A stretch of 64,000 bases of DNA from an uncultured candidate division Zixibacteria bacterium (GTDB taxonomy: Bacteria > Zixibacteria > MSB-5A5 > UBA10806). Below, one piece after another: positions 1 to 64,000 of the stretch; the first letter of the stretch is position 1; every line of letters starts with the position of its first letter. A program made the position numbers and the translations under genes. The notes under the pieces are model-generated. The model saw only the letters and a program-made list of their open reading frames with translations. It was not told the DNA's origin and did not search any database. The stretch is from the NCBI GenBank assembly GCA_963817915.1, contig CAWFQL010000017.1:480001-544000 (forward strand), written 5' to 3'.

Positions 1-1
1 C

Positions 2-2449
2 TCCAAAAACCGCAAGGGCAAAGATGAAGATAGTTTTCAGGAATTTTTCGCCACTACAGTCGGAAGAGTCATTTTCAACGAAATAATTCCGGCGGGCCAG
101 GATTATTTTAATAAAGTAGCGGTAAAATCCGCTATTGAAAAAGTTGTTTCGGATGTTCATCGAATTTCGGGAAATGAGCCGACAGCTACATTTCTCGATG
201 ATCTCAAAAATATCGGTTTCGAGTATGCCACTATCGGCGGCGTAACCGTCGGTATCGACGATATCGTCGTTCCTCAGGAAAAAGAAGGCATGCTTAAGAA
301 CGCCGAAAAAGAAGTCGAGAAAATCCATCGTCAATACGAAAAAGGCGCCATCACCAACGGTGAACGGTACAATAAGGTTATCGATACCTGGACACGTACT
401 ACAAGCGATGTCGCGGAAATTCTTTTCAAACGGCTGAAAGATGTTGATCAGGGATTCAACCCCATCTTCATGATGACTGATTCCGGAGCCAGAGGCTCGC
501 GCGATCAGGTTAGACAGTTAGCCGGTATGCGTGGTCTAATGGCCAAGCCTCAAAAGAGAATGACCGGTCAGATCGGCGAAATTATCGAATCACCGATTAC
601 CGCCAATTTCCGCGAAGGATTAACGGTACTTGAATACTTTATATCTACTCACGGCGCTAGAAAAGGTCTCGCGGATACGGCGTTGAAGACCGCCGACGCT
701 GGATACTTGACACGCCGACTGGTAGATGTCGCCCAGGACGTCATCATCAACGAAGACGATTGCGGCACAATTCTCGGCATCGAAGTTTCCGCCTTAAAAG
801 AAGGCGAAGAAATTATTGAATCCTTGCATGATCGTGTCCTCGGGCGAGTAGCTCTAATGGATGTTTATGACCCAATCACTCAGGAAGTTATCGCTGAGGC
901 CGGTACTGAAATCGGTGAAGAAGCTTCGACTCTCATCGATGAGTCTGGCATCGAAACTGTTTCCATTAGATCGGTGCTTACTTGCGAATCTCGCAGAGGT
1001 GTCTGTGCCAAATGCTATGGCCGTAATTTGTCCACCGGAAGAATGGTCAATCTCGGCGAGGCCGTAGGTGTTATTGCCGCGCAATCCATCGGCGAGCCCG
1101 GCACTCAGCTGACCTTAAGAACATTCCATATCGGCGGTACGGCGGCAGTTATCACAGAGCAATCCAAAATCACCGCAAAATCCGCAGGTAAAATTGCATT
1201 CTCCGGAGTCAAAATGGTTCCCGGTGAAAATCCCGAAGACCATATAGTCTTGACCCGCGAAGGTGAAATTAGGATTGTCGATGATCAGGAACGGATTCGT
1301 CAACGGTACGCGACCCCCTATGGCTGTACCCTCAAGGTACGCGATGGCCAGCAAGTCGAAAAAGACGATGTCTTGTTTGAATGGGATCCGCATACCAATA
1401 TGATTCTTACGGACAAAACCGGTACGATCGAATATGTCGACGTCATCGAAAATGTCACTTATCGTGAAGAGCTCGATGAATCCACGGGTCTTTCCGCCAG
1501 AGTTATTATAGAACAGCGCGAAAAGACATTGCGTCCCCATATCGCCATAATCGATTCCAAGGGTAAACGTTTGGCCAACTACTCAATACCTACAGGGGCG
1601 CATCTTGTAGTCAAGGACGGTGACGCGATCAAGGCCGGTCAGATGCTGGTCAAGATTCCTCGCGAGATTTACAAAACAAAGGATATTACCGGCGGCTTGC
1701 CAAGGGTTGCCGAGCTTTTTGAAGCCAGACATCCCAAGGACCCCGCGGTTGTGACGGAAATTGATGGTACCATTGAATACGGCAAAGTCGTTAGAGGAAA
1801 TCAGCAGATGATCGTGCATGGCGAGCATGGCGAGGACAAGGAATACTTGATTCCCCATGGTAAGCATATGCTTGTACATGAAAGCGATGCGGTCAAGGCC
1901 GGTAGCCGTCTCAGCGAGGGACCAATTGATCCGCACGATATTTTGAGAATTAAGGGCCCTAATTCGGTGCAGGAATACCTGGTAAATGAAATCCAGGGAG
2001 TCTATCGTCTCCAGGGTGTTAAAATCAACGACAAGCACATCGAAGTTATTATCCGCCAAGTGCTTCAGAAAGTCCGAATTCTCGATCCCGGCGATAGTAA
2101 TTTCCTCGAAGGCGAACAAGTCGACAAAATCCGATTCCAGGACGAACGAGACAGGGTATTGCAGGATGGCGGAAATCCAGCTACTTACGAGCCCCTGCTA
2201 CTTGGTATCACCAAAGCGTCGTTGTCTACGGAAAGCTTCCTCTCGGCGGCATCCTTCCAGGAGACAACCAGGGTTCTCACGGAGGCTTCAATTCAGGGAA
2301 AAGTGGATCTTCTGCTTGGCCTGAAGGAAAACGTAATTATCGGTCGTTTGATACCTGCGGGCACGGGCATTCCGTACTACAACAGTGTCGAACTAGTCAA
2401 TGAGCAGGAAACAACCGAGCCTGAGAAAAAGATTGAAGCAATTGGATGA
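2..2449 (+). CDS. rpoC: RNA polymerase beta' subunit, 5'-truncated by the window edge
   Basis: Frame is open from position 2 (TTVGRVIFNEI). Motifs STHGARKGLADTALKTA, AQSIGEPGTQLTLRTFH, SFQETTRVL, GLKENVIIGRLIPAGTG. Confidence 0.99.
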   Translation, partial: SKNRKGKDEDSFQEFFATTVGRVIFNEIIPAGQDYFNKVAVKSAIEKVVSDVHRISGNEPTATFLDDLKNIGFEYATIGGVTVGIDDIVVPQEKEGMLKNAEKEVEKIHRQYEKGAITNGERYNKVIDTWTRTTSDVAEILFKRLKDVDQGFNPIFMMTDSGARGSRDQVRQLAGMRGLMAKPQKRMTGQIGEIIESPITANFREGLTVLEYFISTHGARKGLADTALKTADAGYLTRRLVDVAQDVIINEDDCGTILGIEVSALKEGEEIIESLHDRVLGRVALMDVYDPITQEVIAEAGTEIGEEASTLIDESGIETVSIRSVLTCESRRGVCAKCYGRNLSTGRMVNLGEAVGVIAAQSIGEPGTQLTLRTFHIGGTAAVITEQSKITAKSAGKIAFSGVKMVPGENPEDHIVLTREGEIRIVDDQERIRQRYATPYGCTLKVRDGQQVEKDDVLFEWDPHTNMILTDKTGTIEYVDVIENVTYREELDESTGLSARVIIEQREKTLRPHIAIIDSKGKRLANYSIPTGAHLVVKDGDAIKAGQMLVKIPREIYKTKDITGGLPRVAELFEARHPKDPAVVTEIDGTIEYGKVVRGNQQMIVHGEHGEDKEYLIPHGKHMLVHESDAVKAGSRLSEGPIDPHDILRIKGPNSVQEYLVNEIQGVYRLQGVKINDKHIEVIIRQVLQKVRILDPGDSNFLEGEQVDKIRFQDERDRVLQDGGNPATYEPLLLGITKASLSTESFLSAASFQETTRVLTEASIQGKVDLLLGLKENVIIGRLIPAGTGIPYYNSVELVNEQETTEPEKKIEAIG

Positions 2450-2456
2450 AAAGCGC

Positions 2457-2484
2457 TTGACAAAACATTTTTTGGGATTATCTT
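2457..2484 (+). promoter_or_regulatory. sigma70-like promoter for the str operon
   Basis: TTGACA-N16-TATCTT upstream of rpsL. Confidence 0.6.
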
Positions 2485-2516
2485 AGTTATCTGTATTTTT
2501 TTGAATAGGAGGTTTT

Positions 2517-2891
2517 TTGCCAACGATCAATCAGCTGATAAGAAAAGGAAGAAAGAAAGTTCTAAGCAAGCCTAATACGCCTGCGCTGAAGAGCTGTCCT
2601 CAAAAAAGAGGAGTCTGCACGAGAGTATATACATCCACTCCAAAGAAGCCGAATTCGGCTCTACGTAAAGTCGCTCGCGTCAGATTGACAAATGGTATCG
2701 AGGTCACAGCGTACATTCCAGGTGAAGGTCACAACTTGCAGGAACACTCTATCGTGCTTATCAGAGGTGGAAGGGTGAAAGACCTGCCGGGAGTAAGGTA
2801 TCACATTATCCGCGGAACTCTTGATACCGCGGGTGTTGCAGATAGAAAACAGGGAAGATCTAAATACGGGGCCAAGCGTCCCAAGAAATAA
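2517..2891 (+). CDS. rpsL: 30S ribosomal protein S12 (TTG start)
   Basis: MPTINQL...[25 protein letters not shown]. Confidence 0.99.
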
Positions 2892-3374
<483 letters not shown>

Positions 3375-3509
3375 TTGCATCGAAACTTATTGCTTTGGAG
3401 AATAATGAAGATTAGATCCAGAGAATAACCGAAATACCAGGGTTGATCCGCTATTCAATAGCGCCTGGATTTTCGGGGCGCTGATTTCTAAGGGATAGTG
3501 GATTTTTTT

Positions 3510-5609
3510 ATGTCAGTCGACAGTCAGTTAGGACAAACAAGAAACATCGGAATCATGGCTCATATCGATGCCGGTAAGACCACAACTACCGAACGCATAC
3601 TATTTTATGCAGGTAAGACCCATCGCATTGGCGAGGTCGATGATGGCGCGGCAACCATGGATTGGATGGAACAGGAGAAAGAACGCGGTATTACTATTAC
3701 CTCGGCCGCTACTACTATCTTCTGGAATGATAATCGCATCAATATTATAGATACTCCCGGTCATGTCGATTTCACGATGGAAGTCGAACGGTCGCTGAGA
3801 GTGCTTGATGGCGCCGTAGCATTGTTTTGCTCTGTTGGCGGTGTCGAGCCTCAATCCGAAACCGTCTGGAGACAGGCCGATAAATATAAAGTACCTCGTA
3901 TAGCCTATATTAATAAAATGGATCGCGTCGGCGCGAATTTTCTTGCCGCCGTCGAAATGATGAAAAAGAGATTGGGCGCCAACGCCGTGCCTATTCAGCT
4001 CCCTGTTGGTGAAGGCGATATGTTCGCCGGTATTATCGATCTCATTCGTATGTGCTATAGAACTTATGTTGACGAGACTCAAGGCACCGAATTTATTGAA
4101 AATGAAATTCCTAAGGATCTTTTGGAATTGGCCAAAACCAAACGCGAAGAGCTTCTCGAAAATCTCTCCGATTACGATGAAGGCCTGCTTGATAAATTCG
4201 TTCATGATCAGCCAATTGAGACTTCGGAAATTAAAGTTGCCCTCAGAAAAGCAGTTTTAGACTTAAAATTAATCCCCGTATTATGTGGATCCTCTTATAA
4301 AAATAAAGGCGTTCAGGCCCTATTGGATGCCATAGTCGATTACTTGCCATCGCCTCTTGATCTGCCCCCTGTAAAGGGTACGGATCCCGATACTGGCGAG
4401 GAAATTGTCAGATATCCGTCGGCCGACGAACCGCTCGCGGCGCTTATTTTCAAGATTATCAGCGATCCTTATGTCGGCAGATTAACTTATATCAGAATTT
4501 ACGCGGGCACATTGAAATCCGGAGATACGGTTTATAATCCCACAAAACAGCGTGAAGAAAGAATCAGTCGCTTATTGGCAATGCATGCCAATAAAAGGGC
4601 AGATCTGAAATCAGCTCAAGCCGGCGATATTATTGCGGTCGTGGGTCTCAAAAACTCTACCACCGGCAGTACCATGTGCCGTAGAGATAAGCCGATTATT
4701 CTCGAACAAATGACATTCCCGAATCCCGTAATTTATGTCGCTATTGAGCCTAAGACTAAGGCTGACCAGGACAAATTATCCGATTCCTTAACCCGATTGA
4801 CCGAGGAAGACCCGACCTTCCAGGTGAAAACAGATACTGAAACGGGTCAGACCATCATTTCCGGTATGGGTGAACTTCATCTGGAAATCATTGTCGATCG
4901 TATGCGACGCGAATTCAATGTCACTGCCAATGTCGGCAAGCCTCAGGTTGCCTATAGAGAGACAATCAAATCGACCGCCGAGGCCGAAGGCAGATTTGTC
5001 AGGCAAACGGGCGGTCATGGTCAATATGGGCATGTAAAGCTAAGAGTTGGCCCCAATGGCAAGGGCAAAGGCTACGAATTTAAGGATCTTACCAAAAATG
5101 GTGTAATTCCCCGCGAATTTATTCAGCCGGTCTCCGATGGCATCAAAGAAGCGCTCGAAAACGGCGTACTTGGCGGCTATCCAATGGTTGATATCGTGGC
5201 TGAATTAATTGACGGATCATTCCACGATGTCGATTCCTCTGAATTGGCATTCAAAATAGCGGGCTCGCTAGCGTTTCAGGAGGCTGCCAGAAAAGCGAAT
5301 CCTACGATACTCGAGCCTATAATGGATATCGAAGTTGTCGTGCCGGAAGAATACATGGGAGTGGTTATTGGCGATTTAAATTCGAGAAGAGGAAAAATCG
5401 CTGGCATGTTCCACCGTCCGGATGCTATAATAATAGCTTCTCAGGTACCGTTATCTGAGATGTTTGGATATGCAACCTCGTTGCGGTCTTTATCGCAGGG
5501 TAGAGCAGTATATTCAATGCAATTTTCACATTATGCGCCCGTTCCGGAAAGTGTCCAGGACACGATGGTCCAGTCGATTCGGGGCGTGCTTGTTGGGCAA
5601 AGAAGATAA
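3510..5609 (+). CDS. fusA: elongation factor G
   Basis: [24 protein letters not shown] motifs. ATG at 3510 preferred over GTG at 3498. Confidence 0.98.
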
Positions 5610-5645
5610 AATAATGTTGGATTTGATAATCAAGGGAGAGTCCTG

Positions 5646-6858
5646 ATGTCGAAGGAGAAGTTTGATAGGACGAAGCCGCACGTTAATGTAGGCACGATAG
5701 GTCATGTGGATCATGGCAAGACGACATTGACGGCGGCGATCACGATGGTGCTATCGAGGAAGTATTCGAAGGTAGCGATCCGGGATTTTGACAGTATTGA
5801 CAACGCTCCGGAGGAGAAGGAACGTGGTATAACGATAGCGACGGCGCATGTCGAGTATGAGACAGCCAAGCGTCACTACGCCCACGTTGATTGTCCGGGT
5901 CACGCGGATTACATCAAGAACATGATCACGGGAGCGGCCCAGATGGATGGAGCGATCCTGGTGGTCAGCGCTTCGGATGGTCCGATGCCTCAGACGCGCG
6001 AGCATATCTTGCTGGCCCGTCAGGTTGGAGTGCCGTTCATCATCGTGTATATGAATAAGGTAGACATGGTAGACGATCCCGAGTTATTGGATTTGGTTGA
6101 GTTGGAAGTTCGGGACCTGCTCAATAAGTATCAGTTCCCCGGCGACGAGATACCGGTGATAAGAGGCTCGGCTTTGCAGGCGATGACCAAGGGTTCTGAT
6201 AAGTCGGTATCGATCGACGCGCCGGAGTTTAAGAGCATATTGGAATTGATGGATGCGGTGGATAGCTACATACCGGAACCTGTCAGGGATACCGACAAGC
6301 CGTTTTTGATGCCGGTCGAGGATGTGTTCTCGATCACCGGCCGTGGCACGGTAGGCACCGGCCGGGTAGACCGCGGCAAGATCAGACAGGGCGACGAAGT
6401 CGAGATAGTGGGCATCAAGGATACCCGCAAGTCGGTGGTCACCGGAGTCGAGATGTTCCGAAAGCTATTGGATTTTGCTCAGGCAGGCGACAACGTTGGC
6501 TTGTTATTGAGGGGTGTCGATAAGGAAGAGTTGGAACGCGGCATGGTAGTAGCCAAGCCGGGTTCGATCACGCCGCACAAGAAGTTTAAGGGTCAGGTCT
6601 ACGTCTTGAAGAAAGAGGAGGGTGGTCGTCACACGCCGTTCTTCAATGGTTATCGTCCGCAGTTTTATTTTAGGACGACTGACGTTACGGGCAACGTGAA
6701 TTTGCCGGCGGGCGACGGAGATGGTAATGCCGGGTGACAACGTGGTTATGGATTGTGAGTTATTGACTCCGATAGCGATGGAGAAGGAGCTTCGATTCGC
6801 CATCCGAGAAGGCGGCCACACAGTCGGCGCCGGAGTCGTCACCGAAATAATTGAATAA
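5646..6858 (+). CDS. tuf: elongation factor Tu with a +1 frameshift at about 6714 (probably a sequence error)
   Basis: [17 protein letters not shown]. After LPAG the +1 frame reads [10 protein letters not shown]...[21 protein letters not shown] to 6858. Confidence 0.97.
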
Positions 6859-6878
6859 TACCAGAGAGCGGGAAATAA

Positions 6879-7187
6879 ATGGACAAACAAAAAATTAGGA
6901 TCAGACTCAAGGCTTACGACCATGGTGCGCTTGATCGTTCGACTAAAGAAATAGTCCGTACTGTCACTCGCACCGGCGCCAGAATCGCCGGGCCAGTGCC
7001 GCTGCCGACCAAGAAAACTGTCTATACGGTTCTTCGCTCGCCTCATGTTGATAAGAAATCTCGCGAACAATTCGAAATGAGAATACACAAGCGTCTAATT
7101 GATATCTACGATTCCAGTCAGCAGACAATCGATTCATTAATGAAGTTAGATTTGCCGGCAGGGGTTGACGTGGAGATAAAAGTTTAA
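6879..7187 (+). CDS. rpsJ: 30S ribosomal protein S10
   Basis: [24 protein letters not shown]. Confidence 0.99.
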
Positions 7188-7213
7188 TATATTAAGAAGT
7201 TTTTGGTTAGAAT

Positions 7214-7837
7214 ATGAAATTGATCTACGGAAAAAAATTAGGGATGACGAGAGTCTTCAAGGAAAACGGCGATATGGTCGGCGTATCAGTTATCGAAGTC
7301 GAGCCCGCTACTGTAATGCGTGTCAAGACTACCGGTACCGATGGCTATGACGCTGTTGTAATTGGATTCGGCAGCATCCGACAGAAACTCGTGAATAAGC
7401 CCCTCAAGGGCCAATTCGAAAAAGCCGGCATAGAGCAGAAACGGTATCTCAGGGAAATCCGAAGCGATAAGGCTGATTTGCCCGCCAAAGGTGAAGTGCT
7501 CACTGTTGAAGTTTTTAAAGTTGGTGAGACTGTTCATGTCACCAGTATTTCGCGCGGACTTGGTTTCCAGGGCGCGGTCAAAAGACATCATTTTCGCGGC
7601 GGCCCGAAGTCACATGGCCAATCTGATAGAATGAGAGCTCCCGGTTCAGTGGGTGCATCGAGCTATCCCTCCAGGACATTCAAAGGTCAGAGAATGGCCG
7701 GGCATATGGGTAACGCTCAAGTGACAGTCAAAAATTTGAAAATCGTCGATGTCAAGCCGGAATTGAATCTGCTTCTCGTCAGCGGCGTCATACCAGGTCA
7801 TAAGAATTCATTGGTGACCGTTAGAAAGGCCAGGTAG
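7214..7837 (+). CDS. rplC: 50S ribosomal protein L3
   Basis: GKKLGMT, GFQGAVKRH, RMAGHMG; synteny. Confidence 0.99.
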   Translation: MKLIYGKKLGMTRVFKENGDMVGVSVIEVEPATVMRVKTTGTDGYDAVVIGFGSIRQKLVNKPLKGQFEKAGIEQKRYLREIRSDKADLPAKGEVLTVEVFKVGETVHVTSISRGLGFQGAVKRHHFRGGPKSHGQSDRMRAPGSVGASSYPSRTFKGQRMAGHMGNAQVTVKNLKIVDVKPELNLLLVSGVIPGHKNSLVTVRKAR

Positions 7838-7844
7838 AGATAAG

Positions 7845-8474
7845 ATGCCAGATGCAAAATTCTATCAAAAGAACGGTTCGGAATCCAAGACTGTCAATCT
7901 CGATGGGCCATTGTTTAATAGCGAGCCGAAAGAGAGTATCATTCATGAGTACATTAAGGGATTCATGAATAATCAAAGGCAGGGCACATCTTCTACTCTG
8001 AATCGCAGCCGCATGCAGGGTGGCGGCAAAAAGCCGTTTCGCCAAAAAGGCACCGGCCGCGCTCGCGCTGGCAGTAATACCTCGCCTTTATGGTCAGGTG
8101 GTGCAGTTATTTGGGGCCCGACTCCAAGAAGCTTTTATGCAGAAATGCCCAAGAAGCTCAAGAGAAATGCCCTGGTTTCCGCCTTTTCACTTAAGGCTAA
8201 AGAAGGAAGCATTAGAGTTGTGGAATTGCCTGATTTGGGTGAGGCCAAGACCAAACTGGTCGCGGGATTTTTAAAGGGTGTTGGCGTGTACGGTGATAGC
8301 ACTATTCTCCTATTCGAAGGCAAGAATGAGAATCTTACTACCGCTTCCCGAAACATCGCCAATTTCACCGCCAAGAGAGCCGAATTGGTCAACCCTTACG
8401 ATCTGATTACTCATCGCAATATTCTAATCACTGAAGATGGTCTCGCGAGAATAAAGGAGCTGTTTAATCAATGA
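7845..8474 (+). CDS. rplD: 50S ribosomal protein L4
   Basis: KPFRQKGTGRARAGS. Confidence 0.99.
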   Translation: MPDAKFYQKNGSESKTVNLDGPLFNSEPKESIIHEYIKGFMNNQRQGTSSTLNRSRMQGGGKKPFRQKGTGRARAGSNTSPLWSGGAVIWGPTPRSFYAEMPKKLKRNALVSAFSLKAKEGSIRVVELPDLGEAKTKLVAGFLKGVGVYGDSTILLFEGKNENLTTASRNIANFTAKRAELVNPYDLITHRNILITEDGLARIKELFNQ

Positions 8475-8761
8475 TTAAAGAACACAAAATATTGTTTAAG
8501 GCTCTTATCTCCGAAAAAGCCACAACTCTTCAGGAAGATAGCAATTGCTATGTCTTCAAAGTTGCCACGAGCGCTAATAAAATGCAGATAAAGAATGCCG
8601 TGGAAAGCGCTTTCCATGTTAAAGTAGTGCATGTCACCACCGCCAATGTTATGGGCAAAAATAAAAGGCTCGGACGATTCCAGGGTAAAAGATCCGATTG
8701 GAAAAAAGCCTTTATATGGCTCAAAGAGGGCGATAAAATCGAGCTTTTCGAAAGCGTCTGA
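8471..8761 (+). CDS. rplW: 50S ribosomal protein L23
   Basis: ISEKA, ANKMQIK, WKKA; synteny. Confidence 0.98.
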   Translation: MIKEHKILFKALISEKATTLQEDSNCYVFKVATSANKMQIKNAVESAFHVKVVHVTTANVMGKNKRLGRFQGKRSDWKKAFIWLKEGDKIELFESV

Positions 8762-8771
8762 GGAATAGAAT

Positions 8772-9593
8772 ATGGGAATTAAGAAATTTAAACCGATTAC
8801 TCCTGGCAGACGATTCATGACAGTCTCGGACTTTGCCGAGATCACACATGATAAGCCTGAAAAATCGCTCCTTAAGCCACTAAAGAAATCAGGCGGCAGA
8901 GGCAATACCGGCCGCGTGACTTCGAGACATCGCGGCGGCGGCCATAAGAGAGCTTATAGAATTATCGATTTCAAACGTGATAAGATCGGTATCCCCGCTC
9001 GTGTCGCGTCGATTGAATATGATCCTAATCGCACAGCGAGAATCGCTCTGCTTTATTATGCCGATGGTGAGAAGCGATATGTAATCGCGCCCGAAGGCAT
9101 GAAAGTCGATGATATCATCAATTCCGGAGTGGATCTTGATATCAAGCCGGGTAATACAATGGAGCTTGGCAAAGTTCCGCTGGGCACCAATATTCATAAT
9201 ATCGAACTTCGCGCCGGAAAAGGCGGGCAGGTTGCCCGTTCGGCAGGCACCATGTGTCAATTGCTGGCTCGTGAAGGCGAAAATGCCCACGTCAAAATGC
9301 CATCCGGTGAAGTCAGATTATTCAAACTTAATTGCAAAGCGACTATTGGCCAGGTGGGCAATATAGACCATGAAAATATTTCGCTGGGTAAGGCCGGAAG
9401 ATCCCGATGGATGGGCATCAGACCGCATGTCAGAGGCGTTGCTATGAATCCTGTTGACCATCCGATGGGCGGCGGTGAAGGCAAATCCTCTGGTGGACGG
9501 CATCCTTGTAGCCCTTGGGGTCAATTGTCAAAAGGTCTTAAAACCGGCAACCGCAAGAGAGCGGCAAAATTAATTGTTAAGAGAAGAGATTAG
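8772..9593 (+). CDS. rplB: 50S ribosomal protein L2
   Basis: [29 protein letters not shown]. Confidence 0.99.
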
Positions 9594-9607
9594 TTCGGGA
9601 GGATAAT

Positions 9608-9895
9608 ATGGCTCGTTCCTTGAAAAAGGGACCGTTTATCGATCAGAATCTGCTGAGAAAATTGAATGCCCTTAATGTTACTGGCGAGAAAAAGGTCGTT
9701 AAGACCTGGGCCCGCAGAACCACAATTTCTCCCGAATTTGTCGGCCACACTTTGGCCGTGCATAATGGCAATAAATTCATCCCGATTTACATTACTGAAA
9801 ATATGGTCGGTCACAAACTCGGTGAGTTCGCGCCAACCAGAATTTTCAGAGGACACTCGGGCAAAATAACCGAAAAGACTACGGCCCTTAAATAG
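9608..9895 (+). CDS. rpsS: 30S ribosomal protein S19
   Basis: [21 protein letters not shown]. Confidence 0.99.
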
Positions 9896-9896
9896 G

Positions 9897-10367
9897 ATGG
9901 AATCAATGGAAGTCAGAGCCGTTTCAAAATACGTAAGAATGTCGCCGCGCAAGCTGAGACGAGTCGCCGATTTGATTAAAGGCGAATCTGTTGACAAAGC
10001 TCTCGGCATTCTGGAATTCACCCACAAGGCTGCCAGCAAGGCTATCTACAAAACTCTGAAGTCCGCGGCTTCCAATGCCATCGCTTCCGAGGGATCTGCC
10101 AAGGTCAAAGTGGAAAATCTGTTTATCAAGCACATCAGAATTGATGGCGGTCCAAGCTGGAAAAGAATCCGGCCGGTTGGTATGGGCAGGGCATATGTTG
10201 TTCGCAAAAGAACTGCGCATATCGGGATTATTCTTGGCGAAAAAGTAGTGAAAATTAAACTTGGCGATAAAGATACCAAATCCAAAACCAAGACTGAAGA
10301 TGCAAAACCTAAGGCTAAGGCCGCTGATAAAAAAGCCGCTGCCGATGCCGGGCAATCAAAGGAATAA
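9897..10367 (+). CDS. rplV: 50S ribosomal protein L22 with Lys/Ala-rich C-terminal extension
   Basis: SPRKLRRVADLIKG, RKRTAHI. Confidence 0.98.
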   Translation: MESMEVRAVSKYVRMSPRKLRRVADLIKGESVDKALGILEFTHKAASKAIYKTLKSAASNAIASEGSAKVKVENLFIKHIRIDGGPSWKRIRPVGMGRAYVVRKRTAHIGIILGEKVVKIKLGDKDTKSKTKTEDAKPKAKAADKKAAADAGQSKE

Positions 10368-10376
10368 GGAGGCCGA

Positions 10377-11294
10377 TTGGGACAGAAGACCCATCCGTAC
10401 GGTCTAAGACTCGGAATAATAAAGAGTTGGAAATCGAAATGGTTTACGACCCGCAATTTTGCAGATCTACTTCATGAAGATTTGCTTATAAGGCGTTATA
10501 CATACAAACGACTTGAACACGCCGGCATTGCCGAGGTCGAAATTCTGAGAGCGCCCAAAAAGGTTACTATCGATATCCATACCGCTAGACCCGGAATCGT
10601 TATTGGTCGCAAAGGCGCGGAAGTAGACACACTAAAAGAAGAATTACAGCTTTTGACCGGCAAGGAAATCCTCTTGAATGTTATCGAAATAAAGAAGCCG
10701 GAAATATCTGCCAGTCTCGTGGCTCAGTCAATTGCCAAACAGCTCGAGGGCCGCGTCAGTTTTAGACGTGCCATGAAAAAAGCTATGGCCGCTGCCATGA
10801 AATCCGGCGCCGAAGGTATCAAGATTTCCTGCGGCGGACGGTTGGGTGGTGCGGAAATTGCCCGTACTGAAAAGTATCATGATGGCCGAGTACCGCTTCA
10901 TACCCTTAGAGCCGATATCGATTACTCTACCGCCACTGCTCATACTACTTATGGCACGATTGGTGTTAAAGTATGGATTTGCAAAGGCGAAATTCTTGGT
11001 GAAGGTATGGCCAGCACCGAAACCCCGAGAGAAGCGGCAGTGATTACCGATGAGAGACCTGCCGATTCCAGAAGAAAACGTCCGCATCACAAGAGACCAT
11101 CGGGTCCCGGCGGCCGCAGAGATGGTGATAGAAAACCGTCAGCCAGAGATCTCAATAGAGCCCCAGGGCAGGGCCCAATTCGTCCTCCCGACCAGGCTCC
11201 ACCGAGACCCCGTCCGGAAGGTCAGCATGATCAGCCGCGCAAGGATAAGCCCCATCAAGGTCCGTCAAAAAATGAAGGCGGAGGTAAAAGCTAA
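10377..11294 (+). CDS. rpsC: 30S ribosomal protein S3 (TTG start) with long low-complexity C-tail
   Basis: [34 protein letters not shown]. Confidence 0.99.
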
Positions 11295-11716
11295 TGTTAA
11301 TGCCGAAAAGGGTAAAATTTAGAAAACAGCAGAGGGGTCGCAGGTCGGGTAAAGCTTACCGCGGTTCTGAAGTCGATTTCGGCGAATTTGGCTTGAAGGC
11401 TATGGAGCCGGCTTGGATTAGCAATAAGCAACTCGAAGCCGCCCGTGTGGCTCTCACCAGACATATCAAACGTGGCGGTAAGGTTTGGATCAGAATTTTC
11501 CCCGACAAGCCTGTTACCAAAAAGCCTGCCGAAACAAGAATGGGAAAGGGCAAAGGCGCCCCGGAATTTTGGGTTGCTGTCGTAAAGCCTGGAAGAATAT
11601 TATTTGAACTTGAAGGTATTACTGAAGCCCTCGCGAAAGAGGCAATGAGTTTGGCTGCCGCAAAATTACCGCTTAGAACTAAATTTGTCGGACGCCATGA
11701 TTTTGGCAAGGATTAA
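11294..11716 (+). CDS. rplP: 50S ribosomal protein L16
   Basis: [20 protein letters not shown]. Confidence 0.99.
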
Positions 11717-11719
11717 TAT

Positions 11720-11950
11720 ATGAAACCGCGCGATTTAAGAGACATGACAAGAGAAGAAATTCTCGTCCAAAAAGAAGATCTCGATAAAGAGATGTTCAAT
11801 TTAAAAATACGCCAGGCGACCAAACAGGTGGATAATCCTCTTAAAATTAGAACCCTTAGACGCGAACTGGCCAGAATTGTTACCATTTTGCACGAAGATG
11901 AAATGAAATTAAGACCGCTGTCTTCCAAGGGAGAAGTAACTAATGGATAG
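11720..11950 (+). CDS. rpmC: 50S ribosomal protein L29
   Basis: [10 protein letters not shown]; synteny. Confidence 0.97.
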
Positions 11951-12197
11951 AAAAATGCGAAAAGTCAGAACGGGAGTAGTGGTCTCTAATAAAATGAATA
12001 AGACCATCGTGGTCAATGTCGAACGATTATTCAGACATCCCGTTTTCGGGAAGACTGTGCGAATAAGCAAAAATCTTTATGTTCACGATGATGAAAATAA
12101 GGCCAAGCCGGGCGATAAGGTCAAGGTTATGGAATCAAGACCCCTCTCGAAAACCAAAAGATGGCGGCTGGTGGAAATCCTGGAGACCGCCAAGTAA
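11943..12197 (+). CDS. rpsQ: 30S ribosomal protein S17
   Basis: [20 protein letters not shown]. Confidence 0.99.
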
Positions 12198-12215
12198 TTT
12201 GGCCGGAGGGTAGTT

Positions 12216-12584
12216 ATGATACAAGAATATTCCAATTTAAATGTAGCCGATAATTCCGGCGCGAGAATCGTCCAATGTTTTCGCGTGCTCGGCGGGACCA
12301 GAAAACGTTATGCAAAAATCGGTGATATTATCGTAGTCGCCGTAAAAGATGCCATTCCCGGAGCGGCTGTCAAAAAGAGCGATGTCGTGAAGGCCGTTGT
12401 CGTACGAACCACCCGTGAAACACGACGCAAGGATGGCTCTTATATAAGATTTTCAGATAATGCGGCCGTTATTATTAATGATCAAAATGAACCGCGCGGA
12501 ACGCGTATTTTTGGACCGGTTGCCCGAGAATTGCGCGATAAGCAGTTTATGAAAATAATCTCCTTGGCCCCGGAAGTATTGTAG
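12216..12584 (+). CDS. rplN: 50S ribosomal protein L14
   Basis: [20 protein letters not shown]. Confidence 0.99.
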
Positions 12585-12595
12585 GAGAATCAATT

Positions 12596-12907
12596 ATGAA
12601 AATACGAAAAGGCGATACAGTCAAAATCATTTCCGGCAATGATAAGGGAAAGACAGGCAAAGTGCTTAAGGTGATTCCGGATACCGAAAGAATCATCATC
12701 GAAGGTGTCAATCTGGTTAAGAAGCACTCGCGCCCCACTCAAAAAAATCGTAAGGGTGGAATTGTCGAAAAGGAAGGCGCTATCCACGCCTCCAAAGTCA
12801 TTTATTTTGATGCTCGTTCGAATACTGTCTCCAGAATCGGTCATAGAATTCTGGCCGACGGCAATAAAGTAAGAATTAATAAGAAAACCGGAGAGATCAT
12901 AGAATAA
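12596..12907 (+). CDS. rplX: 50S ribosomal protein L24
   Basis: KOW motif [19 protein letters not shown]. Confidence 0.99.
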
Positions 12908-12908
12908 A

Positions 12909-13451
12909 ATGGCCAGATTAAGAAAAAATTATACGGATAGTATCAGGCCCACTCTGATGAAAAACTTCGGTTATAAGAATGTCAATCAGGTACCGAAGAT
13001 TGAAAAAATAGTCGTCAATATGGGTGTGGGCGAATCGATTGGCGACCCCAAGAAGCTCGAAAGCGCGATCACTGACCTCACCACTATTACTGGACAAAAG
13101 CCGGTGACCAGGAGAGCGAAAAAATCGATCTCTAATTTCAAGCTTCGCGCCGGAATGCCCATCGGGTGTTCCGTTACTTTGAGAGGCGATAAAATGTATG
13201 AATTTCTCGATAGGTTCATCAATGTCGCCGTCCCGCGTATTAGAGATTTCCGCGGAGTCCCGTCAAAATCATTTGATGGCCGCGGCAATTATACGTTGGG
13301 TATTACAGAGCAGATTATCTTCCCCGAAATCGAATACGACAAAATCGACAAAATTCGGGGCATGAATATATCGATTGTTACTACTGCTAAGAATGATAAG
13401 GAAGGCATCGAATTGCTCCAGGCGTTCGGCATGCCATTCAAGAGGAATTAA
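12909..13451 (+). CDS. rplE: 50S ribosomal protein L5
   Basis: [15 protein letters not shown]. Confidence 0.99.
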
Positions 13452-13454
13452 TAT

Positions 13455-13640
13455 ATGGCGAAAAAATGTAAAATTGCCGCTTCCAGGAAAACTCCAAAAT
13501 TCCATGTCAGAGTGCATAACCGTTGCAGACGATGTGGAAGGCCCCGTGGCTACTTGAGGAAATTCGGTCTCTGCAGGCTTTGCTTCAGAGAATTGGCCCT
13601 GGCGGGAGAAATCCCCGGCATTACAAAGGCGAGCTGGTAG
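13455..13640 (+). CDS. rpsN: 30S ribosomal protein S14, short zinc-binding type Z
   Basis: 61 aa with RCRRCGRPR and GLCRLCFR. Confidence 0.98.
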
Positions 13641-13647
13641 GTATTAT

Positions 13648-14046
13648 ATGAAAACCACTGATCCGATTGCAGATTTCCTAACACGAATTAGAAACGCCTT
13701 TAGGGCTAAATTGAGACGGGTCGATATTCCCGCCTCCAATATCAAAATGAAAATGGCCGAGCTTTTGGTAGAATTAAATTATCTTAGAAGCGTCGATTTT
13801 ATTGAGGATGGCAAGCAGGGAATCCTCCGCATTCGACTCAAATATACGCCGGATTCAAAAAGCGTTATTACCGGAATACAACGAGTCTCCAAACCCGGAC
13901 TGAGGAAGTATCTGGCCAAAGATGAACTATCAAAAAATTCGCGCAAAATGGGCATGGTAATTCTCTCCACTTCCAGCGGCCTTCTTACAGATAAGATGGC
14001 CATGGAAAAAGGCGTCGGCGGCGAAGCCATGTTTAAGGTCTGGTAA
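13648..14046 (+). CDS. rpsH: 30S ribosomal protein S8
   Basis: TDPIADFLTRIRNA, SKPGLRKY. Confidence 0.99.
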   Translation: MKTTDPIADFLTRIRNAFRAKLRRVDIPASNIKMKMAELLVELNYLRSVDFIEDGKQGILRIRLKYTPDSKSVITGIQRVSKPGLRKYLAKDELSKNSRKMGMVILSTSSGLLTDKMAMEKGVGGEAMFKVW

Positions 14047-14061
14047 AGGGGAAATAGTTTT

Positions 14062-14601
14062 ATGTCACGAGTAGGCAAACGGCCAATTGCAATCCCTAAG
14101 GGAGTCAAGATATCACACTCCGGTGATACGGTTACTGTCGAAGGACCCAAGGGAAAATTGAGCCAGAAAATGATTAATATCATCTCTTTGGAAATTAAAG
14201 GGGAAGAGGCAATCCTTACCAGGCCGTCGGATTCAAAACAGAATCGAGCCTATCATGGCCTGTATAGAGCCCTGATCGCAAATATGGTTAAGGGTGTCAC
14301 TCAGGGCTTTGTGCGCGATCTGGAATTACAGGGTGTAGGGTACAAAGTGGAGCAGACCGGTAAATCCGTTACTTTCGCCTTGGGATTTTCACATCCCATA
14401 AGCTTATTGCCCCCGGCAGGAATAAAGATAGACATTCAAAGCCCAATCAAGTTGTCAATATCTGGAATAGATAAACAACTCGTCGGGCAGGTTGCAGCGA
14501 AAATACGCTCGCTTAAACCGCCGGAGCCATACAAAGGCAAAGGCATACGTTACGTTGGCGAGCATGTCAGGCACAAAGCCGGCAAGACCGCAGGAGCATA
14601 A
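14062..14601 (+). CDS. rplF: 50S ribosomal protein L6
   Basis: MSRVGKRPI, PEPYKGKGIRY. Confidence 0.99.
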   Translation: MSRVGKRPIAIPKGVKISHSGDTVTVEGPKGKLSQKMINIISLEIKGEEAILTRPSDSKQNRAYHGLYRALIANMVKGVTQGFVRDLELQGVGYKVEQTGKSVTFALGFSHPISLLPPAGIKIDIQSPIKLSISGIDKQLVGQVAAKIRSLKPPEPYKGKGIRYVGEHVRHKAGKTAGA

Positions 14602-14602
14602 T

Positions 14603-14965
14603 ATGGCAGATAAAAATACTATTAATCGCGCGGCGCGAATTAAACGAGCTCAAAGGGCCAGGACATATTTAAAAGGCACAGCCGAACGGCCGAGACTTGT
14701 GATTTTCAAAAGTCTTAACCATGTTTACGCTCAACTGGTCAATGATTTGGATCAAAAGACTATTACTGGAGTCTCCAGTCTTAAGGGTAGTGTCAATGCC
14801 AAGGGCAATATGACCCAAAAAGCCCAGTCTGTCGGATCCGCCATAGCCAAAAAAGCGATCGACCTCGGAATCAAAAAAGCCGTTTTTGATCGTTCTGGAT
14901 ATATTTATCACGGTCGCGTAAAGGCATTTGCCGATGCGGCGCGAAAAGCGGGATTGGAATTTTAG
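14603..14965 (+). CDS. rplR: 50S ribosomal protein L18
   Basis: [23 protein letters not shown]. True ATG at 14603, just after the rplF stop. Confidence 0.98.
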
Positions 14966-14988
14966 CACTTTTCATATGAGAGGTTAAA

Positions 14989-15477
14989 TTGGCAAGATTT
15001 TCTGACGACCAATTCGAGTTTTTGGAAAAGGTTATCCATGTAAATAGGGTCGCCAAAGTCGTGAAGGGTGGACGCCGTTTCAGTTTCACTGCGCTCGTGG
15101 CGACTGGCGATAAAAATGGCAAAGTCGGAATTGGCCTTGGCAAGGCCTCTGAAGTATCCGAAGCCATCCGCAAGGGCAGCGAAGCTGCCAGGAAAAATAT
15201 GGTTTTGATACCCCTGACTGCCGGCACTATTTCAAAAGAAATTACCGGTAGATTCGGTGCCGCCTGCGTTATGCTGAAACCGGCCGCTCCAGGCACTGGT
15301 GTCATCGCGGGCGGACCTGTTCGTGCCGTACTCGAATCTGCGGGCATACAGGATATTTTAACCAAATCGTTGGGTTCCGCCAACCCGCATAATGTCGTCA
15401 GAGCTACAATGAATGGTCTGCTTAGTCTCGGACATATTGAAGACCTGGCAACTTTCAGAGAAGCGGAGTTGAAGTAA
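14989..15477 (+). CDS. rpsE: 30S ribosomal protein S5 (TTG start)
   Basis: [23 protein letters not shown]. Confidence 0.99.
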
Positions 15478-15478
15478 T

Positions 15479-15661
15479 ATGGCTGGCAAATTAGAAATTC
15501 AACAAATAAGATCAGTCGCGGGCACAAGCGCACATCAGCGCAGGGTAATTAAATCCCTCGGCCTGAGACGTCGCGAGCAAACAGTCGTCCACGATGATAC
15601 CCCGACAATCAGGGGAATGATCGATAAGGTTTTTCACCTGGTAAAGGTCACGAAACGGTAG
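15479..15661 (+). CDS. rpmD: 50S ribosomal protein L30
   Basis: [20 protein letters not shown]. Confidence 0.98.
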
Positions 15662-15668
15662 GATATAA

Positions 15669-16160
15669 ATGGATCTTTCAAATCTAAAACCCAGTCCCGG
15701 ATCGACAAAAAAAGTCAAGCGGCTTGGTCGCGGCCCCGGTTGCGGACACGGCAAGAATTCAGGTAAAGGAAATAAGGGTCAGAGAAAACAATCGGGTTTC
15801 AAGAGCAAATCATGGTCTGAAGGCGGCCAGATGCCGTTACAGAGACGTTTGCCTAAAAGAGGTTTTACCAATATTTTCCGTGTCGATTACCAGGAAGTTA
15901 ATATCGGCTCATTCGACGAAATAACTTCAGCCGAGATCAATCCCGAAATTCTCCGCAAGAGCGGATTAGTGAAGGGAAAAGGCCGTCCGATTAAGGTTCT
16001 TGGCGATGGTGATTTGGCAAAGGCTGTTGCAGTTACCGCCCACGCCTTTTCGAAAACCGCTAAAGAGAAAATTGAAAAAGCAGGCGGCAAAGCTATTCAA
16101 ATCGTGTTCAGAACCGCTACCCAGGTAGCGAAAGCCGCCAACGATGCCAAAAAGAATTAA
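15669..16160 (+). CDS. rplO: 50S ribosomal protein L15
   Basis: EGGQMPLQRRLPKRGF. Confidence 0.99.
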   Translation: MDLSNLKPSPGSTKKVKRLGRGPGCGHGKNSGKGNKGQRKQSGFKSKSWSEGGQMPLQRRLPKRGFTNIFRVDYQEVNIGSFDEITSAEINPEILRKSGLVKGKGRPIKVLGDGDLAKAVAVTAHAFSKTAKEKIEKAGGKAIQIVFRTATQVAKAANDAKKN

Positions 16161-16192
16161 TGATGTTTGCAAACTGTTAGCGAGGAGCAATA

Positions 16193-17518
16193 GTGCTTGA
16201 AAGCGTAAGAAATATATTCAAGATACATGAGCTGCGCCAGAGAATTCTATTCACACTGGGGCTTTTGGTAGTTTATCGTATTGGTGGCCATATTCCCACC
16301 CCGGGTGTCGACCTCAAAGCTATTGAGCAGTTCAATCCCGGCGGCCTCCTGAATTTATTCGATCTGTTCGTCGGAGGCGCTTTTACCAAGGTCACCATAT
16401 TCTCGCTTGGTATTATGCCTTATATTTCTTCATCGATTATTATCCAGCTTTTGGGCGCCGTGATTCCTTTCTTCCAGAAATTGCAAAAGGAAGGCGAAGA
16501 AGGTAGACGCAAGATCACTCAGTACACCCGTTACGGAACAGTGCTTATTGCAGCCATGCAATCAATGGCGACCGCGTTCTATCTGGCGGAGCAAACCGCT
16601 CCATCTCTGCTTTTGCCCGGCATATCTAAATTGAATTTTGTCCTTATCACAATGCTTACATTCACATCGGGCACAATTTTCATAATGTGGCTTGGAGAAA
16701 GAATTACCGAGAGGGGCATCGGCAACGGTATTTCATTAATCATCTTTATCGGTATTATCGCTCGATTCCCTCGCGCTGTAATGGATGAAATCGAGAAATT
16801 CTTCCCCGGATTATTCGGCATGACAGGTGCTGCTCGTGGCAATATTGTCAAAGAGGTCCTGATCATTGCCTTTATGATAATAATAGTTGCTGCTGTAGTG
16901 CTGGTCACGAGAGCGCAGCGAAAGATTCCCGTTCAGTATGCGAAACGAGTGGTCGGTCGGAAAGTCTACGGCGGAACCAGTACCCACATTCCGCTATCAG
17001 TTAACGCCGCCGGCGTTATCCCGATTATTTTCGCGCAGTCGATTATGTTCGCTCCGCAGACGATCTTATCGTTCTTCCCCGAAAATGATTTCATGCTTAC
17101 CATATCTGGTTGGTTCGATCCGCGCAGCATTGTCTATATCTCGCTTTATGCGCTGATGATCATATTCTTCGCGTATTTTTATACTGCCATCGTATTCAAC
17201 CCTGTCGACCTCGCTGACAATATGAAAAAGCAAGGCGGATTCATTCCGGGTATTAGGCCCGGCCAGCGAACGGCGGAATATATAGATAGAGTCCTGACCC
17301 GTATTACACTGCCTGGTGCCTTCTTCTTCGCGTTAATCGCGATATTGCCGAATATTATGTCCAATATTGCGGATGTGCAATTTTATTTCGGCGGCACGGG
17401 CCTTCTGATCGTCGTAGGAGTCGCCCTCGACACATTACAGCAGATCGAATCCCATCTCCTTATGAGACATTATGATGGTTTCATAAAGAAGGGCAGAATG
17501 AAAGGCAGATATAGTTGA
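16193..17518 (+). CDS. secY: preprotein translocase SecY (GTG start)
   Basis: LGIMPYISSSII, GIGNGISLII, PGIRPG. Confidence 0.99.
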   Translation: MLESVRNIFKIHELRQRILFTLGLLVVYRIGGHIPTPGVDLKAIEQFNPGGLLNLFDLFVGGAFTKVTIFSLGIMPYISSSIIIQLLGAVIPFFQKLQKEGEEGRRKITQYTRYGTVLIAAMQSMATAFYLAEQTAPSLLLPGISKLNFVLITMLTFTSGTIFIMWLGERITERGIGNGISLIIFIGIIARFPRAVMDEIEKFFPGLFGMTGAARGNIVKEVLIIAFMIIIVAAVVLVTRAQRKIPVQYAKRVVGRKVYGGTSTHIPLSVNAAGVIPIIFAQSIMFAPQTILSFFPENDFMLTISGWFDPRSIVYISLYALMIIFFAYFYTAIVFNPVDLADNMKKQGGFIPGIRPGQRTAEYIDRVLTRITLPGAFFFALIAILPNIMSNIADVQFYFGGTGLLIVVGVALDTLQQIESHLLMRHYDGFIKKGRMKGRYS

Positions 17519-18162
17519 TAGGTCTGATTTTCTTGGGCGCGCCGGGTTCCGGAAAGGGAACTCAGGCCAAAAGACTTGCCCAGAAATTCACTCTTGAACA
17601 TATATCGACCGGCGACATGCTTCGAAATGCGATAAAGGATGAGACCGAATTGGGATTAAAAGCCAAGACATTCATGGATGCCGGACAACTTGTTCCTGAT
17701 AATATAATATTGGAAATGATTAAGGAAGAGTTGACTGGATTGAAAAAAGGCTTTATATTTGATGGCTTTCCGAGAACAGTCGCTCAGGCCGAGGGCCTCG
17801 ACAAAATTCTCGGCGAGCTCGATAGAAAAGTCGATGCGGCCATTAATTTGACCGTCGATGATTCCGTGCTTATTGATCGCCTGTCCGCTCGCAGGATATG
17901 CAAATCATGCGGCACCGAATATAATTTGAAGACAAAACCGCCACGCAAAGAAAACATCTGCGATCTCTGCGGCGGCGAGCTTTACAGGCGGTCAGATGAT
18001 GCCGCTGATGTAATAAATAAACGGCTTCAGGTCTATTATGAGAAGACCAAGCCGATGGAAGATTATTACCGTTCAAAAGACCTGATGGTCGAGATTGACG
18101 GCAATAGAAATTTTGACGAGGTTTTTGGTTCCATCACCGACGCGATCGGTGAGGGAAAATGA
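17515..18162 (+). CDS. adk: adenylate kinase (zinc-lid type)
   Basis: GAPGSGKGT, DGFPRT, CKSC...CDLC lid. Confidence 0.98.
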   Translation: MIGLIFLGAPGSGKGTQAKRLAQKFTLEHISTGDMLRNAIKDETELGLKAKTFMDAGQLVPDNIILEMIKEELTGLKKGFIFDGFPRTVAQAEGLDKILGELDRKVDAAINLTVDDSVLIDRLSARRICKSCGTEYNLKTKPPRKENICDLCGGELYRRSDDAADVINKRLQVYYEKTKPMEDYYRSKDLMVEIDGNRNFDEVFGSITDAIGEGK

Positions 18163-18905
18163 TCTTTTATAAATCATCCCGCGAAATAGAAAAAATGAAA
18201 AAAGCGGGAAGGATTGTTGCCGAAGCCCTCGACTTGCTCTCTGAAAACATAAGACCCGGGATTACTACCCGAAAACTGGATTCGATTACGGCGGAGTTCT
18301 TTAAAAAGAGCAATGCAAAATCCGCCTTCCTCGGCTACCAGGGCTATCCTGCCAATATCTGCGTCTCGATCGACGACGAAGTCGTTCACGGCATACCCAA
18401 TGACAGGAAAATCGTCGAAGGCCAAATAGTCAGCGTGGATTTGGGAGCTATCGTAGACGGATACTTTGGCGACTCTGCGAAAACCTTCGCTGTCGGCAAG
18501 ATCAGTGACGACGCTGAAAAGCTTATGAATGCCACCGAGGAATCACTTTACGAAGGAATTAAGATGTGCGTTGTTGGAAAGAAGCTCGGCGATCTTTCGG
18601 CGACGATTCAGCGGTATGTTGAATCAAGAGGGTATTCGGTAGTAAGGGATTTGGTTGGTCATGGCATCGGCAGAAAAATGCATGAAGAGCCACAAGTGCC
18701 GAATTTCGGCGAGCCAAATACCGGGATTGATTTTAAGGAAGGACTGGTCATGGCAATTGAGCCGATGATCAACATCGGCGGCTACAAAGTCCAGATAATG
18801 TCGGATGGATGGACAATAGTCACAGCTGACGGCTCACTATCCGCGCATTTCGAACATACAGTGGCAATCACTGCCAATGGACCGGAGATTTTAACGAAAA
18901 GATAG
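18159..18905 (+). CDS. map: type I methionine aminopeptidase
   Basis: VVHGIP, GHGIG...HEEP, SAHFEHT. Confidence 0.98.
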
Positions 18906-18906
18906 T

Positions 18907-19125
18907 ATGGCAAAAGAAGATGTAATCGAGGTTGAGGGAAAGGTTGTTGAACCTTTACCAAACGCAATGTTCAAGGTAGAACTTGATAATGGTCATCAGG
19001 TGCTTGCTCATATTTCGGGCAAGATGCGGATGCATTTTATCAAGATTCTCCCGGGCGATAAGGTGACCCTTGAATTATCACCTTATGACCTCAATCGCGG
19101 TCGAATAATATACCGACATAAATGA
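18907..19125 (+). CDS. infA: translation initiation factor IF-1
   Basis: [11 protein letters not shown]...SPYDL. Confidence 0.99.
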
Positions 19126-19138
19126 TTCGGAGATTGTC

Positions 19139-19252
19139 ATGAAAGTCCGTTCAAGTGTGAAAGTTCGTTGTGAAAAATGCAAAATTGTAAGACGCCAGGG
19201 CGTGGTTAGAGTAATCTGCTCTAATCCAAAACATAAACAGCGTCAGGGCTAA
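19139..19252 (+). CDS. rpmJ: 50S ribosomal protein L36 (below the ORF-track cutoff)
   Basis: Translated by hand: [37 protein letters not shown]. Confidence 0.98.
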
Positions 19253-19264
19253 AAGGAGGTTGGT

Positions 19265-19639
19265 TTGGCACGTATCGCTGGTATAGACCTGCCTCGCGAT
19301 AAAAGAATCGAAGCGGCATTAACTTATATCTATGGTATAGGACAACCGTCCGCTAAGGAAATTTTGCGCAAGTCCGGAGTAAGTCCTGATGTCAGAGTCA
19401 AGGACTTGACCGAAGATCATATTTCGAAAATCCGCGGCGTCATTGAGCAGGATTATAAGGTCGAAGGCGCCCTGAGGACCGATGTCAATATGAGCATCAA
19501 ACGGCTTATCGATATCGGCTCTTATAGAGGCTTGAGACATAGAAGAGGCCTTCCGGTTCGCGGGCAGAGGACCAAGACCAATGCCAGAACCAGAAAAGGC
19601 CCCAAGAAGACTATAGGCAGGAAAGTAAAAGCTGAGTAA
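19265..19639 (+). CDS. rpsM: 30S ribosomal protein S13 (TTG start)
   Basis: [26 protein letters not shown]. Confidence 0.99.
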
Positions 19640-19656
19640 TAAAAAGGATGGAGTAA

Positions 19657-20052
19657 TTGGCGGAACCGACTAAAAGAAAAAAAGTTAAGAAAAAAGGTGT
19701 TAAGGTAGAATCTACCGGAGTGGCTCATATCAGAGCTACATTCAATAATACGATAGTTTCTATCACCGATACACATGGTAATGTTGTTTCTTGGGCTACC
19801 TCCGGCAAATCCGGGTTCAAGGGTTCCAAGAAGTCAACGCCTTTCGCTGCACAGATGGCTGCCCAATCAGCGGCAAAGGAAGCCATTGAGCAGGGCATGA
19901 GAAGAGTCGAAGTCTGGGTGAAGGGCCCCGGCTCCGGTCGTGAAGCAGCTATAAGGTCGCTTCAGGCTGCTGGACTCGAAATTAGCGCAATCCGCGACGT
20001 TACTCCTATTCCCCATAATGGCTGCCGTGCACCCAAAAGACGCAGAGTATAA
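19657..20052 (+). CDS. rpsK: 30S ribosomal protein S11 (TTG start)
   Basis: [20 protein letters not shown]. Confidence 0.99.
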
Positions 20053-20063
20053 CCAGGAGTATT

Positions 20064-20693
20064 ATGGCAAGATATAGAGATCCAAATTGCAAATTATGTC
20101 GCCGTGAAGGCATGAAGCTCTTTCTGAAAGGTAGTCGTTGTACTACCGATAAATGCGCATTTGAGCGTCGCGGCTATGCCCCCGGCCAACATGGTCAATC
20201 CGGACGAAGAAAAGGTTCCGAATACGGATTCCAGCTTCGTGAAAAACAGAAAATCCGCCGCATTTATGGCGTGCTCGAACGGCAGTTCCACAATTACTTC
20301 GAAAAAGCCTCGCGGTTAAAGGGTGTCACAGGTGAAAACCTGCTCGTCCTCCTTGAATGTCGTTTCGATAATATGGTTTATCGCCTTGGCTTCGCGCCTT
20401 CAAGGAAGGCTGCTAGGCAGTTAATTATACATAGACATTTTACTGTTAATGATAAAATCGTCGACATACCATCATATCAGCTCAAGCCCGGCAATATTGT
20501 CAAAGTCAGAGAAAACAGCCGTAATCTTGATATTATCCATATGGCCATGAAGGACGCCGGGAAAGGATTCGATCTTCCCTGGGTGCGTTTGGACAAAGCC
20601 AAAATGGAAGGCGAGCTCCTGGAACGGCCCAAGAGACTCGATATTCCAACAACGGTGCAGGAGCAAATGGTTGTCGAACTGTACTCCAAGTAA
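20064..20693 (+). CDS. rpsD: 30S ribosomal protein S4 (zinc type)
   Basis: CKLCRREG, QLREKQK, VVELYSK. Confidence 0.99.
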   Translation: MARYRDPNCKLCRREGMKLFLKGSRCTTDKCAFERRGYAPGQHGQSGRRKGSEYGFQLREKQKIRRIYGVLERQFHNYFEKASRLKGVTGENLLVLLECRFDNMVYRLGFAPSRKAARQLIIHRHFTVNDKIVDIPSYQLKPGNIVKVRENSRNLDIIHMAMKDAGKGFDLPWVRLDKAKMEGELLERPKRLDIPTTVQEQMVVELYSK

Positions 20694-20717
20694 TGTGAGT
20701 TCCCGGAGGAAATATAG

Positions 20718-21710
20718 ATGAAGTGGAAAAGCATGCAAATGCCAAAAGAGGTGGTTCTTGATGAAAGTGCCGCCACTAATCAGTACGGTAAGTTCGTTAT
20801 CGAGCCCCTCGAAAGAGGCTTTGGCCATACTCTTGGCAATGCGTTAAGAAGAGTATTGCTCTCTTCAATCCAGGGAGCGGCCGTCGTTGCTATCAGAATT
20901 GACGGCGTTCTACATGAATTCACAACTGTACCTGGAGTTCTCGAAGACATGACCGAGATAGTCTTAAACATCAAACGGCTTAAATTAAAATTCATCGGTG
21001 ATGAGCCTAAAACGATTACATTGTCGGTCAGTTCAAAGGGAAGCTATAAAGCGGCTGATATTGAAACCGATGCTGACATTGAAATTGTCAATCCCGATCT
21101 GCATCTCGTCACTCTCAATGATGACATCAAATTCAGAATGGAAATGGATGTCGATGTAGGTAGAGGATTTGTCACTGCTGATCAAAATAAAAAGACCGGC
21201 GTCCCGGTCGGAACCATTTTCCTCGATACCCGTTTTTCGCCGGTAGTTAAGGTCAATTACCTGGTCGAAGATACGAGGGTTGGTCAGAGAACAGATTACG
21301 ATAAACTTACCGTAGAAATCTGGACCGACGCCACGATTTCGCCCGAAGACGCGATCAGCTTTTCGGCGAAGCTCATCCGCGACCATCTTGGGATTTTCGC
21401 CAAGGTCGATCAAGAGATGGAAATGGCTGAAGAAGAAGTAGTCGATGAAGAAGTCATGAGAATTCGAAATCTACTCAAGATGAGAGTTGATGAACTCGAG
21501 CTTTCGGTGCGTTCATCCAATTGTCTTCATGCTGCCAATATCGTAACTCTTGAAGATCTCGTTCGCAAGACCGAGGGTGAAATGCTAAAGTACCGCAATT
21601 TTGGCCGGAAATCGCTGAATGAACTTAATGCGATTCTTGGAGAACTTGGACTCTCATTCGGCATGGATGTTGATAAATATAAAGAAACCGAAGAACTAAA
21701 GGCTTCATAG
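20718..21710 (+). CDS. rpoA: RNA polymerase alpha subunit
   Basis: EPLERGFGHTLGNALRRVLLSS, RNFGRKSLNE. Confidence 0.99.
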   Translation: MKWKSMQMPKEVVLDESAATNQYGKFVIEPLERGFGHTLGNALRRVLLSSIQGAAVVAIRIDGVLHEFTTVPGVLEDMTEIVLNIKRLKLKFIGDEPKTITLSVSSKGSYKAADIETDADIEIVNPDLHLVTLNDDIKFRMEMDVDVGRGFVTADQNKKTGVPVGTIFLDTRFSPVVKVNYLVEDTRVGQRTDYDKLTVEIWTDATISPEDAISFSAKLIRDHLGIFAKVDQEMEMAEEEVVDEEVMRIRNLLKMRVDELELSVRSSNCLHAANIVTLEDLVRKTEGEMLKYRNFGRKSLNELNAILGELGLSFGMDVDKYKETEELKAS

Positions 21711-22244
21711 ATGCGTCACAAAAGATATGTCAAAAAACTCGGCGTAAAAACGCCCCATCGCAAAGCCATGATGACCAACATGGCCGATTCCCTGCTCGCT
21801 CATGGTAAAATCAAAACTACCACCGCCCGCGCCAAAGTTGTGCAAAGCAAAGTAGAACGGCTCATTACTCTTGCCAAACGGGGCGGCTTACATGCCCGCC
21901 GTCAGGCGGTTGCCGCGTTGGCCAATGGTGCCACCGTCAAAAAACTTTTCGACGAGATCGCTCCCGAATTCAAGAATGTCAATGGGGGCTACACTCGCCG
22001 GGCATTTTTTGGAAGACGTTTAGGCGATGGCGCTTCATTGACAGTCGTTGAGCTCAATATCCAGAAAAAGGTAGTCGCTGAGCCTAAGAAGGGCAAAGAA
22101 GGTGCCGAGGCCGAAGTAAAAGAAGAACCTAAGAAGGCCAAAGCCGCTGCCAAAGAGCCAAAAGCCAAAAAGGAAAAATCAGCCGAAGCCAAAAAGCCCA
22201 AGGCTAAAAAGGCCAATGACAAGAAGGCTCCAGCCAAAGCGTAG
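21711..22244 (+). CDS. rplQ: 50S ribosomal protein L17 with Lys/Ala/Glu-rich C-tail
   Basis: MRH...IKTT, GGYTR. Confidence 0.98.
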   Translation: MRHKRYVKKLGVKTPHRKAMMTNMADSLLAHGKIKTTTARAKVVQSKVERLITLAKRGGLHARRQAVAALANGATVKKLFDEIAPEFKNVNGGYTRRAFFGRRLGDGASLTVVELNIQKKVVAEPKKGKEGAEAEVKEEPKKAKAAAKEPKAKKEKSAEAKKPKAKKANDKKAPAKA

Positions 22245-22272
22245 ATCAAAAAATAAAATTTATCATTTTCTT

Positions 22273-22780
22273 GTAGAGACATGCTATAGCATGTCTCTCT
22301 TTATTTTATATATCCTTCAGGATGGAGCTCCTGCGACATCCTGAGGGGCAAGGATGATATATCATGGGTGGCACCCATCCCCGTCCGTCCTGCCTCCGGC
22401 ACTGTCATTCCGCACTTGATGCGGAATCTTGCGAGTGGTTCGCGTTAACAAATCTCCGACGCAAGAAGGCAGCCGTAGGTCGCGGTTCCGAACGAGCGTA
22501 GCGAGTTTACAATCCGGCAACTGACGGATGAGAAACCCGACATCATGTCATTGCGAGAAGTCCGGCGACTGCCGGACTTCGAAGCAATCTGCGGGAAGCA
22601 TCCTTAAGATTGCTTCATCCGTCCAAAACCTGTTCAACCAGCATTTGTTTTGAAAACCCCCGATAGGTGGAAGGACGGGGGCCCCGCTTTCTAATCCGGC
22701 GACAGCCGGATAATGTGACGATTTGGATCCTGGGATCCAGCGCCACATTTTTTCGCCGAAAACGAAAAATGTGGTGCCGG
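22273..22780. repeat. cluster of REP-like palindromic elements
   Basis: GTAGAGACATGCTATAGCATGTCTCT (22273); GTCATTCCGCACTTGATGCGGAATC (about 22404); GTAGGTCG...AAACCCGACA (22475-22542); GTCATTGCGAG...GAAGCAATCT/AGATTGCTTC (22547-22616). Each recurs elsewhere in the window. Confidence 0.85.
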
Positions 22781-22914
22781 AAAAATCTGAAAGGTTTGAC
22801 GGACAAATTCAAAAGTAGCGCGAAATGAAAAATTAACAAAACCCAATATATAGAAAATAATTATCAAATAATTCCAATAAATAGTATTTGTATCCAAATA
22901 TCGGCTAATACTAC

Positions 22915-22943
22915 TTGACACACCGCCCTTGTTGGAATATTTT
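22915..22943 (+). promoter_or_regulatory. sigma70-like promoter for the tRNA pair
   Basis: TTGACA-N17-TATTTT with an AT-rich upstream tract. Confidence 0.6.
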
Positions 22944-22960
22944 ATGACGCTAAGGCAACT

Positions 22961-23034
22961 GGGCCCATAGCTCAGCTGGTTAGAGCAACTGACTCATAAT
23001 CAGTGGGTCCCAGGTTCAAGTCCTGGTGGGCCCA
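22961..23034 (+). tRNA. tRNA with CAT anticodon, most likely tRNA-Ile2 (lysidine); CCA not encoded
   Basis: Acceptor GGGCCCA/TGGGCCC, D arm AGCTCAGCTGGTTAGAGC, anticodon arm ACTGA-CTCATAA-TCAGT, T loop GGTTCAAGTCC. Ile2 rather than Met is inferred from the acceptor stem. Confidence 0.92.
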
Positions 23035-23053
23035 TTATGATTATGCTGAGCGT

Positions 23054-23130
23054 GGGCGATTAGCTCAGCTGGTTAGAGCGTTCGGTTCACATCCGAGAGG
23101 TCACTGGTTCAAGTCCAGTATCGCCCACCA
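23054..23130 (+). tRNA. tRNA-Val(CAC)
   Basis: Acceptor GGGCGAT/ATCGCCC, anticodon arm TTCGG-TTCACAT-CCGAG, encoded ACCA end. Confidence 0.95.
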
Positions 23131-23244
23131 TTTGATAATATGATGACGAACTTTCCCAAAGCACTGGATTATTCGGGTGGCTATCCACCAGCCTTTATCG
23201 CCCGCATTAAATCCGGTGACACGCTGAATATGAGAATGAGATTG

Positions 23245-23273
23245 TGCGCCTCCAAAGGGCGCATTTTTTATTT
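23245..23273 (+). terminator. intrinsic terminator between the tRNAs and the zinc-ribbon gene
   Basis: TGCGCCT-CCAA-AGGGCGCA stem followed by TTTTTTATTT. Confidence 0.7.
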
Positions 23274-23290
23274 ATAGATCGGAGGAGAAA

Positions 23291-24007
23291 TTGCAAAAAG
23301 ACCTTTCATTATTATTGGATCTTCAGGAGATCGACGATCAACTCGGAGAGTTGGAACGATCGAAAATATATTTGCCGGAAATGATACACAACCTCGAAAA
23401 TGAAATTTCGGAGTTGGTTAAGGCTATGGATGAAAATGATCAATCCCTGCAGAATAGCCTAAAAGAACAAAAGATGATTGAACTCGAAATTGAGACGTTC
23501 AAAGATGAACTCGATAGGTATCAGAAACAAATGAAAGTCATCAAAACCAACAAGGAATACGACGCCCTTTCAGCCGAAATCGATTCCAAAAAACTCGGCA
23601 TTTCCGATAAGGAAGAGCGCATGCTCGCTTTGATGGCCACCGCGGATGAATGTCGTGAAAAGGCGGTAAGTCTCAAAAATAGCCTGTCCGAGGTCAAAGA
23701 CAAAAATACCGAGCAGTTGGAAATGCTAAAATCCCAGTCGTTAACACTGCAGGCCAAGATCGATGACAAATATGAAAAAAGAAAAGTTTTAGCCAAGGAT
23801 ATTAATAAGCAAATCGTGGGTGTCTATGAGAGAGTCCGCAAGGGAAAAGGCGGCATGGTCGTGGTGCCTATTCGTAAACGTGCTTGCAGCGGATGTTTCA
23901 GCCAGATCCCGCCGCAACGAATCCAGGAGATTCGACGTGGCGATCGCATCTTCGCCTGCGACAGCTGCGGAAGAATATTAATATGGTCGGATGATGACAG
24001 TAATTAG
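23291..24007 (+). CDS. C4-type zinc-ribbon coiled-coil protein (DUF164-like; TTG start)
   Basis: LLDLQEID, long coiled coil, KEYDAL, CSGC...CDSCGRIL; SD GGAGGAG. Confidence 0.9.
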   Translation: MQKDLSLLLDLQEIDDQLGELERSKIYLPEMIHNLENEISELVKAMDENDQSLQNSLKEQKMIELEIETFKDELDRYQKQMKVIKTNKEYDALSAEIDSKKLGISDKEERMLALMATADECREKAVSLKNSLSEVKDKNTEQLEMLKSQSLTLQAKIDDKYEKRKVLAKDINKQIVGVYERVRKGKGGMVVVPIRKRACSGCFSQIPPQRIQEIRRGDRIFACDSCGRILIWSDDDSN

Positions 24008-24095
24008 CTCTTTATAATAATGATTCAAATGAAGCCGTGCTTTTCGTCCACCTGACGATTTAGCGCGGCCTCTTGTTATAAAAGGGGAGTCCTTT

Positions 24096-25550
24096 ATGAA
24101 TACAATAAAAATCGGGTTAACATTCGACGATGTCCTCCTCGTTCCCGCCAAATCGGCCGTGCTGCCCGGGAATGTCGATATCAGAGCAAAGTTGACTCGA
24201 AACATTACGGTGAATATTCCGCTCGTATCTGCCGCCATGGATACTGTCACCGAATCGGCATTGGCGATATCATTGGCCAGACAGGGCGGACTCGGGTTTA
24301 TCCATAAAAATCTTTCCGTTGCGGATCAGGCCACTGAAGTCGATAAGGTCAAGCGTTCCGAATCAGGTATGATTGTCGATCCCATAACATTATCGCCCGA
24401 TGCTCTCGTCGGCGACGCGCTCGATACAATGAGAAAGTTCTCAATTTCGGGAATTCCAATCACCAGAAATAATAAACTTGTGGGAATTCTTACGAATCGC
24501 GATCTGAGATTCCATCGCGATCCATCGGTGCCTATTGAGCAAGTCATGACCAAAGATAATCTGATTACAGTGCCTGAGGGGACCGACCTCGAATCCGCCA
24601 AGGAATTACTTCACAAGCACAGAATTGAAAAATTGCTCATGGTCGATTCCGATGGCAATTTGAAGGGCATGATTACTGTCAAAGATATCATGAAGCAAAT
24701 TCAGTATCCCCAGGCATGCAAGGATCAAAGAGGCAGACTGCGTGTCGGTGCCGCTGTAGGAATTTCTTCGGATATGATCGAACGAACTTCGGAATTAATA
24801 AAGGCCGGTGTCGATGTCATTACGCTGGATTCCTCGCACGGTCATTCTGAAGGCGTACTTAAGGCTGTTGAGCAATTGCGAAATAAATTCCCCGACCTCG
24901 AGCTTGTCGCGGGCAATGTCGCCACCGCCGATGGCGCATCTGATCTCATCTCGGCCGGTGCCGATGCTGTCAAAGTCGGAGTTGGCCCTGGTTCGATTTG
25001 CACTACGAGAGTAGTTACTGGAGCGGGCATGCCGCAAATTACTGCTATTATCGAATGCGCTTCAGTATGTGAGAAAAAAGGCATCCCTTTAATTGCGGAT
25101 GGCGGCGTAAAGTATTCTGGAGATATCACCAAAGCCCTGGCCGCAGGAGCTGATTCAGTCATGATCGGCTCGCTCTTTGCAGGCACCGCTGAATCGCCCG
25201 GTGAGAGTATTCTCTTTGAAGGCAGGTCCTATAAAGTCTATCGCGGCATGGGCTCAATTGAATCCATGAAAAGAGGAAGCGCCGATCGTTACTTTCAGCA
25301 GACTGAATCCGGCAAAATGGTACCTGAAGGCGTTGTCGGACGGGTGCCATTCAAGGGCTCGCTTGAGGACTCGGTGTTCCAGTTGGTCGGAGGCCTCAGG
25401 TCTGGTATGGGGATTTGTGGAGCCAAGGATATTTCAACATTGAAAAAGACCGCTAAATTCATTCAGATTACCAATGCGGGATTGCGTGAAAGCCATCCGC
25501 ACGATGTCAAAATCATCAAGGAGTCGCCAAACTACAGCGCCCCGGAATAA
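24096..25550 (+). CDS. guaB: IMP dehydrogenase
   Basis: [12 protein letters not shown] pair, [17 protein letters not shown]. Confidence 0.99.
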
Positions 25551-25566
25551 TATTCGCCAATAATAC

Positions 25567-25616
25567 TTGACAGCCTGCGGCCAAATTCGTATATCTGATT
25601 TTGAAATTCAATCTCA
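25567..25616 (+). promoter_or_regulatory. promoter with Fur-box-like site upstream of fur
   Basis: TTGACA at 25567; TGAAATT-C-AATCTCA (25602-25616) matches 10/14 of TGATAAT-N-ATTATCA. Confidence 0.45.
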
Positions 25617-25735
25617 GATGGAGATGTCGGCGATGAGGATGGCATAATAAATAACGAAAAAGATGCAACAACTAAGAGCAAGAATAGGTTAATCTTATAG
25701 AACAAGGACAATACAGTCCTGTAAATAATGACGAT

Positions 25736-26161
25736 ATGAAAAAAGAACAAGAAATTCTGGCAGGGTATCTCAGACAAAAGGGTCTGAAGCATACTGGCCA
25801 GCGCGATAAAATACTCGATTCATTCTTATCGGCCTCCAAACATATATCCGCCGACGAGCTGCACTCATCGATAAGAAAATCCGATCCGCAGATCGGTTTT
25901 TCCACAGTCTATAGAACTCTAAAATTGCTAACCGAATGCGGCCTTGCGACAGAAGTCAATTTTGGCGATGGTAGAGCCAGATTCGAAAAATCGTTCGATA
26001 AATCACAGCATGGTCACTTGATTTGCACCGGATGCGGCAAAACCGAGGAATTCGATAGCAAGAATATCGAAAAGAGCCTGAAGAAGATATCGATCGACCA
26101 CGATGTAAAGCCCCATGGTTATAGAATAGAGGTCTACGGTTTATGTAAGAAGTGCCAGTAG
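25736..26161 (+). CDS. fur: Fur-family transcriptional regulator
   Basis: TVYRTLKLL, HGHLICTGCG, YGLCKKC; upstream of feoB. Confidence 0.93.
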   Translation: MKKEQEILAGYLRQKGLKHTGQRDKILDSFLSASKHISADELHSSIRKSDPQIGFSTVYRTLKLLTECGLATEVNFGDGRARFEKSFDKSQHGHLICTGCGKTEEFDSKNIEKSLKKISIDHDVKPHGYRIEVYGLCKKCQ

Positions 26162-26184
26162 TTTTTTTAACTTTGTGTTGAATA

Positions 26185-26199
26185 TGAAAGTCATAATCA
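26185..26199. promoter_or_regulatory. Fur-box-like operator upstream of feoB
   Basis: TGAAAGT-C-ATAATCA matches 11/14 of the 7-1-7 Fur consensus. Confidence 0.55.
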
Positions 26200-26230
26200 T
26201 TATAAATAGATAAATGAATCCAGATAAAAG

Positions 26231-28192
26231 ATGCCCAAGATAATCGACGAAATCGATACACTGCCGCCGATAATTCTCATCGGCAATCCCAATGTTGGAA
26301 AGTCCGCGCTTTTCGGCGCTCTCTCCGGACGATATGTCGAAGTGTCCAACTATCCCGGCACCACTGTCGATTTTTCATCGGGATGGATCGATCAGGGCGG
26401 TGTTCGCAGACGGATATTCGATTCGCCCGGAGCCGATACTCTTTCGCCAATTACCGAAGATGAGATGGTTACACGAGATCTCCTATTGTCGTATCCCGAT
26501 TCTCCCGTAATTTGTGTGATAGACGCCAAGAATCTCAAACGAGGCTTGACACTTCTTACCCAATTGGCTGAATTTGAGAGGGAAGCAGTAGTGGCCCTCA
26601 ATATGTACGATGAGCTCGAATCTCAGGGTATCAGTATCGATATCGAAATTCTCCAAAATATGCTCGGAGTTCCTGTGACTCCCACAATTGCCATTAAGTC
26701 ATCCGGAATTGAAAATCTGCTCGACAGCCTAAGTCATGCGGCAATTCCTAAGTTAAGGATTGAATTTGCGCAGTTAATAGAAAACTCAACTCAGGCTATT
26801 CAGCAAATTCTTGATGGCACTCGGATAAATTCTCGCGGCGTTGTACTCGGAATCTTAAGCGGTGTTAACGGTATTTCATCCACAATGAAAGATAGTATTT
26901 CAATCGCTCAATTGGCGAGCATCGAACATATCAAAGAAAGCCTTCAGACCGCCATTCCCGAACCGGTAGCTTTTGTCATAGCAAAATCAAGAAACAACTT
27001 TATTCAAAAAATCTATACTAAGGCGGTACTGAGTAAAAAAAATACGGGACGAGATATCTGGAAAAAAATCGGTGAAATTTCAATTCATCCATATCTTGGT
27101 ATTCCAATTCTATTGGCTGTAGTGATTGGCCTATATCTATTTGTTGGTGTACTCGGCGCGCAGGTATTGGTTGGAGTCTTGGAAAATTCATTGTTTGCCA
27201 GATATATTAATCCCTTTTTTGTCAGGACTTTTTCCGAAATCCCATCAAATTTCATTTTCGATCTTTTTGTCGGCCAGTATGGCATAATAACGATGGCGCT
27301 TACTTACGCCTTCGCTCTCATTCTTCCTATAGTAAGCACATTCTTTATCGCCTTCGGGGCATTGGAGGATTCCGGTTATCTCCCCAGATTGGCATTCATG
27401 GTGGATCGAGTATTCAAAAAGATCGGTCTCAATGGGCGGGCTGTACTTCCGATGATTCTCGGGCTCGGATGCGATACCATGGCTATCTTAACCACCAGAA
27501 TTCTCTCGACCAAAAAAGAAAAGATAATGGTCACATTTCTTCTGGCGCTTGCTGTACCTTGCTCCGCGCAGCTCGGTGTTACCCTTGGTATTTTAGGCGC
27601 AATTTCGCCGTTGGCGTTGGGGATATGGATAACCGTAGTTCTCGGCATATTATTTTTGGTTGGATATTTATCGTCGAAAGTAATACCGGGCAGATCGTCA
27701 GATTTCATTCTCGAAATACCACCGCTGAGATTGCCTCGCCTCGATAATATTATCATGAAAACCTTGATGCGTCTCGAGTGGTATTTAAAAGAAGCCGTTC
27801 CGTTATTTGTTTTAGGTACTTTGATTTTATTTATTCTCGATAAATTATCTTTGCTCGGGCGAATCGAAAAATTATTCCAGCCCATTGCAAGCGGCTGGCT
27901 GGGCCTGCCTCCTCATTCCGCCGATGCCTTTATAATGGGATTCCTGAGGCGTGATTACGGTGCCGCTGGCTTTAAGACCATGTTCGACGGCGGCCAGCTT
28001 GATCCGGTTGGCGCGATTGTCGCATTGACTGTAATTACATTGTTTGTCCCCTGTGTAGCCAATTTCTTTATTATGATCAAAGAACGCGGCATGAAAACAA
28101 CTCTTGGAATGGTGGCATTCATATTCCCATTCGCCATACTCGTGGGTGGGATTCTAAATATAATTCTTCGGGGGTTAGCTTTATGGTCGTAA
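26231..28192 (+). CDS. feoB: ferrous iron transport protein B
   Basis: GNPNVGKS, NYPGTTVD, DSPG, NMYD G-motifs; LEDSGYLPR, LGLGC, VPCSA gate motifs. Confidence 0.97.
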   Translation: MPKIIDEIDTLPPIILIGNPNVGKSALFGALSGRYVEVSNYPGTTVDFSSGWIDQGGVRRRIFDSPGADTLSPITEDEMVTRDLLLSYPDSPVICVIDAKNLKRGLTLLTQLAEFEREAVVALNMYDELESQGISIDIEILQNMLGVPVTPTIAIKSSGIENLLDSLSHAAIPKLRIEFAQLIENSTQAIQQILDGTRINSRGVVLGILSGVNGISSTMKDSISIAQLASIEHIKESLQTAIPEPVAFVIAKSRNNFIQKIYTKAVLSKKNTGRDIWKKIGEISIHPYLGIPILLAVVIGLYLFVGVLGAQVLVGVLENSLFARYINPFFVRTFSEIPSNFIFDLFVGQYGIITMALTYAFALILPIVSTFFIAFGALEDSGYLPRLAFMVDRVFKKIGLNGRAVLPMILGLGCDTMAILTTRILSTKKEKIMVTFLLALAVPCSAQLGVTLGILGAISPLALGIWITVVLGILFLVGYLSSKVIPGRSSDFILEIPPLRLPRLDNIIMKTLMRLEWYLKEAVPLFVLGTLILFILDKLSLLGRIEKLFQPIASGWLGLPPHSADAFIMGFLRRDYGAAGFKTMFDGGQLDPVGAIVALTVITLFVPCVANFFIMIKERGMKTTLGMVAFIFPFAILVGGILNIILRGLALWS

Positions 28193-28377
28193 ACTGTCCT
28201 CTATGCGGCTATCGCTTCGATTCATGCTCTATGCATGCCTGCGAAGGGTGCCCGCTTAATCCCAATTGCCAAAAAATCTGCTGTCCTAATTGCAGCTATA
28301 GCTGGGTCGCTTCTTCCTCTCTTCTTAATATTTATCGCAAACTCATTAAAAAGGAAATTTCCCCTGGAAAAACATAA
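28183..28377 (+). CDS. small Cys-rich putative metal/Fe-S binding protein
   Basis: 9 Cys in the first 37 aa (CPLC...CEGCP...CCPNC); overlaps the feoB stop. Confidence 0.75.
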   Translation: MVVNCPLCGYRFDSCSMHACEGCPLNPNCQKICCPNCSYSWVASSSLLNIYRKLIKKEISPGKT

Positions 28378-29020
28378 AGGACATATTATCGATGAGCTTC
28401 TGGAAGCTCTATATAAAGCCAATGAGGACGGGCATTCCCTCGTAAAATTATCCGATCTTAATCTCGAAGATATCCCCGGCGATGATGATATTGAATCATT
28501 GACCAAAGAAAAGCTGATCTCAATTAGCGATGGGAAGATAAATTTACTCGATGATGGCTATTCCAGAGCGCAATTGCTTGTACGACGTCATCGTCTCGCC
28601 GAACGACTTTTCAATGACATTCTCGGCCTTAACGACGACGGGCTTAATCTCACCAGCTGTTCCTTCGAGCATATAGTAGAGCCATCAGTAACCGAGACTA
28701 TTTGCATAATTCTCGGTCATCCGCCAACCTGCCCTCATGGCAAACGAATCCCCCCCGGCGAATGCTGTAAAGATGGCAGGAAAAATGCAACTCCGATAGT
28801 AGTTCCCCTGAGCGAGTTAGATGATAAAGCCAACGCAAAAGTCGCCTTTATAACTTCGGCGTTTCGCCAAAGGCTTGATAGGCTGGTCAATCTCGGCCTT
28901 ATTCCCGGAGCGGAAGTAAGTCTATATCAGAAAAAGCCGTCTTATCTGCTTCGAATTGGCGCCACTGAAATTGCTATCGATAAAGAAATCGCCTCGGGAA
29001 TATTCGTCAGAAAAATATAA
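28364..29020 (+). CDS. DtxR/MntR-family metal-binding protein with C-terminal FeoA/SH3 domain; start uncertain (CTG at 28364 proposed, ATG at 28235 in the track)
   Basis: RRHRLAERLF, CSFEH, LGHPPTCPHG, RLVNLGLIPG (FeoA). Confidence 0.85.
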   Translation: MEKHKGHIIDELLEALYKANEDGHSLVKLSDLNLEDIPGDDDIESLTKEKLISISDGKINLLDDGYSRAQLLVRRHRLAERLFNDILGLNDDGLNLTSCSFEHIVEPSVTETICIILGHPPTCPHGKRIPPGECCKDGRKNATPIVVPLSELDDKANAKVAFITSAFRQRLDRLVNLGLIPGAEVSLYQKKPSYLLRIGATEIAIDKEIASGIFVRKI

Positions 29021-29027
29021 AATATTA

Positions 29028-29055
29028 GTAGAGACATGCCATGGCATGTCTCTAC
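29028..29055. repeat. 28-bp perfect palindrome (GTAG REP-like) between convergent genes
   Basis: GTAGAGACATGCCATGGCATGTCTCTAC. Confidence 0.9.
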
Positions 29056-29064
29056 CGGTTCATA

Positions 29065-30303
29065 TCATCTATTTCTTGTCTCTTTAAGTTTTATCGAAAT
29101 ACTCAGCGACATCGCTGTCGTGATGAATACGATAACAAACAATATCCGCAATGAAAATATCTGTGCCAGCAATCCCCCCAACGCCGAAAAAAATACAGTC
29201 GGTGCCAAGAATGTATTCATGACTCCTATCGATAACAGCCGTCCTTTTTCATGGGCGATTTCCAAAAGATAACTGATGTACCCCATTCCAATTCCAGCCT
29301 CCGCCATTCCAATCAGAAAAAATACCACCGAAAAATGCAGATAATTAATCGAAATGAAATATCCGATGAATGCAAGTAACGGTGGCAATACTGATATTAG
29401 GCCCGCGATAATAATAACTAGTCTGTTCGATACCTTATTGGAAAGCCAGGCCCAGAGCAGATTAGTCGAAAGAAATCCGACCATCTGGGCCGCCAGATAA
29501 GTTCCGGCTATCCAGTTGGGCGCATCTAATCTATCTATCGCAAATACAATATAAAATGGTGTCGCCATATAATATGTATTCACCCATGCCCTCGACCAGA
29601 AAAGCCTTCTGAAATTGCTGTCATTAGTATAAATCTTTAACGCCTCTTTAAGATGCATAACCGGGGGAGCCTTGGGCAGCCGCTCTTTAGCCGACGGTTC
29701 CTTGATATAAGCAAAAACCAATAGTCCAAAAAACATCATGACCCAGGCCGCGATAAATAATATGCCAAAATTCTGAGGGTATGGATATACTTCCAATATC
29801 TTGGTGACAGCGATACCCTCAATCGCCGCGATACTTCCTCCCAGAAACATCCTCAACCCAAAATAACTTCCCCGCTTATTGACAGGAATAGTCTTCCCGA
29901 CTATTTCCGTAAATGCTATTCCGGCAATTCCCGACGCGATCGCGTAAATCGTAAAGCTTATCGCGAATGACAAAAGTATCAACGAATGATTTTGGCTGAA
30001 TATAAAAACTGTTGCAGTCGCGATTCCGAAAAAGAATAACCGCGCGAATGATAAATTATTATAAAATCCCAGTACTTTATCCCTATGCGCTATAAAAAGC
30101 GCCGTGAAAAGCTGCGGCGCGAACCAGCCAAACGATTCCAAAGTCGAAAATAATCCGATCAATATCTTGGAGTCGGTTAATTGCGAAATAAAAACCGGTA
30201 TAACTGTCGATCCGGAAAGAAATGCCAGCGCACCATTGAAGAATGTCCCATTTATCACTCCCAACGAAAAATTGCGACGGAAATCTTTATCATTTGCGGG
30301 CAT
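29065..30303 (-). CDS. MFS transporter
   Basis: About 12 hydrophobic segments, IPVNKRGSYFG, AWLSNKVSNR motif-A-like. Confidence 0.85.
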   Translation of the reverse strand: MPANDKDFRRNFSLGVINGTFFNGALAFLSGSTVIPVFISQLTDSKILIGLFSTLESFGWFAPQLFTALFIAHRDKVLGFYNNLSFARLFFFGIATATVFIFSQNHSLILLSFAISFTIYAIASGIAGIAFTEIVGKTIPVNKRGSYFGLRMFLGGSIAAIEGIAVTKILEVYPYPQNFGILFIAAWVMMFFGLLVFAYIKEPSAKERLPKAPPVMHLKEALKIYTNDSNFRRLFWSRAWVNTYYMATPFYIVFAIDRLDAPNWIAGTYLAAQMVGFLSTNLLWAWLSNKVSNRLVIIIAGLISVLPPLLAFIGYFISINYLHFSVVFFLIGMAEAGIGMGYISYLLEIAHEKGRLLSIGVMNTFLAPTVFFSALGGLLAQIFSLRILFVIVFITTAMSLSISIKLKETRNR

Positions 30304-30400
30304 AGAGCATATAATATGATAGGTACGCTAACGTCGCAATAACCTTCTCACGCATAATCGACAGGCTTGAATAATTGAACAAAATAACGTAAATTGACAT

Positions 30401-31177
30401 ATGGAATTGAATAAAAATTCAAACGCCAGAGATAATTCGCCGCGGCCCGGTTCAGCCGCCTTGTTTATATTCGGGCTCAGCGCGGCCTTGGGAGCGACAA
30501 TCTCAAATAACCTGACTTACCTTTGTCTTTTAACTGTCATAGTTGTTTTCACCTTTCTTATCTTCGACGGCAGGTTCAGAGACATATTTAAGACATTGGT
30601 GTATATTCAATGGCTTTTCGCGTTTATATTTTTATTCCACCTGTTTTCGCATCCGGGCCAGATATTATTTCGCATTTGGATTCTAAATGCCACGCGCGAA
30701 GGTCTTGATGCCGGATTCAACTACGGCATGAAACTGATATCGTTTGGATATATTGGTCTCTTGATGTTTAAAATGGTTAATCCGTTTGAATTGGTTTCGC
30801 CGCTGGAACGTTTAGCGCGGCATTTAGGAAAAGCCGGCAGACCTTTGGCCAATTTCTCGCTGGCGATATTTCTCGCGCTTCGTTTCTTGCCGGAGATGGT
30901 CGAACAGGGCAAAACCACTTCGCTGGCTCTGAAGACCAGAGGAGTCAGCTCGGAAGGAAACCTAAAAAATAAAGCCCGTTTCGCGTCCTTATTAATCGCG
31001 CCACTCTTCGTAAATTCATTCAAACGCGCCGAGCTCGCCGGAATCGCCTTGGAAACCAAAGGTTATGCTCAGCGTCATCTCCATGCCGCCCTGCCGCCAG
31101 CCAGAATCAATCTTTCGAGCGTAATAGCCATATTTATTTCCGCCGGTGTCATCTATCTTGGAGCGCATCTGAAATGA
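30401..31177 (+). CDS. ecfT: energy-coupling factor transmembrane component T (CbiQ/EcfT family)
   Basis: LALRFLPE, LKTRG, PLFVNSFKRAE, LETKGY; adjacent to truA. Confidence 0.85.
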   Translation: MELNKNSNARDNSPRPGSAALFIFGLSAALGATISNNLTYLCLLTVIVVFTFLIFDGRFRDIFKTLVYIQWLFAFIFLFHLFSHPGQILFRIWILNATREGLDAGFNYGMKLISFGYIGLLMFKMVNPFELVSPLERLARHLGKAGRPLANFSLAIFLALRFLPEMVEQGKTTSLALKTRGVSSEGNLKNKARFASLLIAPLFVNSFKRAELAGIALETKGYAQRHLHAALPPARINLSSVIAIFISAGVIYLGAHLK

Positions 31178-31911
31178 GAAATATCCTGCTCAAATTAGAA
31201 TATAGAGGCGGGGGCTTTCTCGGATGGCAACAGCAGGCGCGGGGGAGAACCGTACAAGGGGTATTACGCGAAAGCCTCGAGAAATTTTTACGTCATAAAG
31301 TGAAATTAACCGGCTCCGGCAGGACTGATACCGGTGTTCACGCGCTCGCTCAATACGCCAATTTTCAGTCGGATCGAGATATTCCGCCAAAAGAAATTCT
31401 ATATCGCCTTAATCGAATTCTGCCTGATGACATAGTAGTGCTGTCGTGCAAACATGTCCCCTTAAATTTCGATTCCCGGCGCCACGCCTTGTCGCGCAGT
31501 TATCGTTATCTGATTTCCGAAAAATTGACCGCGATCGACTCCGAATTTTGCTGGGTTGCGGGAAGGAAATTCGATATATTGAAGTTGAAACAGATGGCGG
31601 GCATGGTGGCAGGAGCGAAGCATTTTGAAAATTTCTGCAAGGTAAAATCCCGCAAGATCGATAATGCTTGCGCTATACTCGATGCCAAATGGTCACGACA
31701 GGGAGGCTTTCTGCGTTTCGATATCACTGCCAACCGTTTCCTCCACAATATGGTGCGGCTATTGGTCGGTTCGATGGTAGCCGTTCATGATGGCAAAATG
31801 GAGTTGGATTTTTTTAAGAAAATGTTGGAAAATAAAATAGATGCCAAGGCGAAATATATCGCCCCGGCCCAAGGCCTGTATCTGGCCGAAGTAAACTATA
31901 AAAGGAGTTAG
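31174..31911 (+). CDS. truA: tRNA pseudouridine(38-40) synthase
   Basis: [28 protein letters not shown]. Confidence 0.98.
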
Positions 31912-31913
31912 AT

Positions 31914-32561
31914 ATGAAATTCTTCATCGATACCGCCAATTTAAATGAAATTAAAGCGGCCAATGAAATGGGTATTCTCGATGGCGTGACTACCAATCCA
32001 TCGCTCGCCGCCAAGGAAAAGCGGCAATTCAAAGAATTGCTGGTCGATATCTGCAAAATCGTAGATGGCCCGGTTTCCGCGGAAGTCACGGCCACCGATA
32101 CGGCAGGTATGCTGAAAGAAGGCCATGAGCTTGCCAAAATTGCCGACAATATTGTGGTCAAAATACCCATTATCCGCGACGGCGTAGCCGCAATCAAGAA
32201 GCTCTCATCCGAGGGTATCAAGGTCAACGTCACGCTCTGTTTTTCGCCAACACAGGCGCTTATCGCCGCCAAGGCAGGCGCGGCATTTATATCGCCCTTC
32301 GTCGGCCGGCTCGATGATGTCTCTACTTCGGGCATGCAGTTAATAGAAGAAATCGTGACTATTTATGACAACTATGGCTATGACACTGAGGTGCTGGTGG
32401 CCTCGGTAAGACATCCTTTGCATGTTGTCGAGGCCGCCATGATAGGCGCCGATATCGTCACCATGCCGTTTAATGTGATAGACAAATTGCTAAATCACCC
32501 GTTAACCGATGTTGGCTTAAAGAAATTTCTCGAGGATTGGGAAAAGGTTAAGAATCTATGA
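31914..32561 (+). CDS. tal: transaldolase / fructose-6-phosphate aldolase family
   Basis: [27 protein letters not shown] (Phe form typical of transaldolase). Confidence 0.93.
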
Positions 32562-33853
32562 TCTCTCGATATACTCTTCCTGAAATGGCGGCCCTGTGGT
32601 CCGATGAAAACAAATTCGCTACCTGGCTGAAAGTTGAAATAGCTGTTTGCGAAGCCCAGGCGCAACAGGGAGTGATTCCTCGAAACGCGGTCGCCAGAAT
32701 TAAGAAGAAAGCCAAAATCAATGCCCGGCGCATCGATGCTATCGAGGCTAAAACCAATCACGATGTAATCGCGTTCCTGACTAATCTTGCTGAGAACGTC
32801 GGGCCGGAAGCAAAGTATATTCATGTAGGATTGACTTCCTCAGACGTTCTCGATACTTCACTTGGCTACCTGATGAAGGACGCTGGTCTTCTCATTAAGG
32901 AAAAACTTGTAGATATCTCAAAACTTCTTCGCCGCATGGCCCCCAAATATAAAGACGCTGTTTGTATAGGCAGAACTCACGGTGTCCATGCCGAGCCAAC
33001 CGTCTTTGGTCTCAAGTTAGCATTATGGTATACCGAAAGTGTTCGCAATATTAAACGGCTCGATGACGCTATTGCGGATGCCGCTGTCGGCAAGCTTTCG
33101 GGGGCGGTCGGCAATTTCGCCCATATCGATCCTCGAGTTGAAAAGATTGTTTGTGCCAAATTGGGGCTTAAGCCGGCCTTAGTATCGACTCAGGTGACTC
33201 AAAGAGATCGCCATGCATATTATCTATCAGTATTGGCTATAATCGGAGGCATGATCGAGAAAATTGCGACCGAAATTCGAAGCCTTCAAAGAACCGAAAT
33301 TCTCGAATTAGAAGAAAGCTTTTCTAAAGGCCAAAAAGGCTCGTCGGCAATGCCGCATAAGAAAAACCCCATCACCTGCGAACGGCTTGCCGGTTTGGCC
33401 CGGGTGTTGCGTGCCAATGCTCATGCGGGGATGGAGAACATGGCTCTCTGGCATGAACGAGATATTACTCATTCGTCGGTCGAACGAATAATCATTCCCG
33501 ATTCCACGATATTGCTCCATTATATGCTGGATAAGCTTAATGTCATTTTATCGAATCTCAGGATCAATACCGGCAACATGAGGCGGAATATCGAAGTAAC
33601 GCGCGGTCTGGTCTATTCACAAAGGGTGCTGCTGGCATTGACTGATAAAATGCCCAGCCGCGAGGCCGCTTATGCCGTTGTCCAAACACTGGCTATGCGA
33701 AGCTGGGAAAATGGAGAGGATTTTAGAGGTTTGATCAAATCCTCAGCCGAGGTTCAAAAATACCTCAAGCCAAAAGAGATTGACACCTTATTCGATATTT
33801 CCTACTATACCCGCAGGGCAAATATGATAATTAAAAGGGCTACGGCGATATGA
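32558..33853 (+). CDS. purB: adenylosuccinate lyase
   Basis: [21 protein letters not shown]. Confidence 0.98.
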
Positions 33854-34470
33854 CAAAAGAAGGTTTCATCTTCCCACTACCATTTATTTTTATTGCGGTG
33901 CTGTTTTTCTATATTTCCCTAAGCCATTTTTCGATGACTTTTATCTATGTTTCAGTCGGATTCTTCTTTTTGGGTCTGCTCGTAATGCTGTTCTTCCGTG
34001 ACCCTGTAAGAAAATCCCCGAAAGGGGGAAATCTCATAATTTCGCCCGCCGATGGCAAAATCATTCGTATTAACGATGATGCCAATCAGCCGTCGCTTTC
34101 GATTTTTCTTTCGGTTACTAATGTCCACGTCAACAGGGCCCCGGTTTCAGGAGTGGTCCAATCGGTGCAATTTATCCCGGGGAAATTTCATATCGCGTCC
34201 GCTGATTCCGCCCAGAGCGAAAATCAGCGCAATGAGATCGAAATAAAAACCGATCAGGGCCTGGTGAAAATGCATCAGGTTTCCGGCTCTATCGCGCGCC
34301 GCTGTATCTTTTACAAAAAGCCGGGAGACGCTATAACAGCAGGCGAAAGAGTCGGGCTTATTAGATTCGGAAGCAGGGTGGATCTGTTTTTGCCATCGAG
34401 CGCCAAAATTGATATCACTCTAAAACGTCGGGTAGTTGCCGGAGAGACTATATTAGGAAGATTCCAATGA
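33850..34470 (+). CDS. psd: phosphatidylserine decarboxylase proenzyme (short type)
   Basis: FFRDP, SPADG, HVNRAP, IRFGSRVD cleavage motif. Confidence 0.95.
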   Translation: MTKEGFIFPLPFIFIAVLFFYISLSHFSMTFIYVSVGFFFLGLLVMLFFRDPVRKSPKGGNLIISPADGKIIRINDDANQPSLSIFLSVTNVHVNRAPVSGVVQSVQFIPGKFHIASADSAQSENQRNEIEIKTDQGLVKMHQVSGSIARRCIFYKKPGDAITAGERVGLIRFGSRVDLFLPSSAKIDITLKRRVVAGETILGRFQ

Positions 34471-35231
34471 AAAATATTAAAGGCATACTGCCCGGAATGT
34501 TTACAATGGGCAATCTGGCTTGCGGCTTTATTTCAATTATCTTATCCGGCGGGGCGAGCAGCCTTGCAGGGGAATCTTTAAATCGAAATCTGAGCGAGGC
34601 CGCCTGGCTTATTATTATGGCCGCATTTCTTGATTTTCTCGATGGACTTGTCGCCCGCTTTTCAAATACGTCTTCTCGTTTCGGAGTTGAATTGGATTCT
34701 CTGGCCGATATAGTGTCATTTGGGGTGGCTCCGGCTGTAATGGTCGTGAGTTTTTCACTTATCCATCAAACGATATTTTCCTGGCTATTGGCTTTCGTGT
34801 TTCTCATGGCCGGCAGTTTCAGGTTAGCTCGATTTAATCTTTCGGCAAAATTAGAGCAGAAAGTTAATTTTCTGGGTTTGCCGATACCATCCGCGGCCAT
34901 TGCTATCGTCTCATATGTGCTTTTCTCTATTGAATTGTGGGGCTCGGTTAGAATGGAGAAATTTTTCATCATTCTCATAATGTCATCAGCGGTTCTGATG
35001 GTATCGACTATCGAATTCGAGACGATGCCCCGCTTCGATTTTTCAAAGCCGAAGAATATTGTTAAGGTAATGGGAATATTGGTTATGGCGGCGGGACTTA
35101 CGATTAACGCTTCACTCGTGATTTTCCCGTTTACGATGCTTTATATAATTTATTCCGTCGCGAAAATGATAGTCTCCATGTTTTCGGCCGGTTCTTTTCG
35201 CCCCCGCGCGAAGCTTGAACATAAAGCGTGA
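34467..35231 (+). CDS. pssA: CDP-diacylglycerol--serine O-phosphatidyltransferase
   Basis: DFLDGLVAR...FGVELDSLADIVSFGVAP, RLARFN; next to psd. Confidence 0.95.
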   Translation: MKNIKGILPGMFTMGNLACGFISIILSGGASSLAGESLNRNLSEAAWLIIMAAFLDFLDGLVARFSNTSSRFGVELDSLADIVSFGVAPAVMVVSFSLIHQTIFSWLLAFVFLMAGSFRLARFNLSAKLEQKVNFLGLPIPSAAIAIVSYVLFSIELWGSVRMEKFFIILIMSSAVLMVSTIEFETMPRFDFSKPKNIVKVMGILVMAAGLTINASLVIFPFTMLYIIYSVAKMIVSMFSAGSFRPRAKLEHKA

Positions 35232-35264
35232 TTGGTTATTCGATAAATATAAAAAGGTGAGTAG

Positions 35265-35513
35265 ATGAAATTCAATGTTGACATAAAGGTGTCACTCAAG
35301 GACGGCGTGCTCGATCCTCAGGGGAAGACAATAGCCCATGCCTTGATAAATCTCGGATTCAAGAATATTGTCAATGTCAATACCGGCAAGATTTTCAAAG
35401 TTGAGATCGATGCCGAATCTGAATCCAACGCCAAAAAGGTTGCGGAAGAAATCGCGAACAAATTGCTGGCTAATTCAGTAATAGAAAAATATGATATTCA
35501 GGTTCAAAGATGA
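35265..35513 (+). CDS. purS: FGAM synthase subunit PurS
   Basis: [14 protein letters not shown]. Confidence 0.97.
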
Positions 35514-36196
35514 AAATTGGAGTTGTCATATTCCCCGGTTCTAATTGCGATTACGATGCCTATCAAGCCTTCAAGATGGTCGAAGGCACATCGGTAGAGT
35601 ATCTCTGGCATGGCTCCGAGGATTTAATGGGGTCTGATCTTATTGTGTTGCCTGGCGGATTTTCCTATGGCGATTACCTTCGTTCAGGGGGTATTGCCAG
35701 ATTTTCGCCCATAATGAAAAAGGTCGTCGAATTTGCCAATGATGGCGGATCAGTTATGGGTATATGCAATGGTTTTCAGATTCTTGTCGAGACCGGTTTG
35801 CTTCCGGGCGCGATGCTGAAAAATGCGAATATGAGATTTGTCTGCAGACAGGTGAATCTGAGAGTCGAAAATAATCATACTCAATTTACGTCGGAACTCA
35901 ACAAGGGCGATTTGATAAATGTGCCGGTAGCTCATGGCGAAGGCAACTACTACGCGGATCCCAGGACTCTGTCGGAATTGGAGCAGAATGATCGAATCGT
36001 CTTTAGATACGCCGATGAAAATGGTGTCGTGACTGCCGATTCCAATCCCAATGGTTCGATGAATAATATCGCGGGTATTATAAATAATAACGGAAATGTT
36101 CTGGGTATGATGCCCCATCCTGAGCGAGCCTGCGAGAAGCTACTTGGCTCCGAAAGCGGTTTGGCATTGATAAAATCTATTTGCAATCGAAATTAG
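35510..36196 (+). CDS. purQ: FGAM synthase glutaminase subunit PurQ
   Basis: [31 protein letters not shown]. Confidence 0.98.
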
Positions 36197-36206
36197 CGAG
36201 GGATTC

Positions 36207-36506
36207 ATGAAAGATAGAGAAATATCTTTTTTGGTTGTAGCACTGGTTTTGGCGACTATAATTGGAGGATTTATTGGTCAATTCGTTGGCGATTTGTTGC
36301 CCGATGGGGCAGTTAAGACGTTGTTTCAAAAGAACTTAGAGGTAGGTATTGGCCGCGGCGGCGTGACAATTAATGAGGTTAGGGAGCCTATCTATATTAA
36401 TCTTTATTCCATATCAATGGCATTTGGGCTGCTTATAAAAATAAATTTTGTTTCCGTTTTAATGGTAATATTGGTTATAATATATTTCAAATGGTGGTAT
36501 CTGTAA
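36207..36506 (+). CDS. small membrane protein (DUF4321-like)
   Basis: Two hydrophobic segments; INL...FGLLIKIN pattern. Confidence 0.65.
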   Translation: MKDREISFLVVALVLATIIGGFIGQFVGDLLPDGAVKTLFQKNLEVGIGRGGVTINEVREPIYINLYSISMAFGLLIKINFVSVLMVILVIIYFKWWYL

Positions 36507-36524
36507 ACCTAGAGGTGAAATAAT

Positions 36525-36770
36525 ATGAATGAGATGATCCTTCTTTCAATGCCCGGCGGAGGAGAGCTAATTATTATCCTTGTGATAGTTCTGCTTCTCT
36601 TTGGCGCCAACCGTATCCCTGAAGTCGCTAAGGGATTAGGAAAGGGCATTAGAGAATTTAAAAGTGCTATGCGGGATGTCCAATCTGAAATAGATAATTC
36701 CGATAAGCCCAAAGCGCAGATTGACAAACCGAAACAGGACGACTCGACAAAGGCCGAGAAAAAAGAATGA
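36525..36770 (+). CDS. tatA: twin-arginine translocase TatA/E subunit
   Basis: ELIIIL...[23 protein letters not shown]. Confidence 0.96.
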
Positions 36771-37237
36771 CTAAGACGATATTTTCAAGAGAAGATATCA
36801 ATAAAATTGCGTCATGTCTTGGCGTACCCGAGATAAATGATCATAAGGATCATTTCCATCTCAAGCTCGTTAATCATGCTGAGAAACGGCAATTATCATT
36901 GGAAATCTATCCCGAAGTATCACTTGGTGAAAAGGCCAAGGGCGCGATGATAGTTATCTACACTCAGAATTGTCATTTGCAATTGCACGACTGTTCGGGA
37001 TATGTTTTATCGGAAGAGCTTGGCGAGGTCACATTTGTATCGGAGGCGACGGGTAAAATCTCCGGACTTGTTGTTGAACGAGAGGCTGCATGCTCGCTCT
37101 ACTCCAATGCTGAACGAAGTCTTATTTCCGATGATTTTACGGCATTTGGGGTCGAGGTCATGCTATCCGGTGTGGCTTTGTCGCTTGCTGAAGACATTTT
37201 GACTTCTGGCGGCTTAAATCAGAAAAAGGATAAATAA
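36767..37237 (+). CDS. hypothetical protein
   Basis: 156-aa ORF coupled to tatA by an ATGA overlap; no family recognised. Confidence 0.75.
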
Positions 37238-37250
37238 TTTTTTTGGCGAT

Positions 37251-37275
37251 TTAATAGACTAAAACGACCGATAAA
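37251..37275. promoter_or_regulatory. possible Rrf2/IscR-type operator
   Basis: TTAATAGACTAAAACGACCGATAAA directly upstream of rrf2; resembles the GACTAAA core of IscR type-1 sites. Confidence 0.3.
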
Positions 37276-37283
37276 GGTGTCTT

Positions 37284-37682
37284 ATGCAATTTACGCGAAA
37301 GGGCGATTACGCATTGAGGGCGATGGCCTATCTTGCAAATTCCGAAAGCCAAAATCCTCATACCATAAATGAAATCTCAGAAAAAAGCGGAGTCCCCAGG
37401 CATTTCCTCGCAAAAATTTTAAAGGATTTGACTGAAGCCGGTCTTCTCATAGCTATAAAGGGGGCCAGGGGCGGGTATTCATTGGCCAAAAATCCGGCTG
37501 AAATTAATCTATTGGATATCATGGAAGGTACTCTCGGACCGATGGCGTTAAATATCTGCCTGGAAGGTGAGAATCGATGTCCGGACTTAAAGGGTTGCGG
37601 TTTTTATCCAATTTGGCAAAGGGCTTCTGAAGCCATGCTCAATGTTTTCCGTGAAACAAATCTCCAGTCCCTTCATCATTAA
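37284..37682 (+). CDS. Rrf2-family (IscR-like) regulator
   Basis: DYALRAM, GARGGYSLA, three Cys CLEGENRCPDLKGC. Confidence 0.93.
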   Translation: MQFTRKGDYALRAMAYLANSESQNPHTINEISEKSGVPRHFLAKILKDLTEAGLLIAIKGARGGYSLAKNPAEINLLDIMEGTLGPMALNICLEGENRCPDLKGCGFYPIWQRASEAMLNVFRETNLQSLHH

Positions 37683-37694
37683 TTATTATTTTGT

Positions 37695-38909
37695 ATGGCA
37701 GAAAAAAATATTTATTTCGACAATATCAATACGACATTTCCGGACCCTGAGGCTGTAAAGGCGATGCTTGATGTACTGCAGTCGCATCATGGGAATCCGT
37801 CATCACATATTCATCAGGCAGGGATAAAGGCGGGATTAATTCTCGATGATGCCCGCTTGAAGGTCGCTAATTTTCTACATGCGGCGCCGGAGAATATTGT
37901 TTTTACATCGGGAGCTACTGAATCCAATAATCTGGCCATATCAGGTTTTCTATCTGCTAATCAAGAATATCAACTTGCCGTCTCGGAAATCGAGCATTAC
38001 TCAATAATAAATCAGGCAAGACGATTGAGCCAGAATGGTATCAATGTTGTCTTTTTGGATGTTGAAAAATCCGGCTTGCTCGATCTCGCGAATTTCGAAA
38101 AAGCCATCAAGGCAAGACCGACATTGGTTTCAGTGGGGTTGGCCAATCCTGAGATCGGTACTATCCAAGATTATGATTCGATCTCCGGCATCTGTAAAAA
38201 GCATGGAGCCATATTTCATTGCGATGCCACCAGCGCGGCCTCATCAATCCCAATTGATATTCAAAAATCTGGATTCGATCTCTTGACTCTTTCAGGTCAT
38301 AATTTATACGGCCCAATGGGAGTGGGAGCCTTATACATTGCACCTAAAATCAGAATATCGCCATTATGGGATGGTGGTAATCAAGAATACGGCATCCGTC
38401 CAGGCACCGAAGACCTGCCCGGTATCGCGGCCATGGGCGAGGCCTGCAATCAGCTTCAAGGCAAGATGACTCAAATCAATGAGCATTTAACAAAGCTGGG
38501 AAAGAAATTGTGGAATGGATTAGAGTCCAAAATCCCATTCATTCATTTTACGGGCCATCCCGTTAAACGGCTTCCCGGTCATGTCTCATTCTGGGTTGAA
38601 CATATAGAGGGGGAATCGCTTCTCCTTCTTCTCAATATGAATGGCGTGATGGCGTCATCCGGATCATCATGCAGTTCCAATATCAAAGGGAAAGACGAGA
38701 ATGATTTGGTAGCGTCGCATGTGTTAAGAGCGGTAGGAGTGCCATCGGATATATGCGCTGGATCGATCACATTCTCATTGGGAAAATATAATACTATCGA
38801 TGAAGTTGAATTCGTAATTTCTATCATGCCGGGGATTGTCGAGAAGCTTCTGGCAATGTCTCCAAGCTATGATGATTATTTGAAAAAAAAGGAGCTTTCT
38901 AATGGATAA
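37695..38909 (+). CDS. IscS/NifS-like class V aminotransferase-fold protein lacking the PLP lysine
   Basis: GNPSS, FTSGATESNN, EH, GT, SSGSSC; but SGHNLYGP replaces SGHKxYGP and SITFSLG replaces SLRFSLG. Confidence 0.9.
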   Translation: MAEKNIYFDNINTTFPDPEAVKAMLDVLQSHHGNPSSHIHQAGIKAGLILDDARLKVANFLHAAPENIVFTSGATESNNLAISGFLSANQEYQLAVSEIEHYSIINQARRLSQNGINVVFLDVEKSGLLDLANFEKAIKARPTLVSVGLANPEIGTIQDYDSISGICKKHGAIFHCDATSAASSIPIDIQKSGFDLLTLSGHNLYGPMGVGALYIAPKIRISPLWDGGNQEYGIRPGTEDLPGIAAMGEACNQLQGKMTQINEHLTKLGKKLWNGLESKIPFIHFTGHPVKRLPGHVSFWVEHIEGESLLLLLNMNGVMASSGSSCSSNIKGKDENDLVASHVLRAVGVPSDICAGSITFSLGKYNTIDEVEFVISIMPGIVEKLLAMSPSYDDYLKKKELSNG

Positions 38910-39291
38910 GGCATTTCCCTATTCTGATAAAGTAATGGATCATTTCGCAAATCCCCGCAATATGGGTGAGATCGATAATGCGTCCGGTGTCGGCAATGTT
39001 GGCAATCCCACATGCGGCGATATGATGCGGCTATACCTTAAAATCGAAAATGGGATCATTATAGACGCTAAATTCAAGACCTTTGGATGCGGCGCGGCTA
39101 TAGCGTCGTCATCGATACTTACCGAAATGCTCAAGGGCAAGCCGATAGAAGAGGCATTGAAGATCTCCAATGAAGCGGTTGCGGAAGCTCTTGGCGGGCT
39201 GCCTCCTGTGAAAATCCATTGCTCCGTAATGGCGGAGGAAGCGTTGCGGGCCGCCCTGGATGATTATGAAAAACGTCAAGAATCGAATTAG
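38902..39291 (+). CDS. iscU: Fe-S cluster scaffold IscU/NifU-N
   Basis: YSDKVMDHF, NPTCGD, FGCGAAIAS, LPPVKIHCS. Confidence 0.97.
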   Translation: MDKAFPYSDKVMDHFANPRNMGEIDNASGVGNVGNPTCGDMMRLYLKIENGIIIDAKFKTFGCGAAIASSSILTEMLKGKPIEEALKISNEAVAEALGGLPPVKIHCSVMAEEALRAALDDYEKRQESN

Positions 39292-39299
39292 CTTTCCAC

Positions 39300-39450
39300 A
39301 GCCGGGTTCCGCCGACCTTCGGTCGTAGAAACCCGACTTGCACATAAAATGCCCAATATGATTAGTATTTTCCGGCGTCGTAACGTATTTTTATAATTAA
39401 CACTTTTGTCGGGTTTCACCCTGAACAAAGTTCAGGGGCGGAACCCGGCG
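39300..39450. repeat. two CCGGGTT/AACCCG hairpin repeats
   Basis: GCCGGGTTCCGCCGACCTTCGGTCGTAGAAACCCGAC and TGTCGGGTTTCACCCTGAACAAAGTTCAGGGGCGGAACCCGGC; related to the TGTCGGGTT...AACCCGAC family. Confidence 0.7.
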
Positions 39451-39522
39451 ATAGTGTAAGAATATCCTTGACTTATATTCCTGTAAGCGATTAAATAACT
39501 GGTAATAAATATGGGAGGAAAT

Positions 39523-39864
39523 GTGAAAAAATTCATTCTTATTGCGATTTTGGGACTTGGCGCCATTGTAGTGAGTTGTGACAAGCAGAAGGCATTGGAT
39601 CGTATAATGGCTGAACCGCAGACAAAGACTTATATTCTCGGGCAATTATTATCGAATCCGGCGACTAAGGCTGAGTTGGCCGATTCAATTTTCGCTGACA
39701 GGGCTATAGCCGATGCTTATTTGAATAAGCTTTTGAGCAATGAATATTCGCGTAATGATGTTCTGAGCCGCATGATTAAGAACGATCCGACAGGCGAGTG
39801 GATTGTGACAAGGCTCGCCGATATTCCCGATATCAAGGCTAAGATGAAAGCTGTAAGCAAGTAA
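39523..39864 (+). CDS. hypothetical lipoprotein (GTG start)
   Basis: SD GGAGG at 39514; signal KKFILIAILGLGAIVVS-C lipobox. Confidence 0.8.
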   Translation: MKKFILIAILGLGAIVVSCDKQKALDRIMAEPQTKTYILGQLLSNPATKAELADSIFADRAIADAYLNKLLSNEYSRNDVLSRMIKNDPTGEWIVTRLADIPDIKAKMKAVSK

Positions 39865-39888
39865 TTAAACTCTACAGAAATCTATTTT

Positions 39889-39918
39889 AATGGGCGAGTA
39901 ATATCGCTCATTTTTTTT
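39889..39918 (+). terminator. intrinsic terminator
   Basis: AATGGGCGA-GTAATA-TCGCTCATT followed by a T-run. Confidence 0.6.
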
Positions 39919-40444
39919 ATTCGGTTTGTTCTTTAATGCCGGTTATTGAGAATGTCCACAGCGAAATTGCTATTCCCGCCAAAATTAACAAAAAAAGAGG
40001 GGATGAAATCAGTAGCGTGAAAAGTGATTTTAGTCCGGGGATTAATGACAAGAATGAATTACTGATATTCGATAAATGAGAATATTCATTTTTTGAAATT
40101 AATGTATTCAGCGTAGAGAACAATGATTTGGAGTTGGATAATATAGCCCCGACCAATATGAATATACAGATTGCCGCGGATGCCCAACTGATCATAATAC
40201 CTTTTGCGAGATATTTCTTTTCGGATTCAATCAAAGCGGTTTTCGCCATTACTTGTTCCGAAAATGATATTAGCGCGGTTTCTCTCATTTTCAGGCTCAA
40301 TATATCTTCCAATTGTGAATCAAGCTGAAATCTGGCTCCGCATTGAGGGCATGATTCAATATGACCAATCAGCGATTCCTGGTCGAAATCGTCCCGGAAA
40401 TCGCGCTCGATAATTTTATCGATATCTCGACAGCTATACCGCAT
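39917..40444 (-). CDS. membrane-anchored zinc anti-sigma factor (ZAS)
   Basis: C...HIESCPQC (HxxxCxxC), two TM segments, overlaps the ECF sigma gene. Confidence 0.85.
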   Translation of the reverse strand: MRYSCRDIDKIIERDFRDDFDQESLIGHIESCPQCGARFQLDSQLEDILSLKMRETALISFSEQVMAKTALIESEKKYLAKGIMISWASAAICIFILVGAILSNSKSLFSTLNTLISKNEYSHLSNISNSFLSLIPGLKSLFTLLISSPLFLLILAGIAISLWTFSITGIKEQTE

Positions 40445-41039
40445 ATTTTACCCAGAGCTTTTTCAATTCGAGTTTCGCTCTGAAAAGCCAGATTTTGACA
40501 GTCCCGACCGGACAATTCATAATATCAGCAATCTCCTCATATTTTAGATCATCATAATAATGAAAAATAATGACAGCTTTCAATTCCGGCTTCAGTAATT
40601 TCATCAATTTCTGAACAGTCAATTTCAATGTATGATTATTATTTTCAGCGGCTCTCAATACATAATCTAATTCAATCGGCGCATGTTCCTTTTTTTCTTT
40701 GTTGATATGGCTTAACGCTGTATTATAGGAAATCCTGTAAAGCCAGGTTTTGAAGCTCGAACGTTTCTCGAAACGTCTTATTGAACGATATGCTCTTAAA
40801 AAAACTTCCTGGGCAATATCGGCTGCCTGATCATCAGAATGTACAAGACCATTTATCAACGTAAAGACGAAATCCTCGTATCGCTTGACTAAAACTCTAA
40901 ACGCGTCAGTATCACCGTTTCTGACAAGTTCGATAATCGTGTCATCATCTTGCGCCGCTAAGACAGCCCTAGCCTGTCTTCTGACAAATACTCCGCTTAA
41001 TGATGATACAATGGCCGATTGGTTGATTTTGCCTTCCAT
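40434..41039 (-). CDS. ECF RNA polymerase sigma factor (start uncertain; ORF open to 41087)
   Basis: GDTDAF, DIAQEVF, FKTWLYRI, YEEIADIM...GTVK. Confidence 0.93.
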   Translation of the reverse strand: MEGKINQSAIVSSLSGVFVRRQARAVLAAQDDDTIIELVRNGDTDAFRVLVKRYEDFVFTLINGLVHSDDQAADIAQEVFLRAYRSIRRFEKRSSFKTWLYRISYNTALSHINKEKKEHAPIELDYVLRAAENNNHTLKLTVQKLMKLLKPELKAVIIFHYYDDLKYEEIADIMNCPVGTVKIWLFRAKLELKKLWVKYAV

Positions 41040-41146
41040 AATTTTCGTCTCACATTTGAATACGTAAAATATTGTGTTCAGATTCATTTTTTTGAAACAA
41101 AAGGCTCATCTTCTTAAGTCTAATGGCCAAAACTAAGGAGGCAACA

Positions 41147-41536
41147 ATGTGGCAAGCAGACCCGAATTTCAACGTAGTTCTTTTGGTGGGATTGATATTT
41201 GGCATTATAGGTGCCGTACCGGTGCTTATCGCCGTATTAGCATCCAACAATTCCCAAAAGAAAAGAGAAGCTGAACTAATCCGCCTGGCAATCGAAAAGG
41301 GACAGCCATTGCCGTCATTCCCAAGGGCCGCAAAGAGCCATCTCAGCTCAATAAAGGCCGCGTTAATTTGGGCGGCGGTAGGGCTTGGCGTTATCCTGAT
41401 GTCGGTAACCGAAGGAATGCATCAATGGCAGGGTGTATCATTCGGCATGATGTTTATTCTTATTGGCCTGGCAGTAGGTATTGGCGGATGGATTGTTGGC
41501 AGACAGATAGCCAGGGACGAAGGCAGGGCGAATTAG
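41147..41536 (+). CDS. small membrane protein (DUF6249-like), divergent from the ECF sigma gene
   Basis: SD AAGGAGG before ATG 41147; LAIEKG motif with three hydrophobic segments. Confidence 0.7.
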   Translation: MWQADPNFNVVLLVGLIFGIIGAVPVLIAVLASNNSQKKREAELIRLAIEKGQPLPSFPRAAKSHLSSIKAALIWAAVGLGVILMSVTEGMHQWQGVSFGMMFILIGLAVGIGGWIVGRQIARDEGRAN

Positions 41537-42876
41537 TAGACTCTCTTTTGCCAGCGTACCGAACGGAACCAAAACATGATTGTAGTGCCCTTGATAATTG
41601 TCGATATCGTAATCGCCCAAAAGATACCGACAGGTCCCATGCCGAGCGTAATGGCAAAATAATAGGCTAACGGAATTCTCAATAGCGTGCCGGGAATCGA
41701 TACAGCCATCGGCGGAAATGTATTCCCGGCTCCGGCGAATGCGCCCTCAAGGACTATTTCAAATCCCATGAATACTTGCGAAATAGCCAATATTCTTAAA
41801 TAGGAGCCGGCATTCTTGATTACTTCAGGATCAGTTGTAAATATCGACGTTATGTGCTGATTGAAAAAATAAAATATTGATCCGAAAAATAAAGTGACTA
41901 TAGATATAATACCTAATGATGTCCAGGCGGCCTTCTTGGCTCGCTCGGGCTGATTTCCTCCAAGATTTTGGCCTACCATCGCGGATGTCGCCATATAGAA
42001 TCCAAAGCATGTCATAAATGATATCGATTCAGCTCGGTTGCCCACTGGAATCGAGGCCACCGCCGATGTTCCGAATTCCGACATTATTCTTGTCATTACA
42101 AGATATACCGCCGCGAATACTCCGCCCGATAATGAAACGGGAGCCCCGATTTTCGTCATTCGCCAGATTATTCCGAAATCGATCTTTTTCGAAATGCTCG
42201 GTAATATTCTGAATGGTATTTTCCCCTTAAGGACAAATGCCAGTCCCATGAATGTGCCAAGTGTATGAGCCGTCGCGGTCGCAATTGCCGAACCCATGGT
42301 CTCCAATCGAGGGAAGATCCAAACTCCGTATACCAGAAATATGTTCAGAATAATATTCACGCCTACGACTGTAAACATGATGATCATTGGAGTCGTGGTA
42401 TCGCCGATCGCTCTGAATATTGCGCCACCGACTTCGCCAACAAAAATAAATGGCACGGCCATGAATATAATCATTAGATATACTCGCCCCATCTTCTCCA
42501 CTTCGGGCGCAAGGTTCAATGCCCCGATTATTACGCTTGAAAGAAAAATTCCCGCGATTCCCAGAAAGATGGAAAAAATAAATGCGAATCGGAGAATATG
42601 CATCGCCTTTTCCGATGCGCCCGCCAGGTTCTTTGCGCCGTAATCCTGCGCTATCAATGCTACCGTCCCGACCGAGAAGACATCGATGATCGAAAGCAAT
42701 ATCCAGATGACAAACCCCGCCGATCCAACAGCTGCCAATTGCGAATCGCCAAGATGCCCGACCAGCGCCGTATCGACAATATTATTGGTAACCAGGGCAA
42801 ACATAGAAAATACGGCAGGCACTGCCAGAATCACTATCTGCCTTGGAATCGAACCTATTGTTAAATCTCGTGCCAT
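41533..42876 (-). CDS. MATE-family efflux transporter
   Basis: DLTIGSI, VDTALVGHLG, GDTTTP, VGQNLG. Confidence 0.95.
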   Translation of the reverse strand: MARDLTIGSIPRQIVILAVPAVFSMFALVTNNIVDTALVGHLGDSQLAAVGSAGFVIWILLSIIDVFSVGTVALIAQDYGAKNLAGASEKAMHILRFAFIFSIFLGIAGIFLSSVIIGALNLAPEVEKMGRVYLMIIFMAVPFIFVGEVGGAIFRAIGDTTTPMIIMFTVVGVNIILNIFLVYGVWIFPRLETMGSAIATATAHTLGTFMGLAFVLKGKIPFRILPSISKKIDFGIIWRMTKIGAPVSLSGGVFAAVYLVMTRIMSEFGTSAVASIPVGNRAESISFMTCFGFYMATSAMVGQNLGGNQPERAKKAAWTSLGIISIVTLFFGSIFYFFNQHITSIFTTDPEVIKNAGSYLRILAISQVFMGFEIVLEGAFAGAGNTFPPMAVSIPGTLLRIPLAYYFAITLGMGPVGIFWAITISTIIKGTTIMFWFRSVRWQKRVY

Positions 42877-42935
42877 AATTACTAAAATACCCCGATCACA
42901 GACCGGGGCATTGTTACCGATCCTTTTTTTCTATA

Positions 42936-43490
42936 CTACGATTTCATTAAGAACAGGTTGCGCAATATTAATGAAAGCGGAGCCAGTGTCGCTCCGATAT
43001 AAAATAAGTGCCAATTGAAAAACGTTACTATTAACATGATCACTAATAATGTCAGAATTTGCGCCGACGATTGCCCTAATGAGAATTTAGAACCGATCGA
43101 TAATTTGCCGGATAAAATTCCTTGAAAGTTCTTGTACAATCTCCCGACAATTATCGATTCTAAATGACGTAGATCGATTATCAGAAATAACGATAATGAA
43201 AACCCCAAAATCATCCAGTAGAGCGCCAACGATATCGGTGATGACGATGAATTCGCGGTTAACCAAATGATCAGAATCAGTATTGCCGGAATAATTTTCA
43301 ATAAAACCTTATAGAATGTTATCGTCTGCGATGTTTTGAACAGGTTCGCTGACTGGTATTCGATATATTTCGAAGTGTAATTCTTATATTGATTCGATGC
43401 TATCTTGCCCAACAATATATCGCCTAAACTTAAGACCAGTAGAATTCCGCTGGCTATAATCGGTGTTCCTAAAATCGTGTCGGCAATCAT
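42936..43490 (-). CDS. hypothetical membrane protein
   Basis: 184 aa, several TM segments, coupled to rnhB. Confidence 0.7.
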   Translation of the reverse strand: MIADTILGTPIIASGILLVLSLGDILLGKIASNQYKNYTSKYIEYQSANLFKTSQTITFYKVLLKIIPAILILIIWLTANSSSSPISLALYWMILGFSLSLFLIIDLRHLESIIVGRLYKNFQGILSGKLSIGSKFSLGQSSAQILTLLVIMLIVTFFNWHLFYIGATLAPLSLILRNLFLMKS

Positions 43491-44107
43491 CTCTCATCCT
43501 CCTTGAAAAAGGTGGTCACCGGATAAAATGATCTTCTGTGAATAGGGCAGGGGCCTAATTTCATGAGACAGTCGATATGGCTCTTTGTCGGATATCCCTT
43601 ATGCTTTTCGAATCCATATCCGGGATATCGCTGACTCATAGACTGCATTATCTCATCTCTATGTGTCTTGGCCAGGATCGATGCCGCCATTATCGATGGC
43701 ACAATTGAATCTCCCTTTATGATTGCCCTCTGCTCAATATCAAAATTCGGTATTCTACAATTACCATCGACCAAAACTAGTTCCGGCTTTACGTTTAACC
43801 CTTCAATAGCCTTGCGCATGGCCAGTAGAGATGCCTGAAGAATATTGATCTCATCCACTAATTCCGGCCCTATCGCGGCAATACTCCACGCCGCACCCGA
43901 GGCAATTATTCGTTCCTTCTGATAAGTCCGCTGTGTCGGCGAAAGAGCCTTGGAATCATCGAGACCATCAATATCAAAATCAGAAGGAAGTATCACGGCC
44001 GCCGCTACGACCGGCCCCGCCAACGGCCCGCGCCCGGCCTCATCGACTCCGCAAGTAAAAGGCTCGGTGAAATCACCGAGCCCGAATTTTCCATCAGACC
44101 TTATCAA
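43487..44107 (-). CDS. rnhB: ribonuclease HII
   Basis: GVDEAGRGPLAGPV, DSK, AASILAK, HKGYPT. Confidence 0.98.
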   Translation of the reverse strand: MIRSDGKFGLGDFTEPFTCGVDEAGRGPLAGPVVAAAVILPSDFDIDGLDDSKALSPTQRTYQKERIIASGAAWSIAAIGPELVDEINILQASLLAMRKAIEGLNVKPELVLVDGNCRIPNFDIEQRAIIKGDSIVPSIMAASILAKTHRDEIMQSMSQRYPGYGFEKHKGYPTKSHIDCLMKLGPCPIHRRSFYPVTTFFKEDER

Positions 44108-44451
44108 GCCTCTTTTTTCTCAGCTATCCTGGCCTTTTTGCCCTTGAGGTCTCTGAGGTAATACAGCTTGGAACGGCGAATTCTGCCCTGTTTGATAAGC
44201 TGAATCTTATCGACATTCGGCGAATGCAGGGGGAAGACACGTTCCACGCCTACGCCAGCCGATATTTTGCGCACCGTGAATGATGCCGATAATCCGCCGC
44301 CGTTACGAGCGATAACAGTGCCTTGAAATATCTGAATTCTTTCCTTATCGCCTTCTTTGATTCTGACGTGTACTTTGATAGTATCGCCAGGCGCGAAATT
44401 CGGGATATCCGATTTAAGGGATTTGCCATCCAGCGCTTTTATCACTGACAT
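44104..44451 (-). CDS. rplS: 50S ribosomal protein L19
   Basis: KERIQIFQG, GVGVERVFP, KLYYLR. Confidence 0.99.
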   Translation of the reverse strand: MSVIKALDGKSLKSDIPNFAPGDTIKVHVRIKEGDKERIQIFQGTVIARNGGGLSASFTVRKISAGVGVERVFPLHSPNVDKIQLIKQGRIRRSKLYYLRDLKGKKARIAEKKEA

Positions 44452-45203
44452 TGTCCTAACTCCATTCGTTTTAAATTATTTTCATATTCATCTAATATCT
44501 TTTTTTCATCATTATTTAAAGCTTTTTTTTCAAAAAGCTCGGGACGTCTATATTTTGTCCGGTAAAGAGCGTTACCGATGCGCCATTTGCGGATATTTTC
44601 GTGATGCCCCGATATCAGTACTTCCGGCGCGCGATGACCCTCGAATTCCTCCGGACGAGTATACTCTTCCGAGCCCAAAAGCCCCGCGAAATGAGAATCG
44701 TTTTCCGCCGAGCCAAAATCCTTCATCGTACCGGGCAAAAGCCTCAAGATGGCATCGGTGATTACCATAGCGGCATATTCGCCGCCGGTGACTACATAAT
44801 CGCCGATCGAAACTTCGCGCAAGCCCGCGATATCTACCGCTCTTTGATCGACTCCTTTATAATGTCCGCAAATAATTAATATTCGTTCAATCTTTGATAA
44901 CTCAATCGCCATCTGCTGGGTGAAAAGCTCCCCCGATGCCGATGTCAGTATACGAGTTGCCTGATTATCGGGATCGAGAGCCCTTATCGCGGCTATAATC
45001 GGTTCGGGCTTCATCACCATGCCTGGCCCGCCGCCATAGGGGATATCATCGACAACTTTATGCTTATCAAGTGTATAATCGCGCAGATTATGCACCTTAA
45101 TATCGAAAAGGTTGTTTTCCCTGCCGCGGCCGATAAGGCTTTCGCGAAGAGGAGCATCGACCATCTCAGGGAAAATTGTGATAATATCAATCCGCATACT
45201 CAA
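44442..45203 (-). CDS. trmD: tRNA (guanine37-N1)-methyltransferase
   Basis: VDDIPYGGGPGMV, SIGDYVVTGGE, YTRP; alternative ATG at 45197. Confidence 0.98.
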   Translation of the reverse strand: MSMRIDIITIFPEMVDAPLRESLIGRGRENNLFDIKVHNLRDYTLDKHKVVDDIPYGGGPGMVMKPEPIIAAIRALDPDNQATRILTSASGELFTQQMAIELSKIERILIICGHYKGVDQRAVDIAGLREVSIGDYVVTGGEYAAMVITDAILRLLPGTMKDFGSAENDSHFAGLLGSEEYTRPEEFEGHRAPEVLISGHHENIRKWRIGNALYRTKYRRPELFEKKALNNDEKKILDEYENNLKRMELGQCQ

Positions 45204-45697
45204 TAAAGCCCGTCGATCTTGCTAATTACTATTTTCTTTGCTTCCAAATCTATTGTTTTGATTATCGATTTCACGAACGGTACCATGATTGTTTTGTCAC
45301 CGTTTTTAATATTCAACATATCATTCGCCGCGATTTGATCGATTCTTTCTACAGTCCCTACAATATTTCCATTTTCGTCGGATACTTCGGCCCCTTCGAG
45401 CTCATAATGATAAAATTCATTTTCTGCCAATGGGGGAAGGTCGTCTTTTTCGACAAAAACTTCGGCGCCTTTCCATCGTTTGGCATTGTCTTCATCGTCG
45501 ATACCAATGAATTTTACAGCGATTCTTCCCTTTAATAATTTGACGTATTCTACCGTCGCGGAGAGTGAATTCTCTCCCTTGGCCATGAGCACCTTCGCGC
45601 CCTGATGGATACTTTGAGAATCAGCATTATAAAGGACAGCCGCCAGCTCCCCTTTGAAACCTCGTGGCCCTTTAATGTATGCCACTGCAATCTTCAT
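45200..45697 (-). CDS. rimM: ribosome maturation factor RimM
   Basis: GPRGFKGE, EFYHYELEG, VPFV; synteny. Confidence 0.95.
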   Translation of the reverse strand: MKIAVAYIKGPRGFKGELAAVLYNADSQSIHQGAKVLMAKGENSLSATVEYVKLLKGRIAVKFIGIDDEDNAKRWKGAEVFVEKDDLPPLAENEFYHYELEGAEVSDENGNIVGTVERIDQIAANDMLNIKNGDKTIMVPFVKSIIKTIDLEAKKIVISKIDGLY

Positions 45698-45740
45698 ATA
45701 GAAACCGGCGGCATGTCTGAGCTAACGCTAACCGACGTCG

Positions 45741-45971
45741 CTATTCTAATATTTCCAGAAGAGCCCGTTTACCCTTTTTCGCGGAAACCGCCGAAATAAT
45801 GGTTCTAATGGCCTTCGCAGTTTGTCCTTTCCGACCGATTACTTTACCAAGATCGTCTTGATAAACTCTCAGTTCGTAGACTGTGGTTTTCTCGCCTTCG
45901 ACCTCAGTAACTGCTACTGATTCGGGGTGGTCAACCAGTGCCTTTGCTATGTACTCGATGAACTCCTTCAC
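45741..45971 (-). CDS. khpA: KH-domain RNA-binding protein
   Basis: [22 protein letters not shown]. Confidence 0.95.
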
Positions 45972-46018
45972 GTTTCCTCCTTGCTTGTAGTGGAATAAGA
46001 GGTTCTATTGGAACACTT

Positions 46019-46366
46019 CTATTCAGGTTTAGGGGTCCTTTTCTTCTTTTTGGTTTTTTCCTTGATTTCGCCCTTAATCTGCATTTCGGAAATATCCTCG
46101 CCCTTTTTGTGCTTGGACCATTTCTTGAGCAGGCCTATTTCCTTAAATAACGAATTGACCGTATCCGAAATCACGGCGCCATTATCCATCCAGTAGAAGA
46201 TTCTGTCTTCGTTGAGGAAAATCTTGGCTGGTTTTTCAATCGGCTGGTAATGACCCAGGGCTTCTATGAAACGCCCGTCGCGTGGCATTCTCATATCGGT
46301 TGCTACTAATCTGTAGAAGGGCCTCTTTTTGGCGCCCATTCGACGTAATCTGATTGTTACTGACAC
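46019..46366 (-). CDS. rpsP: 30S ribosomal protein S16 (GTG start)
   Basis: IRLRRMGAKKRPFYR, PRDGRFIE. Confidence 0.99.
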   Translation of the reverse strand: MSVTIRLRRMGAKKRPFYRLVATDMRMPRDGRFIEALGHYQPIEKPAKIFLNEDRIFYWMDNGAVISDTVNSLFKEIGLLKKWSKHKKGEDISEMQIKGEIKEKTKKKKRTPKPE

Positions 46367-46409
46367 TGCACCTCCTGATGACCTAAACCGCCAGGCTTAG
46401 GCCGAGTTA

Positions 46410-47717
46410 TTATATTGGAAATCCTTTTGGAATATTCATTTTTGAAAACTTCTTTATCATTTTCTGCATTTCGTAAAATTGCTTCAAGAGCTGGTTGACA
46501 TCCTGCACCGATGTCCCCGAACCTGTCGCGATCCGTTTGCGGCGAGATCCATCGATAATGGAAGGCTGAACCCGTTCTTTAACCGTCATGCTGTTGATAA
46601 TCGCTTCAACCTTGACCAGCCCGGATTCATCCACCTGAACACCCTTCATCTGCTTGCTCATTCCGGGGATCATCTCGAGTATATTTTGCAACGGCCCCAT
46701 CTTTTTCAACTGCTTTAATTGAGAAAGAAAATCCTCGAATGTAAAACTCTCTTTTAATAACTTCTTTTCTAACCGCTCGGCTTCAGCGAAATCAACAGTC
46801 TCCTGCGCCTTCTCTACTAATGATACGATATCACCCATGCCAAGGATTCGCGACGCGATCCGTTCCGGGTAAAATTCTTCCAAATCCGTCAGCTTTTCGC
46901 CGGTCCCGATAAATTTTACAGGTATCCCCAATGCCGCCCTGATTGACATCGCCGCTCCGCCTCGGGCATCGCCATCCATCTTGGTGAGAATTGCTCCGGT
47001 AAGGCCGATACGATTATTAAATTCCTGCGCGACATTGAGGGCTTCCTGGCCTGTCATGGCATCGGCTACGAAGAGAATCTCCTTGGCGCCGGATGATTTC
47101 TTGACATCGGCCAGCTCTGACATGAGCTCGTCATCTATCTGCAAACGGCCTGCTGTATCGACAATCACGACATCGAGCATCTTCTCGCGGGCGTGCGCTA
47201 TCGATGATTCGGCGATCTTCGGCGCGGAATCTTCCGCAGTGTAAAACGGCATATTTATCGACGTCGCCAAAACTTCGAGCTGCTTTTTTGCGGCCGGTCT
47301 GTGAATATCAGCGGCAACCATAAGCGGCCTGTGGCCTCGTTTCCGAAGATATAGGGCTAATTTGCCAGCGAATGTTGTCTTGCCTGAGCCCTGTAAACCT
47401 GCCAATAGCACGACCGATGGGGGAGTTCCTGATAGGCTAATTTCAGCCTTGCCGCCCCCGAGCATTTCGATCATCTCGTCATGCACGATCTTGACAATCT
47501 GCTGGCCGGGAGTGATAGACTTGGTGACTTCCTTGCCGATCGCTTTTTTCTCGATCTCTGCCACGAAGTTTTTGACAACCTTGTAGTTGACATCGGCCTC
47601 GAGGAGAGCCATGCGGATCTCCTTGGCGGCCTCGCCGATATTTTTTTCCGAAAGATGACCTCGTCCGGTCAGCTTACGGAAAATGCCATCAAGCCTGTCG
47701 CTGATCTGCTCAAACAT
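46410..47717 (-). CDS. ffh: signal recognition particle protein
   Basis: ALLEADV, GLQGSGKTT, DTAGR, TKMDGDARGG, SRRKRIA. Confidence 0.99.
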   Translation of the reverse strand: MFEQISDRLDGIFRKLTGRGHLSEKNIGEAAKEIRMALLEADVNYKVVKNFVAEIEKKAIGKEVTKSITPGQQIVKIVHDEMIEMLGGGKAEISLSGTPPSVVLLAGLQGSGKTTFAGKLALYLRKRGHRPLMVAADIHRPAAKKQLEVLATSINMPFYTAEDSAPKIAESSIAHAREKMLDVVIVDTAGRLQIDDELMSELADVKKSSGAKEILFVADAMTGQEALNVAQEFNNRIGLTGAILTKMDGDARGGAAMSIRAALGIPVKFIGTGEKLTDLEEFYPERIASRILGMGDIVSLVEKAQETVDFAEAERLEKKLLKESFTFEDFLSQLKQLKKMGPLQNILEMIPGMSKQMKGVQVDESGLVKVEAIINSMTVKERVQPSIIDGSRRKRIATGSGTSVQDVNQLLKQFYEMQKMIKKFSKMNIPKGFPI

Positions 47718-47890
47718 TCGAAAATCTTCCCATAATCATATACTCATCGACTTCGAAAATCGCCATGCCTCTAAATAGGCATACTCCAGCCCTCAAAGTC
47801 AAGCTACTAAAATAGCAATTTTAATAAATTACGCAACAACAATTTGACTCGATTTTGGGGGTGATTTTTTGGGCATAAATAACCCTCTCG

Positions 47891-48080
47891 TGCGGTGTCA
47901 GGAACCCTTTCCTGACACTTTTACGATGTTTTTTTGTAGAGACGCAAGATTTTGCGTCTCTACCGAAAGATAACACACCAGTAGGGGTTTGATTCATCAA
48001 ACGCCTATTTTGATTTTGGAGTGCGGTCGGGTGGCCTCACCCGAACGCTTCCTCTGTGTCGGGTCAGGCGACCCGACACC
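47891..48080. repeat. cluster of REP-like hairpins
   Basis: GTGTCAGGAA...TTCCTGACAC; GTAGAGACGCAAGATTTTGCGTCTCTAC (47936-47963); GTAGGGGTTTGATTCATCAAACGCCTA (47981); TGTCGGGTCAGGCGACCCGACA. Confidence 0.85.
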
Positions 48081-48084
48081 ACAA

Positions 48085-48132
48085 AAAGCCGGGGATAAGG
48101 TTGAGACAAAAAAAATGACGCTGATGAAATGA
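48085..48132 (+). pseudogene. orphan 3' fragment of a sorting-domain gene (KAGDKVETKKMTLMK*)
   Basis: 40/44 nt identical to 50520-50563, the 3' end of the downstream gene. Confidence 0.8.
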
Positions 48133-48425
48133 GGCGATTTTTAGCATTGCATGGGTGCGAAATAATAAATCCGATTAAATAATACGATCCTATGTCCATC
48201 TTTGCTATGGGTATGTAACTACGTACTTATAAATGATTTAGGATAGCTACGGCTAATTGTGACCACAAAATATTAGCGCTTGCCTATTTTTGATATTAAT
48301 ATATATTGTCATTAGCGTCTCCGCAATTCCCCAGATTGCGGTTTTTGAATAATTAACCAGTTAAAATTATTAGTTGTTTTGCAGATTACATTGTATTTAG
48401 ACAACCCAAAATAATTGAGGAAGAG

Positions 48426-50579
48426 ATGAAAAAGACTTACAGTTTACTGACCGCCCTCCCAATTTTAATAAGCGTTTTGATGATGCCTGTGCCTGCGCGA
48501 GCGCAGAATGTCGATTATGTTGGCTCAACGCTTTGGAGTGGAGCGAATGATGTCAAAGTCGTGGATAATTTCGCATATTGCGCGCTCAATAACGGTTTGG
48601 CCATAATAAATATCTCAATCCCGGCTTCTCCAACATTCGTAAGTCAACTGTATCTTCGGGGCGGCGCGCTAGACATCGATGTTGTTGCCGATTACGCCTA
48701 TGTGGCGGATGGGCGTTCCGGCCTTCAGATAATAAATGTATCAGATCCTGCAAATCCTGTCTTATCCGGAAGCTATGAAACGCCAGGCGATTTTTCAGGC
48801 GTTTGTGTTCTGGGCAATTACGCTTATGTGACAGATTACGGGGCGGGCCTTCAGATAATAAATGTATCAAATCCTGCAAGCCCAGTTTTAGCTGGAAGCA
48901 TTGATACTCCGGGCTATGCTTGGAGCGTATTTGTCCTGGGCAGTTACGCTTATGTGGCGGATTTTGAGTCTGGCCTCGAGATAATAAACGTTTCCAATCC
49001 CGCAAATCCAGTTTTCGCCGGAAGTTTTAATACACCGGGCTTTGCGCTTGGCGTTAATGTTTTGGGCAATTATGCATATGTAGCGGATGGCGATGGATCA
49101 GGACTTCAGATCATAAACATTTCTAATCCTGAGAATCCAGTTTTAGCCGGTAGCTTTGAAACTTATGGTATTGCATCTGTCGTTTTTGCGAGGGGCAATT
49201 ACGCATATTTGACCGATGGAAGCTATGGACTTCAGATAATAAACGTAGCTGATCCTGCCAATCCAGTTTTAGCCGGAAACTATGAAACTCCTGGCGATGC
49301 TTTAGGCATTTTTATTTTGGGCAATTATGCTTATGTGACGGACGTGGCCGATGATCTTGCAGGCCTTCAGATAATAAACGTATCCAATCCTGCTAATCCA
49401 GTCTTAGCCGGAAGCTATGAAACGCCGGACTATGCTTATGACGTTTTTGTTTTGGGCGATTACGCTTATGTGGCGGATTATTTATTTGGTCTTCAAATAG
49501 TAAACGTATCTAATCCAGCTAATCCGGTCTTAGTCGGAAGTTTTGACACGGAAGGTATTGCTTATAGTGTTTTTGCCCAAGGGAATTACGCCTTTGTGGC
49601 AGATGCAACTCGCGGTCTGCAGATAATAAATGTAACTAATCCCGCTGTTCCTGTTTTGACCGGATCCTACGACACGCCGGGCACAGCTCATGACGTATTT
49701 GTCAAAGACAGTTGCGCCTATGTGGCGTCATGGAACCGCGGCCTTCAAATAATTGACATATCTAACCCGGCTAATCCCGGTCTGGCAGGAAGCTATCAAA
49801 CTGAGGGTGTTGCTTATGGCGTTTATGTCCTGGGCAATTATGCTTACGTGTCAGATGGGGAAGCCGGCCTCCAGATAATAAACATATCTAATCGCGCTAA
49901 TCCGGTTTTGACTGGAAGCTATGATACACCGGGCGAAGCCTTTGGCGTTTTTGTGCTTGGCAACTATGCTTACGTGGCAGATTATGAGGGGTCTGGTCTT
50001 CAAATAATAAACGTTTCTAATCCCGCTAATCCGGTTTTAGCCGGAAGCTATGAAACACCAGGTGATGCTATCGGTGTTTTTGTACTTGGCAATTACGCTT
50101 ACGTGGCGGATTATTTTTCTGGCCTTCAGATTTTAAACGTATCTAATCCTGCTAATCCGGTTTTAGCTGGAAGCTATGCTACTCCCGGCGAATCTCAAGG
50201 AGTTTTTGTTCTTGGCAATTATGCATATGTGGCTGATCAATCTTCATTAATGATTCTTCATTTCCAAAACCAAACCGGGATTAATGAAAATGAAAATCTG
50301 CCAGTCAAATTCTCCATTTCCCAAAACTACCCCAATCCGTTCAATGCCCAGACTATGATTCAATACACTCTGCCAACTCAATCAGAAATTTCCATCGACA
50401 TCTTCGATATTCTCGGCCGCAACGTAGAAAAAATTGCTGAAGGTATAAAGCCCGCGGGCAATCATCAGGCGATCTGGGATGCAAGCAATCAAGCATCGGG
50501 GATGTATTTCTATCGAATCAAAGCCGGGGATAGGGTCGAGACGAAAAAGATGACGCTGATGAATAATAGGCCTGTGTAA
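48426..50579 (+). CDS. secreted LVIVD-repeat beta-propeller protein with T9SS type-A-like C-terminal sorting domain
   Basis: Signal peptide ending ARA-Q; 14 repeats of about 42 aa (GNYAYVAD-x-GLQIINVSNPANPVLAGSY-x-TPG); C-terminal QNYPNPFN...SGMYFYRI. Confidence 0.92.
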   Translation: MKKTYSLLTALPILISVLMMPVPARAQNVDYVGSTLWSGANDVKVVDNFAYCALNNGLAIINISIPASPTFVSQLYLRGGALDIDVVADYAYVADGRSGLQIINVSDPANPVLSGSYETPGDFSGVCVLGNYAYVTDYGAGLQIINVSNPASPVLAGSIDTPGYAWSVFVLGSYAYVADFESGLEIINVSNPANPVFAGSFNTPGFALGVNVLGNYAYVADGDGSGLQIINISNPENPVLAGSFETYGIASVVFARGNYAYLTDGSYGLQIINVADPANPVLAGNYETPGDALGIFILGNYAYVTDVADDLAGLQIINVSNPANPVLAGSYETPDYAYDVFVLGDYAYVADYLFGLQIVNVSNPANPVLVGSFDTEGIAYSVFAQGNYAFVADATRGLQIINVTNPAVPVLTGSYDTPGTAHDVFVKDSCAYVASWNRGLQIIDISNPANPGLAGSYQTEGVAYGVYVLGNYAYVSDGEAGLQIINISNRANPVLTGSYDTPGEAFGVFVLGNYAYVADYEGSGLQIINVSNPANPVLAGSYETPGDAIGVFVLGNYAYVADYFSGLQILNVSNPANPVLAGSYATPGESQGVFVLGNYAYVADQSSLMILHFQNQTGINENENLPVKFSISQNYPNPFNAQTMIQYTLPTQSEISIDIFDILGRNVEKIAEGIKPAGNHQAIWDASNQASGMYFYRIKAGDRVETKKMTLMNNRPV

Positions 50580-50667
50580 GTCGTCGTTCCGAATGTAATG
50601 AGGAACGCGACAAAATGGGGCTGTCGGGTTTTCGTCCGGCGGCTGCCGGACTCAAAGCGGGACCTAC
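50576..50667. repeat. 92-bp REPIN-like doublet, copy 1
   Basis: GTAAGTCG...CGACA, spacer, TGTCGGGTTTTCGTCCGGC...GCCGGACTCAAA...GACCTAC; homologous to 51389-51480. Confidence 0.85.
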
Positions 50668-50912
50668 AACTCGCTTTATCGAATTAATAGCCGGGGCTTT
50701 CAACCCGGATTTGCGGCCTTAGAAAAGGCCGCCTATTAAGGAAGCTGTATCAGTCGGTGGCTCACGACCCGACCGAACTGATATGGCCGCGGAATTAAGC
50801 ATCGGCTTGACACGCTGTAGAAGATGTGGTAACGGGACATGTTTATATATCAGGATTGTGTTCATGTTTGATTACGCACAAAAAATTTACTTCGTAATAT
50901 TGTGGAGGAGAA

Positions 50913-51378
50913 ATGGAAAATAAGCCGCAGATGCTATCGCATGCCGAGCTAAAAAAGCTGCGCACGCCGGTGAGAGAACGCAAATGTCGAGCATAAAGAG
51001 ACGCTAACCAAACTTGAGAGATTTTCGCTAATTGTCACTGATCATATTGGCACAATGGGATTTTTCTTTGTGATTTTAGCATGGACCGGCCTCTGGCTGG
51101 GCTGGAACACCCTGGCCCCACATGGATTTCGCTTCGATCCTTTTCCGGCGTTTGTCCTTTGGCTATTTATATCCAATATGCTACAGATCTTCCTGATGCC
51201 GTTAATAATGATCGGCCAGAATCTCCAAGGGCGTCATGCGGAAATTCGAGCTGAATCCGATTTTGAGGTAAATGTTAAGGCTGAAAGAGAAATAGAAGCA
51301 ATTTTGCTTCACCTGGAACATCAGAATGAACTAATGCTCAAAATTCTCGCCAATTTGGAATCAAAAAAGAGCGGCTGA
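50913..51378 (+). CDS. DUF1003-like membrane protein with a +1 frameshift at about 50976 (pseudogene or sequence error)
   Basis: SD GGAGGAG then MENKPQ...TPVR; +1 frame continues NANVEHKETLTKLERF...HIGTMGFF...FDPFP...PLIMIGQN. Confidence 0.8.
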
Positions 51379-51388
51379 TCCAGCTCTG

Positions 51389-51542
51389 GTAAGTCGGCGT
51401 TCCCGATTACGAGAGATATTCGACCAAATCAAGCTGTCGGGTTTTCGTCCGGCAGCCGCCGGACTCAAACCGCGACCTACTGCCTGAGTGCAACAAAGAA
51501 CCCGACAAAATCGGGCTATCGGGTTTTTCAAACCCGATCTAC
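51389..51542. repeat. 92-bp REPIN-like doublet, copy 2, plus a partial third copy lacking the inner module
   Basis: 51389-51480 is homologous to 50576-50667; then GAACCCGACAAAATCGGGCTATCGGGTTTTTCAAACCCGATCTAC. Confidence 0.85.
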
Positions 51543-51576
51543 GGCTGGCAGGAATCTCCCCGCACTACTTCCCTGA

Positions 51577-51605
51577 TTGACAAACCGAATCTATTCACCT
51601 ATATT
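51577..51605 (+). promoter_or_regulatory. sigma70-like promoter for lemA
   Basis: TTGACA-N17-TATATT. Confidence 0.65.
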
Positions 51606-51671
51606 GACCACCTGTTAATATGGAGGCTTGTCCGCATTTGGGCCTTCAATCGAATGGCTTTTTAAAGGGGT

Positions 51672-52259
51672 GTGAAATTGGCTCTATCTAAAGGCGCGTT
51701 AATAGGCATTATTATCGGGGCGGTCGTGATTTTTGGCATTATAATTATCGCCCTGAGCATCATAGTTCCGTATAATTCCATGACCAGCAAGCAAATACTG
51801 GTCGATAAATCATGGTCGGATGTCGATAACCAGCTCCAGAGGCGAAACGATCTAATCCCCAATCTGGTTGAGACAGTCAAAGGTTATGCTACCCATGAGA
51901 ATACGCTTTTTACCAATATTGCCAATGCCCGCGCCAAATTGGCCGGGGCAGGCTCGGTGCAAGATAAAATCAACGCCTCCAATGAGCTCAGCGGATTCCT
52001 GTCGCGCTTATTGATGGTAGTAGAAAATTATCCGCAGTTAAAAGCCAACGAAAGCTTCATGAAGCTCCAGGACGAATTAGCCGGGACCGAAAACCGTATC
52101 TCGGTTGCCAGAGTCCGCTACAATGAAGCAGTTACAAGCTACAATACTCAAATCCGAGTATTTCCCTCCAATCTGATCGCCGGAATGTTTAACTTCAAAG
52201 AAAAAGCATTCTTCGTGGCGCCCGAATCAGCCAAGGCAGTACCGCAGGTTAAATTTTAG
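51672..52259 (+). CDS. lemA: LemA family protein (GTG start)
   Basis: N-terminal TM, QRRNDLIPNLVETVKGY, ENYPQLKAN, TENRISVAR. Confidence 0.96.
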   Translation: MKLALSKGALIGIIIGAVVIFGIIIIALSIIVPYNSMTSKQILVDKSWSDVDNQLQRRNDLIPNLVETVKGYATHENTLFTNIANARAKLAGAGSVQDKINASNELSGFLSRLLMVVENYPQLKANESFMKLQDELAGTENRISVARVRYNEAVTSYNTQIRVFPSNLIAGMFNFKEKAFFVAPESAKAVPQVKF

Positions 52260-52319
52260 TTTACCTGCGATTTGAAATATTTTGGGATAGCATCGGGCTA
52301 TTCAGCAGTTCTTTAAGAT

Positions 52320-52692
52320 AGCAGGTCGGGCGGTCGCTTCCGGTTAATCCCGGGAGAGGAAAGTCCGAGCTTTCAAGGGCGAAGATGCCTCGTAACGCGA
52401 GGGGGCCGGGCTCGAAAGATACCGGCTACGGACAGCGCCACAGAAAATATACCGTCCGGCGCAAGTTGGATAAGGGTGAAATGGCGGTGTAAGAGACCAC
52501 CGGGTCGGCCGCAAGGCTGATCGCATGGCAAGCCCCATCGGAAAGAAAGGCCAAATAAGAGGAGAGAGGCTGCCCGTCTCATTCGATCCTCGGGTAGGCC
52601 GCATGATCCTCGTGGCGACACTGGGACAAGATAGATGGCCGCCGCTTTCGGAGTAAAATCCGCGAGTACAGAACTCGGCTTACAGACCTGCT
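52320..52692 (+). ncRNA. rnpB: RNase P RNA, type A
   Basis: P1 AGCAGGTC/GACCTGCT; GAGGAAAGTCCGAGCT and ACAGAACTCGGCTTAC (P4 with compensatory change); AGCGCCACAGAAA, GGTGAAATGGCGGTGTAAGAG. Confidence 0.97.
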
Positions 52693-52725
52693 TGATTTTG
52701 GGAATTATTATTGGAGTGGAGATAA

Positions 52726-54450
52726 ATGGAGTTAAAATGGGTTGTCCAACCCGATCCCGAATACAGTTCAGTTCGCAGATTAGCTCAAGAAGTTAATGTC
52801 CCTGAAATAGCCGCCAGAATTTTGGCCGCCAGAGGACTTTCCGATTCGACGGCGGCTCGGAAATTCCTCAATCCCAGTTTATCAGATTTATTTGATCCAT
52901 TTCGCATGGGCGGGATGGATAAAGCTGTCGAACGGGTCATCAGAGCGTTAAAAAATAACGAACGAATGATGATATATGGCGATTACGATGTCGATGGCAT
53001 CACCGGCACGGCCTTGACATTTTCCGTACTTAATCGTCTCGGCGCCAATGTCTCTTACTATCTCCCCAATCGTCTTCTTGAAGGATACGGTATCTCCGAA
53101 GATGGTCTGCAGGAAGCCGAAAAGCGAAAAATCCAGCTACTGATTTCAGTCGATTGCGGTATTACGGCAGTCTCCGAAGTCGAATACGCCCGCGGCAAAG
53201 GTATCGATTGTATTATCACCGACCATCACGAGCCGGGCGATAAAATTCCTGATGCCAATGCTATCGTGAATGCCAAGATCGATGGCCCCGACAGCCCCGG
53301 TTTTGAGCTTTCCGCTGTTGGAGTGGCATACAAGTTTTCGCAGGCATTATATCGTCAGCTCGGGCAGGATGAAGTCGAACTCGAACAGCATCTCGATTTG
53401 GTCGCGCTCGGCACCGCGGCTGATATTGTCCCCATGATTGGCGAAAATAGAATATTGACAAAATTTGGTCTCGATCAAATCGCGCGGACCACCAAGCCCG
53501 GCCTGAAAGCATTGATTTTTATCGCTGGTCTTATGGGACAAAAAATCGGCACCGGACAGGTCGTGTTTATACTCGCTCCGCGTATCAACGCCATCGGCCG
53601 CCTGGGTGATGCACAGCAGGCGATCAAGCTTTTAACCACCAAAGATGAATCAAAAGCCAACGCCATCGCTCGTGTGCTTAACGCTGAAAATAAACGCCGC
53701 AAAGATATCGACGAGCAAACATTGAATGAGGCTTTGGAGCTTATCGAAACCGAAGTCGATATGAACCGCGATAAGGCCATAGTGCTGGCGTCGAGGGGAT
53801 GGCATCAGGGAGTGATCGGAATTGTCGCGTCGAGGCTTGTCGAACGGTATCATCGCCCGACAGTCATGATCGCTATCGACGGCAATGAAGGCAAGGGCTC
53901 GGCTCGTTCGATACCAGGATTCCATCTGTATGAAGCGTTGAAGGCTTGCGAAGGTGAATTGCTTCGCTACGGCGGACACAAATACGCCGCGGGACTTTCA
54001 ATTGCCCCGGAAAAAATCGATTCATTCAGGAAGATGCTCAATGAGGTATCATCACGCATGCTCACCGAGGAAGACCTGGTGCCGAAGCTCGATATCGATG
54101 CTGAATTGGAATTGGATAAGATCGATGATAACCTTGTTGTCTATCTGGAAAAATTCGCGCCATTCGGGCCGATGAATATGAGGCCGGTATTTGTAAGCTA
54201 CGCGATAGAAATTATCGGGGCTCCGCATATAGTCGGTCACAACCATCTGAAATTCCGTGTCCGCAAGGGCGACAAGATAATAGATTGTATTGGGTTCAAT
54301 TACGGCGAATTTTTGAAGCAGCTAAGCTATCGCCCAATGCTGGTTGATATGGCATACGTGATTGAGCATAACTATTGGAACGGCGCCAATCGGATTCAGT
54401 TGCGAATCAAGGCTATTCGCCTGGCAGGCCAGACCAACCAATTGCAATAA
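52726..54450 (+). CDS. recJ: single-stranded DNA exonuclease RecJ
   Basis: YGDYDVDG, TDHH, PRINAIGR, GSARS, GGHKYAAG. Confidence 0.98.
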   Translation: MELKWVVQPDPEYSSVRRLAQEVNVPEIAARILAARGLSDSTAARKFLNPSLSDLFDPFRMGGMDKAVERVIRALKNNERMMIYGDYDVDGITGTALTFSVLNRLGANVSYYLPNRLLEGYGISEDGLQEAEKRKIQLLISVDCGITAVSEVEYARGKGIDCIITDHHEPGDKIPDANAIVNAKIDGPDSPGFELSAVGVAYKFSQALYRQLGQDEVELEQHLDLVALGTAADIVPMIGENRILTKFGLDQIARTTKPGLKALIFIAGLMGQKIGTGQVVFILAPRINAIGRLGDAQQAIKLLTTKDESKANAIARVLNAENKRRKDIDEQTLNEALELIETEVDMNRDKAIVLASRGWHQGVIGIVASRLVERYHRPTVMIAIDGNEGKGSARSIPGFHLYEALKACEGELLRYGGHKYAAGLSIAPEKIDSFRKMLNEVSSRMLTEEDLVPKLDIDAELELDKIDDNLVVYLEKFAPFGPMNMRPVFVSYAIEIIGAPHIVGHNHLKFRVRKGDKIIDCIGFNYGEFLKQLSYRPMLVDMAYVIEHNYWNGANRIQLRIKAIRLAGQTNQLQ

Positions 54451-54484
54451 TAATTTCATAAGAAAATAATCTATAAAATTTGGT

Positions 54485-54662
54485 GGCATGCTTGTCCGCC
54501 ATAGGCGGATCAGCATGTAACGCGATTTCGCTACTGCTTGTCATTCCGCACTCGCCGGGAATTAGCAGATTGGACACGCAAGATTCCCGCTTTCGCGGGA
54601 ATGACAGGGTAGATTTAGGTCGTGGTCTGAGTCCCGCGAGCGCCGGACGAAAACCCGGCATC
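54485..54662. repeat. palindrome cluster between convergent recJ and PBP1A genes
   Basis: TGTCATTCC...AGATTCCCGCTTTCGCGGGAATGACA (dRS3-like ATTCCC-N8-GGGAAT core); TAGGTCG...GAAAACCCGGCA; TCCGCCATAGGCGGA. Confidence 0.8.
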
Positions 54663-54665
54663 CCT

Positions 54666-56804
54666 CTAGAATCTTTCCTTCTTGCCCTTTTCTATTCGGA
54701 ATCTTCTCTGGGTCTCGTCGGTCGAACGTTTATAGCGATGGTCGAGATGGCATTGCGTCTTGGGCAAGGTCATATCAGTAAAGAGATCGGTAACTGTTCG
54801 CGGGCAGTCTTCCTTGGCTAATTCACCCGAATCGAGACATATCGTGGCCGTATAAATTCCAGGCGGAACAGGGAAATCTCTGGGCGGCATTTTCGCGGTC
54901 GCCTTCAGCATGAAATTAGTCCATACCGGCAATGCCGTTGTCGCGCCTACTTCGCCCTTGCCGATACCGATTTTCGTTTTGTCATCGAATCCAACCCAAA
55001 CCCCGGCAGTTATCTGCGGAATAAACCCGATAAACCAGGTGTCGGTGTTGCTATTCGAGGTGCCGGTCTTGCCTCCGGCCGGACGATCAAATCCCCTGAG
55101 TCTCGCGCCAACTCCCGTGCCATGATCTACTACAGTCTGAAGCATGCTGGTAATGATATATGAAGTCTGCGGCGAGAGCACTTCTTCCTGATCAGCGCGC
55201 GGCTTGTCATATTTGATATGGCCATCGCGATCGACAATTTTCGTAATATAAAATGGCTCTTTGCGAATTCCGCCATTAGGGAATATCGAAAAGGCCGGGA
55301 CTATATCCCACATGGTAACTTCTGATGAACCAATCGCCAATGACGGCACCGGATTCAAATGCTCCTTGATTCCCATCCGTTGAGCGAAATCAACAACCTG
55401 TTGAGCTGTCACCAAAGGATCCATCATCAGTTTTATTGAGATCAGGTTTCGCGATTCTTTTAGTCCGTCACGCAACGTCATTTCACCCTTGAATTTCTCA
55501 TCAAAATTGGAGGGGCGCCATTCCTCGCCGCCTGCCATCAGGACTATAGGCGAGTCAAGCATTAGATCAGATGGCGAAAAGCCGTTGTCGATTGCCGTAG
55601 TATATACAAATGGCTTAAACGCCGAGCCGGGCTGCCTTAATGCTTGTGTCACTCGAATGAATTTACTTTGATTGAAATCCCGGCCGCCGATAAAAACCAG
55701 CACTCCGCCAGTCTCATTATCAACCGCCATCATCATTCCCTGAAGCTGCTTATAGACTCTCTTGAATCCATATCCTTTTTCCGTATCTGCGGTCAGGTAG
55801 GTATAATTGACATCATAGGGTCTATAGAATGATTCAATCTGGCGTTGTAGGGTATCAATTTCAGAGTATAACGCTTGCTCAGCTTCCACCTGCATATCCA
55901 AATCGAGTGTTGTATATATATTCATCCCCGATGAATACAGCGCTTCTTCGCCGTATGTCTCATAGAGATATTGCCTGATCAATTCCGTGAAATATGGCGC
56001 CTGGCCAATATTCCCCTGATTTAGATTTATCTCCAACGGCAATTGCTTCAGGCTATCGGCCATGGCTTTCGATAATCTGCCGGTATCAACCAGCGAGTCG
56101 AATACGATGTTGCGTCTCTTAGTAGCACGATCAGGATGATCGACAGGAGAATAACGATTCGGAGCTTTCAATAAACCGATTAGAACAGCGCAATCATTCA
56201 AAGTCAATTGTGAGGCATCCTTGGAGAAATAAGTCTGCGCCGCCGCCTGGATACCATACGCGCCCCTGCCGAAATAATTATGATTAATATACATCTGCAG
56301 GATTTCATTCTTGGAATACATCCGCTCAATTTTTATCGCAGTCAACGCTTCTTTTATTTTACGAATGTAGGTTTTCTCGGGCGTTAAGAAAAGCGATCTC
56401 GATAGCTGCTGAGTAATTGTCGATGCCCCTTCGGCGGTGAGGTCGAATTTTATCAAGTTATTGAATGTTGCTCCGGCTATCCGGCGGATATCAATTCCCC
56501 AATGACTATAAAATTTTCTATCTTCGGTTGCCAGGAGGCAATCAATCAAATACGGCGGAATCTTGTCATAAGGAATCAATATGCGCCGTTCATTGTAAAA
56601 TTCCTTTATGACTTTGCCGTTTCGGTCATAGACGCGCGTTATCAGGCTCGGCTGAATGTTATGCAGCTGCGCCAGCGACGGCAAATCCTTCTGCAGTGAA
56701 TTTATTATGAGCAGGCCAATCACAACGATGGCCAGTATTAATGCCAGTCCGAAGTACACATACCTCGATCGGCCCGGGAATTTCAGCGTAAAGTATTTTG
56801 ACAT
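54666..56804 (-). CDS. class A penicillin-binding protein (PBP1A family)
   Basis: TM, EDRKFYSHWG, GASTITQQ, QPGSAFKP (SxxK), SRN, KTGT. Confidence 0.96.
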   Translation of the reverse strand: MSKYFTLKFPGRSRYVYFGLALILAIVVIGLLIINSLQKDLPSLAQLHNIQPSLITRVYDRNGKVIKEFYNERRILIPYDKIPPYLIDCLLATEDRKFYSHWGIDIRRIAGATFNNLIKFDLTAEGASTITQQLSRSLFLTPEKTYIRKIKEALTAIKIERMYSKNEILQMYINHNYFGRGAYGIQAAAQTYFSKDASQLTLNDCAVLIGLLKAPNRYSPVDHPDRATKRRNIVFDSLVDTGRLSKAMADSLKQLPLEINLNQGNIGQAPYFTELIRQYLYETYGEEALYSSGMNIYTTLDLDMQVEAEQALYSEIDTLQRQIESFYRPYDVNYTYLTADTEKGYGFKRVYKQLQGMMMAVDNETGGVLVFIGGRDFNQSKFIRVTQALRQPGSAFKPFVYTTAIDNGFSPSDLMLDSPIVLMAGGEEWRPSNFDEKFKGEMTLRDGLKESRNLISIKLMMDPLVTAQQVVDFAQRMGIKEHLNPVPSLAIGSSEVTMWDIVPAFSIFPNGGIRKEPFYITKIVDRDGHIKYDKPRADQEEVLSPQTSYIITSMLQTVVDHGTGVGARLRGFDRPAGGKTGTSNSNTDTWFIGFIPQITAGVWVGFDDKTKIGIGKGEVGATTALPVWTNFMLKATAKMPPRDFPVPPGIYTATICLDSGELAKEDCPRTVTDLFTDMTLPKTQCHLDHRYKRSTDETQRRFRIEKGKKERF

Positions 56805-56918
56805 AAGCGCTAATTTAGTTTCGCCGGCTTTACTGTCAAGCCATATTCTTAGTATTTGCTTGCAATAATTGCCTTACGACGTTAATTTTACGTTCTGTTT
56901 GAAAAGGAGTTCCAGGCG

Positions 56919-58139
56919 ATGAAATTAAGACCGGAAGAGCAATTAGAATTAATTAAACGCGGCACAGTAGAAATTATCAGAGAAGAAGAGCTTCTCCAAA
57001 AGCTCACCAAATCATTCAATACCGGCAAGCCCCTGATTATAAAGCAGGGATTTGATCCCACCGCGCCGGATATACATATTGGGCATATGGTATCAATTAA
57101 TAAACTCAAGACTTTTCAGGAGCTTGGACATACGGTCGTATTTCTAATAGGAGATTTTACTGGCATGATCGGCGATCCATCGGGAAGGACCGCTACACGA
57201 AAACAGCTTACCAGAGAAGAAGTCCTTATTAATGCCGAGACTTACAAAAAGCAGATCTTTAAGGTGCTCGATCCCAAATCCACGGTAATCGATTTTAATT
57301 CTCGCTGGAGCCTGCCAATGACATTTCAGGACGTGTTGGAATTGACATCTCGTTATACGGTGGCCCGGATTCTCGAACGAGACGATTTCTCAAAACGATA
57401 TTCCGAAGGCCGTCCGATCAGCATGCTGGAATTCATGTATCCATTGGTGCAGGGATATGACTCGGTCGCGCTCAAAGCCGATGTCGAGCTTGGCGGGACC
57501 GATCAAAAATTCAATCTATTGGTCGGACGCGATCTCCAGCGCGAATATGGCATGGAACCTCAGGTGGTAATCACCATGCCGCTGCTGGTCGGCACCGATG
57601 GTGTCGAGAAGATGTCGAAATCGCTTGGCAATTATATCGGCATCAACGATCCGCCCGAACAGATATTCGGGAAGACCATGTCGATTTCCGATAATATGAT
57701 TTACGATTATTTTGTATTGGCTACAGATGTTTCCACCGACGAACTCGCTGAAATAAAGAAACAGCTCGATACCCCCGGCGTAAATCCAATGACATTGAAG
57801 AAACGTCTGGGTTGGAAATTGGTTGAAATCTATCACGGCAAAGAAGAAGCCGACAAAGCTCAGGGCGGATTCGAGAAACAATTCTCCAAACGGGAAGTGC
57901 CGGATGAAATACCCGAACTGCTGATAGAATCCAATGATGATACCGCTTGGCTACCGGCCGTGATTACCGCCTCAGGGGTAACAAGCTCCAATAGCGAATC
58001 GATTCGCCTTATCAAACAGGGCGGCATAAAGAAGGACGATGAGGTATTAAAAGATAAAGATTATCGCGTATCTTTGGTTGACAATGTCGTATTGAAAATT
58101 GGCAAAAAAAATTACTTCAGAATAGGTAAGAAGAGATAA
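56919..58139 (+). CDS. tyrS: tyrosine--tRNA ligase
   Basis: [27 protein letters not shown]-terminal S4 domain. Confidence 0.98.
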
Positions 58140-58140
58140 T

Positions 58141-59236
58141 ATGGAAATAGCTGTAAATATCGAAGATCTCAAGTCCCGTCTGGAAAAACTCCGGAGGTAT
58201 CTTTGAGATCGATAATCTTCAAATCCAGGTCGAGAAGCTTGATAAGGAATCGCAAGCCGGCGATTTTTGGAATGACAATCAGAAGGCTCAAGGAATTCTA
58301 AAAAGGCTTAATTTCCTTAAAAAGACAATTGCCGACTGGGAATCGTTAAAAAAAGATATTAATGACACTGCCGAATTGATCACGCTTTCGCAATCGGAGA
58401 GCGATGAATCGATGGTGCAGGAGATCATCTCGCACGCCGAGAAGATCACGCTCCATCTGGAAGATTTCGAGCTCCGCAGTTTTCTATCAAACGAAGAAGA
58501 TTCCAAGAACGCCATATTATCGATTCATCCTGGCGCGGGCGGCACCGAATCGCAGGACTGGGCTTCGATGCTTCTGCGCATGTATCTCCGTTGGGCGGAG
58601 AAACGAGGCTTCGTTACGGAAATGATGGATTATCAGGATGGCGAAGAGGCTGGGATCAAATCGGCGACTCTCGAAATCAAAGGCGAATATGTCTACGGCT
58701 ATCTGAAATCAGAATCCGGCGTGCATCGGCTGGTGCGCATATCGCCATTCGATGCCAACAAACGGCGTCATACGTCATTCGCGTCGGTATTCGTATTTCC
58801 CGAAACCGACGAGGATATCAATATCGAAATAAATCCAGATGATCTCAAGATCGATACTTATCGCGCATCCGGCGCAGGCGGCCAGCATGTCAACAAAACA
58901 TCATCTGCGGTAAGGATTACACATGAGCCGACCGGGATAGTTGTTCAATGCCAGACCGAACGATCTCAGCATAAAAACCGAGAGTCGGCCATGAAGGTTT
59001 TGAAGGCCCGTCTCTATCAAAGAGCGTTGGAAGAAGAACGGGCCAAAATGGCGGTAGTCGAGGCAACCAAGAAAAAGATCGAATGGGGTTCGCAGATCAG
59101 ATCGTATGTATTCCAGCCGTATAATCTGGTCAAGGATCACCGCACTGATCACGAAACTTCCAATACGGGTGCCGTTATGGATGGCGCCATAGATGAATTC
59201 ATTCACGCGTTTTTGGCTCATAAAGATGAAGGGTAG
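58141..59236 (+). CDS. prfB: peptide chain release factor 2 with programmed +1 frameshift at 58201-58206
   Basis: ATG 58141; internal SD GGAGG-TAT-CTT-TGA; +1 frame continues to SPF and GGQ motifs. Confidence 0.97.
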
Positions 59237-59242
59237 GGTAAG

Positions 59243-60241
59243 ATGAGGATTATCGATGAGATTCAAGGCAAAGCCCGAAAATTAAAGGCGAAAATTGTCC
59301 TTCCGGAAGGCACGGAGGAGAGGACAGTCCAGGCGGCGGGGAAATTAGCCGCCAATGATATCAGTTTTCCCATACTATTGGGGAACGAAGCAGAAATAAA
59401 GAAGCTCTGCGATAAATTCAAAATTGATACCGGTAAAATCGGCATTGTCCAGCCTGACAAAGATTCTGATTACGAATCATATATCAATGAATATTGTGAG
59501 ATGCGCAAGGCCAAGGGGATGACTCTCGATCAGGCCAGGCAGGCGTTCAAGAGCACATTATTCTATGGCGCCATGATGGTTCGTCACGGTCGCGCCGATG
59601 GCTCTGTGGCGGGGGCGTTGAGCGCTACCGGCGATGTGCTGCGCGCGGCCATCCATTGTATCGGATTGGCCAAGGGGATCGATGTCGTATCGTCATCATT
59701 CCTGATGGTGATACCGGAATTTCGCGGCGAAAAAGAGAAGCTGTTCGTATTCGCTGATTGCGCCGTAATTCCCGATCCGACAATCGAGCAACTGGCATCG
59801 ATAACAATATCATCCGCGGAGACCATGCGCAAACTTGGCGGACAGGAGCCGAAGGTTGCCATGCTGTCATTCTCAACGAAAGGTTCAGCCAAACATGAGA
59901 AGGTCGACAAAGTCCTCGCGGCGATGGAATTGGTTAAGCAAAAAGCCCCGAATCTCGCTATTGATGGCGAATTGCAGCTTGATGCCGCCATCATTCCCGA
60001 TATCGGCAAACGGAAAGCCCCTGGCTCTGCTATCGCGGGCAACGCCAATGTTTTGATATTCCCCGATCTTGGCTCAGGCAATATCGGCTATAAGCTTACA
60101 CAACGATTAGCAGGCGCAGAGGCAATCGGCCCGATTATTCAGGGATTGGCAAAACCCGCCAATGATCTCTCGCGCGGCTGTTCGGTCGATGACATCGTCA
60201 ATGTCGCCGCCATCGCCTCGGTCTTAGCCAAAGGCATGTAA
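59243..60241 (+). CDS. pta: phosphate acetyltransferase
   Basis: IVLPEG, FADCA, LSFSTKGS, DGELQLDAA, DLSRGC. Confidence 0.97.
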   Translation: MRIIDEIQGKARKLKAKIVLPEGTEERTVQAAGKLAANDISFPILLGNEAEIKKLCDKFKIDTGKIGIVQPDKDSDYESYINEYCEMRKAKGMTLDQARQAFKSTLFYGAMMVRHGRADGSVAGALSATGDVLRAAIHCIGLAKGIDVVSSSFLMVIPEFRGEKEKLFVFADCAVIPDPTIEQLASITISSAETMRKLGGQEPKVAMLSFSTKGSAKHEKVDKVLAAMELVKQKAPNLAIDGELQLDAAIIPDIGKRKAPGSAIAGNANVLIFPDLGSGNIGYKLTQRLAGAEAIGPIIQGLAKPANDLSRGCSVDDIVNVAAIASVLAKGM

Positions 60242-60262
60242 AAATATTTAGTCTTATCTCGT

Positions 60263-60293
60263 GGGGCGTCGACTACACGCCCCTTTTTTATTT
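60263..60293 (+). terminator. intrinsic terminator after pta
   Basis: GGGGCGT-CGACTAC-ACGCCCC followed by TTTTTTATTT. Confidence 0.75.
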
Positions 60294-60307
60294 ATCTCGA
60301 ATCTTCG

Positions 60308-60527
60308 GTAGGGGCGGGTTTCAAACCCGCCCTCTTTTTGTTTTTACAGTCATTGCGAGTCCGCCGCAGGCGGACGAAGCAATCTGAAGGCGGCGTATAG
60401 ATTGCTTCGTCGTCCGTCAAAAGCCGGACTCCTCGCAATGACTTCGGGAATATAGCCGTAGGTCGGCGTTCCGAGTCCGGCATCTGCCGGACGAGAAACC
60501 CGACATCCTGTATGCCCCGGCTATTAA
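60308..60527. repeat. cluster of REP-like elements
   Basis: GTAGGGGCGGGTTTCAAACCCGCCC; GTCATTGCGAG...GCAATCT...AGATTGC...CTCGCAATGAC (60349-60442); GTAGGTCG...AAACCCGACA (60458-60505). Confidence 0.88.
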
Positions 60528-60541
60528 CTTTCAATCCCTCC

Positions 60542-60570
60542 TTGACATCATGGGCATCGCTGTATATTAT
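60542..60570 (+). promoter_or_regulatory. sigma70-like promoter
   Basis: TTGACA-N17-TATTAT. Confidence 0.65.
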
Positions 60571-60639
60571 TTCTGCGGTCAGTAATTGAAATCAGATTTG
60601 GCTTTATTCCGCCTCGCGCTATACGGGGCCAGAGGACTT

Positions 60640-62496
60640 ATGCCAGACGAAAATAGTAATAATGCTCCCGATACGGTAATGAATTGCAGTTATCCAGGTT
60701 GTAGGCGATTTGCATTGGCGCGTTTTCAAAATAAATACTGTAATTTCCATTCCCCGGTAAAGGATAAACGAATAGATATTCCGCAATTTTATGAAGAGAT
60801 AATGAAGATTATTAATGAAGCCGGGCATAATCAAAGACCCTGCAATTTTGAAGGTTTTATATTTCCTGGGGACATAACCTTATCGCGAAGAAATTTCAAT
60901 GCGCAAGTTAATTTTAAAAAAGCCGAATTTGCGGGAAAAGTAAATTTCAGTGATACGATATTTTCAGAAAAAGTATCATTTGAAGAAGCGCAATTTAGAA
61001 AAAAAGCAAATTTCGAGAAAGTAAAATTTTCGGGAACTGCGGATTTCAATTCAGCACACTTTCGTGATCTTGCCATATTTCAGAATGTACAATTCCAGAG
61101 AAATGAACTATTTCCTATCACACGATTCGAGGGGTCAGCGGATTTTGGCAATTCTAAATTTGATGCTAATGTAATATTTGCCTTTGCGAAATTTGAATAT
61201 AAAGTTTCATTTCTTAATGCAAAAATTTTAGGCAAAGCACATTTTGAAGAAGTTGAATTTGGTCAGGATGCAATATTTGGATTGTGGAAAGAAAATGATA
61301 ATACATTATTAAACGAAGAGCCTAGCGAATTCAATGATGAATCCTATTTCAATAACGCGAAATTTATTGGCAACGCGTCATTTAGATCTGTAAAATTTGC
61401 TAAAAAACCTGATTTTACTGGTACAGTCTTCAAGAAGATTGCTGATTTTAGTAGATCGAAATTATGCAATGGCGCATTATTCAATCTTTCGGAATTCTAT
61501 GATATGATTTTCTTTACTACAATGACAATTGGAGGTGATATTGATTTTGTCAAAATTAGGTTAGGGGAAAATGCCGATTTTCTATTTCAACGAAACAATT
61601 TTATTTTTGCCTTCAAAGCGGGAGAAAAAATACGCATAATTTTCGATTCAGTCAAATTTAGACCATTTAATGCCAAATTTGAGAATGTACGAATTTCGGA
61701 AGAGAATAAGCAAAATCAGTTATATATGCTTTTTAGATATTGCGATTTAACAGATATATTTTTCGTCGATAATGAAATGTATTGGTTTTCGTTTCTGACT
61801 AGTTCTTTTGATAAAGCGCGAATTACTTCTTCCGAATGGGGGGAAACCCATGATGGACGAAAAAACGTTTTGCCGGAAGAAGTGTTTTTTGATCAACTGC
61901 TTAATAATAAAGACTTTAATGATAAGAAAAGTCAATTTAGGGAATATAGACAAATATATAATCTTGTTAGTCGGAGTGAAGTCGAAGCATTGTACCGCCG
62001 CATGAAATCTGCTTAGATCGTTCTAAGGATTTTCCAGAGGCCGGATGGTTTTACTACAATGAATTTGAAATGAAAAGAAAAGGATTGGCGGAGAAGATAG
62101 AAGCGGATGCTACCTAATCTAAGATTATTGACGGATTGTTAAGAAAAATATTCAGCAGACATGGTCTTTATTATGCTTATAAAACTTTTGCCGGATATGG
62201 CGAAAAGCCACTTTGGAGTTTTTATTGGTTTCTATTCTTTGCGATTGGTGTATTCCCTCCATTGCACTTGTTCGCAGGACTTTATAAAAATAATGGTGAT
62301 ACAATTGGCTGGTTGGATGCATTAGTATTTTCGCTTTATCGCGTAATCCCCGTCAGCTATTTACCATATATGAGAAATGAATTGTCTCCCGACGGAATTG
62401 CTTGGTCTATTTTTGTCGTTTCTCAATTCCCTTGTCCTGATCATTCTTGTCACCTTCATCGCCATCGGCCTCAAGCGGCATTTCCGGCGGTTTTAA
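60640..62496 (+). pseudogene. pentapeptide-repeat protein with C-terminal membrane domain, disrupted
   Basis: (A/V)xFxxAxF repeats. Frameshift at about 62013 (continues LDRSKDFPEAGWFYYNEFEMKR), in-frame TAA at 62115-62117, then GYGEKP, and a second frameshift at about 62400 ending LKRHFRRF*. Confidence 0.8.
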
Positions 62497-62518
62497 TCAA
62501 ATTTTCCGTAAGGCATTT

Positions 62519-62546
62519 GTAGAGACTTGCCATGGCAAGTCTCTAC
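62519..62546. repeat. 28-bp perfect palindrome (GTAG REP-like)
   Basis: GTAGAGACTTGCCATGGCAAGTCTCTAC. Confidence 0.9.
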
Positions 62547-62710
62547 CCGTTATCGTCGGGCGCGTCGATTCGGCGATCACATATCCCCCAAAAAAATCCC
62601 ATAAATCACCACTTGCATTTTCCGATAAACCTATGGTAAGATTGATATGAGGGTCTTTGTATATTGATAAATCAATTTCTTAGGTAGAAATATCGGAAAG
62701 GAGAGCTCTC

Positions 62711-63550
62711 GTGGAGGGCCAACAAAAATGCAGCAATTGCGGTCAACCGCGCGATCCTGAGGATCGTTTTTGCAAAAATTGCGGGAAACCATTCGAGGCG
62801 CCGCCGCCTCCTGAGCCGCCGCCCGCCGGACCATCAGACCAGATGGGACAATCACCATTGCTATCGCAGACAACCTCTTCATCAGAAGAGAAGCATGTCC
62901 CCTGGGAGCAACGAGAAAAATACGGATTTTTCGGAGGATTATGGGAGACCTGGAAAGAATCGGTTTTTTACCCCAATAGATTTTTCAGTAAGCTGCCCTT
63001 TACCGGCGGCCTAGCCAGCCCCTTGCTCTATGCATTAATCACAAGCTGGTTCGGTTATGCAGTGTACTATATTTACGAGATAATATTCGCCAGCTTCTGG
63101 CTGGGACTGGTCTCGTCATTGGTAAAAGAGCCTCAGATCATGTCGGTGATGGGTTTGCAGGGCGGTTTGACCATTTTAAAGCTCATTATCATACCGGGCA
63201 TGATCGTCGTCAGTTTGTTTATAATGAGCGGAATATATCATTTGCTCTTCATGCTGTTCGGTTGGGCCAAACGAGACTTCGAGGCTACATTCCGAGCACT
63301 CGCTTATAGCTACGGAACTGCGCTCTTTATGATAGTTCCGCTTTGCGGAAGTGTGGTCGGACTTGTATGGTATATTGTCATCGCCATCACAGGCCTAAAA
63401 CATGCGCAGCAAACGACCGGCGGCAAAGCGGCGTTAGTGTTTTTTATACCGCTAATTCTTTTCTGCTGCTGTGTCGCCATCATGATGGCCTTATTCTGGA
63501 CGGCGATTATCGGCATGATCGGCGCGGCCAGTCATTTCGGAGTAGATTGA
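62711..63550 (+). CDS. YIP1-family membrane protein with N-terminal zinc ribbon (GTG start)
   Basis: CSNCG...FCKNCG, Pro-rich linker, PWE...PNRFF, FEATFRALAYS, about 5 TM segments. Confidence 0.85.
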   Translation: MEGQQKCSNCGQPRDPEDRFCKNCGKPFEAPPPPEPPPAGPSDQMGQSPLLSQTTSSSEEKHVPWEQREKYGFFGGLWETWKESVFYPNRFFSKLPFTGGLASPLLYALITSWFGYAVYYIYEIIFASFWLGLVSSLVKEPQIMSVMGLQGGLTILKLIIIPGMIVVSLFIMSGIYHLLFMLFGWAKRDFEATFRALAYSYGTALFMIVPLCGSVVGLVWYIVIAITGLKHAQQTTGGKAALVFFIPLILFCCCVAIMMALFWTAIIGMIGAASHFGVD

Positions 63551-63565
63551 GATATTGAAGCGGCG

Positions 63566-63883
63566 CTGTCGGGTCATTGAACTCGATAGTAGGGCAGGAG
63601 TCGCAGACTCCTTTTTTGGGTGGCAGTCGTCACCGACTGCCCCTAAAATATCAAATCAAAGGGGCAGCTGTGGACAGCTGCCGCCCAAGAAAGAACGGTG
63701 CTGTCGGGTCCCCGACCCGACAAAGACGCCGTCGTAGGTCGGGTTCAGAATGAGCGTAGCGAATTTACAATCCGGCAACTGACGGATGAAAAACCCGACA
63801 ACATTGTAGGGGTTTGATTCATCAAACCCCAAGGCAAATCGAATACCAAATGCCTTGGCAGGAGTGTTCCACTCCTGCCCTAC
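63566..63883. repeat. cluster of REP-like elements
   Basis: GTAGGGCAGGAGT (63589) and its inverse ACTCCTGCCCTAC (63871-63883); TGTCGGGTCCCCGACCCGACA; 63734-63800 is near-identical to 22475-22542; GTAGGGGTTTGATTCATCAAACCCC (63806). Confidence 0.88.
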
Positions 63884-63896
63884 ATAGCGTCTTTAA

Positions 63897-64000
63897 ATGA
63901 AAATTAAAATCGAAAATACTCCGCCGAAATCATCGGTGCATATTATCTGGGGACCGATTGTAATAGCCCTTTTGATTGTCGGCTGGTTGTTTCGCGATTT
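63897..64000 (+). CDS. start of a probable membrane protein, truncated by the window edge
   Basis: MKIKIENTPPKSSVHIIWGPIVIALLIVGWLFRD, open to the end. Confidence 0.5.
   Translation, partial: MKIKIENTPPKSSVHIIWGPIVIALLIVGWLFRD

Follow-up and report, generated by a model that had tools for sequence, protein, structure and literature searches.

An IscS/NifS-like protein in which the PLP Schiff-base lysine is replaced by asparagine is encoded together with an IscU scaffold in an uncultured candidate division Zixibacteria bacterium, and belongs to a bacterial clade that lacks this lysine and is conserved under purifying selection. The protein is probably an IscS paralogue without catalytic activity, docking on IscU and contributing a loop cysteine to it, with sulfur supplied by a true desulfurase or as sulfide. 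The DNA studied, here termed the window, is a stretch of 64,000 nt from contig CAWFQL010000017.1 of assembly GCA_963817915.1, a metagenome-type assembly of 22 contigs with a completeness of 93.9%. The relevant features of the window are the following.

36767..37237, + strand: conserved hypothetical protein, 156 aa, of uncertain membership in the module (no Pfam or NCBIfam match)
37284..37682, + strand: Rrf2-family regulator with three Cys (C-x6-C-x5-C; Pfam Rrf2, 118.7 bits)
37695..38909, + strand: lysine-less IscS/NifS-like protein, 404 aa, of the insertion-bearing clade (Pfam Aminotran_5, PF00266, 236.9 bits)
38148..38150, + strand: codon of Pro152, where canonical proteins have the motif Asn of NNE(I/V)G (alignment)
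38232..38234, + strand: codon of Ser180, replacing Gln183 in E. coli numbering (alignment)
38301..38303, + strand: AAT codon of Asn203 (SGH-N-LYGP), replacing the PLP Schiff-base Lys (codon read directly)
38580..38594, + strand: His296 to Trp300, clade-specific residues on the strand preceding the IscU-binding helix (alignment)
38670..38672, + strand: codon of the mobile-loop residue Cys326, which corresponds to Cys328 of E. coli (199 of 199 N-type rows, defined below)
38679..38699, + strand: seven-residue insertion in the Cys loop, about N329-E335 (consensus SN-L-K/R-G-x-D-E)
38754..38756, + strand: TGC codon of Cys354, a second, clade-specific invariant Cys (alignment)
38769..38771, + strand: ACA codon of Thr359 (SI-T-FSLG), replacing Arg354, the binder of the substrate carboxylate (codon read directly)
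38902..39291, + strand: IscU scaffold, 129 aa (Pfam NifU_N, 177.6 bits; NCBIfam TIGR03419, 206.2 bits)

An earlier note on this DNA had described a full-length ORF overlapping iscU under a three-Cys Rrf2 regulator. The ORF is full-length (37695-38909) and its end overlaps the start of iscU (38902-39291) by 8 nt, with the Rrf2 gene upstream at a spacing of 12 nt. The three-Cys regulator is present in the window as described, but is found upstream of the iscS-like orthologue at only 2 of 15 Zixibacteria loci and, among 80 species-genome loci, also at L043 and L113; conservation of the IscS-like/IscU module does not extend to it. The Rrf2 protein scored below the NCBIfam equivalog cut-offs for IscR, RirA and NsrR (IscR TIGR02010, 71.9 versus 207.55), and its sequence, which contains the three Cys, shows no IscR-type ligand His at +3, so that it is assigned to the Rrf2 superfamily only. 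The 156-aa ORF, present upstream of the orthologue at 6 of the 15 Zixibacteria loci, was without any Pfam or NCBIfam family in profile searches. A YbjN/TY-Chap-like cluster at 0.90 was returned by the Atlas for this ORF, as a lead only.

In order to compare active sites, the IscS-like protein was aligned residue by residue with the solved canonical desulfurase 9wew, 128 Lys-bearing homologues (canonical rows) and 199 relatives (N-type rows, comprising 120 database clusters and 79 genome loci in partly overlapping sets). Position 203 is Lys in 128 of 128 canonical rows versus none of the 199 N-type rows. Arg occupies position 359 in 127 of the 128 canonical rows and Thr in 184 N-type rows. The site of Pro152, labelled N155 in the earlier note, is Asn in 123 of 128 canonical rows; in the N-type rows it is most often Pro (121), Ser (49), Ala (11), Leu (9) or Thr (3). 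Position 180, Gln in 123 of 128 canonical rows, is most often Ala (130), Ser (18), Ile (16), Gly (14) or Cys (8) in the N-type rows, Gln not being among these five. Codons and alignment together bear out the four concurrent replacements (N, P, S and T) previously claimed for this protein, and homologues with the same losses are represented by the 199 aligned relatives. The E. coli IscS numbering (K206, Q183, R354, H104 and D180) is that of PMC9978102, the available part of which reports that the K206A and Q183E variants are each inactive and that K206A still holds some PLP.

A relocated Schiff-base Lys was considered and rejected, since no alignment column has Lys in at least 80% of the 199 clade rows; alignment A1 likewise contained no invariant Lys. 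The contacts to the cofactor ring and N1 (T75, H101 and D177) are kept in 198-199 of the 199 N-type rows. The phosphate-binding positions vary, S200 being Ala in 21 and H202 being Gln in 36 of the 199 rows, which indicates that retention of the cofactor may not be universal in the clade. The fold-type I, class-V aminotransferase fold is present, as judged by the PF00266 match and an AF2 model (pLDDT 89.4) with TM values of 0.88-0.92 to NFS1, IscS and the IscS of Archaeoglobus fulgidus (AfIscS). The protein scored below all NCBIfam desulfurase cut-offs (NifS TIGR03402, 378 versus 530.75; IscS NF010611, 324.7 versus 548; TIGR02006, 310.8 versus 643.2). Genes of the clade carry the label 'cysteine desulfurase' in public records. 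This label is probably wrong, which has consequences wherever the Fe-S biogenesis of anaerobes is reconstructed from metabolic annotation.

The closest 120 database clusters, with identities of 50-68%, are all without the Lys and all contain Cys326. The clade extends over Zixibacteria, Deferribacteres (Deferribacter and Mucispirillum), Deferrimicrobiaceae, Myxococcota and Syntrophorhabdales, and its carriers include the cultured organisms Deferribacter abyssi, D. thermophilus and Mucispirillum schaedleri. The dN/dS ratio over 144 pairs had a median of 0.126 and a range of 0.03-0.29 (maximum 0.286), indicating purifying selection.

The mobile-loop Cys is retained as previously described, Cys326 being present in 199 of 199 N-type rows; it lies within a loop of low pLDDT in the AF2 model (residues 325-338) and is part of the predicted IscU interface. 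The insertion reported to follow this Cys is also present, although it comprises seven residues (about N329-E335) and not the ten letters quoted (NIKGKDENDL). Each of the 199 N-type rows has residues in the insertion columns checked (329, 331, 334 and 335), whereas the 128-row canonical set has gaps there in 123-125 rows; the columns are also gapped in 16 other Lys-less rows, except for one residue at 335. Residues specific to the clade have been acquired as well, namely C354, W300, T286, N329 and H296. Position 354 is Cys in 199 of 199 N-type rows, Ala in 88 of 128 canonical rows (Cys fraction 0.02) and Cys in none of the 16 other Lys-less rows. Its neighbour, residue 352, falls within the predicted IscU interface. 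W300 occurs in every N-type row (canonical fraction 0.01, outside the five commonest residues there), H296 in 197 of 199 versus 4 of 128 canonical rows, and T286 and the loop residue N329 are invariant (199 of 199).

The partner IscU keeps Cys38, Asp40, Cys63, His106 and Cys107, in agreement with the three Cys, Asp and His attributed to it earlier, and also contains an LPPVK motif. The five ligand residues are invariant in 25 partner IscUs, and the TIGR03419 score of the IscU in the window (206.2 bits) exceeds the NCBIfam equivalog cut-off of 187.9. The expected linkage of the clade to iscU was found: an iscU adjoins the lysine-less gene at 12 of 15 Zixibacteria loci and at 72 of 80 species-genome loci, and is not adjacent at 3 and 8, respectively. 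The adjoining iscU is the only NifU_N match in the genomes of D. abyssi, D. thermophilus, a Seleniivibrio MAG and the Myxococcota genome G125, and the partner IscU of M. schaedleri is the only strong NifU_N match of that genome. In the two Deferribacter species the clade member partners the only IscU, and in M. schaedleri the only strong NifU_N match, with a normal IscS encoded separately in all three. An Nfu-domain gene comes next in the operon of Deferribacteres.

The predicted complex of the IscS-like protein with IscU gave an ipSAE of 0.71 (runs of 0.71, 0.73 and 0.69) versus 0.00 for the best control, a pass that may reflect likeness or memory since complexes of the textbook IscS-IscU pair have already been solved. 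Among 157 solved complexes, 116 reached this ipSAE mark, as did 2 of 215 mismatched pairs. Agreement of contacts between runs was at least 89% and the pLDDT of the partner at least 88. In the model, residues 303-317, 324-340 and 387-393 of the IscS-like protein face residues 38-43, 59-67 and 101-106 of IscU, and insertion residues 329-335 contact IscU. The IscS-like protein is therefore predicted to dock IscU via the Cys loop.

All 20 genomes checked, comprising this genome, 14 other Zixibacteria, 4 Deferribacteres and 1 Myxococcota, also contain a separate gene for a canonical IscS with the Lys. The suggestion in the earlier note that a canonical desulfurase could be encoded elsewhere accordingly holds for this genome and all 19 others, but the 'desulfurase-independent' assembly that it also proposed is unsupported because none of the 20 lacks a true desulfurase. 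In this genome and in 14 of 14 other Zixibacteria with the lysine-less gene, the canonical IscS gene lies directly 5' of mnmA, a pairing that points to divided tasks among the IscS paralogues. This genome also encodes SufS, and the sufS gene has a frame break. TusA (PF01206) and DsrE (PF02635) were considered as sulfur-relay partners and rejected, neither having been found anywhere in this genome (93.9% complete) or among 53 neighbour ORFs scanned from 16 loci.

According to the reading we consider probable, the protein would be a non-catalytic class-I IscS/NifS paralogue with the fold, a dimer-type architecture and the Cys of the mobile loop retained, but would be unable to form the PLP internal aldimine or to bind cysteine as substrate. 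Lacking both, it would release no sulfur from cysteine. The protein would bind the co-transcribed IscU at the usual IscS-IscU interface, with the elongated Cys loop (Cys326 plus the seven-residue insertion) placed over the cluster ligands of IscU, and the Cys326 loop may then act as the fourth ligand or as a persulfide relay in [2Fe-2S] assembly, as for AfIscS. Sulfur could be supplied by a true desulfurase encoded elsewhere (the canonical IscS by mnmA, or SufS) or as free sulfide. The earlier idea of a pseudo-desulfurase partnering IscU is upheld in that the protein is conserved, Lys-less, linked to iscU and predicted to dock it, but not in its independence from desulfurases. Points weighed against this reading are that the invariant T75, H101 and D177 and the new invariant Cys, His and Trp would fit retained or altered chemistry, that iscU is non-adjacent at 3 of 15 and 8 of 80 loci, and that the careful tree described below places the clade apart from that of AfIscS.

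It is unlikely that the protein is still an enzyme whose non-covalently bound PLP or PMP, together with Cys354, His296, His38 and the loop Cys, supports another kind of sulfur chemistry, for example trans-persulfuration with thiosulfate, polysulfide or a small-molecule persulfide as donor, or the conversion of a substrate that has no alpha-carboxylate. The conserved T75, H101 and D177 (198-199 of 199 rows) are consistent with such activity, the clade-invariant C354, W300, T286 and H296 suggest a rebuilt pocket, and cofactor is held by E. coli K206A (some PLP, PMC9978102) and by AfIscS (PMP or PLP), according to the parts of those reports available. However, four substrate and cofactor contacts are lost together, S200 and H202 vary (Ala in 21 and Gln in 36 of 199 rows), the neighbourhoods of 16 loci suggest no candidate substrate, and AfIscS and its D199K variant are described as inactive in the available part of PMC8918507. 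Less likely again is a regulator or holdase that gates or protects assembly by sequestering IscU, or by competition for it with the canonical IscS, with no ligand or sulfur donated. The predicted IscU-binding surface, the coexistence with a canonical IscS in 20 of 20 genomes and the operon shared with an Rrf2 regulator in this window would all fit that role. Simple sequestration, on the other hand, needs neither the loop Cys invariant in 199 of 199 rows nor the conserved insertion that contacts the IscU ligand region in the predicted complex, and in D. abyssi, D. thermophilus, Seleniivibrio and Myxococcota G125 it is the sole IscU that is encoded with the protein.

That the gene is a decaying pseudogene, or a normal iscS distorted by assembly or sequencing errors, is already refuted and of negligible probability. 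The metagenome-type assembly of 22 contigs and the broken sufS frame in the same genome could point that way. Nevertheless, the ORF is full-length, the substitutions and in-frame insertion recur in 199 relatives from several phyla, and dN/dS is 0.03-0.29. Since four coordinated changes and an in-frame insertion are common to the relatives, sequencing error or chance is excluded, and neutral decay is rejected on the same grounds of shared changes and dN/dS. The absence of Lys from all 199 relatives and the median dN/dS of 0.126 likewise mark the protein as a conserved, pseudo-desulfurase-like paralogue.

A more far-reaching extension of the non-catalytic reading, which we regard as possible but doubtful, is that ISC-type machinery is split between two IscS paralogues, one catalytic and one a dedicated non-catalytic IscS*. 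The catalytic IscS, encoded with mnmA or Rrf2, would make persulfide; the dead site of IscS* would have been rebuilt as a two-Cys relay or cluster site formed by Cys326 and Cys354 with His296, Trp300 and the insertion; and IscS*, an obligatory partner for the sole IscU, would serve as the template on which clusters are assembled, with sulfur received in trans or as sulfide. If true, this three-component architecture would be one not known from ISC, NIF, SUF, MIS or SMS. The results delimit a separate clade of bacterial proteins, marked by invariant residues and a loop insertion not shared with the canonical enzymes. In the literature searched, no description was found of a bacterial lysine-less IscS family or of this insertion; Garcia et al. 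2022 (MIS/SMS), outside that scope, may bear on this claim. The clade now makes it possible to test in bacteria whether sulfur arrives in trans from a true desulfurase or as sulfide, what role the second invariant Cys has and whether the cofactor is still bound.

To our knowledge, the only 'dead' IscS that has been studied is the archaeal protein of A. fulgidus. The earlier note invoked this precedent, and the available parts of PMC7585200 and PMC8918507 agree that AfIscS has Asp for Lys, is without activity and ligates a [2Fe-2S] cluster on IscU through its Cys; the cofactor, however, is not simply absent, PMP or PLP being held non-covalently (PMC8918507). In the same part of PMC8918507 the sulfur source and the reason for cofactor retention are given as open questions. 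The structures compared were those of A. fulgidus IscS2 (PDB 4eb5, 4eb7 and 4hvk) and the D199K variant (4r5f). AfIscS likewise has the class-I desulfurase fold without the Schiff-base Lys, keeps the loop Cys, is encoded with IscU and, by alignment, is without Gln183 (Ala) and Arg354 (Leu); TM values of its structure to the model were 0.88-0.89 query-normalised and 0.95-0.96 target-normalised. In contrast, AfIscS has Asn-Asp in place of His-Lys, where the protein described here has His-Asn, keeps the Asn of the NNE motif that is Pro here, and has neither the loop insertion nor a Cys at position 354. Sequence identity is about 38%, and AfIscS is archaeal whereas the insertion-bearing clade is bacterial. 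The phmmer scores of the IscS-like protein (271.7 bits to AfIscS versus 288.3 bits to canonical 9wew) place it no closer to AfIscS. A careful tree separated the AfIscS-type clade (support 100/99) from the insertion-bearing clade (99/95) with an unresolved backbone, and a quick tree likewise placed them apart. In AU tests, joining these two clades was not rejected (p 0.55), and uniting all 37 Lys-less rows in one clade was rejected (p 0.0076). The nearest relatives in the careful tree are six insertion-less, Lys-less database representatives (group support 94/89).

The canonical IscS, NifS and NFS1 proteins (E. coli 1p3w and 3lvl; human NFS1 5wkp) have the same fold (TM about 0.9), mobile Cys loop, predicted IscU docking surface and gene order with iscU. 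The protein described here differs from them in the replaced Lys, Gln, Arg and motif Asn, and the clade differs in the seven-residue loop insertion and the invariant C354, W300, T286 and H296. YrvO-MnmA is a dedicated desulfurase pair of the Bacillus subtilis type; the likeness to such pairs lies in the canonical IscS gene next to mnmA elsewhere in the genome, and not in the lysine-less gene. Other dedicated desulfurase pairs, SufS-SufU and NifZ-ThiI, are named in the available part of the review PMC13066941. Methanosarcina acetivorans IscS1 is a lysine-less IscS homologue encoded with IscU, as stated in the available part of PMC7585200. The loop insertion and Cys354 of the clade are absent from the other Lys-less IscS rows. 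Finally, the MIS system (MisS-MisU) is described in that part of PMC13066941 as a two-gene S-U pair in an operon without chaperone, ferredoxin and A-type carrier genes, and a two-gene S-U layout is also visible in this window.

The window contains three co-oriented genes encoding an Rrf2-family regulator, a lysine-less IscS-like protein and IscU, of which the last two overlap by 8 nt as read from the open reading frames.

37284-37682, + strand: Rrf2-family regulator (Pfam Rrf2, 118.7 bits)
37695-38909, + strand: lysine-less IscS-like protein, 404 aa, class-V aminotransferase fold (Pfam Aminotran_5, 236.9 bits)
38301-38303 (AAT), + strand: Asn203 replacing the Schiff-base Lys, SGH-N-LYGP
38769-38771 (ACA), + strand: Thr replacing the Arg354 equivalent, SI-T-FSLG
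Within the same protein: Pro replacing the Asn of the NNE motif (AN-P-EIG) and Ser replacing the Gln183 equivalent (DAT-S)
38902-39291, + strand: IscU (Pfam NifU_N, 177.6 bits)

The IscU scored above the TIGR03419 cut-off of NCBIfam (206.2 vs 187.9 bits). The top NCBIfam match of the IscS-like protein was NifS with 378 bits, far under the curated cut-off of 530.75, and the scores against the IscS models of 324.7 (cut-off 548) and 310.8 (cut-off 643.2) were likewise far under. Alignment to 9wew, a solved canonical (Lys-bearing) desulfurase, combined with direct reading of the codons established that the four substitutions claimed in the earlier note are all present and that the mobile-loop Cys is kept as Cys326. 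The claimed insertion in the loop is also present, although the alignment gives 7 residues instead of 10. Passages of PMC9978102 number the E. coli IscS residues K206, Q183, R354, H104 and D180, and describe K206A and Q183E as without activity, with some PLP still on K206A.

The lysine-less protein is a member of a bacterial clade of IscS paralogues without the Lys, hereafter the insertion clade, which is widespread and under strong constraint. None of the 120 top-ranked database clusters, at 50-68% identity, had Lys at the Schiff-base position, where the residue was Asn in 106, Thr in 10 and four others once each; the loop Cys was present in all and Thr occupied the Arg354 position in 118. 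A scan with the family alignment, one genome per species, returned at least 582 relatives, the best 80 of which all lacked the Lys and had the Cys and the 7-residue insertion. In a library of 1.84 billion proteins clustered at 50% identity, the family comprised one full-length representative and two fragments, with the score falling from 523 to 367 bits at the next match. For comparison with 128 Lys-bearing homologues, 199 rows were pooled from 120 clusters and 79 loci that partly overlap.

Residues at positions of the lysine-less protein in the insertion clade and in canonical homologues
203 (Schiff-base Lys): clade Lys 0/199; canonical Lys 128/128
Cys326: clade 199/199; canonical 125/128
Cys354: clade 199/199; canonical Ala 88/128, Cys fraction 0.02
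Trp300: clade 199/199; canonical Trp outside the five commonest residues, fraction 0.01
Thr286: clade 199/199; canonical 12/128
His296: clade 197/199; canonical 4/128
Asn329 (insertion): clade 199/199; canonical gap 123/128
Glu335 (insertion): clade 198/199; canonical gap 124/128

No column contained Lys in at least 80% of the 199 clade rows, which rules out a Schiff-base Lys shifted elsewhere. The checks proposed earlier on Lys in relatives and on neutral decay gave Lys in none of the 199 rows and a median dN/dS of 0.126 (range 0.03-0.286; pairwise NG86, 144 pairs of 80-99.5% amino-acid identity from 92 genes). A decaying gene is ruled out by the absence of Lys throughout the aligned relatives together with this ratio. 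No description of this bacterial clade was found in the literature searched, which excludes the key MIS/SMS paper.

The AF2 model of the lysine-less protein (pLDDT 89.4, pTM 0.89) fell below a pLDDT of 50 in loop 325-338 alone and superposed on NFS1, E. coli IscS and Archaeoglobus fulgidus IscS (AfIscS) with query-normalised TM values of 0.88-0.92. A complex with IscU, predicted with family alignments for both chains, gave an ipSAE of 0.71 (runs 0.71, 0.73 and 0.69) vs 0.00 for the best control, with contact agreement of at least 89% between runs and partner pLDDT of at least 88. The predicted interface comprises residues 303-317, the Cys loop with the insertion (324-340), residue 352 and C-terminal residues 387-393 of the lysine-less protein, and residues 38-43, 59-67 and 101-106 of IscU, the regions bearing the cluster ligands. 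Among solved complexes, 116 of 157 attained this ipSAE mark, as did 2 of 215 among mismatched pairs; since IscS-IscU complexes are already solved, passing it would signify likeness to those complexes and not proof of binding by this copy.

According to their record titles, the best 80 of the at least 582 loci derive from Zixibacteria, Deferrimicrobiaceae, "Deltaproteobacteria", Myxococcota, Syntrophorhabdales, Syntrophaceae, Schekmanbacteria, Deferribacter abyssi, D. thermophilus, Mucispirillum schaedleri and relatives, and Seleniivibrio, with single MAGs each of Gemmatimonadota, Actinomycetota and Bacillota. Within an even sample of the phylum of the window, 15 of 121 genomes encode an orthologue (at least 420 bits; next-best score 307 bits). 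The proposed linkage to iscU was borne out, the genes adjoining in 72 of the best 80 loci and in 12 of the 15 Zixibacteria loci; the three remaining Zixibacteria genomes encode a strong IscU elsewhere. Just 2 of the 15 Zixibacteria loci have Rrf2 upstream. In Deferribacteres a 74-76-aa Nfu gene (NifU C-terminal domain) comes after lysine-less IscS and IscU, at 5648-5875 of the D. abyssi locus L081 and 5669-5890 of the M. schaedleri locus L095, making up an operon of three genes for Fe-S assembly and carriage. Neighbors in other loci include cysS, a ferredoxin-like ORF, rubrerythrin with AhpC, or a PFOR-like gene; TusA and DsrE were absent among the 53 neighbor ORFs scanned, and a search of the genome containing the window detected neither. 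In one Zixibacteria MAG (L047, 5291-6313) rubrerythrin and AhpC genes follow the lysine-less gene instead of IscU.

Directly 5' of the three genes in the window is a 156-aa ORF without a Pfam or NCBIfam family (36767-37237, + strand), and it is conserved upstream of the orthologue in 6 of the 15 Zixibacteria loci; Atlas features point weakly to YbjN/TY-Chap-like chaperone-fold clusters (0.90). Downstream (39917-41087, - strand) are a 175-aa ORF with Cys-x-x-Cys near the N-terminus and hydrophobic C-terminal stretches and, beside it, a 217-aa ORF that resembles an ECF-type sigma factor in sequence.

The search for a canonical desulfurase elsewhere was positive in the genome containing the window (3.33 Mb, 93.9% complete) and in every other genome checked. 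The former encodes a canonical IscS that retains every catalytic residue and lies directly 5' of mnmA (C17:~139063-141400, L002), SufS and SufU in a suf operon ordered sufD-Rieske-sufS-sufU-DUF59, and one more Lys-bearing class-V protein. Its sufS (C9, L001 1456-2700, - strand; outside the window) is open only from ~residue 60; a stop separates this part from the N-terminal portion, which is in a different frame, and the break reflects either a genuine frameshift or a MAG assembly error. The 14 further Zixibacteria genomes that carry the lysine-less gene (L151-L164) likewise have a canonical IscS followed by mnmA, with Rrf2 upstream of this IscS in 6; the pairing with this tRNA 2-thiouridine synthase gene, seen in 15 of 15 genomes, resembles the situation in Bacillus, which has dedicated desulfurase-thiolase pairs. 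D. abyssi, D. thermophilus, M. schaedleri, Seleniivibrio and one Myxococcota genome each encode a canonical IscS, preceded by Rrf2 in the four Deferribacteres and adjacent to IscU in none of the five. The IscU beside the lysine-less gene is the sole NifU_N match in these genomes except M. schaedleri, which has a second of 21.8 bits. SufU is additionally present in the genome of the window and in G085. Thus, the desulfurase-independent assembly entertained in the earlier note is not established, and the results suggest that catalytic and non-catalytic IscS divide labour in these genomes.

The residues stacking on or hydrogen bonding to the pyridine ring (T75, H101, D177) are retained in 198-199 of the 199 clade rows and the phosphate-side residues vary (S200 to Ala in 21, H202 to Gln in 36, mostly Deferribacteres), so that a non-covalent cofactor is plausible but not assured; passages of PMC8918507 describe the cofactor of AfIscS as non-covalent PMP or PLP.

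Among 151 aligned rows from a representative search (query plus 150 matches), 17 were Lys-less, 4 of these in the insertion clade; the insertion occurred in none of the other 13. In a 91-row IQ-TREE phylogeny (LG+G4), for which the bootstrap had not fully settled, the insertion clade was monophyletic (UFBoot 99, SH-aLRT 95) and nested in a 27-row group of Lys-less rows alone (94/89), and the AfIscS-type clade (100/99) was separate on an unresolved backbone. The AU test rejected a single clade of all 37 Lys-less rows (p 0.0076) and did not reject the insertion clade joined with the AfIscS type (p 0.55), a group named post hoc from the tree. AfIscS-type homologues with SSND and no loop insertion occur in other Zixibacteria (L028, G071; L036, G101; L040, G078), and in each case the ORF that follows 3' is long (~145-285 codons between stops) and has an IscU-like match.

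The best-supported mechanism for the lysine-less protein is that of AfIscS. We infer its inactivity, its binding to IscU and the sulfur route: it would act as a non-catalytic partner giving IscU a Cys ligand or relay, with sulfur supplied by the true desulfurase encoded in every genome checked or by sulfide. In AfIscS (4eb5) the S-x-H-K motif reads SSND, and Gln183 and Arg354 are replaced by Ala and Leu, respectively. AfIscS retains the Asn of NNE and lacks the loop insertion, whereas the protein of the window has Pro and the insertion. The features derived in the insertion clade are this insertion, which touches IscU in the model, and the invariant Cys354, Trp300, Thr286 and His296.
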